DNA of 64,000 bases from Scyliorhinus canicula. Taxonomy: Eukaryota. Position numbers and translations under genes: made by a program. Of this stretch, positions 1 through 64,000 are shown one piece after another; position 1 is the stretch's first letter; each line of letters begins with the position of its first letter. Where the stretch lies: contig NC_052158.1 of NCBI RefSeq assembly GCF_902713615.1, forward strand, positions 64,819,791 to 64,883,790. The letters are read 5' to 3'. The notes under the pieces are model-generated. The model searched no databases, was not told the DNA's origin, and was given only the letters and a program-made list of their open reading frames with translations.

Positions 1-232
1 GGTAGCCTATAGACTACTCCTATCAGTGACTTTTTCGCCTTACCATTCCTGATTTCCACCCAAATGGATTCAACCTTATCCTCCATAGCACCGATGTCAT
101 CCCTTACTATTGCCCGAATGTCATCCTTAAATAACAGAGCTACACCACCTCCCTTACCATCCACTCTGTACTTCCGAATAGCTTCATACGCTTGGATATT
201 TAACTCCCAGTTGTGACCATCCTTTAACCATG
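1..232 (-). mobile_element. CR1-clade LINE fragment, AP-endonuclease region
   Basis: Minus-strand translation TWLKDGHNWELNIQAYEAIRKYRVDGKGGGVALLFKDDI...ESIWVEI...LIGVVYR is typical of CR1 ORF2 EN. Confidence 0.75.
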
Positions 233-249
233 TAAAACGTTACTTGTCA

Positions 250-2458
250 AGGTGGGACTGGAACCCTGCCTTCCAGAGGTAATCTCAGAGGATCAGACAG
301 GCTTTGTTGAGGGTTGACAATTGTTGGCCAATATATGTCGTTTGCTAAATGATGTTGTCCTTTCTCCCTCCTCAGTGCCCAAACCGGGGGTAATTGTTTC
401 CCTGGATGCCGAAAAAGGAGTGGAGTGGGAGTATCTGTTGAGATTCCTGAGAGGTTTGGATTAGGCCACCAGTTTATTTCCTGAAGTTGACTACTGTATA
501 GCAAATACTGCTGGTATTTGTTTGAATGCCCTGAGCTCTAGTTACTTTCTATTGAATGGTGGCACGATACAGGGCTGTCCACTCTCCGGTCTTGTTTACT
601 TTGGCAATAGACCGCTCACTTTAGTGCTGAGGTCCTCTATTAACTGAAATGGGATGAAGTGGAGAGGGATGAGGGATCAGGTATCCCTTTATGCAGATTA
701 CCTACTTCTCTATGTTATGGACCCAGTACCTCCATAGATGAGATAATGAAGCTACTTAGTTGTTTGGTTACACGTTGAACTTGGACAAGAGTGAACGTTT
801 CCCGGTCAACCCCCTCGGGGAGGAGAGCCCAACTGGAGAAGTTACCTTTTCCCCTTGTCAAGGCTAACGTTTGTTATCTGGGGGTCTGGATGGCACACAG
901 TTGGGCCTTGTGACATAAATTAAATGACACTAACCTGGTTGACCACGTCAAGTCTGGGCATTCAAGGTGAGGTAAGCTCCCCATGCGCTTGGCAGGTAGG
1001 GTTCAGATTATTAAAATGAACGTGCTCCCAAGATGTTTATTATTTTTTCAACGTCGCCACGTTTTTATCCCCAAGTCCTTTTTGGTCAAAGTCCACAAAT
1101 TAATGTCCTCCTTTATCTGGACGGATAAGACTCCAAGGATCTGTGGGGCGTTGCTTCAAAGGAACAAACAGTCAGGGGGCTTGGCTCTACCCAATTTATT
1201 GTTTTATTTTTGGGCAGCCAATATTCAGATATTGTTGTGGTTCAGCGATCCTGGTCCCATATGGGGACAAATGGAAGCGAACTCCTGCATGTTTCTTAAC
1301 CTTGCGCAATAGTTACTGCATCATTGCCTTTCTCTCCAGTGAGATTTTCCCTGAATCCAGAGGTGGTCTCCACCCTGAGAATCTGGAAGTAGTTCGGGCA
1401 GCATTTCAATCTCTGTTCCATGTCTTCAGTGGCCTCCATCTGCAACGACCTTTTTCTGCCAGTCGGTTTGGACTTGATGTTAGAGGGGAAGTGCCTGGTG
1501 AGGTTTGGTGACCTCTTTGTGACAGGGAGGTTTGCTAGTTTTAAAGAGTTAGTGGAGAAATTCCAACTGCCTGGCTCGATCCTTTTCGGGTATTTTCACA
1601 TTGTTTTTTCGCGCAAGGCTTTTTCCTCCTTTGCCTTGTCGCCGCTCTCTTCCCTGTTGAAGAGGATTTTGACCTTGGCCGGGTCTGATGGGTGGACTAT
1701 TTAGAGCATATATGGCCATAAATTCTCAGCGAAGTTAGCTCCGTTGAGTGAGGGGAGGACAAAATAGGAGGGTGAATTGAGTTCCATTCTGGATGTTGAG
1801 GTATGGAGTGAGGCCCTTCAAAGGTCAATCACATGTCTTCATGTGCTCGGCTCAGCTGATTCAATTCAAGGTGGTGCACAGGGCGCATCTGACTAAAGCG
1901 AGATGAATGGATTCTTCTTTGGGGTGGAGGACGTATGAGCGTTGCTCTTGGGATCCGGCTAACCATACTCATATATTCTGGTCCTGTCCCAAATTGGTAA
2001 GCTTCTGGGCCTCTTTCTTTAACACCATGTTGGAGACATTCAATGTTGATTTGGATCCTTGTCTGCCGGTGGCCATATTTGGGGTATCAGACCCATCGGT
2101 GTTTCAGTTGGGGGTGAAGGCGGATGTCCTCGCCTTCGCCTTGTTGATAGCCTTGAGACGAGTTCTGCTTAGGTGGAAGTCTTCTACTCCACCTAATGTC
2201 TCGTCTTGGTTGGATGACCTCATGTCTTTACATTTAGAGAATGTTAAGTACGCCATTTGAGAGGTGGTGGAAGGGTTCTGCTAAGAAGCAGACATTAAAT
2301 TCCTTTTTTAAGGAGCTGGTCCCCATCAGCTGTTAGGGGGGTTAGTTTAGTTCTTTTAACTTAAAGTTGATTAGTGTATTTGCTTGTTTGTCTCTTTCTT
2401 CTAGTGTGTATTTTTGGTTGATTGTTTTGTTTAATATAAAAAACATTTTTATAAACAT
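250..2458 (+). mobile_element. L1-clade LINE, 5'-truncated and decayed (RT to 3' end)
   Basis: Frameshifted ORF2 pieces: EDQTGFV, LAGRVQIIKMNVLPR, GGLALPNL, C-terminal C..C....H.FW.C zinc knuckle. RT motif degenerated to YADY. A/T-rich tail. Confidence 0.85.
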
Positions 2459-2469
2459 TCCTTTTTGAC

Positions 2470-3215
2470 AGATGCCCTTTGGCCCTCGTGTCTGTGCTGG
2501 CCTTCAAGCATCTGTCTAATCTAGTTCCATTTTCCAGCATTTGGTCCATAGCCATGTATGCTATGGCATTTCAAGTGCTCATCTAAATGCTTCTTAAATG
2601 TTGTGAGGGTTCCCACCTCTATCACCCTTNNNNNNNNNNNNNNNNNNNNNNNNNNNNNNNNNNNNNNNNNNNNNNNNNNNNNNNNNNNNNNNNNNNNNNN
2701 NNNNNNNNNNNNNNNNNNNNNNNNNNNNNNNNNNNNNNNNNNNNNNNNNNNNNNNNNNNNNNNNNNNNNNNNNNNNNNNNNNGGTGAAGGTATTTCCTAA
2801 GATCCCCTCTAAATCCCTTGCTCCTTAACTTAAATCTATGCCCCCTGGTTATTGACCCCTCTACGACGGGGAATTGTTTCTTCCTATCTAACCAATCTGT
2901 ATCCATTATAATTTTGTACACCTCAATGACGTCTCCCCTCCGTCTTCTCTACTGTAATGAAAACAATCCCAGCCTATGCAGCCTCTCTTCATCGCTGATA
3001 TGCTCCAGCCCAAGCAACATTCTTGTGAATCTCCCCCCCCCCCCCCCTTTCTGTTGCAATCACATCTTTCCTATAGTGTGGTGACCAGAACTGTGCACAG
3101 TACTCCAGCTGTGGCCTAAAGAGCATTTTATACAACTCCATCATAACCTCCTTGTTCTTATATTCTATGCCTTGGCTAATAAAGGCAAATATCCCTTCTT
3201 AACCAGCTTCTGTTT
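2470..3215 (-). mobile_element. CR1 LINE 3' fragment, interrupted by the assembly gap
   Basis: Minus ORF ...EGSITRGHRFKLRSKGFRGDLRK is typical of the CR1 C-terminus, followed by a CR1-like 3' UTR. Confidence 0.7.
2630..2782. other. Assembly gap (153 N)
   Basis: Run of N. Confidence 1.
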
Positions 3216-3228
3216 CTTCACATTATAG

Positions 3229-3374
3229 AGACCAACGGCAAAAGAGCTTCTGAAGCACAAATATATCCAGCGCTACACGAAGAAAACTTCCTACCTAACG
3301 GACCTAATCGATCGCTACAAGCGCTGGAAATCTGAGGGTCATGGCGAGGAGTCTAGCTCTGAAGACTCGGACCT
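3229..3374 (+). CDS. STK25: STK25 internal exon (end of kinase domain / linker), 146 nt, phase 0 to 2
   Basis: tag|AGA...GAC CT|gtaagc. Encodes RPTAKELLKHKYIQRYTKKTSYLTDLIDRYKRWKSEGHGEESSSEDSD(L); RWKSEGHGEESSSEDSD is characteristic of STK25/YSK1 rather than STK24/26. Confidence 0.95.
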
Positions 3375-3854
3375 GTAAGCATATGGACTTCCTGGGGTGA
3401 AGGGGTGGGGGCAGCATGACCCTAACTGACCAAATTGGAGCGTGTGGGACAGTATTCAGTCTGACCTGAAATGTTATAGCTGTTCAGGAATGCCGTTATC
3501 ATTTCAAGGTGCATTTGCTTTGCTTTACTTCCACTTTCTGGTCACTTTCATTCTCCGGACATATCTCCGTATTTCCGTAATCTGTTCCTTTTGTTTCAGA
3601 GTGTTGGTTTAGAATTTTTAAAAAATCTTTGCAAGTCTCAGTGCAAACTGTGTTGCAGCCTGCAACAAGCTAAACTTTACCCACATAAACATGCAACAGC
3701 ACTTGTATTACAAAATCTGCAAAATGGGTGTGTAAATGGCAATGAATTTCAATACAGGTAAATGTCAGGTGATATAGTTTGGCAGGAGAAATAAAGACTG
3801 ACCCATATTTTTAGAGGAATTGAATTGAAAAGCATAGCAATTATGTTAAAAGTA

Positions 3855-4185
3855 ATGGGAGATGGTAGAGTAATAATAATGTTGCGGGTAAGTATTCCAG
3901 AGTCCAAGGCTAATACTCCAGGGCCACAAATTCAAATCCCACCAAAGCAGCTGGTGGAATTTAGATTAAAAACAGTTATTATAAAGCAGGCATCAGTTTC
4001 ATGGTCACCATTACTATTGCCAATTGTTATTAAAAATCCATCTGGTTCACTAACATATTTTAGGGAAGGAAATCTGCCAGCCTTACCTGGTCTGGCCTAC
4101 CGGTGACTCTAGATTCAGAGCAACGTGGTTCACTCTCAGCAAGGGCAAGCCACTCGTATCACGGGTGATTAGAAATGGGCAATAA
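3855..4185 (+). mobile_element. Old shark SINE-like repeat (SacSINE/Deu-type 3' region), target of the L1 at 4186
   Basis: ggttcaaatcccacc-like B-box and the recurrent shark repeat end gggatgggcaataaatgct, split by the L1. Confidence 0.5.
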
Positions 4186-5583
4186 GTGCTTGCCCATCTT
4201 TATCCCTAGGGCCTTTTTTAAAAGGGTGACCAGAGCATCATGGGATTTGTTTGGGCGCATGGCACCCCGAGGGTGAAGAGGGTCTTCTTGGAGCGGAGTA
4301 GAGATGGGGGGGGGGGGGGGGGGGGCTGGCGTTGCCCAACCTCTCTGGGTACTACTGGGCGGCCAACGTGTCGATGGTGCGTAAGTGGGTGATGGAGGGG
4401 GAGGGGGCAGCATGGAAACGGATGGAGAGAGCGTCCTGTGGAGATACAAGCCTGGGGGCCCTGGTAACGGCACCATGGCCGCTCCCTCCCACGAGGTATA
4501 CCACGAGTCCGGTGGTGGCGGCTACCCTCAAGATTTGGGGGCAGTGGAGGCGACATAAGGGAGAAGTGGGGGGCTCGATGGAGGCTCCGTTAAGGGGGAA
4601 CCATAGGTTCGTCCCGGGATCATGGATGGGGGATTTCAGGGATGGCACAGAGTGGGCATCAGACAGCTGAGGGACCTGTTTATCGACGGAAGGTTTGCGA
4701 GCCTGGGGGAGTTGGAGGAGAAATTTGGGCTCCCGCCAGGAAACATGTTTAGATATCTGCAGGTAAAGGCATTTGCTAGACGGCAGGTGGAGGGATTCCC
4801 TGCGCTCCCCACAAGGGGGGTGAGTGACAGGGTGCTCTCGGGGGTCTGGGTCGGGGAGGGGAAGATATCCGATATCTACAAGCTTATGCAGGAGGTGGAA
4901 GAGGCGTCAGTAGAGGAGCTGAAAACGAAGTGGGAGGGGGAACTGGGGGAACAGATCGAAGACGGGACATGGGCTGATGCCCTGGAGAGGGTAAATTCTT
5001 CCTCCTCGTGTGCGCGGCTTAGCCTCATTCAATTCAAGGTGCTGCATAGGGCCCACATGACTGGGACGAGGATGAGTAGGTTCTTTGGGGGTGAAGATAG
5101 GTGTGTCAGGTGCTCGGGAGTCCAGCGAACCATGCCCATATGTTCTGGGCATGCCCGGCATTGGAGGAGTTCTGGAAGGGGGTGGCGAGGACGGTGTCAA
5201 GGGTGGTGGGATCCAGGGTCAAGCCAGGATGGGGACTCGCGATCTTTGGGGTTGGGGTAGAGCCGGGAGTGCAGGAGGCGAAAGAGGCCGGTGTGCTGGC
5301 CTTTGCGTCCCTAGTAGCCCGGCGAAGGATTTTGCTACAATGGAAGGACGCGAGGCCCCCAAGCATGGAGACCTGGATCAATGACATGGCGGGCTTCATT
5401 AAGCTTGAGAAGGTCAAATTCGCCCTGAGAGGATCGGTGCAAGGGTTCTTTAAACGGTGGCAACCTTTCCTCGACTTTCTGGCTCAACGATAGGGTACTG
5501 GGACAGTAGCAGCAGCAACCCGGGGGGGGGGGGGGGGGGGGGGGGGGGCGTTGATTATGTTTGTTTATTTTTTTAAAAAAAGG
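4186..5583 (+). mobile_element. L1-clade LINE, 5'-truncated (ORF2 C-terminal part + 3' UTR), with TSD
   Basis: LALPNL, FKVLHRAHMT, zinc knuckle and KFALRGSVQGF end. Direct repeat aatgggcaataa at 4174-4185 and 5584-5595. Confidence 0.9.
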
Positions 5584-5619
5584 AATGGGCAATAAATGCT
5601 ATGTTCCCAGGGGAACACT

Positions 5620-6530
5620 GAGATGGTGGGGGCACTGAACCAATATTTTGCCTCTATCTTCAAGGCAGAGGATAAGAAACAATTTCCCAAAACTGCAATT
5701 AATGAAGAAGAACTTGGTGCAATAACCATCACTAGGGAGAAGATATTGAATAAACTAATGGGATTAAAGGCAGATAAGTCTCCGGCATCTGTTGCCTAGA
5801 CCCAAGGGCCCAAGAGTATTAAAGGAGGTGGCAGTAGAGAAAGTGGATTTATTGGTTGGCTATGATATTTCAAAATTCCCTGTATTCTGGAAAGGTCGCA
5901 GTAGATTGGAAACACGCTAATGTGACGCCCCTATTCAAAAAGTGAGAGGCAAAACGTAGGACACTATAGACCAGTTAGCTTGACCTTGGTGGTGGGGAAG
6001 TTGCTGGAATCAATCATTAAGGTGGAGATGACTGAACATTTTGAAAGACAAAGTTCAATCTACCATTGTCAGCATGGTTTTATGAAGCGTTAGTCATGCT
6101 TGACAAACTTGTTTGAGTTCTTTGAGGATGTCACCAGCAAGGTGGATAATGGGGAATATGTGGATGTGGCATATCTAGATTTCCACAAAACCGTTGACAA
6201 TATCCCACATAAAAGAGTGATCCAGAGGTGAGATGGCAGGAGATTGGGGGTAGAATACTAGATTGGATTGAGGATTGGCTGACTGATAGAAAGCAGAGGG
6301 TGGGAAAAATCAATCCTTCTCTGGCTAGCGATCTGTAACTAGTGGGATACCGCAGGGTTCAGTCCTCGGACATCAACTGTTTACAATCTATATCAATGAT
6401 CTGCAAGCAGGGACAGAGAGTAACAGCAAAATTTGTGGTGATACTAAAATAGATGGGAAAGGAGGCAGTGAAGAGAAGATATAATTTACAGACAGATATA
6501 GATAGGCTAGGAGAATAGGCCAAAGAAAAT
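5620..6530 (+). mobile_element. CR1 LINE RT fragment, decayed
   Basis: LNQYFAS, LMGLKADKSPG, YRPVSLT, QHGF, DFHK.FD and PQGSVLG motifs, with frameshifts. Confidence 0.8.
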
Positions 6531-6626
6531 TGAGACTATATTAGGGAGGAAAAATATGCCCTTTGTGAGACTAGAGTTAGCTGTGCTGCTGCAGTCACCA
6601 AGAAGATGCCATAATTACTGTTCTGT

Positions 6627-6859
6627 AGGGCAGCACGGTGGCGCAGTGGGTTAGCCCTGCTGCCTCACGGCGCCGAGGTCCCAGGTTCGATCCCGGCTCT
6701 GGGTCACTGTCCGTGTGGAGTTTGCACATTCTCCCCGTGTTTGCGTGGGTTTCGCCCCCACAACCCAAAGATGTGCAGGGTAGGTGGATTGGCCACGCTA
6801 AATTGCCCCTTAATTGGAAAAATGAATTGGGTACTCTAAATTTATTTTAAAAAATAAAA
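6627..6859 (+). mobile_element. tRNA-derived V-SINE (HE1-like head), A-tailed short form, 16-bp TSD
   Basis: A/B boxes (tggcgcagtgg, ggttcgatccc), V-domain and A-rich tail. Perfect TSD ataattactgttctgt at 6611-6626 and 6860-6875. Confidence 0.9.
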
Positions 6860-7540
6860 ATAATTACTGTTCTGTTCATTCTAGTCACTGATGTTCATTC
6901 CAGCGCTAGTGTTACTGTAGTGAGCACGTTCTTTTTGTTTCAAACTATTTTCTTCACACCTACTCTTCCCTCGACCACAAGGTGTTGCCTTCCTTGTTCA
7001 AGGACAGTTCCAGTATCCAGGGATCTATTCTTTCCACATAAACATGAACAAAGAACTTGGACAGGTTTGTCCAACAGTGAAGGGCATTACAGCCAAATCA
7101 CGTTCCATCCTTGCCTGTCATCGCCAATCGCACTGCCAAAAGCTGGACAGCAATAGGGCATGCAACTGTTTTGGATACTTCTTCCCTAACTGCAGGGTTC
7201 TGTGGCCAATTGTACACTGCTTGATCTAACATCAGCTGACTCACCATTGACCCATGATTGCACCTGCGAGATTGCTGGTTTTTATGTTTCGGGCCCGTGA
7301 CTTGACCTTTTGGACTTTAAAAGCCCTCATGGCCGCTATCATGTCCCTAAATGCCTTTGGTGTGAAGCGGGACCTTAGCCAAGAGTCATACTGGGGGAGT
7401 TGATTCAGAGACAAAGCAGCTTTCTTCAAGGGGAGGAAGGGTGTGTGAGTGACTAGAAATAACGAAGCTAATCTATAAACTGAAGAGCCCTGTATGGGTA
7501 GATCTGAGCACGTTCACAGTTACCGACTATCTGTTTGCAG

Positions 7541-7652
7541 GGAGGCTGATGGAGATGAGCGGGATCAGTGCCCAGTTTGGACTTTCCCCACTGTACGTCC
7601 CAGCACTTTGAGCAAGCTACAAAACGGAATGCCTGTTCTGAGTTCTCCCAAG
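7541..7652 (+). CDS. STK25: STK25 internal exon, 112 nt, phase 2 to 0
   Basis: ctgtttgcag|G GAG GCT...CCC AAG|gtaagt. Encodes EADGDERDQCPVWTFPTVRPSTLSKLQNGMPVLSSPK; phase fits both neighbours. Confidence 0.92.
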
Positions 7653-8086
7653 GTAAGTCTGTGCACCGATCTACTTCCATCACCCTCTCGCACTGACGTT
7701 GTTGTGTTTAGCAGCCCAGCACTTTCCTGCAGTGATGTATTATTTTGTTACAAGGACCGCAGGATAGAATGTAATAGGTGTACTGCCTCCTAGCAACCCT
7801 GTACTCCCATTGCTATCATGGGATGAAAGGTAATGAAGTACATTTTCATTTTCTCACACTGGGCAAAACATAGAGGGGAGAATCAGATAGTGGAGCAAAA
7901 TCCTTCCTGCCTGACACTCCACCGTGCTTTGCATTCAAGTGCCAGAGACACAAATCTATCCTGATATTTGCTGCAATGTGGAAATAATATAGCTGACAGT
8001 CCCATTCCACTCAGTTTTTCATGACTATATTTTACAGCACATTACTGTAAAGATTTTCATAAGCTCCATCGTCACACCAATGTTCT

Positions 8087-8192
8087 TTAATACCCACTAG
8101 ACATGGGCACCTTACTTATAAACTAACACGACGGGGAGGGGGGCAGGGCGTTAATACCCACTAGACATGGGCACCTTACTTACAAACTAACA
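8087..8192 (+). repeat. 42-bp direct repeat (2 copies, 1 mismatch, 22-nt G-rich spacer)
   Basis: ttaatacccactagacatgggcaccttactta(t/c)aaactaaca at 8087-8128 and 8151-8192. Confidence 0.9.
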
Positions 8193-8269
8193 TGGCTCGG
8201 CGTGTGTGGGGGGGGGGTACATGTAGAAAAACGGCCCACGGTCAAATGTCACACGAGCATAATTAGATT

Positions 8270-9560
8270 AAAATGGGCATCAAAGGTTTGGGGAGTCGTG
8301 GCTAAAGGCTTGACCACAGATATGTGTTTGAAAAGTGGTCTTAAATGAGGAGAGAAAGATGGAAGGGCTGAGAGAGGGAATTTCAGAGCTTGTGGCCTAG
8401 GCCTCTGGAAGTACAGCCACAAAGAAAAGGGAAACAAGAGGTAGGAGTGTGAAGAATGGGGAGTTCTGGATTGGAGGGGGGCATTACAAGATAAGAGGAG
8501 GTTGCGGAAATATGGAAGGGAAAGGCAATGAAGGGATTAAGAATGAGTTTGTTCATTTTAAATTGGAGGCATTGGGGGGGGGGGGGGGGGGGGAAGGAGG
8601 CAACACAGATCAGTGATGATTCAGGCAATGGTGAGTGCGGCTTAATGAAGGATAGGATATCAGCATTCTGGCGGCAGAGTTTTGTGTGCACTGGTTTACA
8701 GAGTGCGCAGGAGAGATCCGGGCAGGAGAGCATTGGAATCATCGAGACTAGAGCTGACAAAGGCATGGAGGAGAGTTTTAGGAGCAGATGGGCTGAGGCT
8801 GTGGTAAGGACAGATGGGAAATAGGTCTCAGAGTTGGTTTTGGTGAAGAAATAGGGTCAGGGTCTCCGTTGGATGCATAAAATATGTCATGGTTGATAAT
8901 GGTCTAGTTCAACCTGAAGCAAAGGTTAAGGGAAGGAATAGAATCAGTAGTGAGCGTATGGCGTTTGTGTTGGGGACTGAAGGTAATGGATTCTGTCTTA
9001 TCGATGTTTAACTAGAGAAAAATGCAGCTCACTCAAGATTGGATGCTGGAAGAGGAGTCTGTTAACACCGTCGAGAGGCCGAGAAGTGATCTTATGGATC
9101 AAGACCGAGCTCTTATGTTGTCAGCGTGCATGTGGAAAGTGGCTTTATTTCATTGGATGGTGTTGCCTGTAAATGGATGAGGAAGGATAGACCTTTGGGG
9201 ACCTCAGGAAAATAAGCTGTTTCCGGAGTTGCTCGAACTGCAGTTAGTTAGGTACGAGTAGGTCCAGATGAACACTGTCCCACTGAGCTGGACAACAATG
9301 GAAAAGGAACAGCAATGGTGATGGTGAGGTTGACTGTGTCAAAGACTGAAGAGAGGAGGAGGTGGGAAAATGAACCATGCTCACAGAGGTGTCAGTCGTG
9401 ACTTTGACCAGGGCAGTTTCAATGCTGTGTTAGGAGTGCAATCCAGATTGTTGAGATTCGAGCAGTAGCAGGAAGGATGGGCACGCATTTGGAAGGCAAC
9501 AAATTCAAGGACTTGGTGTCACATCAAAAAGCCAGTTTCAAGGATGCTGGGGTGCCGATG
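8270..9560 (-). mobile_element. Old L2/CR1-superfamily LINE fragment
   Basis: Purine-rich plus strand with degenerate L2-like RT/C-terminal similarity on minus; no intact ORF. Confidence 0.4.
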
Positions 9561-9714
9561 ATTGGTGGGACAATATTTTATTTTAAGCAAATAGCTAATT
9601 TCTTATTATGATTGAGAGAATTGTGATTGCCTCTTAACTACTCCAATTACAGACTGTCATTTGTACAAGGAATGCAACCCTGACCGAGCGAGTTAACAAG
9701 TTTAATTTGTTCCA

Positions 9715-9912
9715 GGGCGGTGCAGTGGTTAGCACTGCTGCCTCACGGCGCTGAGGACCTGGGTTCGATCCTGGGCCTGGGTCACTGTTCATGTGGAGTT
9801 TGCACATTTTCCCCATGTCTGCGTGGGCCTCACTCACCCCCACAACTCAACGGTGTGCAGGGTGGGTGGATTGGCTACGCCAAATTGTCCCTTGATTGGC
9901 AGGGGGGGGGGG
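9715..9912 (+). mobile_element. V-SINE (HE1-like head)
   Basis: A/B boxes and V-domain, similar to 6627-6859. Confidence 0.8.
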
Positions 9913-10026
9913 AACTAGCTCTAGGAATAAACAGACAGGAGTGAATGTAATAGAGTAGTTGAGGTCAGAGGTGACAAATATTGCCTGAGTTTCTTTATTA
10001 TTCTTTTGTATTTTGTTTTAATGAAG

Positions 10027-10098
10027 CCCTTGGAGCCCATGAAACGACAGCCAAAATCAAAGTGTTTGACGACGCTGGTCAACCCCATGTTCAGAGAG
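10027..10098 (+). CDS. STK25: STK25 internal exon, 72 nt, phase 0 to 0
   Basis: atgaag|CCC TTG...AGA GAG|gtaatg. Encodes PLEPMKRQPKSKCLTTLVNPMFRE, similar to the start of the STK25 C-terminal dimerisation (PDCD10-binding) region. Confidence 0.92.
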
Positions 10099-10188
10099 GT
10101 AATGCAGCCACTGTATATGACCAAATGTGCTTATGTGTGTGCCTGCTTATACATGTCGGCTGAAATGCTTCTAAAGACAGCTAATATC

Positions 10189-10356
10189 GGGCCAGTTTAG
10201 CTCAGTGGGCTAGACAGCTGGTTTGTAACGCAGAACAAGACCAGCAGCGCGGGATCAATTCCCGTACCAGCTTACCCGAACAGGCGCCGGAATGTGGCGA
10301 CTAGGGGTTTTTCACAGTAACTTCATACTTGTGACAATAAAAGATTATTATTATTA
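10189..10356 (+). mobile_element. tRNA-derived SINE (non-V head) with gtgacaataaa tail
   Basis: tRNA-like head gggccagtttagctcagtggg...gatcaattcccgtaccag; tail cccgaacaggcgccgg...gtgacaataaa(tta)n. Confidence 0.85.
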
Positions 10357-10899
10357 TATGCATGGAGAACGAGGAATTATTTCCTCCTTGATTAATATCA
10401 GCGGAATATCGAGGGTGTAAGTTGATTGAATGCCTATGTTTGCTGATATCACTAAGTCCACTCTTCCCCCTCCCAGGTTTTGGTCTGGTGTGAGAACCTT
10501 CAGCACTTATCAAAAAAAGTAGCTTGCTCCCTTTGAGAGTCCTGAATGGACTGAGATCAAAGAGCAGATTTCATCAATAACCTTCACCGCCTGCAGAGAC
10601 AGAACTTGCTTTCATCCTGCAGGTATGGGCTGTAGTCATGCCTCAGCTGCTGAAGTGAAAGAACGCTGTTGTAATCCACTCCTTCCCCTTGATCGTTTCT
10701 GTCTGGACTGGATTTATATCCAGCTCCCAAAAGGGAAATAAATCCATGTTTAATGCTGCATTCCCATTTATTGGATTTTCTGTAAGCTCAAAGAATGCTC
10801 TCTGTAACCTGCAAGTAAATACGCCGCCTGGAAAATACTGAGGCACCCATACCAGGAGGCCAACTCCTGTGATTAGTCTGTGCTTCGATGGTTGATTTC

Positions 10900-11491
10900 T
10901 TCATGAATCACAAATGGAGACTGGCCGTTGGTGGAAGTACCTGCAACCCCTGACCTCGAGGGCAAAGCGATGCTGCAGAAAGGCAACATCCTGGACATCA
11001 GGCCACTTTTTCTTCAGATGCAGTGGCATCCCTACATTTCTAGCATTTTGTGTCCTTATTCTTCCACGGGTGTTGTGGACAGGGATATATTTCCAAATCA
11101 GAATAGTGTGCGACTTGGAGGGGAACCTGCAGGTGATGGTATCTGCTGCCTTTGTCCTTGTAAGTGGTAGAGATCACGCGTTTGCAAGGTGCTGTTGAAA
11201 AAAACCTTGGTGAGTTTCTGCAATGAATCGTGTATATGACGCACACTGCTGCCAGTTGTTGGTGATGGAGGGAGTGAATGTTGAAGGTGATGGATAGGGT
11301 GCCACTCAAGCCCGCTGTTTTGTTCTGGATTGTGTTGAGCTTCTTGAGTCTTGTTGGAGATGTGCTCATCTCGGCAAGTAAAGACTATTCCATTGCACTC
11401 GTGACTTTTGCCTTGCGTGTGGTTGGCAGGCTGGGGAGACAGGAGTGAGTTACTCTCCACAGAATTCCCACCTTCCTGTTGAGCTGCCATT
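10900..11491 (-). mobile_element. CR1/L2-superfamily LINE C-terminal fragment (clade uncertain)
   Basis: PTRLKKLNTIQNKTAGLSGTLS..NIHSLHHQQLAAVCVIYTIHCRNSPR resembles a LINE post-RT domain. Confidence 0.6.
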
Positions 11492-11505
11492 AACATTGTT
11501 ATTTT

Positions 11506-14500
11506 GGACTTCTGGTTGCGGTGATGCAGTGCTAAGCCGCATGTTCGGTGGCTCCCGCTATTTTTGGACTTTCGGGCTCTTTTAAGGGCCCGCAATGGCG
11601 CTGTTTTGACTTTTCCCCGGGTGGGAACGCAGCCTCTGTGCTTGGCGGCCGGTGGATGGGCTTGTCTAGAAGTGGAGCAACCAGAAAATCAACTTAGCAG
11701 CAGAAGAAGGTGCGAGGCAGAAAGGACAAGATGGTGGCGGGCGGGGAACCGGCAGCGTGGCAGCAGTGGGCGAGGGAGCAGCAGGCGTTGCTGCTGCGCT
11801 CCTTCCAGGAACTAAAGGCTGAGATCCTGGAGCCGTTGAGGGCATCGCTGGACAGGTTCGGGGGCGACTCAGACGGCTCAGGCTGTGGAGATTTTGGAGC
11901 TACAGCAGAAGGCTTCGGAGAACGAGGACGAGCCCCTGGGCCTGGCGGTGAAGGTGGAGTCGCACGAGGCACTTCACAAGAAATGGTTGGCGAGGATGGA
12001 GGAGATGGAGAATCGCTCCCGCCGGAAGAATCTGCTGATTTTGGGCCTCCCGGAGGGGCTGGAAGGTTCGGATTTGGGGGCCTACGTGGTCCTGTTGCTG
12101 AACTCACTGATAGGCGCGGGGTCGTTCCGTGGACCCCTGGAGCTGGAGGGTGCCCATCGGGTGATGCTGCGGAAGCCCAGGCCGAACGAGCCGCCCAGGG
12201 CGATGTTGGTCCGCTTTCAACGCTTGGTCGACCGTGAGTGTGTGCTTCGTTAGGCAAAGTGGGAGAGGAGTAGTAAGTGGGAGATTATGGAGATCTGGAT
12301 CTACCAGGACTGGAGTGCAGAGGTGGCGAGGAGAAGGGCTGGGTTTAACCGGGCGAAGGCAGTGCTCCACAAGAAGGGGGTCAAGTTTGGCCTTTTGCAG
12401 CCGGCATACCTGTGGGTCACCTATAAAGACCGCCAACTTTACTTTGACTCCCCGGAGGAGGCCTGGACCTTTGTCCAGGCAGAGAAGCTGTGTCTTGAAC
12501 TGGGGGCTGGGGAACATTGTACACAGCCCGGAGGCTTTGTCCTCCTGGGTATCCTTTCGCTTTTTTCTTTTTGGTTCTATTGGACGATGTATTTTTTGCT
12601 GTTCTGTTTTTTCTTGTCTGCTTTTCAGGACTGTTATCTGTTTACTTGGGTGCTTTATTATATCATGTTGCGATTTTTATTATTTCACAGGTTGCGGGTT
12701 TGGGTGGGGTTCGCGGCCCTGTTGGGTCATGTGCCTGTCTTCCTGCGTTTTGGGTCGGGGGGGGCAGGGCTTGGAATGGGGGCGCGGGCTTTTTTCCCGC
12801 GCTGGAGAAGCAGGGGGCGGGGGCGGCATTGGGGGAATGGGTGTGTGTCACTGGGGAGGGTAATTGGGGTCGCAGGAGCAGCCGGGGTCAGCAGGAGTCG
12901 GCTGACTTACGGAAGTACAATGACTGGAGTTACGCAGCTAGGGGGGCCCTAGCTTGGGTGGGGTGGGGAGGTTTGAGGGGGGGGATACCAGGTTGCTGCT
13001 GGAATGGCCAAGAAGGAGCTGGAGCGTGTAGAGGGGGTCGGGATGGGGGTCTGTCGCTGTGGGGAACGGGCTGAGCGGGGGGCGCGGGCACGTGGCGGAA
13101 GGGGTGGGTGGGCCAAGTGTTTCATTCGGGGCTGGATCCAAAAAACCGGGGGGCTGAGGGAGCAGCGCAGCCTTCGGGCTGAGTTCGACCAGAAATGCGG
13201 AGGCTCGATGGAGAAAGGCTCAGGGTGCGGTGTACGAGTATGGGGAGAAGGCGAGCAGGATGCTGGCACACCAGCTCCGTAAGTGGGATGCGGCCAGGGA
13301 GATTGGTGGTGTTAAGGATCAGGGAGGAAATGTGGTGTGGAGGGGGGTAAACATTAATGGGGTGTTCAGGGACCTTTATGAGGAAACTATATCGATCCGA
13401 ACCTCCGGCGGAGGAGGGGGCGATGGGGCGCTTTTTAGACCGGCTGAGATTTTCGAGGGTGGAGGAGGGACGGGTGGAGGGTCTGGGGGTGCCAGTTGAG
13501 CTCGAGGAGCTGGTTAAAGGGATAGGGAACATGCAGATGGGGAAGGCGCCGGGGCCGGATGGGCTCCCGGTTGAATTTTACAAGACTTATGCGGACCTGC
13601 TGGGCCCCCTGTTGGTTAGGACCTTTAACGAGGCAAGGGGGGGGGGGGGGGGGGGGGGGGGGGGGGCTTTGCCCCCGACGATATCTCGTGCGCTGATCTC
13701 CTTGATTCTTAAGCGAGACAAGGATCCCCTGCAGTGTGGGTCATAGAGGCCGATCTCACTCTTGAATGTGGACGCCAAGTTGTTGGCAAAGATCTTAGCC
13801 ACGAGGATTGAGGACTGTGTGCCGCAGGTTATTCACGAGGATCAAACGGGGTTTGTGAAGGGGAGGCAGCTGAACACTAATATACGGAGGCTCTTGAACG
13901 TTATAATGATGCCGGCGGTGGAAGGGGAGGCGGAGATAGTGGTGGCGCTAGATGCAGAGAAGGCCTTTGATTGGGTCGAGTGGGGGTACTTGTTGGTGGT
14001 GCTGGAAATGTTCGGGTTTGGGGAGGGGTTTGTTAGTTGGGCGAGGCTGTTGTCTGAGGCCCCGATGGCGAGTGTGGCCATGAATAAGAGGAGGTCGGAG
14101 TATTTTCGATTGTATCGAGGGACGAGGCAGGGGTGTCCCCTGTCCCCCTTACTTTTTGCGCTGGCAATTGAACCCCTGGCTATGGCGCTGAGGGAGTCGG
14201 GGGATTGAAGGGGGCTGGTCCGGGGTGGGGAGGAGCACCGAGTGTCGTTCTACGCGGTTTGTTATATGTGGCGGACCCGGTGGAGGGAATGCCAGTGGTG
14301 ATGGGGATTCTTTGGGAATTTGGGGATTTCTCAGGGTATAAGCTTAACTTTGGGAAAAGCGAGTGTTTGTGGTACACCCGGGGGACCAGGAGGGGGAGAT
14401 TGGGAGGCTTCCGCTGAAAAGGGCAGAGAGGAGCTTCAGGTACTTGGGCGTTCAGGTGGCCAGGAGCTGGGGGGCCTTGCATAAGCTTAACCTCACAAGG

Positions 14501-16117
14501 CTGGTGGAGCAAATGGAGGAGGAGTTTAAGAGGTGGGACATGCTGCCGCTGTCTCTGGCGGGTAGGGTGCAGTCAGTGAAGATGACTGTGCTCCCGAGGT
14601 TTCTGTTCCTGTTCCAGTGCCTTCCCATCCTTATCCCGAAGGCCTTTTTCAGGCGGGTTAACAGGAGCATTGCAGGATTTGTGTGGGCGCACGGGACCCC
14701 GAGGGTGAGAAGGGTGTTTCTGGAGAGGGGCAGGGATAGTGGGGGGGCTGGCGCTGCCCAACCTCTGGGTATTATTGGGCTGCCAACGCAGCGATGGTGC
14801 GTAAGCGGGTAATGGATGGGGAGGGGGCAGAATGGAAGAGGATGGAGATGGCATCCTGTGTGGGCACGAGCCTGGAAGCGCTGGTAACGGCGCCGTTGGC
14901 CGCTCCCTCCAACGAGGTATACCACGAGCCCGGTGGTGGCGGCTACCCTCAAGATTTGGGGGCAATGGAGGCGGCACAGGGGGGAGGTGGGGGCCTCGAT
15001 GGGGTCCCCAATAGGGGGGAACCACCGGTTTGTTCCGGGGAGAATTGATGGCGGTTTCCTGAGTTGGCACAGGGCAGGTGTCAGGAGGCTGGGGGACCTG
15101 TTCATAGATGGGAAGTTTGCGAGCCTGGGTGAGCTGGAGGGGAAGTTTGGGCTCCCCCCAGGGAACACCCTTAGGTACATGCAAGTAAGGGCGTTTGTCA
15201 GGCGGCAGGTGGCGGGGTTCCCTCTGCTGTCGCCGCGTGGGGTCCAGGACAGGGTGCTCTCGGGGGTATGGGTTGGAGAGGGGAGGATCTCGGAAGTGTA
15301 CCAGGTGATGCAGGAGGTAGACAAGGCCTCGGTGGAGGAGCTGAAAGGTAAATGGGAGGAGGAGCTGGGTGAGGAGATTGAGGAGGGGACATGGGCGGAT
15401 GCCCTGGAAAGGGTGACTCCTCTTCCTGTGTGAGGCGTAGCTTCATACAGTTTAAGGTGCTGCATAGGGCTCATATGACCGGGACAAGGATGAGCCGTTT
15501 TTTTTGGGAGCGAGGACAGGTGTGTTAGGTGCTCTGGGGGCCCAGCAAACCATGTCCATATGTTCTGGGCATGCCCAGCGCTGGGGGAATTTTGGAAGGG
15601 TGTAGCAAGGATGGTATCAAGGGTAGTAGGATCCAGGGTCAATCCAGGCTGGGGACTCGCAATATTTGGGGTTGCAGTGGAGCCGGGAGTGCAGGAGGCG
15701 AAAGAGGCCGGTGTTCTGGCCTTTGCGTCCCTAGTAGCCCGGCGGAGGCTTCTTCTTCAGTGGAAGGATGCAAGGCCCCCAAGCGTGGAGGCCTGGGTCA
15801 ACGATATGGCGGGGTTTATTAAATTAGAGAGGGTGAAATTTGCCCTAAGGGGGTAAGTGCAGGGGTTTTTCAGGCGATGGCAACCATTCCTAGATCTCCT
15901 GGCAGAACGGTAAAATCAGAAGGTCAGCAGCAGCAGCAACCTGGGGGGGGGTCTCTTTGTTTTTGTTTTGGGTTGAATCTTTGCCGACGACGGGCGTTTA
16001 TTTATTGTTTCTCTTTTGTATATATGGGAGAGGGGGTTTGTTCTTTTTGTTCTTAGATTTTTCTGTTACTGTTTTCTTTTTTGTGAAAATTTTAATAAAA
16101 ATTATTTTTTTTTAAAA
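11506..16117 (+). mobile_element. L1-clade LINE, both ends present, ORF1+ORF2 disrupted, endonuclease largely deleted
   Basis: ORF1 RRM motifs (ENRSRRKNLLILGLPEG, LELEGAHRV). RT motifs (LDAEKAFD, RGTRQGCPLSPLLF; YADD damaged by a small deletion). Zinc knuckle and aataaa + A tail. Degenerate TSD aacattgtt(a/g)ttt at 11492 and 16118. Confidence 0.92.
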
Positions 16118-16419
16118 AACATTGTTGTTTGATGCCAGTTCGTTGACCTCAATAACGACCTCTGGTCAAACTAAATTTGTCAAGCCAGCTTTTTGGCGAG
16201 CTGGTTTTCGGACCAATGTGCTCTGCCACAGAGTGATGTGAGGAAAGTTATTCCCCTCCCTAGTTGTTTTTGTACTGGGCCCTGTTCCTTGGTGACACAG
16301 ATGAGTGGATTTCTATGCCTTTATAACATATGGCTCTGAATTGTTAACTGATGATCTTTTGTTTTCTGGCAATGGCTTGACGGTTCACCTGAATTATATC
16401 ATGTTTTATTTTGCTGAAG

Positions 16420-16556
16420 CTACAAGAAAAGCACAAAGTCAGCGGTGGGAATCTGGGTGCCATTGAAGAGCTGGAGAATGCTTTTAACCTGGCTGAAGAG
16501 TCCTGTCCAGGCATTTCAGATAAACTGGTAGCACACATGGTGGAGCGTGTACGAAG
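16420..16556 (+). CDS. STK25: STK25 penultimate coding exon, 137 nt, phase 0 to 2
   Basis: ttgctgaag|CTA CAA...CGA AG|gtgagt. Encodes LQEKHKVSGGNLGAIEELENAFNLAEESCPGISDKLVAHMVERVR, the GCKIII C-terminal helical domain. Confidence 0.95.
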
Positions 16557-16774
16557 GTGAGTGAAACACGGAAAGCAAGCCGTGTTTACACATACATTTG
16601 CAAGATGAAGGGAATGAGCATTAGATTTCCATGCAGTATTCGCGATTCTTCATTTTTTTATGAGCCAGTGTGTTTTAATATGTTGGGATTGTACAGAGCT
16701 GGATGAAGTAATCCTGGTCCCACTCGATGGCTGCCTACATTGGCTCACTAAAAGAGGTCTTATGCCTAAATAGA

Positions 16775-18101
16775 AACATGGAAAATAAGAGCAGGAGGAG
16801 GCTGTTTGGCCCTTTGAGCCTGCTCTGTCATCCATTTTGATCATGGCTGGCCCTCCAACTCCGTAACCTGTTCCCGCTTTTTCCCCCTTTTCCTTTGATC
16901 CCTTTACCTCCAAGAGCTAGATCTAACTCCCTCTTGAAAACATGCAATGTTTTGGCCTCAACTGCTACCTGTGGTAGCGAATTCCACAGGCTCCCACTCT
17001 CTGGGTGAAGAAATTTCACTTAATCTCAGTCCTAAAAGGTTTACCCTGTCTCCTTAGAGTGTAACCACTGGTTCTGGACAGCCCCACCATCAGGATCGTC
17101 CTTCCTACATCTACCCTGTCTAGTCCTGTTAGAATTTTATAGGTTTCTGTGGGTTCCCCCCCACCTCATTCTTCTGAACTCCAGTGAATATAGCTCTAAC
17201 AGACTCGATCGCTCCTCGTATGTCAGTCCTGCCATCCCAGGAATCAGTCCAGCAAATCTTCTCTGCGCACCCACTATAGCGAGAACATCCTTCCACAGAT
17301 AAGGTGACCAAAACTGTATGTAATATTCCAGGTGTGGCCTCACCAAGGCCGCATATAATTGCAGCAAGACATCCCTGTTCCTGTGTTTGAATTCTCTTGC
17401 TATGAAGGTCAATGTACCATTTGCCTTCTTTACTGCCTGCTGCACCTGCATGCTTTCCCTCAACGACTGGTGTACAAGGACATCCAAGTCTGGTTGCACA
17501 TTCCCCTCTCTTAAATTATAGCCACTCCGATAATCTGCCTTCCTGTTTTTAGTACCAAAGTGGATATCTTCGCATTTATCCACATTATACTCCATTTGCC
17601 ATGCATCTGCCCACTCACTCAACTTGTCCAAATTACACGGAAGCATCTCTACATCCTCCTCACAGCTCTCACCCCGCCTCCCTCCGCAAACCATCCAGCT
17701 TTGCGTCATCTACAAATTTAGAGATACTACATTTATGAAAAATGAAAATCGCTTATTGTCACGAGTAGGCTTCAATGAAGTTATTGTGAAAAGCCCCTAG
17801 TCGCCGCATTCCGGCTCCTGTCCGGGGAGGCTGGTACGGGAATCAAACCGTGCTGCTGGCCTGCTTGGTCTGCTTTAAAAGCCAGCGATTTAGCCCAGTG
17901 AGCTAAACCAGCCTCTTATCTAACCAGTTCCCTATCTAAATCATTGATATATATTGTGAATAGCTGGATCCTAGCACCGAACCCTACGGTACACCACTAA
18001 GCACTGCCTAACAATCCGAAAAAGATCTGTTTATTCCTACTCTTTGTTCTCTGCCTGCCAACCAGTTTTCTATCCATCTCAATACACTGCCCCCAATCCC
18101 A
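16775..18101 (-). mobile_element. CR1 LINE 3' part (RT C-half, 3' UTR) of the chimeric CR1-MHC element
   Basis: (H)GIGGSVLRW...GVP.G, FVDDAKL, ORF 17137-17709 with QQAVKKANG, LVRPHLEY; CR1-type 3' tail near 16775. Confidence 0.88.
17735..17915 (-). mobile_element. tRNA-derived SINE inserted into the CR1
   Basis: Reverse complement of gaggctggtttagctcactgggctaaatcgctggcttttaaagc...gtgacaataag. Confidence 0.85.
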
Positions 18102-18526
18102 GGACTGGTTGGTCCTGGACATGAGGGTCGGAATATCAACTTTGAAAAACTGCTCCTGCTCCCATGCGAGAAACTTCTTCCGTTCCCAGGATTTAGGACC
18201 CTCGCTGTCCACCATCCACTGCTCCTGGGGAATCAACTCCTTCCGATTGTTGTCGTACACAACAAACTGCACATCGTCCACATAACCGACAATCACGAAC
18301 TCCAATAATCCAGGGATTGGAGACATACCCGTGAAGAAATACCGGAGAGAATGAGAGCCTGCAGACACCTGTCCACACAGAAGGAGCAGAACTATCAGTC
18401 CAATCATTGTTCCTTTCCTCAGGCTGGAGGAAATATTTCAAGTGAAATTTTTCTCTAAGAATAGGGAAATTTTCAACTTGGAAGTTCCATCTTGTCTTGT
18501 TCACAGTGAGCCTCAATCGGATTGGC
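18102..18526 (-). pseudogene. MHC class I heavy-chain fragment (119-nt 5' leader + signal peptide + alpha1), intronless, embedded in CR1
   Basis: ATG at 18407. 102 open codons MIGLIVLLLLCGQVSA-GSHSLRYFFTG...FVIVGYVDD..F..YD...W....W...LMSRTNQS, with class I alpha1 hallmarks (SHSLRYF, VGYVDD, NQS glycan site). Leader joined directly to alpha1; no alpha2/alpha3. Confidence 0.92.
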
Positions 18527-18880
18527 CTCTACCTCCCTTCTTAAATAATGGGTTTCCAGTAACTACCTTCAAACCTGCAGGAGCTGTTCCAGGGTCTATA
18601 GAATCTTGGAAGATGACCACCAATGCATCCACTATTTCTAGAGCCACTTTCTTAAGAACTCTGGGATGTAGATTATCAGTCCCTGGGGATTTATCAGCCT
18701 TCAATCACATCAATTTTCCCAAATACCATTTCTCTACTAATACTGATCTCCATCAGTTCCTCCCTCTCACTGAACTGTGTGCTCCCCAGAATTTCTGATA
18801 TGTTATTTGTGCCCTCTTTCGTGTAGACAGAACCAAAGTATGTATTTAGTTGGTCAACCATTTCTTTGTTCCCCTTCAAT
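18527..18880 (-). mobile_element. CR1 LINE 5' part (pre-RT) of the chimeric element, 5'-truncated
   Basis: GNKEMVDQLNTYFGSVYTKE..., KADKSPGTDNLHPRVLK..., PLFKKGGR, ending at the MHC junction. Confidence 0.88.
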
Positions 18881-19009
18881 TCAGTTCACCTGCCTTTAGC
18901 TACTCTGAAGCTGGGTGAACATTTTACTTTTTGAGGTGCTTTACATTTCACTAAAACGGTTCTGCTGTCAGGTTAAGAATGCCAGTTTTAGCCACATAAA
19001 TATGGGCGG

Positions 19010-19730
19010 AGTCATAGATGTCCACAGCACAGAAAAGGCCATTCAGCCCAACGCGTCTGTGTCGGTCAAAAAACAACCACTAAGTATTCATTTTTCAGCA
19101 CTTGGCCCATAGCCTTGTATGCCCTGTCATTGCATGTGCACATCTCCTCTCCTGTTCAATGTTATGAGGGTTTCTGCCTCCACCACTCTTTCAGGTAGAG
19201 AGTTCCAGACTCCCATCACACTCTGGGTGAAAATGTTTTTCCTCTCATCCCTTCTCAACCTCCTGCCCCTTCCCTTAAGTCTATGCTTCCTGGTCATTGA
19301 CCCCTTCATCAAGGGAAAACTTTCTTCCTGTATACTATGACCTTCATAATTTTATACATCTGAACCGTGTTCCCTCCTTCAATCTCCTCTGCTCCAAGGA
19401 AAACAACCCCAGTCTATCAAATCTCGGTTCATAACTAAAACTCTCCATTCTGGTAAATCTCCTCTGCACCCTTTCCAATGCTGTCACATCCCCCCCCCCC
19501 CCCTATAATGTGGATTCCAGAACTGCACCCAGTACTCTACGTGCGACCGAATCAAAGTTTTATACAGTTCCAGCAAAATCTCCCTGCTCTTAAACTCTGT
19601 GCGTCGGTTAATTATGGCAAGCATACCATCGGCCTTAACTACTATATCCACCTGCTCTGCTATCTTAAGGGATCAGTGTACATGCACACTAAGATCCTTC
19701 TCATCCTCGGTGCTAACCAGAGTCCTGCCG
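19010..19730 (-). mobile_element. CR1 LINE 3' fragment
   Basis: TRKHRLKGRGRRLRRDERKNIFTQSVMGVWNSLPERVVEA is typical of the CR1 C-terminus. Confidence 0.7.
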
Positions 19731-19889
19731 TTTATCATGCATTCATGTGGATTGATGATGTCCTGGCTCATCTATGCAGGATCAGAGGACCAGACAGCTG
19801 CCAGAAGAGGCTTGCAATGTCAGCTTGGTCAACTCAATGGCACAATAACTTTGAACCAAAGCTAATATGGACTTGAGCAAATAAACAAC

Positions 19890-20190
19890 TAGTGCAATGC
19901 AAGGAGTGTTGCATTGCCAGAGCTGTTATCTATCTGATGTGACATTAAACTAGGTCACTGTGTTCCTGCTCAAGCGGATGTCAAAGATCTCACAGCACCA
20001 TTCAGAGAGAAGAGGAGTCTTTATGGTCTGTCTAGTGCCACGAAACAGATTAATTAATGAATTAATAACAGACCGTTCAACTCACTTGTGATCTTGCGTA
20101 CTGGCTGTCACGTCTGTCTCAAAAACAGTAACTGCTCTTGAAAAGCAGTTCATTGTTTTGTGGGGTGTTTTGGATTAGGTGGGTGTGATA
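19890..20190 (+). mobile_element. Ancient Deu-domain SINE-like remnant
   Basis: Degenerate ...cattaaac...ggatgtcaaagatctcacagcaccattc...agaggagt similar to the DeuSINE core. Confidence 0.4.
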
Positions 20191-20799
20191 GGTGCTAGAT
20201 AGATTCTGAATGGTTACTGCTCAGAAGGGGGGCTTTCGGCCCTTCATGCCTGCTGTTTGCAAGAACAACTCAGCCACTCACACGCCAATCATTTCCCTCT
20301 AGCCCTGCAGACCTCTCTCTTATGTTGCTTATCCAATTCATTTTGAAAGCCCTGATTGAATCTGCCTCCACCATACTCTGAGGTAGCGCATTGCAGGACC
20401 TAACCACCCAGTTTCACTTTGCTTTATTGTCAATACAGAAATTAATTTCGGGCACATTGTTCATTTAAAAATTGTATAGAAACAATAAAAGAAAGAAAAT
20501 TACCCGATCGGAAATCTAACTTTGTAATAAAATCTATCACAATACATTAATACAACCAGTCAGTGTGTCCCATCTGGCGTTCATATCCTCACCAATATAC
20601 AAACTCCTGTTAAAAGTTTCATAGCAAGGCACAAATAAGTTGAGGAATCAATTTGACCTGGATCTGAGGGATTATAGCCTTTTCCCTGAACACAAACCAG
20701 CAGTAATACTGAAACAAGGAGTGATTCTCATTGTTCATGATGCTCTTTACTTTCATCAAAATTCTTAGAGCAGATTTCATCAAGAAAGATTCACTTATC

Positions 20800-20960
20800 T
20801 GGGGAGTTGAAGGCCAGGTTATGGGAGGAGGCCCTGAGGAATGTTAATGCATCCTTGCCGTGTGCCAGGCTCAGCCTGATACAGCCTGATACATGACTGT
20901 GGCCCGGATGAGCAGGTTCTTTGAGGAGGTGGAGGATAGGTGTGGGCGCTGTGGGTGAAT
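20800..20960 (+). mobile_element. Small L1 ORF2 C-terminal fragment
   Basis: LWEEALRNVNASLPCARLSLIQ...ARMSRFFEEVEDRCGRC. Confidence 0.65.
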
Positions 20961-21689
20961 ATAAATGCAAGTTTTTTTGTTCTTTGTTGATGTGGATTAA
21001 AGAAGGCCCCAGAAGTTGAAAGAAGGTTGTGCTGAACTCGCTCTGACTTCTCAGTTTATATATTGTCTCCATGGTCAGTGTGCAGCCTCCCAACCATTCC
21101 CTCTGCGATGGACAAGGTATCCCTAAAATAAAGGCGCCCCTTCCCTTGATTGTTGAAGGGCATTAAAACAGGGGGCATTACCGTTGGGGAAAATTGGGGT
21201 TCAGCAGAAAGTGGGTAGTTGGAGTAACAACCGCATGATGCGTCCTGTGTCCATTTTAAGGAAAGCATTTCAACCACACACTTTGTAATTCTACTGGGAA
21301 AACCAGTTCTAATCTCCATTTTCTCTGTTCAATCTGTTGCTCTAATATTGGGTATTATAAGGATCTGACCTTAAGCATTGATCTCTATGAATTATTGTTG
21401 ATATTGGTACCATGTGAAATTGATCAAGTTTAATTTTTTTTTTAACTTTTCAGTTGTGTAATAGAAATGGTTAAGTAAAGTATCATATTTAATTGAACAG
21501 TTCCACCCAGTGGTAGGATTTTGTAAATCCCTGTTAAATTATCTTTGAATACTTAATGGTCAGACAGCACTCAGTCTCTTACACAGCTCTGTTTTACCTG
21601 TTTTTAGATTCTTTATTAATCATGTATTGCAGCTTGTGTCTGTTGCACTGAACTCTGATGCACATTCCAGGTTGCCATGCTCATTGAGC

Positions 21690-21830
21690 GTTTAGATAGG
21701 CACGTGAAGTGCCATAGCATACAAAGTTACGGACCAAGTGCTGGAAAATGGGATTAGAATAGATTGGTGCTTGGTGGCTGGCACAGACATGAAGGGCCGA
21801 AGGGCCTCTTGATATGCCGTAAAACTCTGG
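21690..21830 (+). mobile_element. CR1 3' tail fragment
   Basis: ggaccaagtgctggaaaatgggattag...gggccgaagggcct. Confidence 0.55.
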
Positions 21831-22605
21831 ACAACACTTGCTTTTTCTCTCTCCCTGACTCTTGCACCTTTCCTCTTTGGCTCTGTCTCTTGCTGTACAT
21901 AATCACTCAGTCATGTGGGGGTGCTGAGGGTATAGACCGTGTAAGGAGAGGAGCGCATGAGTGGGATCAGTAGAGTAGGCACCATGGAGATGGAGGTGAC
22001 ACGAGAGAATGTGTTGGAAATAAGAAAAGGGGGCAAAGCGAGTACACCAAACTTGCAAGTTGGACAGAACGAATCTCACATATTTAAAGGAGTAAATTAT
22101 TTCATTGTTTCCGTGTTAGGTAGCGACACACAAAATCTAAAATCCTAAACATGGCACACAGCATCATTGGGAGATTTATCTCAAATGCATACATTTTTGG
22201 TTCCAATTGACAGCATTGTCGTCTTTGTGGTGAAATAACCTTGGGGCGTGCGCACTTGGCATGAAGAATGTAGTGTTGGAGAAGATCATTTTGGTCTATT
22301 TGACAAGTTCCAAAGATCAAACAATACCAAACTTTAACCGAAATAAATGAGAGAGGTTGCATTTCGCTGTGATAAACAGGAGCATCACCTCGTGCTTTAG
22401 AAAATAAAGTGAATGGGATAGAAGAGCAAATAATCAAACACAGCATCTCAGGTCAGCAAAGCAATAAAAAAATGTTACCAAAGCACTAGGACTTATTTCT
22501 ATGATATAGAATTCAAAAGTAATGAAGTTATGTTAAACTTGTATTGGACCCTAGCCATACTCCATTGAGAGCAGATCTGAACTCCATCCTATTAAAAATG
22601 GCACT

Positions 22606-22803
22606 GGAGCAGCGCAGTGGTTAACACTGCTGCCTACGGCATTGAGGACCCGGTTACTGTCCGTGTGAAGTTTGCACATTCTCCCCGTGTCTGCATGGGT
22701 TTCACTCCCACAACCCAGAGATGTGCAGGTTAGGTGGATTGGCCATCCTAAATTGTCCCGTAATTTGGGGGGAGAAAATAGAGTACTCCAAATTTTTTTT
22801 TAA
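22606..22803 (+). mobile_element. V-SINE, A/T-tailed form
   Basis: A-box, V-domain, gagtactccaaattt tail. Confidence 0.75.
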
Positions 22804-23442
22804 AGAAACTGGAGGAAATGCCAGAAGAAGATTAAGAAAGAAGGTACCAGAACCGAGAGATTACTGCTATTGGGAAAGGTTGAAAAGTTGAGGCTCTTCT
22901 TCAGCATAAGGGTTATATTAACAGGACAAGTAATTCAGATGCCTGATCTAATGATCCAGAAACATGAGTTTAAATCCCCATACCCAATCTGGTATTTATG
23001 TGACTCCCGACCCACAGCCATGTGATTGACTCAGAACTACCCTCTGAAATGGGCCCAGCAAGCCAATCAGTTACATCAAACTGCTAAGCCACCTAGCATC
23101 GACCTAGGCACCCTACAAAGTCCTCTTCTAACATCTGAAAACTGGTACAAAAATTAGGAGAACTGTCCCCAGACTAATTAAACAACAACCCAACATAGTC
23201 TACTCGCAGAATTGGAGATAGTGAGGATTGGGCTCAACGGTGATGTTGTTTCTTCATGGTTTAAAAGCCCGCTGACTCTATTTGCGGATTTGAACGGTAA
23301 AAATTCAGTCCCTCCACTTGGGGATGGAGGGTGCCGAGTGGATGGAGATTGTCGCCTCCACAAGAAGGTGAAAATGTGTCGAGTGAATTGAAACTGCTCT
23401 TTCTGACTTGTTGCTCTTGCCCTCCATCCCCCACCCCCTCAG

Positions 23443-23482
23443 GTATTCGTTAAGCAGATCCAGCAAGAATTCAGCGCGGTGA
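23443..23482 (+). CDS. STK25: STK25 last coding exon (40 nt including TGA)
   Basis: Pyrimidine tract ccctccatcccccaccccctcag|G TAT TCG TTA AGC AGA TCC AGC AAG AAT TCA GCG CGG TGA. Phase 2 fits. RYSLSRSSKNSAR* has the same length and ends as the mammalian tail I recall (RFSHNRNHLTSTR*). Confidence 0.8.
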
Positions 23483-23880
23483 AGATCTCGGCACCTCCAG
23501 GGGTTTCCCAAGTGCCCCGTGACCCAGCACCCAACAACACCCCTCCTGCTGCAGTTAGGAAAGCCCATGGCTGCCGATGCCTGTGCTCCATGGCCATGGC
23601 GACTGGACTCGATCGCACTGTTGGATCAGAACTAAAAATCCTTTTACTTTTAACAATGCTGCCATGAGGGGTGGCACCAAATAAGAGGGGTTGATATCTT
23701 TTTTTGTTTTAATTAGAAGTTATAATATTTTTACATTTTCTTTATATACAGAGGTTAATTGGTGCATATCAAGCTGTATTAGTAGAAATGTACCATGTGA
23801 AAAAGAGACAGTACCTCTTTTGCTTGCCTGTCTGGGCTTTGTTTCAGAATTCAAAGGTCAATTTTTTTAATGGTTTTAAA

Positions 23881-23886
23881 AATAAA
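23881..23886 (+). terminator. Candidate proximal polyadenylation signal of STK25
   Basis: AATAAA about 400 nt after the stop, in U-rich context. Confidence 0.5.
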
Positions 23887-26549
23887 TCCACTGTGTATAA
23901 GGGTGCAAGAACATGGATTATACACATTCAGGATAGAGGGTCCTATACAGTGGATAACCTTCCCTGAGGTACTCCTTTTAAGATGTGACTACATTGTGCT
24001 GCTAGTTAAAATGAAGCGATTTGGTGAAGAAAGTAGCTGGAGGAGTTAATGGTGGTGATTATCCCAGACTTAAGATCAGTCAGGTCACCCCCTCATTTGA
24101 GGAATTCGTCACTCTTCAGGGCAGCCTGGCAACACAGCCAATATGTGTCTCACCTCCTTGAACTAGAAGCCTGTGTCTTTTAATCACTAAATCCTCGCTG
24201 GCTCCATCGAGGGAGGTTTCTCATAAAGGGTGCCAGTCGGCTAGATGGAGCCCTCCACTGACGCGAGGCTTACCTGACCACTGAGTGGTATCGAATTGCA
24301 GGAGGAGATTCAGGTCATCAGTTTGAAAAGACTAGCTCAGACTGACTGGTTGGAGGGATTATGAGATGCAAAAAGGAGTGGCAATGCTTTTATAAAAAAA
24401 ACACTTGGGTGAAGCTCCACCAGTTGCAATATAGTAATCACACAGTCTAAACCAACACTATAGCTGCCCTCCAATTAGAGGAACAAGGACCCCACAAAGG
24501 CTCCAGTTTACTGAGACCTGCAGAAGCGATTCTGTCTCTTTACAGAACAGTTCCACAATGCTGAAAGGTGGGCTTGCCGGAGAGGGTGCAGCTTATACTC
24601 ATGTCCAATGGAGCAAAGTCACGCCCATCGGGGTTTACGCCAAGGCTGGCTCTCCTTGTTTTCCTCTATCCTCTTGGGTGTCGGAGACCAAGGTAAATAA
24701 CTCCAGACCTGGAATCTCAATTCCTGGGAGAGATCTGGCCTGGAGTATTACTCAGAGCAAAAGGCCAATGGACCAGATTGTCACTCAGATTGGGTTGTAC
24801 AGAAATTAAAAATTGGATGTCTGAAATCCACACCTGGTCAATTCAGGAGCTGCCTCTGTACCAGAACTCATTTTGAGCCCTTTGTTTCCAGTCATTTAGC
24901 AGCGGCAGTGAATGGCCTGTAGACAGTTCAAAGAGCATATGTACCTCTGACTGTTTATGGACAAATTTAAGAGGAAGGTTCCTAAAATATTTTATTTCTT
25001 CCCCCACCCCCTCGGATCTGTACTATCGATAATCTAGAGAACAGGAATTTGTAGGTGTGTTGCAGAAGTATTACTACAATTCACTTTACAGCAAGGGAGT
25101 TGCTGTCGCCAATGGATCTCCATGTTCCAGGAGATCTTGGGAAGCGTCTTCAGTCTGTCAACTGAACCACTGTTGGCCAGTTTCTTTAATGGCATTGACA
25201 TGGACTTTCCTACTGAATAAATAGGGCGATCGTTAGCAGGATGTGTTGACGAAGCTTTGAGATCTGGTGATGCCGTCTTTATCCATCTAATCTAAAAGGA
25301 AGTTTATTTTCCTCACTTTCATGTACCTGACAGCAATTACCATAATTTCCTGTATCGCCACATCCCCCCCTTTAATTTGTGATTTTTATATCTAAGCACA
25401 CAATGTTTCATTGTGCAAGTAGAAAACCGTTCAGTTTAGATTCTGTTATATAACTTGGGATCAGTATTAATTCTGAATGGATCCTCTGTACGGCCTTAAA
25501 TGGCAAGTTAGGTGGGTTGTTTTGCTTTTACACCTTGCATTATGAAGAGAAACAGAATGACTAATGATGCCACCATGAAAAGGGCAGCCATATTGTTCTG
25601 CTAGAACAATAATAGCCTGATATAAATGCCATGATGTAGCACCTAGGAGGAGACGGTGAAAGGGCCCAAATGGAACAAGTGAGGGTCGCAGGCTAGTTGG
25701 AGGGTTGGGGAAATAGACACGAGAGTTCAACAACCCTTAATATAATTTTAGCAAGAAGGACTTTGAGCAGTATTATCCAAGAGTGGACAGAGTTAGTATT
25801 AAGGCCTGGGAGTAAGCAGAATACTGCAGCTGTAATGTGAAGGGAAATGTGCACACCAGTTGTTTTAAAGGTACTGTTGGTAAGATCCAGACAAAGAACT
25901 GACCAGCATCAAGGGTAGCATTGCAGGAGTAGCATTCCCATGGGGATCTCCCACCAAGACTTTGGCAAATCCCTAACAAGGTGCTGTGAAGGACCATTTG
26001 TCTTGTTTCCCCAGGTTGTGCCCGAATGTTACAGCTGGGAGATCTTGAGAAACACACCCTGGTGTGTTTTTAGAATTTGGTTTGCTATTGAACACCCACA
26101 GAATGATTCCAAAAGTCATTTTGGCTTCACTTTTCATAAAGGGCGCTCCCTATTTTCTGAGATTCTGAGTCTGACGACTTGCTGGCTCTGAGGTTCCCAA
26201 TTCCTCGTTGAGACCTGCAAGCAAGCCATCAATAAGTTGACACTCTGTGCCCTCTCACTGTGCCCCTGATTGGACCTGCCACTCGAATGGACGGAGGAGC
26301 GAACATAAAGAACTCTAGTTTTGAAAACTCCATAGCCATGTCAGTGAAAGTGGGAATTGTGTTCCTGTACGTCTAGTGTTTGTATACTGCGTGTATTAAC
26401 AGTGTACAAGTGCATATCTGGTCCTTGCAACCCATTTATTACTTATTTTAAAGTCCAGTTTAGGTTTGGTTGTAGTTATTTATGGTGAAGGAGGGTATCC
26501 GTGCTCTTGGAGCTGCGGATCGCATTTTATATACAGTGTAATGGACAAG

Positions 26550-26555
26550 AATAAA
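26550..26555 (+). terminator. Candidate distal polyadenylation signal of STK25
   Basis: AATAAA preceded by TGTA motifs and AU-rich sequence, followed by a GU/U-rich tract; marks the end of a repeat-free stretch. Confidence 0.45.
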
Positions 26556-26659
26556 ATATAAGAATGGGTCTCTTGTTTGGCTTTATTTAAAGCAGCATCT
26601 TCCAAGATGTCTGCCAGGCATGTTCAACAAAGAAAATTGGGCTTGGATTTGTGCAATGA

Positions 26660-26830
26660 TTGATCAGTTCATTTGATTTTGATGAGGAGGAATGATAGTC
26701 AAAGATACCCTGAAGAGCTCAGCACTCTTTTTTGAATAGTGCTGTGGGATTTTCAACACCAGCTGAACTGCAGCCACTTCACAGGCAGAACCTCAATCCA
26801 AAGGGCAGATCTTGAACAATACAGGATTTT
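26660..26830 (-). mobile_element. Ancient Deu-domain SINE-like remnant
   Basis: Reverse complement of the core seen at 19890-20190 (gaatagtgctgtgggatttt). Confidence 0.4.
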
Positions 26831-27899
26831 CTCACCTGCCAGGATTGTTCAACTGTTGCACCTTTTTTTTAATTGCCCAGGAGTCTGGGAAGCTGATAGT
26901 ACCCTGGTGCTTCCTTCAGGTGATGTCTCAGCCAATCAGCACCCATTTTCTCCTGGAGTATAAATTGTCTCTGAAGTTGGGTATTCTTGCATTTGTTCTG
27001 ATGAGTGCGAGACAAAAAGCATTGACAACATGCCTCTCCTTTCAACAATATCAGGATGTCCTCTGCACTGCACTCTTGTGTCAGCCTTGATTTTGTCCTA
27101 CAGCCAAGCTGGAGCCTTTCGACTCGGCTGAGAATGCTCACAGCTGAGCCAAGTTATCCTGGCTGCTGAAGTGTTCTTCATTTAGAAGCAAGAGGAGCTT
27201 ATTCAGCCGCTCGTTCTCTGAGATCTCTCCACTCACTGGTATTTGAAGCATGTTCCTCACAGCATGCTCGGTGCTCCTGGAATGCAGAGCAACGAGCAGC
27301 TATTGCTGTTGGAACACGGAACCCGCTTGTGCGTGATGCGGTCCAGCCACATTGGGTGAATGGCTAAACCAATTGTCTACCACGATTATTCAAGTCTGCA
27401 CCCCTTGGATTTAAGAGGGTGAGAGAGAGAAAATAAGGGTTAACTGGGGACACAAGGAGAGGGTGAGTTTGATCAAGGCAAATGGATACAAGAACAATGT
27501 AGAATTATTGGAGGAACTGTGGAAAAGGACATATGCCTGATCTTTGTTTAAATTGTTTTTATTGGTTTGCATTTTCTAGTTACCTTGCAGGAGACATTAA
27601 ACAGTAACATAGAGATCTTTACAAAATGAGTATATGTCCAAGATGAAACAGTGATACTCATAACAAGCCCAGGAGGGGCAACAAGACTGCAAATGTGTAG
27701 GTATTATTACCTTAGTTATGGGGTCCCCTGACTTCGGCCACTCCCTCCATGCCGTTCATGTGCTGTGTGTGTGTGTTGCCTCCTGGTGTTAGAACACATC
27801 AGGAAATTTTATGTGCCACCTGGGTGTACTGCTCGCGAGGTCATAATCTTTATTGTCACAAGTAGGCTTAGATTAACACTGCAATGAAGTTACACCTGT

Positions 27900-28539
27900 G
27901 TACTTCGCTGCCGTTTGTCCCCTCCAGCTTCCCTGCCTTGCGTCCTAGCTGTTGTTACCCCTCCTATTCAGACTATGGGTGGCACCAGTTCTGGTGTGTC
28001 GTCATCCCTCGTCTCTTTCTGCTCCGGCCGCCCCTTCCCCGCATTGGTTGCTGGTTACAAACAAATCTTGGAACAGGCTGGTGAATAGCTTCCAAGTATT
28101 GTGGAAGCCTTCCTCTGATCCTCGAATGGGGAAATGTATTCTTTCCAGTTCTCCGAGAACTCCTAGGTCGGACAGCCAGTCCACAGCCTTGGGTGGTGCA
28201 GCCGATCTCCACCCGAGCAGGAGTCTCCGGCGGGTGATCAGGGAGGCAAAGGCTGGGGCGCCTTTCCATGTGACTAGCTGGTTTGGCTGTTCCAAAACCC
28301 CAACTTCCTTGCTATAAAGTGTATTGCAGTAATACTTCTGCAAGCCCTGAACCTAGTGGACATGGCTGCACCCTCACTCACACAACCCTGGGCATGGCCT
28401 CAAAAAGTCCAGTCAGTCTGGGGCAAGACCAGGGCATGTGGGTGTGGTTGGCCAGGCCTCCCTGGCACTGTTCACATTTGTCCTCCACCTCCGGAAAGAA
28501 CCCACTCATGCATGTTCTTGTCATGTGTGCCCTGTGCAC
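27900..28539 (-). mobile_element. Older L1, 3' portion (continues at 33313-34715), split by a younger L1
   Basis: Minus ORF AFASLITRRRLLLGWRSAAPP...IRGSEEGF plus zinc knuckle; joins the 33313 piece across the 15-bp TSD. Confidence 0.85.
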
Positions 28540-31500
28540 GCTGGGTAAGGGAGAAGCGAGAGAGTAACTCCCGAGGGGGGAGCTACCACACTAGCAGGAA
28601 AGATAGTGCCGTGGCATGCAACCAATCAGGGCTGCATCGTGTCCCCAACAGGGGGGAAGGTGCCAGGCAGGGGGGTGGGGGTGGGGTGGGGGGGGGGGGG
28701 GGGGGGACGGGGGACCATTTAACAGCCGGAAGAGCAAACGGGGATAGGAACAGGGGAAAGAGGGACAAAGGAGGGGTATACTGGAGAGAGGGAAAGTGAG
28801 AGACGGGGGGGGAGGAAATCACACGGGGAGGGAGAAACCGGGGGGCCACACGGGGAGGGGGGGGGGGTCGACACGGGGAGGGACTCAACGGCCCACTGAA
28901 AAGATCCAGAGTCCTCACCCACCTAAGAAATATGAGGGCCGACATAATCTTCCTCCAAGAGACACACCTGAGAGAGCAGGACCGACTGGGTAAGAAAGGG
29001 CTGGATGGGACAAACCTACCATTCCTGCTATGGGACAAGGGCCAGGGGGGTGGCAATACCGATCAGCAAGAGGACGATGTTTGGGGCGACAAAGACGGCT
29101 ACTGAACCAGGGGGACAGTATGTCATGGTCAGCGGGGCCCTGGATGGGGTACCAGTAGTACTAGTTAATGTGTACGCACCCAACTGGGATGACCCAAGCT
29201 TTATCAAGGAGACCGTGGCAGAAATCCCTGACATAGCGACGCATCGACTAATCATGGGGGGGGGGACTTCAACTGTGTACAGGATCCAAAGGCAGACAGA
29301 TCAAACCCCAAAACGGGGAAAACCTCAAGAATGGTAAGGGAACTCAGTCACTTTATGGAACAGATGGGAGTGGTGGACCCCTGGAGGTTAGCCCACCCAG
29401 GGGAGAAGGAGTTCTTTTTCTCCCCAGTACACAACGTATATACCAGAATTGACTTCTTTGTGGTAGGGAAAATGGTGCTTCCGGGGATAGACAAAGTGGA
29501 ATACTCCACAATTGAGATATCAGACCATGCTCCACATTACATGGACATGAGGCTGGAGACGGGCAGGGCCCAATGCCCCACATGGAGGTTGGACATTGCC
29601 CTACTAGCTGACAAGGCCTTCAAAGAAAAGGTATCATGGGCCATAGCAGAGTACACGGAGAACAACCAGAACGGGGAGATGTCACCCTCCAGCGCTAAAG
29701 GGAAGTGCTAAAGGCTGTACTAAGAGGGGAATAATCACTTTCAAAGTGCGAAGAGATAGGGAGGAAAGGGCGGCTAGGCAGCAGCTGGTCGACTCCATAC
29801 TGGAGGTAGACTGTAAATACTCCGAGGCCCCGACCGTAGAGCTCCTGGCGGAGAGGAAAGAGCTACAAATTAACTTTGATCTGCTCTCCACCAGGAAAGC
29901 AGTGCACCAATTCCGCCAGGCACGTGGAACCCTATGCAAACACGAAGACAAAGCCAGCTGTCTGTTGGCACACCAGCTGAGAAAGCAGGCAGCCACCAGA
30001 GAAATTGCGCAAATCAGGGATACCAGAGGCACATTAGAAACAGAACCAGAAAAGATCAACAAAACCTTCAAGGCCTTCTACCAAGGGCTGTACACCTCAG
30101 AGCCCCCAATGGGGGAGTCTGGGATGAAACGGTTCCTTGATGGATTGGACATACCAGTCGTGGGGGAGGGCAGAAAATGGGCCCTGGAAGCACCACTAGC
30201 ACTGGGAGAGATCATGGACAGCATTAGCTCCATGCAGGGTAGGTGCCGGACCAGATGGGTTCCCGGTGGACTTCTACAAAAACATTTGCGACAGCACTGG
30301 CCCCGCATCTGCGGGAGACGTTCACAGACTCGCTAGCTGGGGGCACACTGCCACCCATGCTAGCACAGGCCTCAATCTCGCTGATACCTAAGAAAGACAA
30401 AGACCCAGCGGAATGTGGGTCATACAGACCCATCTCACTGCTGAAAGCAGATGCCAAAATGATGGCCAAAATCCGAGCCAAAAGGCTAGAAGTCTGTGTA
30501 CCAGAGATGGTCGCAGAGGACCAGACGATCTTTGTCAAATATAGACAGCTTACCTCGAACATCAGGCGCCTGCTGAACATGATAATGACCCCCTCCGGGG
30601 AGAGAACACCAGAAGTGATCATCTCCCTAGACGTAGAAAAGGCCTTCGACAGAGGTTAATGGAAATACCTCATAGAGGTACTGGAGCGGTTTAGGCTTGG
30701 AACACCTCGTGGTTAAAGCTCCTATGCAACGCTTCCATGGCGAGCATACGGACCAACAACACCAACTGCCGATGGATGCCCACTGTCCCCGCTGCTGTTC
30801 ACTCTAGCGATCAAACCACTAGCAATCGCACTCAGAGCAGCAAAAAGCTGGAGGGGGATCCGAAGGGGAGGCAGAGAACACAGAGCCTCACTCTGTGCAG
30901 ATGACCTGCTCCTCTACGTTTCGGACCCACAAAGCAGCATGGACGGAATCATCGCGCTCCTGAAAGAGTTTGGCGCCTTCTCGGGCTACAAACTCAACAT
31001 GAATAAAAATGAGATCTTCCCCGTACACCCGCAAGTGGGGCAGCACCAACGGGACGCCCGTTTAAACAAACCCAACACAAATTCCGCTACCTGGAGATCC
31101 AAATAGCCCATGACTGGAAAGGGATCCACAAATGGAACCTCGCCAGTCTGACAGAGGAAGTAAAAAAGGACCTGCAAAGATGGAACACACTCCCACTCTC
31201 CCTCGTGGGGAGAGTCCAGACAATCAAAATGAACGTACTGCCCAGGTTCCTCTTCCTGTTTAGATCCATTCCGATCTACATCACCAAGACCTTTTTCAAA
31301 GCGCTGGACAAACTAATCATGGTGTTGGTACGGTGGGGAGAAGAATGTTAGGATCCCAAAGAAGGTCCCACAAAAAACAAAATCCAAGGGGGGGGGGGGG
31401 GGGGGGGGGGCTAGTCCTCCCAAACCTACAATTCTACCACTGGGCAGTGATGGCCGAGCGAATAAGGGGATGGATCAAGGAGCCAGAAGCCGAGTGGGTG

Positions 31501-33038
31501 CGTGCGGAAGAGGCTTCCTGCAAGGTGACTTTCCTCCGGGCCCTCGCCACAGCAGCACTCTCATCCCCATCCAAAAAACACTCCAGCAGCCCGGTGGTGA
31601 TAGCCACCCTCCAATCCTGGAACCAGCTACGGCAGCAATTTGGCCTGACCAAAATGTCGGACAAAGCTCCCATCTGCAACAACCATAGGTTCATACCAGT
31701 GCTGACTGATGCCACCTTCAAAAAGTGGGGAAAGGATGGAGGGACACTGACAGTCAGGGACCTATACACAGATGGCAGGATTGTAACACTGGACAAACTG
31801 ACAGAGAAATTCCAGCTAGCCAGGGGGAATGAGCTCAACTCAAAACCTTCCTCTGAAAGGAGACAAGGACGTACCCACTACCCCACGACAGACATTACTG
31901 GAAGAGTTACTGGACACAAGCATACTAGATAAAGGGAACTGTAGTGACATGTATGACCGACTGGTAGAAAGGGCCAACACCATACTGGATGCAACAAGAA
32001 AGAAATGGGAGGAGGACCTGGGGATTGAGATAGGGTGGGGACTCTGGAGTGAAGCACTGCATAGGGTCAACCCTACCTCCACGAGCACAAGGCTCAGCCT
32101 GACGCAGCTAAAAGTGGTACATAGAGCCCACTTAACAAGAACCCGTATAAGTAGGTTCTTCCCAGAGGTGGCAGATAGATGTGAACGGTGCCAAGGAGGC
32201 CCGGCCAACCACGCCCAAATGTTTTGGTCTTACCCCGGACTTGCGGGGTACTGGACAGCCTTCTTCAAGACAATGTCCAAAGTGGTGGGGGTGAGGGTGG
32301 AGCCATGCCCGATAGTGGCGGTCTTCGGGGTTTTAGACCAGCCAGATCTATTCCTGGGGAGGAGGGTGGACGCCCTTGCCTTTGCCTCCCTGATTGCCCG
32401 CCGTAGAATCCTGTTCGGTTGGCGGTCAGCAGCACCACCCAGAGCTGCAGACTGGCTGTCCAACCTCTCGGAATCTCTCCAAATGGAGAAAATCAAAATC
32501 GCCATCCGAGGGTCAGATGATAGCTTCCACAGAACGTGGGAGCCATTCAACCAATTGTTCTGGGACCTGTTTGTGGCCAACGAACATGCAGAAGAATAGC
32601 CAGGTAGCCAAGAATCAGGGGAAAGTAGCCAAAGCATGAGAGGGAGGGGGGGCGGGGGAGGGGGGGGGGGGGGGGGGGGAACAGCTAAAGCTAAGAGGAA
32701 AGAAAGGTGAAGCACGGGGAGGGGGGGGGGAAAGAGGGAAGGGACAGGGAACAAGAGAGGCGAACCAGAGAGGTGGGGGGGGGAGGGGAGGCAAGGAAAT
32801 GACAGCCGGAAGGAGGGCACTGGATACGATAACAAACTTGGCATCTCCAGGAACAGAGAACAAGGAGAATACAGGCGAAAGACGGGACGAATGGCTGAAG
32901 TGGAATTGAGCACGAGGCGGCAATGGCAGCGAGATCCGTCCGGGAGAAGCAAGCGACAACACCAACACCAGACCCATTCGAGTATTGCCCACTGTAATTG
33001 TTTCTCCGGCACCCAAATATAGATCTACCTCCCCAGTC

Positions 33039-33074
<36 letters not shown>

Positions 33075-33312
33075 ACCGCCACAAACAGTCGCCTACTTAT
33101 GTGTTGTAAATAATTTTGCCAGTTGTACAGAGTTGCTGCTGTTGAGCTGGAGCACAATAGTTATTCTATTTTATTTTTTATTATTACTTTTTTTTTGGTA
33201 TGTTTGGGTGTGCCCTTCTCTTATATAATATACATATATAGATTTCTTATTCTGTGTACATTATGGTAAATATACTTTGTTCAAAACCCCAATAAAAACA
33301 TTAATAAAAAAA
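28540..33312 (+). mobile_element. L1-clade LINE, truncated in the inter-ORF spacer; near-complete ORF2 (EN, RT, zinc knuckle) with frameshifts; long G/C-rich 3' UTR
   Basis: EN: GLNGPLKRSRVLTHL..DIIFLQETHL, VNVYAPN, YTRIDFF, SDHAP. RT: SLDVEKAFD, CADD. aataaaaa tail. Perfect 15-bp TSD gtgtgccctgtgcac at 28525-28539 and 33313-33327. Confidence 0.93.
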
Positions 33313-34715
33313 GTGTGCCCTGTGCACTACTTTCAGCTGTGTTCGGCTCAGCCCTGTGAGGACGTGGAGTTCACCTTGTGCAGGGCTTCACTCCAGAGTC
33401 CTCCACCTATCTCCAGGCCTAGCTGAATGTCAGCGTCAACTCGTCCTGTTTCTACTGTTTGAAGGCAGTGTCTAGTGTCACCGGATGCAATTTACGGTTC
33501 TGGCAGATGGCGGACATTGCTCGAAGTCCAAAGTGATGCCTGAGCTGGTTCCACGTTCTCAGTGTGACGACCACCACTGGGCTCCTTGAGCATTTGGCTG
33601 GAGAGAATGGAAGCGGGCTGTGACCAGTACTCGGAGGGATGTTCCTGTGCAGGAGCTCTACTCCATCTTTACCCATTCTGCTCCCAGCTCTTTGATCCAT
33701 CCCGTACTCTCTCTGAGATGTCTGCCCATTGGTAGAATTGTAGGCTTGGAAGGGTCAGACCTCCGTGTTTCTTCTTCTTGTAGTATGCTCTTGCAGCTCC
33801 TTGGACTCCTTCCTCCTCCCCTCCCGTCCCTCCCAAAACACACAAACGCCACGATCGTTTTGTCTACTTAATGAAGAAGGCCTTGGGGATGAAGATCGGG
33901 AGGGATCCGAATAGGAAGTGAAATATGGGCAGTATGTTCATCTTGGTCATCTGCACTCGCCCCGCCAGGGAGAATGAGAGTGAGTCCCACCTCTGTAGGT
34001 CCCTCTTTACCTCTTCCATCAGCCTCGACAGGTTCCATTTGTGGATCCGTGTCTAGTCGTGGGTTTTTCGGATCCCCAAGTGTCAGAATTTGGTTTGGGC
34101 CAGCTTGATCCGCCACTTCCCCAGCTATGGTTCACTGGGAATATCTCGATCTTGCTCAGGTTAAGTTTGTAACCCACGAAGGTTCCAAATTCAATGCTCT
34201 CTGCCTCCCCTCTGGATGCCTCTCCAGCACTTCGCTGATCTGAGAGCGATAGCCAGTGGCTCAATTGCCAGGTCAAATAACAGTGGGGACAAAGGGCGTC
34301 CCTGACTCGTGCCTCCGTGCAGCAAGAAGTGTCCAGAGCTGATGGTGTTTGAATGTACACTCGCCATGGGAGCGCTGTACAATAGCTTCACCCGTGATGT
34401 GAACCCTGGCCCAATCCCAAACCGCTTCAGTACCTGAGGTACCTCCATTCGATTCTGTCGAAGGCCTTCTTTGCATCCAGGGAGATAATCACTTCTGGTG
34501 TCTCCTTCCCAGGTGGGGTCATGATCACATTCAGCAGGTGTCTGATGTTCGCCATTAGTTGTCTGCCCTTGATATGCGCAACTCGACAGTAGCCTCACCA
34601 GGGCCTTCGGCAGGACCTTGGCTTTGGCGTCGGTGTTTAGGAGTGAGATGGGTCTATATAATCCCCACTTCATCGGGTCTTCTTTAGAGAGCAGAGATAT
34701 CGAGGCCTATGCCAG
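33313..34715 (-). mobile_element. Older L1, RT-to-C-terminal portion with internal deletions
   Basis: YRPISLLNTDAK, GTSQGRPLSPLLFDLAIEPLAIALRS, GYKLNLSK.EIFP, LRTWNQLRHHF. Confidence 0.85.
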
Positions 34716-34719
34716 GACA

Positions 34720-34900
34720 ATCCAAAGATGTGCAGGTTAGGTGGATTGGGCATGATAAATTGCCCTTAGTGTCCAAAATTGACCTTTGTGTTGGGTGGGG
34801 GTGTTGACCTTGGATAGGGCGCTCTTTCCAAGAACCGGTGCAGACTCGATGGGCCGAATGGCCTCCTTCTGCTCTGTAAATTCTATGATAATCTATGATA
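34720..34900 (+). mobile_element. HE1-like V-SINE with CR1-type tail, 5'-truncated
   Basis: V-domain end plus gcagactcgatgggccgaatggcctccttctg..ctatgat tail. Confidence 0.8.
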
Positions 34901-35348
34901 CACTTTGGGGTTCTCTAAACCCTGGCCCATAACATATGCTAGCTCTAATTTTACAATCAACATTATCCTCTCCTGGGCTCTCCCATGAGAGGAAAGATTT
35001 CGCTCCATCAAATTTATAATTGCTTTTGTCTGTCTAGTCTGATTGGTGGCTGGTAGCCACAGCCTGCAGCCACAGTCAGGTACCAGTGGCTGGTGGCAGT
35101 GGGGGGGATAGAATAGAGAAGAACAGGGAAAGGTCACGGGAGCACAACAACAACATTGGGGAAGCCGAGGATGTGGACGGAGTACGAGATACGATTGGGA
35201 TTGTTTGGCATGAGAAGGGTGAATTGGGAATTTAAAAAAATATTATTGTCAGAAAAGATAATTTCACCATAAGACGTGGGGTGAGGGCTCGGGTGCCCAA
35301 CACATCCGAAACATGGCCATTGATCCCCACGAACAGAAGTTGGCCTTT

Positions 35349-35695
35349 ATCATAGAATTTACAGTGCAGAAGGAGGCCATTCGGCCCATCAAGTCTGCAC
35401 CAGCTCTTGGAAAGAGCACCCTACCCAAAGTCAACACATCCACCCTATCCCCATAACCCAGTAACCCCACCCAACACCAAGGGCAATTTTGAACACTAAG
35501 GGCAATTTATCATAGCCAATCCACCTAACCTGCACATCTTTGGACTGTGGGAGGAAACCGGAGCACCTGGAGGAAACCCACGCACACACGGGGAGGATGT
35601 GCAGACTCCACACAGACAGTGACCCAAGCCGGAATCGAACCTTGGACCCAGGAGCTGTGAAGCAATTGTGCTATCCACAATACTACCGTGCTGCC
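35349..35695 (-). mobile_element. HE1-like V-SINE with CR1-type tail, full length
   Basis: Reverse complement of the 41733/44126 family. Confidence 0.88.
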
Positions 35696-36636
35696 TCTTT
35701 AATGCCTGCCTATCCACTTCTGGGCAGCCACAGGGGATGGAAGCCTCAACTCTATCCTATTCCGGCCACAGAGATAGCATGAGTGAATACTAGCAACCAG
35801 TAGGCAGTATCGTGTTGTCAGGAAATAGCCAATGATTTGCACTACAGGTCCGAGTCGGAGTCTCGATTTCTTCAACGTCGTCGTTGCGAAGGGGGGGGGG
35901 GGGTCTCGTACGCGGCTTTCTTCTGTCTCTGGTCAGTTATCTCTGCATGGAGTCTGCTGCGGGTGGTAAAGGGGTTCGATGCATATACCCAATATCCTGC
36001 CAGAATGTTCTCCAACCCATGAGGGCAGAGTGGGAGTAGCACCACCCAATGGAGTTACTAATGGTCACTTAGCAGGACATTGAACCATTGTATGCAACCT
36101 CGTCTATGCAAAACAAATAGATCAATGAATAGAGCTTATTTGATGGATGTTTGATAGGGCGCCTGGCATGTCCTGTTTAGTGCATTCAAACCTGGCCAAG
36201 TTCAAATGCCCATCAGCCTGCCTAGAGCTGACTGGTTTGATTTAAAACGTCCAAAAAGTGTCCAATTGAGGTCTAAAATCCAGGCAGTTATCCATATTAC
36301 CACAGTGGATTTTAATGGTACTACATCCAAGGCTGGTGATCAGAATTGGAGCCTCTACCATCACAATGAGCTCTGGACTACAGCATGAATATAAAAGTAT
36401 GGTGCCAAAACAATTCTGCCTGCGGATCTGGTTGGCAGCAACGGCAACAGCATGGGGTCCGATTTCCCCCTGTGGCTGGGCTGGATTCAGGATCTACCTC
36501 CTTATCCTCCCCATGGTGGAGATGACGGGTTCTGTGGCGTGGATCTGCCTTCAGGCAGAGAGCAGGAGGCGCAGTTTAAAATATGTGGCGGCTTGGGCTT
36601 TGTAAAGCAGGGAAGTTATGGTGAACCTGCACAATA

Positions 36637-36802
36637 GGGGCTGGTTTAGCACACTGGGCTAAATCGCTGGCTTTTAAAGCAGGCCAGGAGCACGGTTCAA
36701 TTCCCGTACCAACCTCCCCGAACAGGTGCTGGAATGTGGCGACTAGGGGCTTTTCACAGTAACTTCATTGAAGCCTACTCGTGACAATAACTTCATTTTC
36801 AA
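36637..36802 (+). mobile_element. tRNA-derived SINE (non-V head)
   Basis: ggggctggtttagcacactgggc...ggttcaattcccgtacc...gtgacaataa. Confidence 0.85.
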
Positions 36803-37068
36803 GTTAGGCCACAGCTGGAATATTGAACCAATTGTGGTCACCAGCATCGAGAAAGAGAGACTTCAAGCACGAGGACATTTACTGGTAGGGAGGAGGGAAT
36901 TAGTTACATGCTTGGGTTGGAGCAAATTGGGTTGTTCTCCAGTGGAAAATTTGCTAAGAGTAAGAAGATTATGACAGCTGTAGATAAGGTAGACAAAAGG
37001 AAAGCTGTTCACATTGGATGGTCATGCAAGGACACCAATTGAAGCTATTGGGCAAGGGATACAGGGAA

Positions 37069-37630
37069 GGGCGGCACAGTACCAGTGGTTAGCACTGTTG
37101 CTTCACAGCACCAAGGTCCCAGGTTTGATTCTGGCTTGGGTCACTGTCTTTATGCCGAGTCTGCACGTTCTCCCCGTGTGCGTGGGTTTCCTCCGCATGC
37201 TCCGGTTTCCTCCCACAAGTCCAGAAACATGTGCCGTTAGGTAATTTGGACATTCTGAATTCTTCCTGTGTACCTGAACAGGTGCCGGAATGTGGCGACT
37301 AGGGGCTTTTCACAGTAACACTTGAAGCTATTGAGGAAAGGGATACAGGGAGGGGGTGGCATGGTAGCAGTGGTTAGCACTGTTGCTTCATTGCACCAGC
37401 ATCCGAGGTTCGATTCCCACTTGCGTCACTGTATGCACGTTCTCCCAGTGTCTGCATGGGTTTCCTCCGGGTGCTCCGGTTTCCTCCCACAAGCTCCAAA
37501 ACACGTGCTGGGACATTCTGAATTCTTCCTCTGTGTACCCGAACAGTTGCCGGATGTGGTGACTAGGGGCTTTTCACAGTAACTTCATTGCAGTGTTGAT
37601 GTAAGCCTACTTGTGACAATAAAGATTATA
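37069..37630 (+). mobile_element. Two tandem V-SINEs with gtgacaataaa-type tail (37069-37320, 37352-37630)
   Basis: A/B boxes, V-domain, cccgaacagg..gactaggggcttttcacagtaac tail. Confidence 0.85.
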
Positions 37631-38077
37631 AAAGTGGCAATGACCTCGAACTCACTGCTCAAGAGGATGATGGAAGTAGAGGATATTAATTATTTCAAAA
37701 ACAAGTGTAGGCGCTCAGGGCAGGAGCGGATATCCGTGCAAAAGAGTCAGCAATTGAGTGAATAGCAGCCTTCCGTGCTGTAATGACTGAGAAGTTGGAG
37801 ACTATGATTTCAGATTTTGTTCAATAAAAGCTTAAATCAGTAACGATGATCTTGAAGCTTTCAAATACGTTTTTTATTAAAAAGTGAAAATGTTATTCTT
37901 ATCTGGTCTGGCTTCCAAGTGACTCCCTACTGCCCCGGAAATTACTTGGCCAGGTTATGTTAATCTGCTACCAGCTGTTCAAAACAAAATGCCCACTGGC
38001 ATCTTTAGTATCAAATACCAGCCTTGGCAGTGACCCCAATTTGAAAAGGTTTTCAATAATAAAAAGAAAGAGTTTAT

Positions 38078-38262
38078 GGGCAGCACAGTGGTTAGCACTG
38101 GGACTACAGCACTGAGGACTTGGGTTTGAATCCCGGCCCTGGGTCACTGTCCCCGTGTCTGTGTGGGTTTTATCTCCACAGCCCAGATGTGCAGGGTAGG
38201 TGGATTAGCCATGCTAAATTGCCCCAATTGGGAAAATAAAAATTGGGTATTCAAGAAAAATG
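38078..38262 (+). mobile_element. V-SINE, A-tailed form
   Basis: Same family as 6627-6859. Confidence 0.75.
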
Positions 38263-38389
38263 AGCAGTGCAGACTGGCATTCATAAACCATGACACAAAC
38301 ACACTCCAAAACTTAACCCAGGGAAAACAGTGCAAGTCCCAAATCAGTGCCTCTAATGGAAACAAAACTCATTAGAAGCCGTCAGCAGA

Positions 38390-38620
38390 GGGCAGCACGG
38401 TGGCAGAGTGGTTAGCACTGCTGCCTCATTGCACAGAGGACCCAGGTTTGATCCGGGTCACTGTCCGTGTGGGGTTTGCACATTCTCTCTCTCTTTCCTC
38501 CCCCCCCCCCCCATGTCTGGGAGGGTCTGACCCCCACAACCCAAAGATGTGCAGGGTAGGTGGACTGGTGACGCTAAATTACCCCTTAATTGGATAAATA
38601 AGAAATAATTCAGTACTCTC
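38390..38620 (+). mobile_element. V-SINE, A-tailed form
   Basis: Same family as 6627-6859. Confidence 0.75.
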
Positions 38621-38964
38621 AGCATTCACTCAGTGGGTATAAAAAAAGGTGTCAGTAAAATGTAAGCATTCATTCTTGGATGTGGGTGTCTCTGTCTAGA
38701 CCAGCATGTTATCACCCATCCCCAATTGCCTTCGAGAAGGTGGGGGAGGGGTGTGAGCTGCCATCATCATCGGTACACCTACAGTTGTTCCTGAAGAGGA
38801 GTTTTATTATAAAAATACTAGCAAGAGTTCTGCTTAATTTAAAAAGCCAACATTTAAACATTCCCTAGCTAGACCATGTCAGCATCAATTAATTCAAGTC
38901 AAGCAAGATTCACCATCCCTTAGACAAACAAAAGTGAAAATCACAGGTTTTGCTATAAAGTCAT

Positions 38965-38970
38965 TTTATT
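38965..38970 (-). terminator. Candidate NEU4 polyadenylation signal
   Basis: TTTATT on plus = AATAAA on minus, about 120 nt past the stop. Confidence 0.5.
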
Positions 38971-39090
38971 TTGCTTTGAGCGACTAAGATCATTCCTTCA
39001 GAATTTGCTCAATTTAATTATTACATAAACCAATTTTAATCATCTACCATTTTCACAAAATAGAAGCTAACCGATCCTCGTGCCCCTAAC

Positions 39091-40215
39091 TCACGTAATG
39101 GGACAGCAGACAGAACTGGCCGTGGTGCTCTGCTCCACCCGAGACTGGGGGGGTAAATGCGGAATATTGTGGAGTAACTCACGCATCGTAAACAGGCTAA
39201 ATGCTATTTTCTCATAAGGCGATTTGGATCCACATTCGTAAAGACAAGCGAACGCCACCGCTGGGAGCTGAGCCTCACTGAATTTGGTGGAGGCCAACTC
39301 AATGAATGCCAGGTCAGAGTAAGCACTGGGTCCTTCGTGGATAATCCAGGGCTCCGTCCAACTGCCGGGGTCCTGCGGGTATGTACTCAAATAAACTCCC
39401 AGGTGGAGCCGTGATGCTGGGCTTGTTGGGTGAGAGTAGAGAACCCAAGTTGGCGTCTGGAAGCGGAGAGTCAAGCATTTTTGCTGGGGTTGTGTTGGCT
39501 GATGGTTTTCAGAGTCAAAGCCAGGCCTGACTGATAGCTCCTCACACCACGGGACAATGGGGGCTGGGAAACCAATGACACTCCCATGGCATCCGCGGGG
39601 TGGTTCCACCAGCTTTGGGACAAACTGCCCTTCCTGGAAGACAGCACCACCATCTGCACTGAGTGCCTGAGCCCTGAAGTTCATTGGTGTCCTGGCATTA
39701 CAGTAAAGGACACTGTGGCCATCTTCCTCATCCACGGAAACCACCTGGCACTCCACCGTCTGCAGATTGTCTACAAAGTCCCCAAACTTCCAGACCTTGC
39801 CATGGTCATCACTGTAAAACGTGAAGGAGTGAGGGCTGCACCTACAGATTGTTCCAAAACACTCTTTAGAGTCAATATGATAGGCGTACGCTGGGATAAC
39901 AAGTCTCCCAGACTTGAGCTGGATCCCATGTCCTGGGCCCAAGGCGAAGGTTGCCCATTCTTCAATGGAGCAGCCAATGGTGCTGCCAGTCAGATCAGTG
40001 ACGGCACTCCAGCTCCGGCCCTGGTCAGTGCTTCTCACACAGCACAGGCGAGCCACGTTGTCGCCCGTGATGAGTTGATACGACTCTGTGGTGCGCCCCA
40101 GGATGGCAACGAAGAGAAGGAAGAGTGTGTTGGTAGAAGTGTCATACACAGGGCATGGGTTCATGGACCGGTGACCCTCTAGATGGGCAGAGTGGAGAGT
40201 TTCCATATCCTCCCA
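39091..40215 (-). CDS. NEU4: Sialidase-4 (neuraminidase 4), large terminal coding exon (374 aa + stop)
   Basis: tcttcctctgtttcag|TGG GAG...TGA. Asp boxes STDQGRSW, SDDHGKVW, SADGGAVF; RSMNPCP, GPGHGIQL, CNAR, AYSDL, YECG. The ECFG.IC..SPHSF..YSDDHG insert is NEU4-like. Confidence 0.93.
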   Translation of the reverse strand, partial: WEDMETLHSAHLEGHRSMNPCPVYDTSTNTLFLLFVAILGRTTESYQLITGDNVARLCCVRSTDQGRSWSAVTDLTGSTIGCSIEEWATFALGPGHGIQLKSGRLVIPAYAYHIDSKECFGTICRCSPHSFTFYSDDHGKVWKFGDFVDNLQTVECQVVSVDEEDGHSVLYCNARTPMNFRAQALSADGGAVFQEGQFVPKLVEPPRGCHGSVIGFPAPIVPWCEELSVRPGFDSENHQPTQPQQKCLTLRFQTPTWVLYSHPTSPASRLHLGVYLSTYPQDPGSWTEPWIIHEGPSAYSDLAFIELASTKFSEAQLPAVAFACLYECGSKSPYEKIAFSLFTMRELLHNIPHLPPQSRVEQSTTASSVCCPIT

Positions 40216-41189
40216 CTGAAACAGAGGAAGAAAAGACAATTAAAGTGAGAAATGGGTTCAAGCTGGCGATCAACAGCACGATTTTCAGATCTCTGTAACC
40301 AGCTAGAATGTCACAGGCTTACCCAGTGTAACTGGTGGGAGAACAGCAGCCCCAGAGAAATGCCAAAAGTATCTATTTTTCTGGAGGTTTATCAATTTTC
40401 CACCAATTACAGTAGATGATCGAGACCACAGCTTCCAATTATTTCACTCCCACTTTTATTAACTAAAACTCTGGAGGTGACGTGAACAAAGCTAATTATG
40501 TTAAAACTCATACTTTATATCGGTCATCCATCAAAATTCTACATGCCTTCAAAAAGCCAAACTGGGTTTTGATTTTACCTCAACACTGTGACCTTGCCCT
40601 CTGTTCGTTCATTGCGACAATTGCAAAGATCCTCACATGAAGTGCTGAGCTGTCATCCCTGAACATCTAACCCAGTGTTGTCCCACCACCCCCTCACATC
40701 AGTCAAACCCACTTTTCACACCCCCGTCACCCAACAAGTCATTGACCCAAAAGGAAGCCGCCTACCTTCAATTGGACAAAAAGTTAAATGGTGGTCAAGT
40801 CTCAAATTAATTTTGTAATAACTCATTTTAATCATATTTCCCTGCAGTGAACTTGCTCATTAGAAAGTCCAACTCTTACAGAAATCCGTCCGGAGGCTCC
40901 CCACACAGGTTGTCTAGGCCTCCAGTATTAACCAGTTAGGTTTGCCATTCCATAACTTAGCATACCAAAAGGAACTCTGTTGGAAGTTAAAGGTTTATAA
41001 TTGTCACCTCACTAGTCCAAGTGCTCCCTCCCACAATCACTCACCAAAATGTATAACGTGGGAACAAGTACAGGCAAGTTGCAGGGTATACCCCTGATGG
41101 ACACACACCCATCTCTAATCCTAAACAACCCATTTATATCTGTGTGTTGCAAATCATTTGATGTGCAGAAGTTGCATGCAAATATTCAT

Positions 41190-42132
41190 GGTCGCAGTGG
41201 CTAGCACTGTTGCTTCACAGCACCAGGGGCCTGGGTTCAATTCCCGGCTTGGGAGTCTACATGTCCTCCCCGTGTCTGCATGGGTTTCCTCCTACCCGTC
41301 CTGGGGCTGGGTTAGCACAGTGGGCTAAACAGCTGGCTTGTAATGCAGAACAAGACCAGCAGCGCGGGTTCAATTCCCCTACCGGCTTCCCCGAACAGGC
41401 GCCGGAATGTGGCGACTAGGTGCTTTTCACAGTAACTTCATTGAAGCCTACTTGTGAGAATAAGCAATTATTAGGGGCTGGTTTAGCACAGGGCTTAATA
41501 ACTGGCTTTTAAAGCAGACCGAGGCAGGCCAGCAGCACGGGCTCAATTCCCGTACCAGCCTCTCTGAACAGGCGCTGGACTGTGGCGACTAGGGGCTTTT
41601 CATTTGAAGCCTACTTGTGACAATAAACAAATTTCATTTCATTTTCAAGACGTGCTGTTAGTTGAATTGGACATTCTGAATTGTCCCTCAGTGTACCTGA
41701 CCAGGTGCTGCCAGAGTGTGGCGGCTAGGGGACTTCAGTAAGGTAGCATTGTGGATAGCACAATCGCTTCACAGCTCCAGGGTCCAAGGTTCGATTCCGG
41801 CTTGGGTCACTGTCTGTGCGGAGTCTGCACATCCTCCCCGTGTGTGCGCGTGGGTTTCCTCCGGGTGCTCCGGTTTCCTCCCACAGTCCAAGATGTGCAG
41901 GTTAGGTGGATTGGCCATGATAAATTGCCCTTAGTGTCCAAAATTACCCTTAGTGTTGGGTGGGGTTACTGGGTTATGGGGATTCGGTGGAGGTGTTGAC
42001 CTTGGGTAGGGTGCTCTTTCAAGAGCCGGTGCAGACTCGATGGGCTGAATGGCCTCCTTCTGCACTGTAAATTCTATGTAAATTGCAGTGTTAATGTAAG
42101 CCTACTTTTGACAATAATAAAGATTATTATTA
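41190..42132 (+). mobile_element. Nested SINE cluster: one V-SINE split by three younger SINEs (about 41303-41470, 41474-41645, 41733-42080)
   Basis: Host pieces at 41190-41290, 41646-41730 and 42081-42132 reassemble into the 37352-type SINE; inserts are complete copies of other families. Confidence 0.8.
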
Positions 42133-42729
42133 CATTCAAAATATTTTTTGGTCCTCATCTTACCTGGCCCCAGTAATTTTGATCTTGTTACCGTGAATAT
42201 TACAAATAGCTTCAACATCCAAGGCTCAGGTGAGGGAGCAAGGCAAAACAATGCAGGATTGTTGTGAAATTTACAGCAGGGTGTGGAGTTAATGTACAGT
42301 ATGAAGGGATAAATTGAATGACTTGTAGGCACAAATACACCTTGGGTTGTATGATAAGGCAGCCGTGATTGCAACATATCTATCTGGGTTACATAGCCCA
42401 AATTGGTAGAGGATGGAATGGTGATGAAGGATTAAATCACTTTAAAAGATGAGGATATAACGTGAGGTAAACAAACAGTAGAAATGGAGACAATTGGTGA
42501 AATTCTCCACCCCAATCAGGTGGATAATTGGGCATCCAAAAGAGAGGTCTGTGCCCAGCACAGATTCGGGTGCAATGTTCCAGTCCCTCGCAGGTGGCGA
42601 TAATAAGGTTTGCACCCCACACCGATATTTGCATGCATTTAAATATGATTAGTGGGTTGGACACAATATGTTCCACCCTCCGGTGATGCTCTTCCTCTCA
42701 GGCAGAATTACTACAAATATTGACAAACG

Positions 42730-43090
42730 TGGACTTTTGTTGTTGTTTTTTTTTAAAAATTCGTTCATGGGACTCGGGCAGCCACCCCCAATTGCCCACA
42801 AGGGGGCAGTCAAGAGTCAACCACATTGCTGTGGGTCTGAAGTCATATGTAGGCTAGACCAGGTAAGGACAGCAGATCTCCTTCCCTAAAAAGGACATTA
42901 GTGAACCAGATGGGCTTTTACGACAAATCGACAATGGTTTATGGTTTCATGGCCATCATTAGACTTTTAATCCCAGGTTTTTGTGGAATTGAAATTTCAC
43001 CATCTGCAGTGGCAGGATTTGAACCCGAGTCCCCAGAGCATGACTGGGTCTCTGGTTTACTAATGTAGTGACAATACCACTACGCCACTG
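42730..43090 (-). mobile_element. Old shark SINE-like repeat (same superfamily as 3855-4185)
   Basis: gcaggatttgaacccgagtccccagagcat...gacaataccactacgcca is the reverse of a tRNA/5S-like head. Confidence 0.55.
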
Positions 43091-44125
43091 ACCTCGGCGC
43101 CATGGCTGAGGAAGGGGGAGCTGGATGCAAAACAAAAGCACTGAAAATGATTGAAAACTATTGTACGGGCTGGGGCAGTAGTGAGTAGTGACTTGGTGCC
43201 AAATCCGTGGACTTAGGGTGTCCCCTAGAGATCAGGGTGGTCTGGCTCAGACCATCATTGTTGCAGACTGTCTTTTTAACCCACCCCTTACATAGAAGCT
43301 CCTGGCTGCTCACACTGCTGAGTGGCACCTGTGTTCTTTATACGCTCAGAAGACCTCCTGGTCTTCTGGGAGCTGACCCAGGCCATCTCTCTGGACTCCT
43401 TCATACCCCAGCTGTATCATCAAGGGCCAAGCTCAAGCAGGAGACCACCAGGTGTTGGAGCTCCAAGCGCTGTCCCATTGCAGAGGAAGCAGAGGATCAG
43501 CAGAGCTCACCCCAGCAGAGGACACCAGCCCTGCAGAACCCTCCCTCATTCTCTGGTTCTCTGCCCCTCTGATGACAGACGGCTCACCAATGACCCCCAT
43601 CCCTCCAGATCACCAGCTGTCTCCTCCTGGTGAGACTGGCAGTACCAACTGCCTCTGCCACCACCTCAGGCAGTATTCAGGAGAGCAGGCTGGAGTACGC
43701 AGGCCACCCTGGGGTAGAAAGAGGGTGTCCCACCACTCCTGGCATAGAGCTGTGGATCCACCTTGGACTCCTGGCCTCAGGGGGCAGGTCTTCTCCGCGC
43801 CATTTGGTGGTTGCAGTGTGTATGGCAAGTGGAGCGCTTACAGCTCCAGCTGCCAAGCGCCTTGGCACTAATTCTGGCCCCAGTGGTGAGAACTCCCGCT
43901 GGGCCAGGAATTGCTTGGAATTCACACAGTAGTGCGTTGGCCCATTAGCATGTCCACAATTGCTCCTCGAATAGCACCCTCATGGGAACACAAACTGCAT
44001 GAAATTCAATCAATGATTGGTCTCCCAAATAGAGAATGTTGCCCAATCGTCAAAGTGTTTGTGTTACAGACCAGCTAATCATAGTTTGTGAAGTAGGGGA
44101 TTACATAAATGCAAGGATTAGACTG

Positions 44126-44455
44126 GGGCAGCACGGTAGCATTGTGGATAGCACAATCGCTTCGCAGCTCCAGGGTCCCAGGTTCGATTCCGGCTTGGGT
44201 CACTGTCTGTGCGGAGTCTGCACATCCTCCCAGTGTGTGCGTGGGTTTCCTCCCACAGTCACAAAGATGTGCAGGTTAGGTGGATTGGCCATGATAAATT
44301 GCCCTTAATGTCCAAAATTGGCCTTAGTGTTTGGTGGGGTTACTGGGTTATGGGGATAGGGTAGAGGTGTTGACCTTGGGCAGGGTGCTCTTTCCAAGAG
44401 CCCGTGCAGACTCGATGGGCCGAATGGCCTCCTTCTGCACTGTAAGTTCTATGAT
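44126..44455 (+). mobile_element. HE1-like V-SINE with CR1-type tail
   Basis: Full head, V-domain and tail. Confidence 0.88.
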
Positions 44456-44568
44456 CTAGACAAGCACGTACATTTGGGGGGATTTTTGGAACAAGGAGGA
44501 ACGAGCATGCCAGAATTTGTCCAAGAACCAATACATTGGTCTGGCGTTAACAGGCTAATCTGTGAGAA

Positions 44569-44813
44569 CATAGAGTGCAGAAGGAGGCCATTTGGCCCAT
44601 CACGTCTGCACCAACCCTCAAGCCCCCACTTCCACCCTATCCCCATAAACCCAACAACCCCTCCTAACATCTTTGGGCTGTGGGAGGAAACCGGAGCACC
44701 CGGAGGAAACCCACACAGACACAGGGAAAACGTGCAGACTCTGCACAGACAGTGACCCAGCGGGGAATCGAACCTGGGACCCTGGCGCTGTGAAGCCACA
44801 GTGCTAACCACTG
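44569..44813 (-). mobile_element. HE1-like V-SINE with CR1-type tail
   Basis: Reverse orientation, 113 nt from the previous copy. Confidence 0.85.
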
Positions 44814-45159
44814 AAATAAAAGCAGTCACAATAATAAGGATTTCAACAAATATTTTAAAGGGAGAAATGCAAAGTAACTGATATTCTAGCTTTACAGTGC
44901 AATGAGACAGAGACCCCACAACAAACTGGGCAAATGTATTAATGGGTAAAATGAGAGAAGCTACTCGATAAATATTTGATTGGATACAGAACCAGATAAT
45001 ATCCTTTTATGGGGCAAAAACAACAAATGGATGACTAAACCAGCAGGAATCTCAAAAGTAAAAAGAAATAGTGCAGATCCAGACAAATGTAAAAGATACA
45101 AAAAAGCAGCAAAGGGCAGTAAAACTGATAGGAATAGCTACAAGTAGAAAATCTTTGCA

Positions 45160-45830
45160 ACCTGAAATATGGAAGACTAGTGGCATCTGCGATGGGACCT
45201 CAACTATTCGACATGTTTATGAATGACTTGATGGGATAGAAAACCACATTTTAAAAATTTCCAATTACAATGATAAGCAGCATTCCTGAACAATTTCATG
45301 AACAAATGCAACATCAAAAGTTAGAAATGGTGGATGTCTAAAGAGATTTAAGGTCCCGGGACATAGATCATTAAAGTGTCATAAACTGGTTTGGAAAATA
45401 ATAAATCAAATAGGCAAATGGAATGTTATAGCTTATAGGAACAGAGGGTACAAGTTGTGCTTCAGCTGTACCAAAGTCTTGGTTAGATCACATCTGGTGT
45501 CACCGTGAACAGGATTTACTGACCTGGGGAGGGCAGTACAGCATAGATTTTCCAGAATTATACCTGGACTGCAATGGGTAAATTACAAGGTTGGCTGGAG
45601 GCAGGGGTCTATGATTGGGGGCATTGTCTAACAATTCATCATTTCTGTAAAGAAATAAAGAACCATAAAAAGGATTGTAGAAATTTAGAATTCTCTTCAC
45701 CAGCACCTGGTACTACATCATGTCAATTTTATATCTGGAGATTGATGGGTTATTATGAAGGATAAAGCGATACGGGGTGGTGGCTAATGGTTAACAGACT
45801 GGAGGGGAAAGTGGCCTATTCCTGTTCGCT
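45160..45830 (+). mobile_element. Highly decayed CR1 RT/3' fragment
   Basis: Degenerate GPQLF..FMNDL and YQSLG*ITSG (LVRPHLE-like) remnants. Confidence 0.45.
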
Positions 45831-45977
45831 GGATGGGAAGTGGTAGGTGCACAAGGTCAGAGCTGGAAGTTAAGTGCAAAGGTCATGGTCAGTTTTTGAC
45901 ATGCAGTGGGGGGGGGGGGGGGGGGGGGGGGGGCAATAAAAAAAACTCTTCAGCAGGTCACTGGTTAAATTATCCCA

Positions 45978-46220
45978 GGTGGGTGCAAAGTTGGCACCAC
46001 CACCTCAGTGCCAGGTACAGTCTGCATAGGTGGAGTTTGCACTTTCTCCCAGTGTCTGCATGGGATTGTTTCAGGTGCTCTGGTGTCCTCCCAGTCTGAA
46101 GATGTGCAGGTTAGGTGGATTGGCCACAATAATGGGGGGTGGACGCTAGGTATGGCACTCTTTCAGAGGATTAGTGCACATTCTGGCAGGGTCAAATGGC
46201 CTCCTTCTGCACTGTAGGTT
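45978..46220 (+). mobile_element. Degenerate V-SINE
   Basis: V-domain and CR1-type tail. Confidence 0.65.
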
Positions 46221-46342
46221 TTCTGTCAGGTTAATCCCAGTCTGTGGAGTGGGGTTAGGGATTTACATTGAGGCTTCAGCATCTCTGGAGGCTTGAATTC
46301 TGATCCAGAACAGGATTGTGATCAAAGAGCCTGCCCACTTCC

Positions 46343-46377
<35 letters not shown>

Positions 46378-46460
46378 GGTGTAGAAGGGTTGCGCTCTGG
46401 GGGTGAATGAGACAGAGGGAAAGAGAGAGAAGACGACAACTAGTTCACTGAGGCTCTCAC

Positions 46461-46661
46461 CTCCACATGGGTCCTGGAGACCTTCCCTCGGCGAAGCACC
46501 AGCACATTCGCGTCAGTATCAGCCGGGCTCACTCTCTCTTCAGCAAAGGCGAGGATGGTCCCCGAGGCGGGCAAGTAGAGTAAAGCTGGGATCCGGTAAG
46601 TAAGGCCCTTCTTGTCCTGTTCAAACAGTATGGTCTTAGCAGGGAGATAGCGGGAGGTCAT
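46461..46661 (-). CDS. NEU4: Sialidase-4 first coding exon (67 aa); the exon probably begins at acceptor 46729
   Basis: MTSRYLPAKTILFEQDKKGLTYRIPALL...AFAEER...LVLRRG...HVE|gtgaga, with the YRIP motif. Phase 0 fits the terminal exon. Upstream in-frame TGA; acceptor ccttctcacag at 46730-46740. Confidence 0.93.
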
Positions 46662-47147
46662 CTCACCGACTCAGCACCTTTGGCGGGCTTTTAAAATAAA
46701 TAAATAAAACTCCAGCCAGGGTCGGACAACTGTGAGAAGGTTCACCTTGTACCAAGTGTGAAAGCTGTGAGGACAGCACTGACACTCTGCTGAGCAATGA
46801 GCTGGAATATTCTACCTGGCAGCAATAAAGTGCTCACTCACTGGGTTTGACTGAACCAGCAGTGTGCCTGCACCCAGTAGAACAACCCCCTCATTGTCAG
46901 CCCAAATTCGCTGAGTGCTTTTATTTCAATTAAGAAGCCAATTGTCCGGCCACATTCACCAATCCTTTCACTCATTGGCCAACTGCAAATTGAGGAAGGT
47001 GGAGTCAGATGGAAAAGGGGGAGCTGAACAGTTCACACACCCATATATTCCAGGGAATATTCCAGAAAAAGGTGCCTCAGGAACAGTTCCTGAGAGGAAA
47101 CGGTAAATACATTTACCAGACCCCATTTCACCCCTGCTCTTTGGTTT

Positions 47148-47298
47148 ATAGAATTCTACAGTGCAGAAGGAGGCCATTCTGCCCATCGAGTCTGCCCAGA
47201 ACCTCTGAAAAAGCACCATACCCAGGCCCACTCTATCCCCGTAACCCCACCTCACCTGCACATCCCTGGCCACTAAGGGGCAATTTAGCACCGCCAAT
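47148..47298 (-). mobile_element. 5'-truncated HE1-like SINE adjoining the inverted NEU4 duplication
   Basis: CR1-type tail and V-domain end, truncated at ...ccgccaat. Confidence 0.8.
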
Positions 47299-47312
47299 GC
47301 GCAAATGTTCTT

Positions 47313-47419
47313 CAGTTGTCCGACCCTGGCTGAAGTTTTATTTATTTATTTTAAAAGCCCGCCAAAGGTGCTGAGTCGGTGAGATGACCTCCCGCTATCT
47401 CCCTGCTAAGACCATACTG
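47313..47419 (+). repeat. Inverted duplicate of NEU4 acceptor/5'UTR/first 12 codons (partner 46626-46732)
   Basis: 107 bp, 106 identical to the reverse complement of 46626-46732. Confidence 0.95.
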
Positions 47420-48724
47420 GTTGATCGACTAATAGAGCATCAATTTCTTACATTTATAAAGTATTTTTGATATAGCCAAATTTTCTAAGGTGCTTCACAG
47501 CAGCAGTTATTGAACAAACCGATACCAAGTCACATAGGGAAGTATTTGAAGTATTTTTCAAATGAATTTACAGGATGTAGGTGTTGCTGACTGGGCCCAT
47601 CCTTAATTGCCCTTGAGAGAGGTGGTGGTGAACCGTCTTCTTGAACCACTGTAGTCACATGGTGTAGTGATGTGGTCACAACTAATCCAGAGACCCAGCT
47701 GAACACTTGCCCATCAATGATGCAGCAATGACGATGTGGACAAGAGGTGAGAATTGGTGTCACTGTGACGTTGTCCTGCAACTTGTAGAATAAAAGTTTT
47801 TTTTTTAAAGAGGTGAGAATTGAAAAGGTGCAGATATTGCAGAGGTCTGGTGCGAGGAGGTTACAGGGATAGGGAGGAGTTTAGAAACAAGGATGGGAGT
47901 TTTAAATTTGAGGTGTCAGCAAGCACAACAGTGAGTGTGAATGGGACTTGGTGGGAGCTAGGGTATGAGCAGCAGAGATTTGGACGAGATTAAGTTTACA
48001 GATGATGCAAGGTCAGCCAGGAGATATTCGAATAGTTTTGAAATAACACGGATATAGTTGAGAGTTTCAGTAGCAGTTGAGCTGATATAGGGACAGAAAC
48101 AAGCAGTGGAGGTAGGCAGTATTGGCGATGGAATGGCTATTGGGGCCGCGGGTGGCAAGAATAGAATAATTGATATGTTACCAACTAGGCTATGAACCGA
48201 GTGCTAGAAAATGGAATTTGAATAGATGGGTGTGTGATGACCAGAACAGACATGATGGGCCGAAGGACCTCTTTTTGTGCTGTAAAACTCTATGACTCAG
48301 GTTGGCTACCTATATCTAATGCTATGCTATTGTGTTTGCCAGCGAGAATTTGTGATCACCAAAGGTATTCACATTTTAAACCCTCTAATCCACATATAGC
48401 CGTGAGATGATTATTTCAAGCTGGACGAGTTAAACACAAGTCAAACCATTAAATGGACACACAAAGAATTATAGAATTCTGGAACATTCTGACAGACCAA
48501 AAGACAAAAGGGCACGGGAGTTGGAATAGTTGGTTAGTCCTTTAGCAGAGACAGCACAGACACGATTTGTTGAATGGTCTCTCTGCTATGCAGTAAGATT
48601 CTATGACCCTGAGTCCCAGAGATGGAAATACAGAGCAACGAGCCACTGCAATATACAGACCCTGTAAGTAAGTACCAACAAGGGGCAGCTTGACTTTGAC
48701 TTAGCACTTGCCTCGGAGTCAGAA

Positions 48725-49500
48725 GGATTTGGATTTTGGATTTGGATTTGGATTTGTTTATTGTCACGTGTATGAGGTACAGTGAAAAGTATTTTTCTGC
48801 AAGCAGCTCAACAGATCATTCAGTACATGGAAGAAAAGGGAATTAAACAAAATTCAAGAAAATACAAGAAAATACATAATAGGGCAACACAAGATATACA
48901 ATGTAACTACATAAGCATTGGCATCGGTTGAAGCATACAGGGTGTGGTGTTAATGAGGTCAGTCAATAAGAGGGTCATTTAGGAGTCTGGTAACAGCGGG
49001 GAAGAAGCTGTTTTTGAGTCTGTTCGTGCGTGTTCTCAGACTTCTGTATCTCCTGCCCGATGGAAGAAGTTGGAAAAGTGAGTAAGCCGGGTGGGAGGGA
49101 TCCTTGATTATGCTGCCCGCTTTCCCCCGGCAGCGGGAGGTGTAGATGGAGTCAATGAATGGGAGGCAGGTTCGTGTGATGGACTGGACGGTATTCACGA
49201 CTCTCTGAAGTTCCTTGCGATCCTGGGCCGAGCAGTTGCCATACCAGGCTGTGATGCAGCCCGATAGGATGCTTTCTATAGTGCATCTGTAAAAGTTGGT
49301 AAGGGTTAATGTGGACATGCCGAATTTCCTTAGTTTCCTGAGGAAGTATAGGCACTGTTGAACTTTCTTGGTGATAGTGTCGACGTGAGTGGACCAGGAC
49401 AGATTTTTGGTGATGTGCACCCCAAGGAATTTGAAACTGCTCACCATCTCCACCTTGGCCCCGTTGATGCTGACAGGGGTGTGTACAGTGCTTTGCTTCG
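48725..49500 (-). mobile_element. Rex1/Babar-clade LINE, 3' fragment with (ATCCAA)n tail
   Basis: VEMVSSFKFLGVHIT.NLSWS...QCLYFLRKLRKF...FYRCTIESILSGCITAWYG...LPSGRRYRS...RLKNSFFP; tail gtgacaataaacaaatccaaatccaa. Confidence 0.9.
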
Positions 49501-49841
49501 TGGGGCATGAGAACGTTACACATGCTGACCCTTCAGTGCGGTGCTGAGAGAAGGCTGCATTGTCTTGCAGATGGAGCACAAACTTCTAAGAAACTTCTGC
49601 ACATTTGCATACAATACAATTACATTTGCAAGATAATTCCTTCGGCCGTGAAGAACTGCATAACAGAAGAATTGACCAATTTACTACCTCTTCCTTTCCT
49701 TCCTTCTTGTCTTCTTGTAGATGCCTCAACGCCCCTCTGGAAAATTAAGGCATTCTATCAAACTGCTGCAGCAACACAACCCAGATTATTGCAGTTGAGG
49801 AAGGAAGTTGATCATTGCTTCCAGTAAACCATTCACTGGAT

Positions 49842-50072
49842 TAGAATCATAGAATCCATATGGTGCAGAAGGAGGCCATTTGGCCCATCGAGTCTGCACC
49901 AGCCCTTGGATAGAGCACCCTACTTAAGCCCACACCTCCATCCTATCCCTGCAATCTAATAACCCTACCTAACCTTTTGGACACTAGGGAACAATTTAGC
50001 ATGGCCAATCCACCTAAGGTGCACATCTTTGAACTGTCGGAGGAAACCAGATCACCCAGAGGAAACCCACGC
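49842..50072 (-). mobile_element. HE1-like SINE, 5'-truncated
   Basis: CR1-type tail and V-domain in reverse. Confidence 0.8.
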
Positions 50073-50575
50073 ATGATTGTGAGAGTGTGGGTGAGTGTGT
50101 ATTTGCCACAGAGTGTGTCAGAGCGTGTATTTGCCACAGAGTGTGTCAGAGTGTGTATTTGTCAGTGAGTGTGTTTATCAGTGTGTCAGAGTGTGTGTCA
50201 GTGTGTTTGTCAGAGTGTGGTTGTGAGTGTGTTTGTCAGTGTGTGAGAGCGTGAGTGTGTGTCAGTGTGTTTGTTAGAGAGTGTGTGTGTGATAGTGAGT
50301 GTGTTTGTCAGTGCGTGAGCGCGTGAGTGTGTGCCTGTGTTTGACAGAGTGTGTGTGATTGTGAGTGTTTTTGTCAGTGTGTGAGCGCGTGAGTGTGTGT
50401 CTGTGTTTGACAGTGTGTGTGTGATTGTGAGTGTGTTTGTCAGTGTGTGAGAGCGTGAGTCTGTGTTTGACAGAGAGTGTGTGTGATTGTGAGTGTTTTT
50501 GTCAGTGTGTGTGTGCGTTTGTCAGACAGTGTGTGTGAGTGAATGTATGTATTTGTCAGAGTGTCAGTGTGTTTG
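50073..50575. repeat. GT-rich compound minisatellite (units such as gtgtttgtcagagt); further pieces at about 53840-53922, 54616-54719 and 55042-55070
   Basis: Low-complexity (GT)n/gtcaga repeats. Confidence 0.9.
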
Positions 50576-50797
50576 TGTAATGACTTACGCCAGGCCTTTG
50601 AGATTGACCAATTAGAATATGAGTTCCCTGATCAGTGGCCCAATCAGGGAACCCCTTTCTGTGTATATAATGGAGTGTCAGATCCTCTGCACTCTCGGTG
50701 TAGACAGCAAGCTGAATGGTCATGGTTGTTCAGCTGTTGGGTTTGTAAATAAAAGGAATTCTGGTGATGGGACTTGTGCCTCCGTGGACTTATTACA
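50576..50797 (+). mobile_element. Solo LTR (222 bp) with 5-bp TSD
   Basis: Termini TGTAAT...ATTACA (perfect inverted). TSD gtttg at 50571-50575 and 50798-50802. Internal CCAAT, TATATAA and AATAAA in promoter order. Confidence 0.88.
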
Positions 50798-50976
50798 GTT
50801 TGTCAGAGTGTAGGATTGCTGTTATCGTGCGGGGCACAGTGGTTGCTGAGTGAGTGCTTGCTAAGGGGAGTACATTTTCAAAAACTTACTGTTGGCGGTT
50901 TCCAGCTGAATCTGATCGGAGTGAGGACAGAGTGACTGCTGGGTAAGTAGTTAAGATTTAAATTGTTTGCGCGGGC

Positions 50977-51213
50977 TGTGGTAGTCACCACTGTTGTATT
51001 ATATTGTATATATGGGTAGTACGGTAAGGCCCCTGTACTACAGGTACGGGGGTAGATCCCTGTCTGCTGGCTCCGCCCATTAGGCGGAGAATAAATGTGT
51101 GTGCTCCCTGTACAGCAGCCATTTCGCCAGCTGCTGTAGGAGGCCACACATCTCTGTGTAATAAAGCCTCGATTACATTCTACTCTCATCTCATCATAAT
51201 TGATAGTGCATCA
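50977..51213 (+). mobile_element. 5' LTR of a Gypsy-like retrotransposon (start may be 50977 or 50992)
   Basis: TG...gtgcatCA; TATA-like near 51090, AATAAA at 51160-51165; immediately followed by a gag-like ORF. Confidence 0.75.
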
Positions 51214-51239
51214 ATTTATTACACAGAGATTTTTCAGAG

Positions 51240-51725
51240 ATGGACCTCCGCATCAAGCCGGATCATCTGAAGCTGCATCCTTAAGCAGACAATGTCAAAA
51301 AGGACTTCGAACATTGGCTAACTTGCTTTGAAGCGTACATTGGGTCTGCACCAGACCCAATCTCAGAACCTTCAGATTCTGTACACGCGGCTGAGCTCCA
51401 ACGTTTTTCCCCTCGTCCAGGATACGCCTACCTACGCAGAGGCCATGGCGCTACTAAAGGAGAATTACGCTCAGCAGACCAACAAGATCTACGCTAGGCA
51501 CCTCCTGTCCATGCGGCACCAACTTCCCAGTGAGTCTGTGAAAGATTTCTGGCGTGGTCTGCTCGCACTGGTGAGAGACTGGGACTGCCAGGGCGTTTCG
51601 GCCACTGAACATTCAAACCTGCTAATGAGAGACGCGTTCGGACATAGGGTCCGACTACATCCAGCAACGCCTCTGACAAGGGGCCATGCTTAACCTCGCG
51701 GCGACCAAGAAACTAGCGCTCTCGC
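51240..51725 (+). pseudogene. Gypsy-like gag N-terminal remnant (stop + frameshift), truncated by CR1 sequence
   Basis: MDLRIKPDHLKLHP*...FEHWLTCFEAYI...LQILYTRL...AMALLKENYAQQTNKIYARHLLSMRHQLPSES...LMRDAF resembles a retrotransposon gag capsid. Confidence 0.65.
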
Positions 51726-53840
51726 TCACGCAATGGAGAGGGCCATACGGCAGGGCAAGGTTTATAATTGGGGGAGGGGTAATTATGGTGCGATTAGGGA
51801 GCATAAGATGGGAACAGAAACTGTCAGGGAAAGGCACAAATGAAAAGTGGAGCTTGTTCAAGGAACAAATACTGTGTGTCCTTGATAGGTATGTCCCTGT
51901 CAGGCAGGGAGGAAATGGCCATGTGAGGGAACTGTGGTTCACAAGAGGTTGAATGTCTTGTCAAGAGGAAAAAGGAAGAGTATGTAAGGATGAGAAAACA
52001 AGGTTCAGTTGGGTCGCATGAGGGGGCATGAGAAGTCCTTGGCGGGTCGGATCAAGGAAAACCCCAAAGCTTTTTGCTCTTATGTGAGAAATAAAAGAAT
52101 GACCAGGGTGAGATTAGGGCCGTTCAAGGACAGTAATGGGAACTTGTGCATGGAGTCAGAAGAGATAAGAGAGGCATTGAATGAATACTTTTCTTCAGCG
52201 TTCACCAAGGAGAGGGGCTATGTTTTTGAGGATGAGAGTGTGATACAGGCGGGTAAGCTAGAGGAGGTAGATGTTCTGAGGAAGGATGTATTAGCAATTT
52301 TGAAAAATCTTATAGAGTCGACAAGTCCCCTGGGCCCGATGGGATATATCCTCAGATTCTTTGGGAGGCAAGGGATGATATTGCAGAGCCTCTGGCTTTG
52401 ATCTTGGGGTCCTGATTGTACACAGGGATAATGCCAGAGGACAGGAGAGTGGCGAATGTTGTTCCTCTGTTCAAGAAAGGGAATAGGAATGACCCTGGTA
52501 ATTATAGGCCGGTTAGTCTTACTTCGGTGGTCGATAAGTTAATGGAAATGATCCTGAACTATAGGATTTATGACCATTTGGAAAGATGCAGCTTAATCCG
52601 GGGTAGTCAACACGGATTTGGAAAGGGTAAGTCTTGCCTCACAAATTTGATTGAATTCTTTGACGAAGTTACTAGGTGTGTAGATGAAGGTAGAGCATTT
52701 GATGTCGTATACATGGATTTTAGTAAGGCGTTTGATAAAGTTTCCCACGGTCGGCTCATGAAGAAAGTAAGGAGGTGTGGGATAGAGTGAAATTTGGCCA
52801 ATTGGATAAGTAACTGGCTATCACATAGAAGACAGAGGGTGGTGATGGATGGAAAATTTTCAGATTGGAGACAAGTTACCAGCGGTGAATCATAGGGATC
52901 AGTGCTGGGTCCTCTGCTATTTGCGATTTTTATCAATGACTTGGAGGAGGGGGCTGAAGGGTGGGTCAGTAAATTTGCTGATGACACCAAGATTGGTGGA
53001 GTAGTGGATGAGGTGGAGGGCTGTTGTAGGCTGCAAAGAGACATTGATAGGATGCAGAGCTGGGCCGAAAAATGGCAGATGGAGTTTAACCCTGATAAGT
53101 GCGAGGTGATTCATTTTGGTAGGAAAAATCTGAATGCGGATTACAGGGTCAACGGCAGGGTTCTGAGGAATGTGGAGGAACAGAGAGATCTTGCGGTTCA
53201 TGTCCACAGATCTCTGAACGTTGCCATTCAAGTGGATAGAGCCATGAAGAAGGCCGATAGTGTGTTAGCGTTTATTAACAGGGGGCTTGAGTTTAAGAGC
53301 TGTGGGGTTATGCTGCAACTGTACATGACCCTGGTAAAACCACATTTGGAGTATTATGTGCAGTTCTGGTCACCTCACTATAGGAAGGATGTGGAAGCAT
53401 TGGAAAGGGGATTTACCAGGATGCTGCCTGGATTGGAGGGTAGGTCTTATGAGGAAAGCTGGAGGGAGCTCAGGCTTTTCTCTTTGAAGCGGAGGAGGAT
53501 GAGACGCGACTTAATAGAGGTTTATAAGATGGTGAGGGGGATAGATAGAGTGGACGTTCAGAGACTATTTCCTCGGGTAGATGTAGCTGTTACAAGGGGG
53601 CATTACTATAAGGTTCAGGGTGGGAGATATTGGAGGGATGTCCGAGGTGGGTTCTTTACTCAGAGTGGTTAGGGTTTGGAATGGACTGCCTGCTGTGATA
53701 GTGGAGTCGGACACTTTAGGAACTTTCAAGCTGTTATTGGATACACCAGAATGAGAGGGAGTGGGATAACTTGATCTTGGTTCGAACAAGGCTCAGCACA
53801 ACATCGAGGGCCGAAGGGCCTGTTCTGTACTGTTCTATGT
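51726..53840 (+). mobile_element. CR1 LINE, ORF2 (end of EN, RT, C-terminus) and 3' tail; a possible 5' UTR piece at 50811-50976
   Basis: PLFKKGNR..PGNYRPVSLTS, QHGF, DFSKAFD, LGPLLF..FINDL, KFADDTK, LVKPHLEY; tail gggccgaagggcctgttctgtactgttctatgtt. Confidence 0.92.
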
Positions 53841-53922
53841 TTGTTTGCGTATGTTTGTCAGAGACTGTCAAAGTGTGTGTGAGTGTATGTTTGTCAGTGT
53901 GTGAGTATATCTCCAAGTGTGT

Positions 53923-54615
53923 GGGCGAAATTCTCCCATCGGGAGACTAAGTGCCGACGCCGGAGTGAAAACAGGAGTGTTTCACTCCGGCGTCGGAGGC
54001 CTTAGGGGGCTCCTTGCCCCCTATTCTCCCACTCCCAGGGGACTAGGAGCGGCGCCGCGTCAATTACGCGCACCGGGCCTTGGCGCCGTGTCAAAGCGGC
54101 GCCACGTAAATTACGCGGCCGGCGGCGCGTACATGACGTCACCCGCGCATGCGCGGTTGCCGTCCTAACCGCGGGCGCCCCGCAAGACATGGAGGATTGA
54201 TCTTGCGGGTCGGCGGAGGAAGAGTGCGTCCTTTAGAGACACCGGTCCGCCAATCGGTGGGCACCGATCGCGGACCAGACCCCTACTGAGCACCCCCCTG
54301 GTGCTCGATTTCCCCCCCCACACACAGGCCGCACACTAAACATTCGCGCGCTGTTCACGCCGGTAGCGACCAGGTTAGGTTGGCGCCGGCATGAACCCGT
54401 CGGATTCGGCAGGCCGCTCGGTCCATCCGGGCTGGAGAGTTGCCGCTCGACCGTTCGAAGCGGCGATTCTCCAAGTGGCCTGTCGTGAAACGCGGCACAC
54501 CATTTTGGGGGGGGGGGGTGGGAGAATCACGTGCGGGTGCCAGGGCGGCATGGCGGGAATCGCCCTGCACTCCCGCGATTCTCCCACCCAGTGTGGGGGT
54601 CGGAGAATTGCACCC
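53923..54615. mobile_element. Non-autonomous DNA transposon (MITE), possibly PIF/Harbinger-type
   Basis: TIR GGGCGAAATTCTCC / GGAGAATTGCACCC (12/14), no ORF, CpG-rich. TSD ambiguous within the GT repeat (tgt fits). Confidence 0.7.
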
Positions 54616-54719
54616 TGTGTGTCAGTATGTCAGGTTGTTTGTGTGTTTGAGTGTGTTTGTCAGAGTGCGTGAGTGAGTGTGTGTTTGTCAGAGTGTGTGT
54701 GTGTGAGATTGTGGGTGTG

Positions 54720-55041
54720 TGTTCATGTATATCAATACTAGATGAGTAGTCTTGTAAATGGCTGCATCTCGCGGCATTCTGGGAGAAGCTGAGAAGTTTA
54801 TGTAGAAGGATATTGTGAAGTTGTGTTAGAGTGTAGGTTACTGTATCATAGATTCAATACTATTATTTTGTTAACTGTTACTCAGTAGAGTATGCAAACC
54901 ATTTCAAGTAGTGGAAAATCATAACATGCGGTAGCGTGTAGTAGTGTAAAATCAACTAGTTTTGATTTAAACATATAGCTTTATGTTCTTTGTCAACACT
55001 ACGACTTTGACTATCTTGGAGAACAATACAAGGAACATAAC
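54720..55041. mobile_element. Probable second solo LTR in the GT minisatellite
   Basis: Imperfect termini TGTT(C)ATG...CATAAC, flanked by gtgtg/gtgtg; unique AT-rich interior. Confidence 0.45.
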
Positions 55042-55204
55042 GTGTGAGTTTGTCAGAGTGTGTGTGTGTCGAGGGAAATAATTACGTGGTGATATTCCGA
55101 AGGGTGATCAATGGTTTGGATCTGAACTCCAAGAAGGAATAAACAATGTCAACAGATAAACCCGAGGAGTAAAAAGTGGCAGAAAGAGACTGAAAACAAT
55201 TGAG

Positions 55205-55533
55205 TCATAGAATTATACAATTTACAGTGCAGAAGCAGGCCATTCAGCCCATCGAGTCTGCGCCAGCCCTTGGAAAGAGCACCCTACCTAAGCCCAGACC
55301 TCCACCTTATCTCAGTAACCCCACCTAACCTCTAAGGGCAATTTAGTATGGTCAATCCACCTAAGCTGCACATCTTTGGACTGTGGGAGGAAACCAGAGC
55401 ACCCGGAGGAAACCCACGCACACACGGGGGAAAATTGCAAACTCTACACAGACGGTGACCCAAGCCGGGAATCAAACCTGGGACCCTAGAGCTGTGATGG
55501 AACTGTGCTAACCACTGTGCTACCGTGCCGCCC
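55205..55533 (-). mobile_element. HE1-like V-SINE, full length
   Basis: Reverse head, V-domain, CR1-type tail. Confidence 0.85.
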
Positions 55534-56759
55534 ACAATCGGTTACAATTCTTGGAGCAAAATGTTTGTTTGGGTAATCATCACAGTGAGCTCCGCACATC
55601 CCGTCAATGTGATCATTGCAGAGTCCCAGAAATCCCAAAACATCTTGCTGCAATTAAGGTGAGTATTTGTGTTGCATTTTCAGATGTGGCAATGAGTTTG
55701 AAAGAATAGTCATTCCCAGAAGGTAATTGGTTCGGCACTGATATGAGGGGTGGACAGTCATTCTGAGGCTTACTTTTACCCCTGGGCTAGTGCAGAAACA
55801 GCAGCAGCAGCAGCTTTAATAGGAAGTGCAGCCTGAACAACCTGGGGAGTACACGGTCAAAGAGCTACAGGCTCAGTCCACTGGCACTGGCCAATCAGCA
55901 CAAACATTTTGTTGTGACAGAGTGATTATCATTACAAACCATCTCTATTCTCATACAGCTCGGGGTTGGGAAATAAACATCATTTTCCATTTTAATCTCA
56001 CAATTGTACTCCTACTGTCTGCTGTAACATTCACTGACTCCTTCAATGATAATCAGTGTCTTATAAATCTCCTATCAGTACTTCTGAACCCTTTGGAATG
56101 AATATTATCAGGCCAAGGAGATTTATTTAATTTAAACCCTTTCAGCTGCTCTAAGAATCCCACCTCACTCGTATCAAAGTTGCACCCTGAGGTGTCCTTT
56201 TTTAAGGTAGTCGGTGTTGCTCACGTCTTTTATACTTTTCCTTATACTTACCCTGCCCTCTAGATCCCTCATTGAGCTGATGTGCGTGATCCAGAATTCC
56301 TTCCTCAGTTATCATGGACGTAAACTTAACTGAATGGGAATAAAGACAGGGAAAAGCTGACCCCGCATTCTGAAATTGTTTACCCCCCACCGCTTGCTGG
56401 CATGATCTGGCAGCTATTTCTGCAGAATCATTGATCACTTGAGGAGAAATGTGTCACTTGTCTCCATTTTGTCCTAACATTCTTAAACACTTCACAATGC
56501 TCCTTTCTGGTGACGCTGTGGCTTCTCTTTATTTGGCCATTGTATCCTCCCCCTCCCACCCCACCCCTGCCAACTATCTTCATTCCACCATTGATCTCCA
56601 CAACCTTCAGAAACTCATAAATAAATGGGCATGCCAATTAAGGCCAAGAGAAAATTAATTTTCAGGTATTATAACATTGCCCACTGTTGTGCAAATCTAG
56701 GAGCCCTCCAAGTCAAGTTTTGCATTGAGGATTACAGAACGGTGATACAATAAATTTAT

Positions 56760-57055
56760 GGGCAACATTGTGACACAGTGGTTAGCAATGCTGTCTCAGC
56801 ACCAGGGACCTGGGTTCAATTCCAGCCTTGAGTGACTGTCTGTGTGGAGTTTGCACTTTCTCCCCGTGTTTCCTCCCACAGCCCAAAGATGTTCAAGTTA
56901 GGTGAATTGGCTATGCTAAATTGCCCGAGTGTCCAAAAATGTTAACTGCGTTACGGGAATGGGATGGGTGTGGGCTTGAGTGGGGTGCTCTTTCCAGGGG
57001 CTGGTGCAAATTTGAGGGGCCAAATGGCCTCCTTCTGCACTGTTCAAGTCTATGA
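56760..57055 (+). mobile_element. HE1-like V-SINE
   Basis: Head, V-domain, CR1-type tail. Confidence 0.8.
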
Positions 57056-57416
57056 TTCCATGATCTTGTTCCAGCCTCTTTCTCCCACTGTATAAAGTGC
57101 ATTATATTTCCCTCTCTTAGCTCTGCTGGAGAGTCAGATGGAATTTAAACGTTAACTCTTTTTCTCTCTACTGATGCTGGCCAGAGCTGCTGTGTTTTCC
57201 CAGCACTTTGTTTCTATTTAGGAAAATAGATCAGTCAACTTGATAACAGGACACTTGAAAGATCATGACAGGACAGTGTTGACTTGGATTTGTGAAAGGG
57301 AAATAGTGAGACACAAATTTTGGAGCTAGCAGGGTGCACAAGATGGGAATCCTTCACGTTTGTCTCAGTCCACCGTCGTGTCAGAAATAGTAACGTATCT
57401 TTTGTGTTACTCTCTA

Positions 57417-57590
57417 CTAAGGGCAATTTATCATGGCCAATCCACCTAACCTGCATGTGTTTGGACTGTAGGAGGAAACCCACGCAGACACAGGGAGAAC
57501 GTGCAGACTCCACAGTGACCCAGCCAGGAATCGAACCTGGGACCCTGGAGTTGTGAAGCACAGTGCTAACCACTGTGCTATTGTGCTGCC
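57417..57590 (-). mobile_element. V-SINE head + V-domain
   Basis: Reverse A/B boxes. Confidence 0.75.
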
Positions 57591-57909
57591 TGCATGTCTC
57601 TGCTGCATGAAAACAATGGCTTGCTGTGAGCCGAAAGGCAAATATACTTATTTTTTGGAACTGTCGAACAAAGGTCCTCACTGACGTCCCAATAAATCTC
57701 CACTGGTGAACAAGAGAAACTAGGATTGCTGAAAACACCAAGAGTTTTGATTTGGAGCTGTTTATTGCACCAGAAAGACTCCATTAATCCCAAGAGCAAC
57801 TCGATGTCATTGGCAGTGCTCTATGTTTCTCTGATAAACATGACGGGAGCAAAAGGTTAGGGTTAGAAAGGGAAATTCCTGGCGATTAATGTTTTACGAT
57901 ACAGGTTGA

Positions 57910-58468
57910 TTTTTTAAAATTTAGAGTACCCAATTATAGAATTAAATAATTTACAATGTAGAAGGAGGCCATTTGGCCCATCGAGTCTGCACCGGCCCTT
58001 AGGAAAGAGCACCCCACCCAAGCCCACACGTTCACCCTATCCCCATAACCCAGCAACTCCATCTAACATTTTTTTGACACCAAGTGCAATTTATCAACGC
58101 TAATCCATCTAACCTGCACATCTTTGGACTGTGGGAGGAAACCGGAGCACCCGGAGGAAACCCATGCAGACAGGGGGAGAACGTGGACTCCACAGACAGT
58201 GACCCAAGCCGGGAATCGAACCCGGGTCCCTGGAGTGGTGAAGCAACTGTGCTAACCACTGTGCTGCCCAAATAGTTTTGTTTTCTGATTAAGGGGCAAT
58301 TTAGTGTGGCCAGTTCACCTCCCCTGCAGATCTTTTTGGGTTTTGTGGGGGTGAGACCCACGCAGACACAAAGAGAATGTGCCAACTCCACACTGACAGT
58401 GACCTGGGGCTGGAATCAAACCGAGTCCTCAGCACTGTGAAGCAGTGGTGTTAACCACTGCACCACCC
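57910..58468 (-). mobile_element. A-tailed V-SINE (57910-57936 + 58270-58468) with a nested HE1-like SINE (57937-58269)
   Basis: The host tail ttttaaaatttagagtacccaatt is separated from its body by a complete CR1-tailed copy. Confidence 0.78.
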
Positions 58469-59650
58469 CAGAGTACAGGTTGACTATCCTTTATTCAAAT
58501 GCTCCGCATTTCGAGAGCCGAAATCATGTTTCTAGTCAAAAAAATAACAGTGTTCACTCAAGATCTGCTAGGTATGCTACATTTCGCAACTATACCTATA
58601 TATTCCAAAAATTACGGAATCCAAGACACGCTAGGCCCCAAGCATTTTGAATAAGGGATGCTGAACCTGTATTTCATATGGAAATCTGTTAAATTAGACA
58701 CGATTATACTCCGATCTCTCTCTGCAGTTGAATTGTCATTCCGTCTGATGTGTCCTGTTCTGTAGCCACTGTGTGGCATAGATCTTTCCCAAGCTCACTC
58801 TGACCATGTTAGTCATAAAAGTTAAGGTGTTATGTTAGGGTCACTCGTAACTTCTATCACATTCATTTTCTCGGTCTCTGTCATTTTCTCTCCCTGTTCT
58901 TATTAGCACTCTTTTCCTCTTGTCTTTTCATTGTTCCCAGAGCAGAGGAAAGAAGCCACTGCCAAGGTTCAACTTGCTTCATAGGTGCCAAGACACCCAG
59001 ATATAGTTGGCAGGCACATTGCAGTGTCTCTTCAACAGGAAAGACGAGAACAACATTGAGAGACCCGGTTGAAAGATAGGCTGGCGTAAGACCAGAGCCA
59101 CAAGTTCCCCACAGCAAAGGCGTGTGTGTCAGTCAGCAACTGGAAATAACTCAGTTTTTCTCAACAGATGCTGCCTGACCTGCTGAGTATTTCCAGTTCC
59201 TTTCAGATTTCCAGCATCCACAGCATTTGTGCTTTTCAATGAGCAAACATTTGGACATTTGCATCAGAGGTTCCAACTATTTTGATATTAAATTAAAGAG
59301 ACAGTTCCAAATGGTAATGGCCATAAACAAAAGAAAAATCACAAAGGAAACTTAAACAATCAAATTGAAATGTGATTAAAAGCACCCAAGCCCCTGGAGT
59401 GCCCAAAATGTATGGAAGGACAGTGACTAAGGCAATTAGACTTTACCCTTTTGATTTTTTTTTTCTTGCGTCCCATATTTTTATGCTCTCTAATCTAAAC
59501 TGGAACAGATTTTTAAAGATGTAAATAAGCTGCAAAAAGATTACACAACTTTAGCCCATTCCTTCTGTTCTTCAACCGAGGTATTTCACTAAAAGGGCAG
59601 CTTAAAAAGTACACTTTAAGAAGCTCCTGTTTAAAAAGCAAACTATAAAT

Positions 59651-59656
59651 TTTATT
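59651..59656 (-). terminator. Candidate distal UBXN7 polyadenylation signal (others at 60107-60112 and 62175-62180)
   Basis: AATAAA on minus at the end of a roughly 2.8-kb AU-rich, SINE/LINE-free stretch downstream of the UBXN7 stop. Confidence 0.4.
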
Positions 59657-62427
59657 GATTGAGGTTACAAAATGTGACACTGGTTGATGCAATCCTGCGA
59701 TGTTCTCTTCAAATTACTCAGCAGTTTACTGATTCACTTGGTCAGATGTGTGGGGACTTGTTTGATCTCAGGATCATAACGCAGCCAGCCTATTGAGGGG
59801 CACAACTTCACACTTCAAAAACATTGAACAACAACTGAAGCAGTATAAAACCAATAAGTAATGACATTACAAGACATGATTTTATATTTTGTAGAGTTTG
59901 GTTGAAGAACTGAGTCCAGGATCTAGGAAGGTGCAGTGTTTCACAGCACTCATCTTCATCCTTTTAACATAACACTGGTTTCATAGGACAGTTACAAGAT
60001 GGGGATTATGGACAGGGTCATACTTGTCAATTTGATACAGTTATAGACCAAACATAAGACGGCAATGTGTCTTGTAAATAAGTGGGCAGAATGAAAAATG
60101 GAATAGTTTATTAACTTTCAATCAAATGAAGAGCAGATATCTGCTCCCCTGCGTAGTCACAATATCATCAACATGTTTTTTGTATATATTTTAAATATTT
60201 CCATATTCAGTCTGTGGACAAGTGGCTATTTTTCTTCAATTTGTACTTACTTATTTTCATGGATTTGGGCCTCCTGTAATGTTGGTCACTGCCAACACAA
60301 TGCACACCAGTTTTGTCCAGTGTGGAACATCAATACAGTACACACACACTCGCTGGCTGATAAACCGCAGGGGTATCCAAAACCCTCACTGAGCCAATAC
60401 CAGAAAACAATGCTGCTGTCAAACACTGCTTATCGCACCCAACTCGACATGGCAGCGCAGTCTCTTCCAAAATGGCTCTCTTCCCCCTCCCCCCGCCCCC
60501 ACTAAAGCCACATACATGCCATTCTCAGTCATATGCATCCTTTCCTCAGGCACACAACCCATTTACCTCAACCTGACTAATACTCTCGTACGTTTGCCCA
60601 TTGTTATCTGCCTTCCCTCAAACAATACATTCCCAATGTTACCTGTCCTTCCAACAGTTTGCCTAGATGTGTTTAGTCATTTCCTCTCCCCAATAAGTGT
60701 ACATTAATCTACTAGCTGTTGCAAACAGATTACATTCCTTCCTCCTCCCCCCCCCCCCCCCCCCACCAATTCTATAGAGACACACAAAGTCTTCCTATGC
60801 GATTCATACTCTTACTGTGAGCAGGTAAAACTCACACCGTCACCTGGGGTTTCCAACTGTGATTCATGTTTGCCAGCACATCATTGAACTGTGTCTCAAA
60901 TCCCTTCCCTCCTCTATCAGGCACTCACGCGCTGATCGGGAAGAGTGAATAGAGCCATTAACCACTAATCATTCCCTGCAGGACAACAACCATATCGCCC
61001 ACTCCCAGTGTGCACCATTCTACTCTGCACCCATCCTATTTTGTGATGGAAAATTCCTTTTATGTTCTTTATTGCTGGTGATGGGGGTGTTTAAACCTAG
61101 GAACTGTGCTTCAACCCAATAGCCTCTCATGCACACCCTCCTTCACCCACATCATGTGATGGTCAGAGGCTCGGGTGGATCCCGAACCACTCTCGCTGTG
61201 TGGGTTCCTGTGTAGGGTCTCACCGAGCTTACCACGAAGAATCCTGGATCTATACAAATAAAACCTCTACTGGTCTTGCTGTCTGGAGCTCTAGATCCTG
61301 GAATATCTGATGCAATCACTCAAGCTTTAACCATCACATACATACACAACAAAACGATGAGCAGGATCTAAAAGAAATTCAGGAACTGCGTAGAATTCCT
61401 TGAAAATGATGTGCTTATACCCAGCGTCAATGGCTCTCAACACTGCATGGCAATACAGAGCTGTGTAGAATCCCTCAGAGCTAATCCTGCTGTCAAGGAA
61501 CTTAAACATATCGCTCCCTTTAGTTTAATGTTAGGGGCTCCATGGATTATGGATCAGGACTCATTCCTTCTGCCGAATAGTCCGATTTGTCTTGGGGGGG
61601 GGGGGGGGGGGGGGGTTCCCTAAAGCATTTGTTCAGTAACTATGTTTACCTTCTCGGAATGGTGTGCTTCAACTGTCAAAACAATTATTCCACAGTAAGC
61701 CCTGTGCCTCAAAGAGCAGAGTGAAGGACACTCGGGGGTTTCTCACCTCCGATATTTGACCCACCGGGTGAACACCAGACAATGCTGCAAATCTTCCCTG
61801 CCCATATTATGTCTCACAAATTTCAAACACAGGCCGGTAATTTGGGTTGTCTGATGGCGTTAGGGCAATTGAAGATGCATCATAGTGAACAACAGCAAAT
61901 TCCTACCACGTACTTACAGCCTAAATAAGTAACACTACCAAGAGACAAAGTCAAATCTTTTCAGACGACAGTTGGTCTTATCCCATTTCCTGTTTCCCCA
62001 GCGTTTGGTCTTGTCGCATGGCCTTGGTGGGGGAATGCTTCCTCCTGGTATTCACAGTGTTACTCCTGTGAATTTTGGTTACGCCAACTCAATAGCACTA
62101 CCAAGACCAGATGTTGTAGAAAATAAAGAGTAATATTGCTTGACACAGTCAGCTCAAGCATAGAACGATGGGTATTTATTAACAAAAGAAAATCACATTC
62201 AGTGTTCTCTGGTCCAGTAAAAAGGGTTCTTCTTTTGGGAATCAAAAAGTATTAAGAAATGAGTGTGGATCTCAAAATCTCTTCACAGGTTTCTTCAGTG
62301 GCCTTAGTAGGTCCAGTAAAAGGTGAAGACATGTATTTTCCGTTGTTCAGGTTGAAGCCAGGTTATCACCATTTCCAACAGGCCAGGTCTTCCAATATTT
62401 GTATAAAATGGTTTTGCGCTCTTCAAG

Positions 62428-62589
62428 TTAATTTCTTTCCTGAACAAAGACAGTTTCCTGAGGGCACAGCCCAGCTTCCTGCAGTGTGATTTCATAGTCC
62501 AAGTGGGAAAGCTTTCTGCGTGGAAAATTGGTAACCAGCTCAAACCGCTCATTTGGATATCCCTTCGACTGGATGTGTTTGACCAGAGC
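62428..62589 (-). CDS. UBXN7: UBX domain-containing protein 7, last coding exon (53 aa + TAA)
   Basis: ttttctgccccag|GCT CTG...AAT TAA. ALVKHIQSKGYPNERFELVTNFPRRKLSHLDYEITLQEAGLCPQETVFVQERN carries the UBX FPR loop and the UBXN7 C-terminus as I recall it. Absent from the ORF track (no ATG). Confidence 0.93.
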   Translation of the reverse strand, partial: ALVKHIQSKGYPNERFELVTNFPRRKLSHLDYEITLQEAGLCPQETVFVQERN

Positions 62590-62725
62590 CTGGGGCAGAA
62601 AAATAGAAAAATAGGGTTACAGAGCTTCAGGAGAACCTTGCAGCCACAGTGCAGCTCTACAGCCAGTCTCTACAAACGTCACTCATAGCTGCTTTGTGCA
62701 AGTTAATCCTGAATTCTACATCATG

Positions 62726-63023
62726 ATGGTGGCACAGTGGTTAGCACTGCTGCCTCACAGTGCCAGGGACACGGGTTTGGTTCCAACCTTGGGTGACTGT
62801 GTGGAGTTTGCACTTTCTCCCCGTGTCTGTGTGGGTTTCCTCCGGGTGCTCTGGTTTCCTCCCACAGTCCAAAGATGTGGTTAGGTGGATTGACCGTGTT
62901 AAAGTTGTCCTTTAGTACCCAAAGATGTGCAGGTTAGGTGCGGATAGGGAGGGGGAGTGGGCCGAGGTAGGTGCTCACTCGATGGGCCAAATGGCCTCCT
63001 TCAGCTCAGTAGGGGTTCTATGA
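62726..63023 (+). mobile_element. HE1-like V-SINE (UBXN7 intron)
   Basis: Head, V-domain, CR1-type tail. Confidence 0.8.
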
Positions 63024-63800
63024 ACTTGATGTCACCCCAAAAGGGCATCTAGTATACCCCTTCCCGATGATGTGTTAGCCGGAAACTCTGTGTAGGGACT
63101 TGGTTACTATATTAGTGTCTACTGTCCTGTAACTCAATGGCTACCCAAAGATGTACAAATGAACGTATAAACACTGTAGTCAACTACATGGCCACTATGT
63201 AACTCTCATCATTGAGCACACAATCAACAATCAAGAGTGATGCTACCATTATGCTACAGGATTGATCATTTTAGTTTTGGTATGGTGTTCTTCACGAAAG
63301 ACTAGAGTTTACCTTTCAGATTAGCTTCATTGTCAAATGAAATTGGCATCACTTTTAAGGAAAAAAGTTGATCTACAATCCCTTACAGCTCCCATTTATC
63401 CCAAATCACAGACTTTCAATGATTGGAATGATTCAACTGAAAGGTTGGGTCAGAGAAGAATGTTTTCATGAAATATTTCATTCATCCAAATCAAAAGTCA
63501 GTTAGTCAGGAGGGTAGGAATTTTGCACTGGGTGCATGAAGAATGAAGTTACAGAGTATTAGATCACCTTCTATAGGTGTGGGCTTGCTCGTTCTTTAAA
63601 AGGAATTCAACCATTACAGACAAGCGATTGGATGACTGCCCAAATGGACTGGGGCTGGGCAGATGATGGTGATAAACACATAATTATCTTTTAATATATG
63701 GCTGTTTAACAGCTATGCCATTAGGGTCCATCCCTCCTCAACTACTGCTGTTTACAAGATGTTGGTCCAAAGAGTTCCGCATATAAAATATTAAAATTAA

Positions 63801-63960
63801 GGTGGCACGGTGGTGCAGTGGTTAGCACTGCTGCCTCATGCCGCCGAAGACCCAGGTCAACCCAAAAAGATGTGCAGGGTAGGTGAATTGGCCACACTAA
63901 ATTGCCCCTTAATTCGAAACTCTAAAATTGAGTATTCTAAATTTAATGTAAAAAATTAAA
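63801..63960 (+). mobile_element. A-tailed V-SINE with internal deletion
   Basis: A-box, V-domain end, gagtattctaaattt tail. Confidence 0.72.
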
Positions 63961-64000
63961 CTTATGACTGCATCAAATCAACAATAATGATAGATAAGAG

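What the first reader, a model, noticed from the sequence alone, without database searches (positions are those of the whole stretch)
16775..18880. CR1-MHC class I-CR1 chimera: a host immune mRNA fragment substituted into a LINE RT
Seen on minus: CR1 ORF2 runs to PLFKKGGR (18527), switches to 425 nt of non-CR1 sequence containing MHC class I leader+alpha1, then resumes CR1 at (H)GIGGSVLRW (18101) and continues to a CR1 3' tail. Using the CR1 at 52416-52790 as a ruler, about 96 codons (about 290 nt, including YRPVSLTS, QHGF and DF.KAFD) are replaced rather than merely interrupted; there is no TSD or poly(A) at the inner junctions. Inference: a double template switch during target-primed reverse transcription (CR1 RNA to class I mRNA and back). 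This is more complex than the usual bipartite chimeras. If multicopy, it would be a CR1 derivative that disperses MHC alpha1 fragments.
Basis: partly seen in the sequence, partly recalled or inferred. Interest (0 to 1): 0.82.

Follow-up and report, generated by a model that had tools for sequence, protein, structure and literature searches.

The report
MHC class I mRNA piece inside CR1
A dead, single-copy CR1 retrotransposon in this shark genome has about 280 bases of its reverse-transcriptase gene replaced by a spliced piece of an MHC class I messenger RNA. This is most likely a scar of the copying enzyme hopping between RNA templates; it is a tidy example of a known process, not a new mobile family.

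Summary

**Structure, minus strand:**
- CR1 runs 18874-18527.
- 423 nt of class I mRNA follow at 18525-18103: 5'UTR, leader and alpha1, with exon 1 and exon 2 joined without their intron.
- CR1 resumes at 18101 and runs to a canonical CR1 tail near 16770.
- A separate SINE is nested at 17926-17736.

Colinear CR1 copies show that 267-288 nt of CR1 are missing where the class I piece sits. Both flanks match the same CR1 copies at similar identity.

- The chimera is single-copy, so it is not a dispersing family.
- The class I piece stops 5 nt before the exon-2 donor, so this is not a splice join.
- The proposed GGGAT microhomology is not the crossover. The overlap is at most CA.

**Read support:** Independent runs span the 5' junction and the intronless join. 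No listed contig spans the 3' junction.

**Mechanism:** The piece is 5'-complete and 3'-truncated with no poly(A), which rules out ordinary poly(A)-primed insertion. A GAPDH::CR1 chimera elsewhere in this genome shows the same kind of switch. I favour one CR1 insertion event with two template switches (about 0.55). Later capture of class I cDNA at a break in an existing CR1 copy cannot be excluded (about 0.27).

Double template jumps by LINE reverse transcriptases are already published. Interest is modest.

The parts
18527..18874 (-). CR1 ORF2 segment (5'-truncated element start; ends ...PLFKKGGR). The reading frame is broken by at least one frameshift.
   Evidence: It is 84-86% identical to many genomic CR1 copies over window 18874-18527. 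Homology starts at 18874 in most copies and at about 18892-18895 in two; nothing significant lies further upstream.
18526..18526 (-). Orphan G at the CR1-to-class I junction.
   Evidence: Six of seven CR1 copies read A here, and the class I gene promoters read T. It could be an untemplated or cap-derived base, or a later A>G change. This is inference.
18359..18525 (-). Class I exon 1 equivalent: 118 nt upstream of the ATG (18407), plus the leader MIGLIVLLLLCGQVSA.
   Evidence: It is 80-82% identical to exon 1 of four class I genes at C13:32.3-32.5 Mb. All four alignments start at the same base, 18525, while the genes stay similar to each other further upstream.
18103..18358 (-). Class I exon 2 equivalent (alpha1 domain), joined directly to exon 1 and open throughout.
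   Evidence: Pfam MHC_I E 3e-19, profile positions 1-88. It is 88% identical to exon 2 in L003, ungapped. It ends 5 nt before the exon-2 donor of the genes.
18102..18102 (-). Junction base C. Both parents read A here (class I ..GTCA.., CR1 ..GCA|TGGG..).
   Evidence: Fifteen of 16 CR1 copies have CA before TGGGATT. Four of the five class I genes and the processed copy L002 read TCA here; L006 reads TCG.
17927..18101 (-). CR1 resumes at (H)GIGGSVLRWIENWL... This stretch contains two stops and a frameshift.
   Evidence: It is 80-88% identical to CR1 copies. In copies such as L033 and L034 this segment begins 288 nt after the point where the 5' part stops.
17736..17926 (-). Nested tRNA-like SINE, a separate later insertion.
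   Evidence: The CR1 copies are contiguous across this point (L033 1467 to 1469). The SINE is 94% identical to the copy in L002. ARAGORN calls no tRNA.
16770..17735 (-). CR1 3' part, with the ..FVDD.. region, a 3' stem and an octamer-like tail (..TTTCCATGTTTCTATTT).
   Evidence: It is 77-82% identical to CR1 copies right up to their 3' ends. Other copies end in TTTCTATG-type repeats. The stem is predicted but not significant by energy, z -1.3.
17997..18407 (-). 136-aa ORF: leader plus alpha1, running out of frame into CR1. Probably of no function.
   Evidence: The CR1 frame stops four codons into the class I 5'UTR, so no ORF2-class I fusion protein is encoded.
18942..18956 (-). Candidate upstream copy of a target-site duplication (TTTTAGTGA-AATGTA). 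Weak.
   Evidence: A 9-mer plus a 6-mer are shared with 16753-16736. It lies 50-65 nt from the last solid CR1 base, so it may be chance.
16736..16753 (-). Candidate downstream copy of the same duplication (TTTTAGTGAGCCAATGTA). Weak.
   Evidence: It lies about 17 nt beyond the CR1 tail.

Best explanation
This is one CR1 retrotransposition event in which the reverse transcriptase changed template twice.

**Proposed sequence of events.**
1. Target-primed reverse transcription began on the 3' tail of a CR1 RNA and copied about 1.13 kb of it, now 16770-18101 without the later SINE.
2. At the codons for ..KIKAH|GIGG.. the enzyme left the CR1 RNA. It continued on a spliced MHC class I mRNA, entering 5 nt upstream of the exon 2/exon 3 junction, with a CA overlap at most.
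3. It copied exon 2 and exon 1 up to, or close to, the 5' end of that mRNA.
4. It then went back to CR1 RNA about 280 nt upstream of where it had left, and copied at least another 348 nt before the insertion was sealed.

The product is a dead, single-copy, 5'-truncated CR1 that lacks the RT finger/palm motifs and carries leader plus alpha1 instead. A SINE inserted later.

**Shown:** the architecture, the spliced origin, the colinearity, the uniqueness, and the absence of poly(A), TSD or splice joins at the inner junctions.

**Inferred:** that both switches belong to one event, and that the upstream end of the class I piece is the mRNA 5' end.
For: - The class I piece is intronless, whereas the genes have 1.4-4 kb first introns.
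- It is 5'-complete and 3'-truncated without poly(A). That is the opposite of a poly(A)-primed processed pseudogene. It is what copying from an internal entry point toward the mRNA 5' end produces.
- It lies in the same orientation as the CR1, as template switching requires.
- Both CR1 flanks are colinear. They match the same copies at similar identity: L033 83.0/84.7/80.5% and L034 81.5/80.7/79.3%. No further CR1 of this subfamily was found within 8 kb downstream or 5 kb upstream.
- The element ends in a genuine CR1 3' tail.
- Precedent in the same genome: a GAPDH mRNA 5' part, starting at the same base as a processed GAPDH copy and truncated inside the CDS, is fused co-directionally to a CR1 3' part that ends in a CR1 tail. 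Its CR1 entry point is only about 24 nt from the one used here.
- Divergences are mutually compatible with one age. CR1 against its best copies is 14-18%, and the class I piece against the nearest genes is 12-19%.
- Double template jumps during LINE reverse transcription are documented (PMC2104539).
Against: - No orthologous empty or CR1-only allele could be examined, so a one-step event cannot be told from a two-step one.
- The second switch lands on an internal CR1 position without visible microhomology, which is less typical than end-to-end jumping.
- The class I piece begins only 4 nt after a TATA-like motif of the gene promoters. The processed class I copy on C9 starts 60 nt further in. 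The piece may therefore start upstream of the main transcription start.
- The class I ORF is intact while the CR1 frame is broken several times. With about 103 codons this is not significant.
- No clear TSD brackets the whole unit.
- No listed read contig spans the 3' junction.
Confidence: 0.55

Rival explanations
1. Two steps. An ordinary 5'-truncated CR1 copy inserted first. Later a double-strand break inside it was repaired with loss of about 280 bp, and the gap was filled with class I cDNA. In this model the broken DNA end primed reverse transcription on the mRNA through a 1-2 nt overlap, and the cDNA was joined to the other end by end joining.
For: The structure is equally compatible with this model: replacement rather than insertion, minimal overlap at one junction, and one odd base at each junction. 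CR1 is abundant in this genome, and other retro-insertions do land in CR1 copies, for example the GAPDH copy in L042 and PEX19 in L041. The class I ORF is intact while the CR1 frame is decayed.
Against: This model needs the break to fall in a CR1 and the cDNA to land in the sense orientation, each by chance. The GAPDH::CR1 chimera shows that the CR1 machinery itself produces the same 5'-complete, 3'-truncated mRNA pieces. There is no sign that the class I part is younger than the CR1 part.
Confidence: 0.27
2. Two CR1 copies. A bipartite chimera (class I 5' part plus CR1 3' part, from one switch) inserted next to or into an older CR1 copy. The insertion deleted the rest of that older copy, so the upstream 348 nt belong to a different, older element.
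For: Bipartite chimeras of exactly this kind exist here. LINE insertions can delete target DNA (general knowledge of L1 studies).
Against: Both flanks have the same orientation and colinear coordinates, and the same copies match both flanks at similar identity. No remainder of an older CR1 lies downstream of 16770, so a deletion of at least about 1.7 kb would be needed.
Confidence: 0.07
3. Splicing. A class I pre-mRNA was spliced, in cis or in trans, from the exon-2 donor into a CR1 transcript, and the hybrid RNA was then retrotransposed. This is the model proposed for some L1 chimeras with first exons.
For: The piece consists of the first two exons and ends close to the exon-2 donor. L1 chimeras of first exons ending at splice donors are described (bioRxiv 10.1101/2025.02.02.635956).
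Against: The last 5 nt of exon 2 (AGGAG) are absent. Fifteen of the 16 CR1 copies read CA, not AG, before the join, and the sixteenth reads AA. Splicing would also not explain the upstream CR1 part.
Confidence: 0.03
4. Assembly artefact, or a DNA-level copy (replication template switching) from another intronless class I copy.
For: No listed contig spans the 3' junction. One processed class I pseudogene exists on C9.
Against: The 5' junction and the intronless join are seen in independent studies. The C9 copy is only 82% identical and starts 60 nt further in, so it is not the donor. No other intronless copy was found.
Confidence: 0.05

Closest known systems
Tripartite chimeric retrocopies from double template jumps during LINE reverse transcription (WEIRD/Mg-SINE/MGL in Magnaporthe; B2/U6/L1 in mouse; PMC2104539)
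   Same: Three directly fused, co-oriented retro-transcribed parts with the LINE 3' end at the 3' side. There is no poly(A) between the parts. The explanation is two template changes in one TPRT event.
   Different: Here the first and third parts are the same LINE, so the enzyme returns to CR1 RNA, skipping about 280 nt. The LINE is CR1, not L1 or MGL. The middle part is a protein-coding mRNA fragment. No convincing TSD brackets the unit, whereas the fungal and mouse cases have 14-16 bp repeats.
Bipartite mRNA/snRNA::LINE chimeras (U6-L1 and relatives), and the GAPDH::CR1 chimera found in this genome (L047, C336:3627506-3630688)
   Same: A 5'-complete, 3'-truncated cellular RNA copy is fused in sense to a 5'-truncated LINE 3' part. 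The junction overlap is 1-2 nt.
   Different: Those end at the 5' end of the cellular RNA. The window's element continues with a further CR1 segment upstream.
L1 chimeras carrying the first exons of genes, some ending exactly at splice donors (bioRxiv 10.1101/2025.02.02.635956)
   Same: First two exons of a gene, in sense orientation, fused to a LINE.
   Different: The join here is 5 nt short of the donor and there is no acceptor in CR1. The LINE part is strongly truncated rather than near full length.
Poly(A)-primed processed pseudogenes nested in CR1 (GAPDH in L042, PEX19 in L041, class I on C9 in L002)
   Same: A spliced host mRNA copy. The GAPDH and PEX19 copies also lie inside a CR1 and are co-directional with it.
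   Different: Those keep the mRNA 3' end. The GAPDH and PEX19 copies carry AATAAA and poly(A), and GAPDH also has a 13-nt TSD. The window's piece lacks the entire 3' two thirds of the mRNA and has no poly(A).

Membership tests
LINE template-switch chimeric retrocopy (bi/tripartite) | Parts are copies of different transcripts, fused directly and in the same orientation. | tested here: met
   CR1 / class I mRNA / CR1 all lie on the minus strand, with at most one odd base at each junction.
LINE template-switch chimeric retrocopy (bi/tripartite) | The 3'-most part is a LINE 3' end with its own tail, where TPRT starts. | tested here: met
   CR1 homology runs to the 3' ends of other copies, and the octamer-like tail is present.
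LINE template-switch chimeric retrocopy (bi/tripartite) | The cellular part is processed (intronless) and has no poly(A) of its own at the junction. | tested here: met
   Exons 1 and 2 are fused, whereas the genes have 1.4-4 kb introns. There is no A-run at 18103.
LINE template-switch chimeric retrocopy (bi/tripartite) | One target-site duplication brackets the whole chimera. | tested here: inconclusive
   The only candidate is a 15-of-18 repeat, and both of its copies are displaced from the CR1 ends. I expect clear TSDs to be uncommon at CR1 insertions (my own knowledge; not tested here).
CR1-clade LINE | Reverse transcriptase domain. | tested here: met
   The RT core is the part that is missing here. 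Colinear copies encode YRPVSLTS, QHGF and DF.KAFD. The window's second CR1-like element has Pfam RVT_1 at E 7e-13.
CR1-clade LINE | A 3' hairpin followed by an 8-nt microsatellite tail (ATTCTRTG type in amniotes; PMC5729268). | tested here: met
   Copies end in TTTCTATG-type repeats, and the window ends ..TTTCCATGTTTCTATTT. A stem is predicted just upstream but is not significant by energy alone.
CR1-clade LINE | Placement of the RT in the CR1 clade rather than L2 or Rex1. | not tested
No repeat library or RT phylogeny was run.
MHC class I gene | Alpha1 domain with leader. | tested here: met
   Pfam MHC_I E 3e-19, profile 1-88. It is 75-88% identical to exon 2 of five genes.
MHC class I gene | Alpha2, alpha3 and transmembrane exons are present. 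| tested here: not met
   The sequence switches to CR1 at 18102. This is a fragment, not a gene.
Spliced (cis or trans) exon::LINE chimera | The exon ends exactly at its donor, and the LINE part starts after an AG acceptor. | tested here: not met
   The piece is 5 nt short of the donor. CR1 copies read ..GCA|TGGG.
Poly(A)-primed processed pseudogene | mRNA 3' end, poly(A) and TSD. | tested here: not met
   None is present. Compare L042, which has all three.
Mobile chimeric family | Several copies share the junctions. | tested here: not met
   Only the window itself matches across both junctions in the 4.2-Gb assembly.

The most novel reading that the evidence does not exclude
The catshark CR1 reverse transcriptase would regularly make excursions onto cellular mRNAs at internal sites. 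Sometimes it would return to its own RNA, possibly from a preferred exit region around ..KIKAHGIGGSVLRWIENWL.., where two independent chimeras leave CR1 within about 24 nt of each other. That would make CR1 a poly(A)-independent route for scattering 5' exon blocks in CR1-rich genomes. Those blocks can carry promoter-proximal sequence and a signal peptide, as with the open leader+alpha1 ORF seen here.
Probability: 0.2. Interest if true: 0.55.

Novelty: new member of a known kind. Interest (0 to 1): 0.36.

Why it matters
CR1-type LINEs recognise their own 3' end and are thought to copy host mRNAs only rarely. This argument is used to explain why birds have few retrogenes (Suh 2015, cited in PMC5729268). 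This locus and the GAPDH::CR1 chimera show that, in a shark, CR1 can still pick up host mRNA segments through template switching. The pieces produced are 5'-complete and 3'-truncated, with no poly(A).

The locus has no evident immune function. It is a fossil of a class I lineage whose nearest gene in this assembly is only 88% identical. It could serve as a clean presence/absence marker and as a test case for one-step versus two-step origin.

Tried and rejected
- **CpG decay as a relative clock for the class I and CR1 parts.** The class I exon 2 keeps as many CpGs as the live genes, but so does the older C9 pseudogene. All CR1 copies are CpG-poor. The comparison is uninformative.
- **TSD search.** It gave only a weak, displaced candidate.
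- **CR1 homology upstream of 18874.** It looked plausible by eye but is not significant.
- **A 5'-truncation hot spot at the CR1 exit point.** Rejected, because all 16 copies examined continue upstream.
- **PEX19 'CR1-mRNA-CR1' chimera, taken from an earlier scan note.** I verified it structurally. It has AATAAA plus A7 and a T-rich target, so it reads better as a poly(A)-primed insertion with a 20-nt target deletion. It is not clean support for the template-switch mechanism.
- **GAPDH copy in L042.** It looked at first like another sandwich, but it is a plain insertion with a triple 13-nt TSD.
- **Exact-protein look-up of the 136-aa ORF in public assemblies.** Nothing is on record.
- **Protein database search with leader+alpha1.** It returned only a 72% partial Scyliorhinus torazame entry, because the length window excludes full-length class I proteins.
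- **Transcription start.** Only indirect evidence was obtained: three small, probably RNA runs hold 31-mers from the first 72 nt of the L009 exon 1.
Full report
**What is there**

Read on the minus strand, the region is a 5'-truncated CR1 LINE with a foreign block in its reverse-transcriptase gene.
- The CR1 coding sequence ends with ...PLFKKGGR at 18527.
- A single unassignable G follows at 18526.
- Positions 18525 to 18103 are MHC class I.
- One ambiguous base sits at 18102.
- From 18101, (H)GIGGSVLRW..., the sequence is CR1 again. It runs down to a CR1 3' end at about 16770.
- A 191-nt tRNA-like SINE sits at 17926-17736. CR1 copies elsewhere are contiguous across that point (L033 1467 to 1469), so it is a separate, later insertion.

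**The class I block**

The 136-aa ORF 18407-17997 hits Pfam MHC_I at E 3e-19, covering profile positions 1-88, which is alpha1.

In the window's own assembly (4.2 Gb; the window is C13:64.82-64.88 Mb), class I genes cluster at C13:32.08-32.53 Mb.
- Exon 1 of those genes matches window 18525-18358 at 80-82%.
- Exon 2 matches 18361-18103 at 75-88%. Three nt at the join fit either exon.
- The genes separate these exons by 1.4-4 kb in the three pairings I trust. In the window they are joined exactly as splicing would join them..TCTGCAG|GCTCTC...

The block is therefore derived from a spliced mRNA.

The nearest gene exon 2 is only 88% identical and the nearest exon 1 is 81-82%. The source lineage is either not in this assembly or has diverged.

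**What is missing from CR1**

Five CR1 copies that cover both sides without other insertions (L015, L022, L026, L033, L034) carry 267-288 nt between the two break points. That stretch encodes YRPVSLTS, QHGF and DF.KAFD. It corresponds to the first half of Pfam RVT_1 in the window's second CR1-like element.

The same copies match both flanks at similar identity: L033 at 83.0/84.7/80.5% and L034 at 81.5/80.7/79.3%. The best genomic hits are 86% for the upstream flank and 82% for the 3' part. I see no sign that the flanks differ in subfamily or age. No further CR1 of this subfamily lies within 8 kb downstream or 5 kb upstream.

**The junctions**

*Upstream junction.* The window reads ..GGTAGAG-G-CCAATCC... 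CR1 copies continue ..GGTAGAG-A-GAAAAC... The gene promoters read ..GTGT-CCAATC... There is no overlap and one orphan G.

*Downstream junction.* The spliced mRNA reads ..ACCAGTCAGGAG|GGATCC.., the bar marking the exon 2/3 boundary. Fifteen of 16 CR1 copies read ..CA|TGGGATTGG... The window reads ..ACCAGTC-C-TGGGATTGG...
- The class I part therefore stops 5 nt before the exon-2 donor.
- The overlap is CA at most, with the A now a C.
It lies 3 nt beyond the crossover and is not retained, so it is not the junction. At best it is a nearby similarity that could have helped acceptor choice (inference).
- The last 5 nt of exon 2 are absent and CR1 has no AG at the join. A splice-mediated fusion of the kind proposed for some L1 chimeras therefore does not fit.

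**Copy number and reads**

A 501-nt query across both junctions finds only itself. All other hits are class I only or CR1 only. The element is not a dispersing family.

Contigs of public runs of the same species were laid on 16700-19050.
- X1 (18370-18583) and X8 (18386-18584, a different study) span the upstream junction without mismatch.
- X7 (18227-18542) and X2 (18129-18502) span the intronless exon join.
- X7 differs at five positions, so it is another individual's allele.
- Position 18226 is a T/C polymorphism at a CpG.
- No listed contig spans 18102, and the closest stops at 18113. The 40 nt of CR1 after the junction are identical in many copies, which breaks short-read contigs. The downstream junction therefore rests on the assembly alone.

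**Mechanism**

The decisive feature is the polarity of the class I piece. It has the 5' end of the transcript, lacks everything from the end of exon 2 onward, and has no poly(A). A poly(A)-primed processed pseudogene has the reverse polarity.

This genome makes such ordinary copies.
- A full-length class I pseudogene lies on C9.
- Four of five independent GAPDH retrocopies are ordinary processed copies that reach the poly(A) region.
- One of these sits inside a CR1 with AATAAA, poly(A) and a 13-nt target duplication.

The fifth GAPDH copy (L047, C336) is different. A spliced GAPDH 5' part begins at the same base as the processed copy and breaks off inside the CDS. It is fused in sense to a CR1 3' part that runs to a CR1 tail, with a TG overlap. 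Its four copies are 99.2% identical over 3.2 kb, so they represent one event that was later duplicated.

This is the classic product of a reverse transcriptase switching from LINE RNA to an internal site of another RNA and running to its 5' end. Its CR1 exit point (..|WIKSWL..) lies only about 24 nt from the one in the window (..H|GIGGSVLRWIENWL..).

The window's element looks like the same first switch followed by a second one back to CR1 RNA, about 280 nt upstream of the exit. Tripartite chimeras explained by double template jumps have been described in a fungus, mouse and human (PMC2104539). CR1 template switching has been invoked for avian SINE origins (PMC5729268).

**What I could not settle**

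A two-step origin gives the same architecture. In that model a CR1 copy inserts first. Later it breaks, loses about 280 bp, and is patched with class I cDNA primed from the broken end. Only an orthologous CR1-only or empty allele would decide between the models.

Several attempts to separate them failed.
- Relative dating by CpG content was uninformative.
- The divergence levels of the parts are compatible with a single age.
- The intact 103-codon class I frame against a broken CR1 frame is not significant.
- A bracketing TSD is not convincingly present.

Whether 18525 is a true transcription start is also open.
- It lies 4 nt after a TATA-like motif of the gene promoters.
- The C9 pseudogene begins 60 nt further in.
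- Three small, probably RNA data sets contain 31-mers from the first 72 nt of the L009 exon 1. This argues weakly that the stretch is transcribed.

An earlier scan note pointed to a 'CR1-PEX19-CR1' chimera. I located and confirmed it. It carries AATAAA plus a short poly(A) and a T-rich target, so it reads better as a poly(A)-primed insertion with a 20-nt target deletion. I do not count it as support.

**Verdict**

The reading is partly supported: an RNA-templated origin and template switching are well supported, one-step double switching is favoured but not shown, multicopy spread is refuted, and the proposed microhomology was corrected. The element is a new example of a known kind of LINE-mediated chimera. 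It is of modest interest, mainly as evidence that CR1 can capture host mRNA pieces without poly(A).

Earlier agents of this scan name the genome as the small-spotted catshark. I did not verify this beyond a best protein hit from Scyliorhinus torazame.

Noticed in passing
L047 = G000:C336:3627506-3630688 (also L045, L046, L049): GAPDH::CR1 bipartite chimera. A spliced GAPDH 5' part (L047 834-1671) is fused in sense to a CR1 3' part with a canonical tail. A 16-nt tandem duplication sits at the GAPDH 5' end. Four copies are 99.2% identical over 3.2 kb, which indicates segmental duplication on unplaced scaffolds.
   Followed up: partly
L042 = G000:C16:136332836-136336309 (minus strand): Full-length processed GAPDH copy with an uninterrupted 346-aa frame, AATAAA and poly(A). 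A SINE with poly(A) sits beside it. Both lie inside a CR1, and the 13-nt GTATGTTCAAGGC is present three times. This suggests two successive insertions at one target, or a possible intact retrogene.
   Followed up: partly
L041 = G000:C27:18198584-18202249: PEX19 retrocopy (Pfam Pex19 2-247, one stop) lying co-directionally inside a CR1. About 20 nt of CR1 are lost, and there is AATAAA plus A7 but no TSD.
   Followed up: yes
L002 = G000:C9:107509764-107513123 (about 1500-2560): Complete processed MHC class I pseudogene (leader, alpha1, alpha2, alpha3, TM contiguous, with stops). It is 82% identical to the window's piece and starts 60 nt further into exon 1.
   Followed up: partly
window 18159-18207 (run X2): One contig is identical to the window over 18227-18502 but carries 11 clustered differences in the alpha1 helix region. 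Several of them restore residues conserved in the live genes. It may be a related expressed class I allele, or a contig that mixes two sequences.
   Followed up: partly
window as a whole (C13:64.82 Mb) versus C13:32.08-32.53 Mb: The retro-fragment lies on the same chromosome as the class I gene cluster, 32 Mb away. By chance this would be roughly 3%. No explanation is offered.
   Followed up: no
window 19030-19312, minus strand: The 3' end of another CR1-like element (..FTQSVMGVWNSLPERVVEAETL..) lies directly upstream of the chimera, in the same orientation.
   Followed up: no
window 52009-53672, plus strand: A second CR1-like element of a different subfamily, with Pfam RVT_1 in two frames. 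It served as the ruler for the missing RT segment.
   Followed up: partly
window 39091-40239, minus strand: A 382-aa open frame that looks like a large sialidase (NEU-type) exon.
   Followed up: no
G000:C10:3.86-4.10 Mb and C10:50.6-50.75 Mb: Many near-full-length intronless actin matches, in clusters and with open frames.
   Followed up: no
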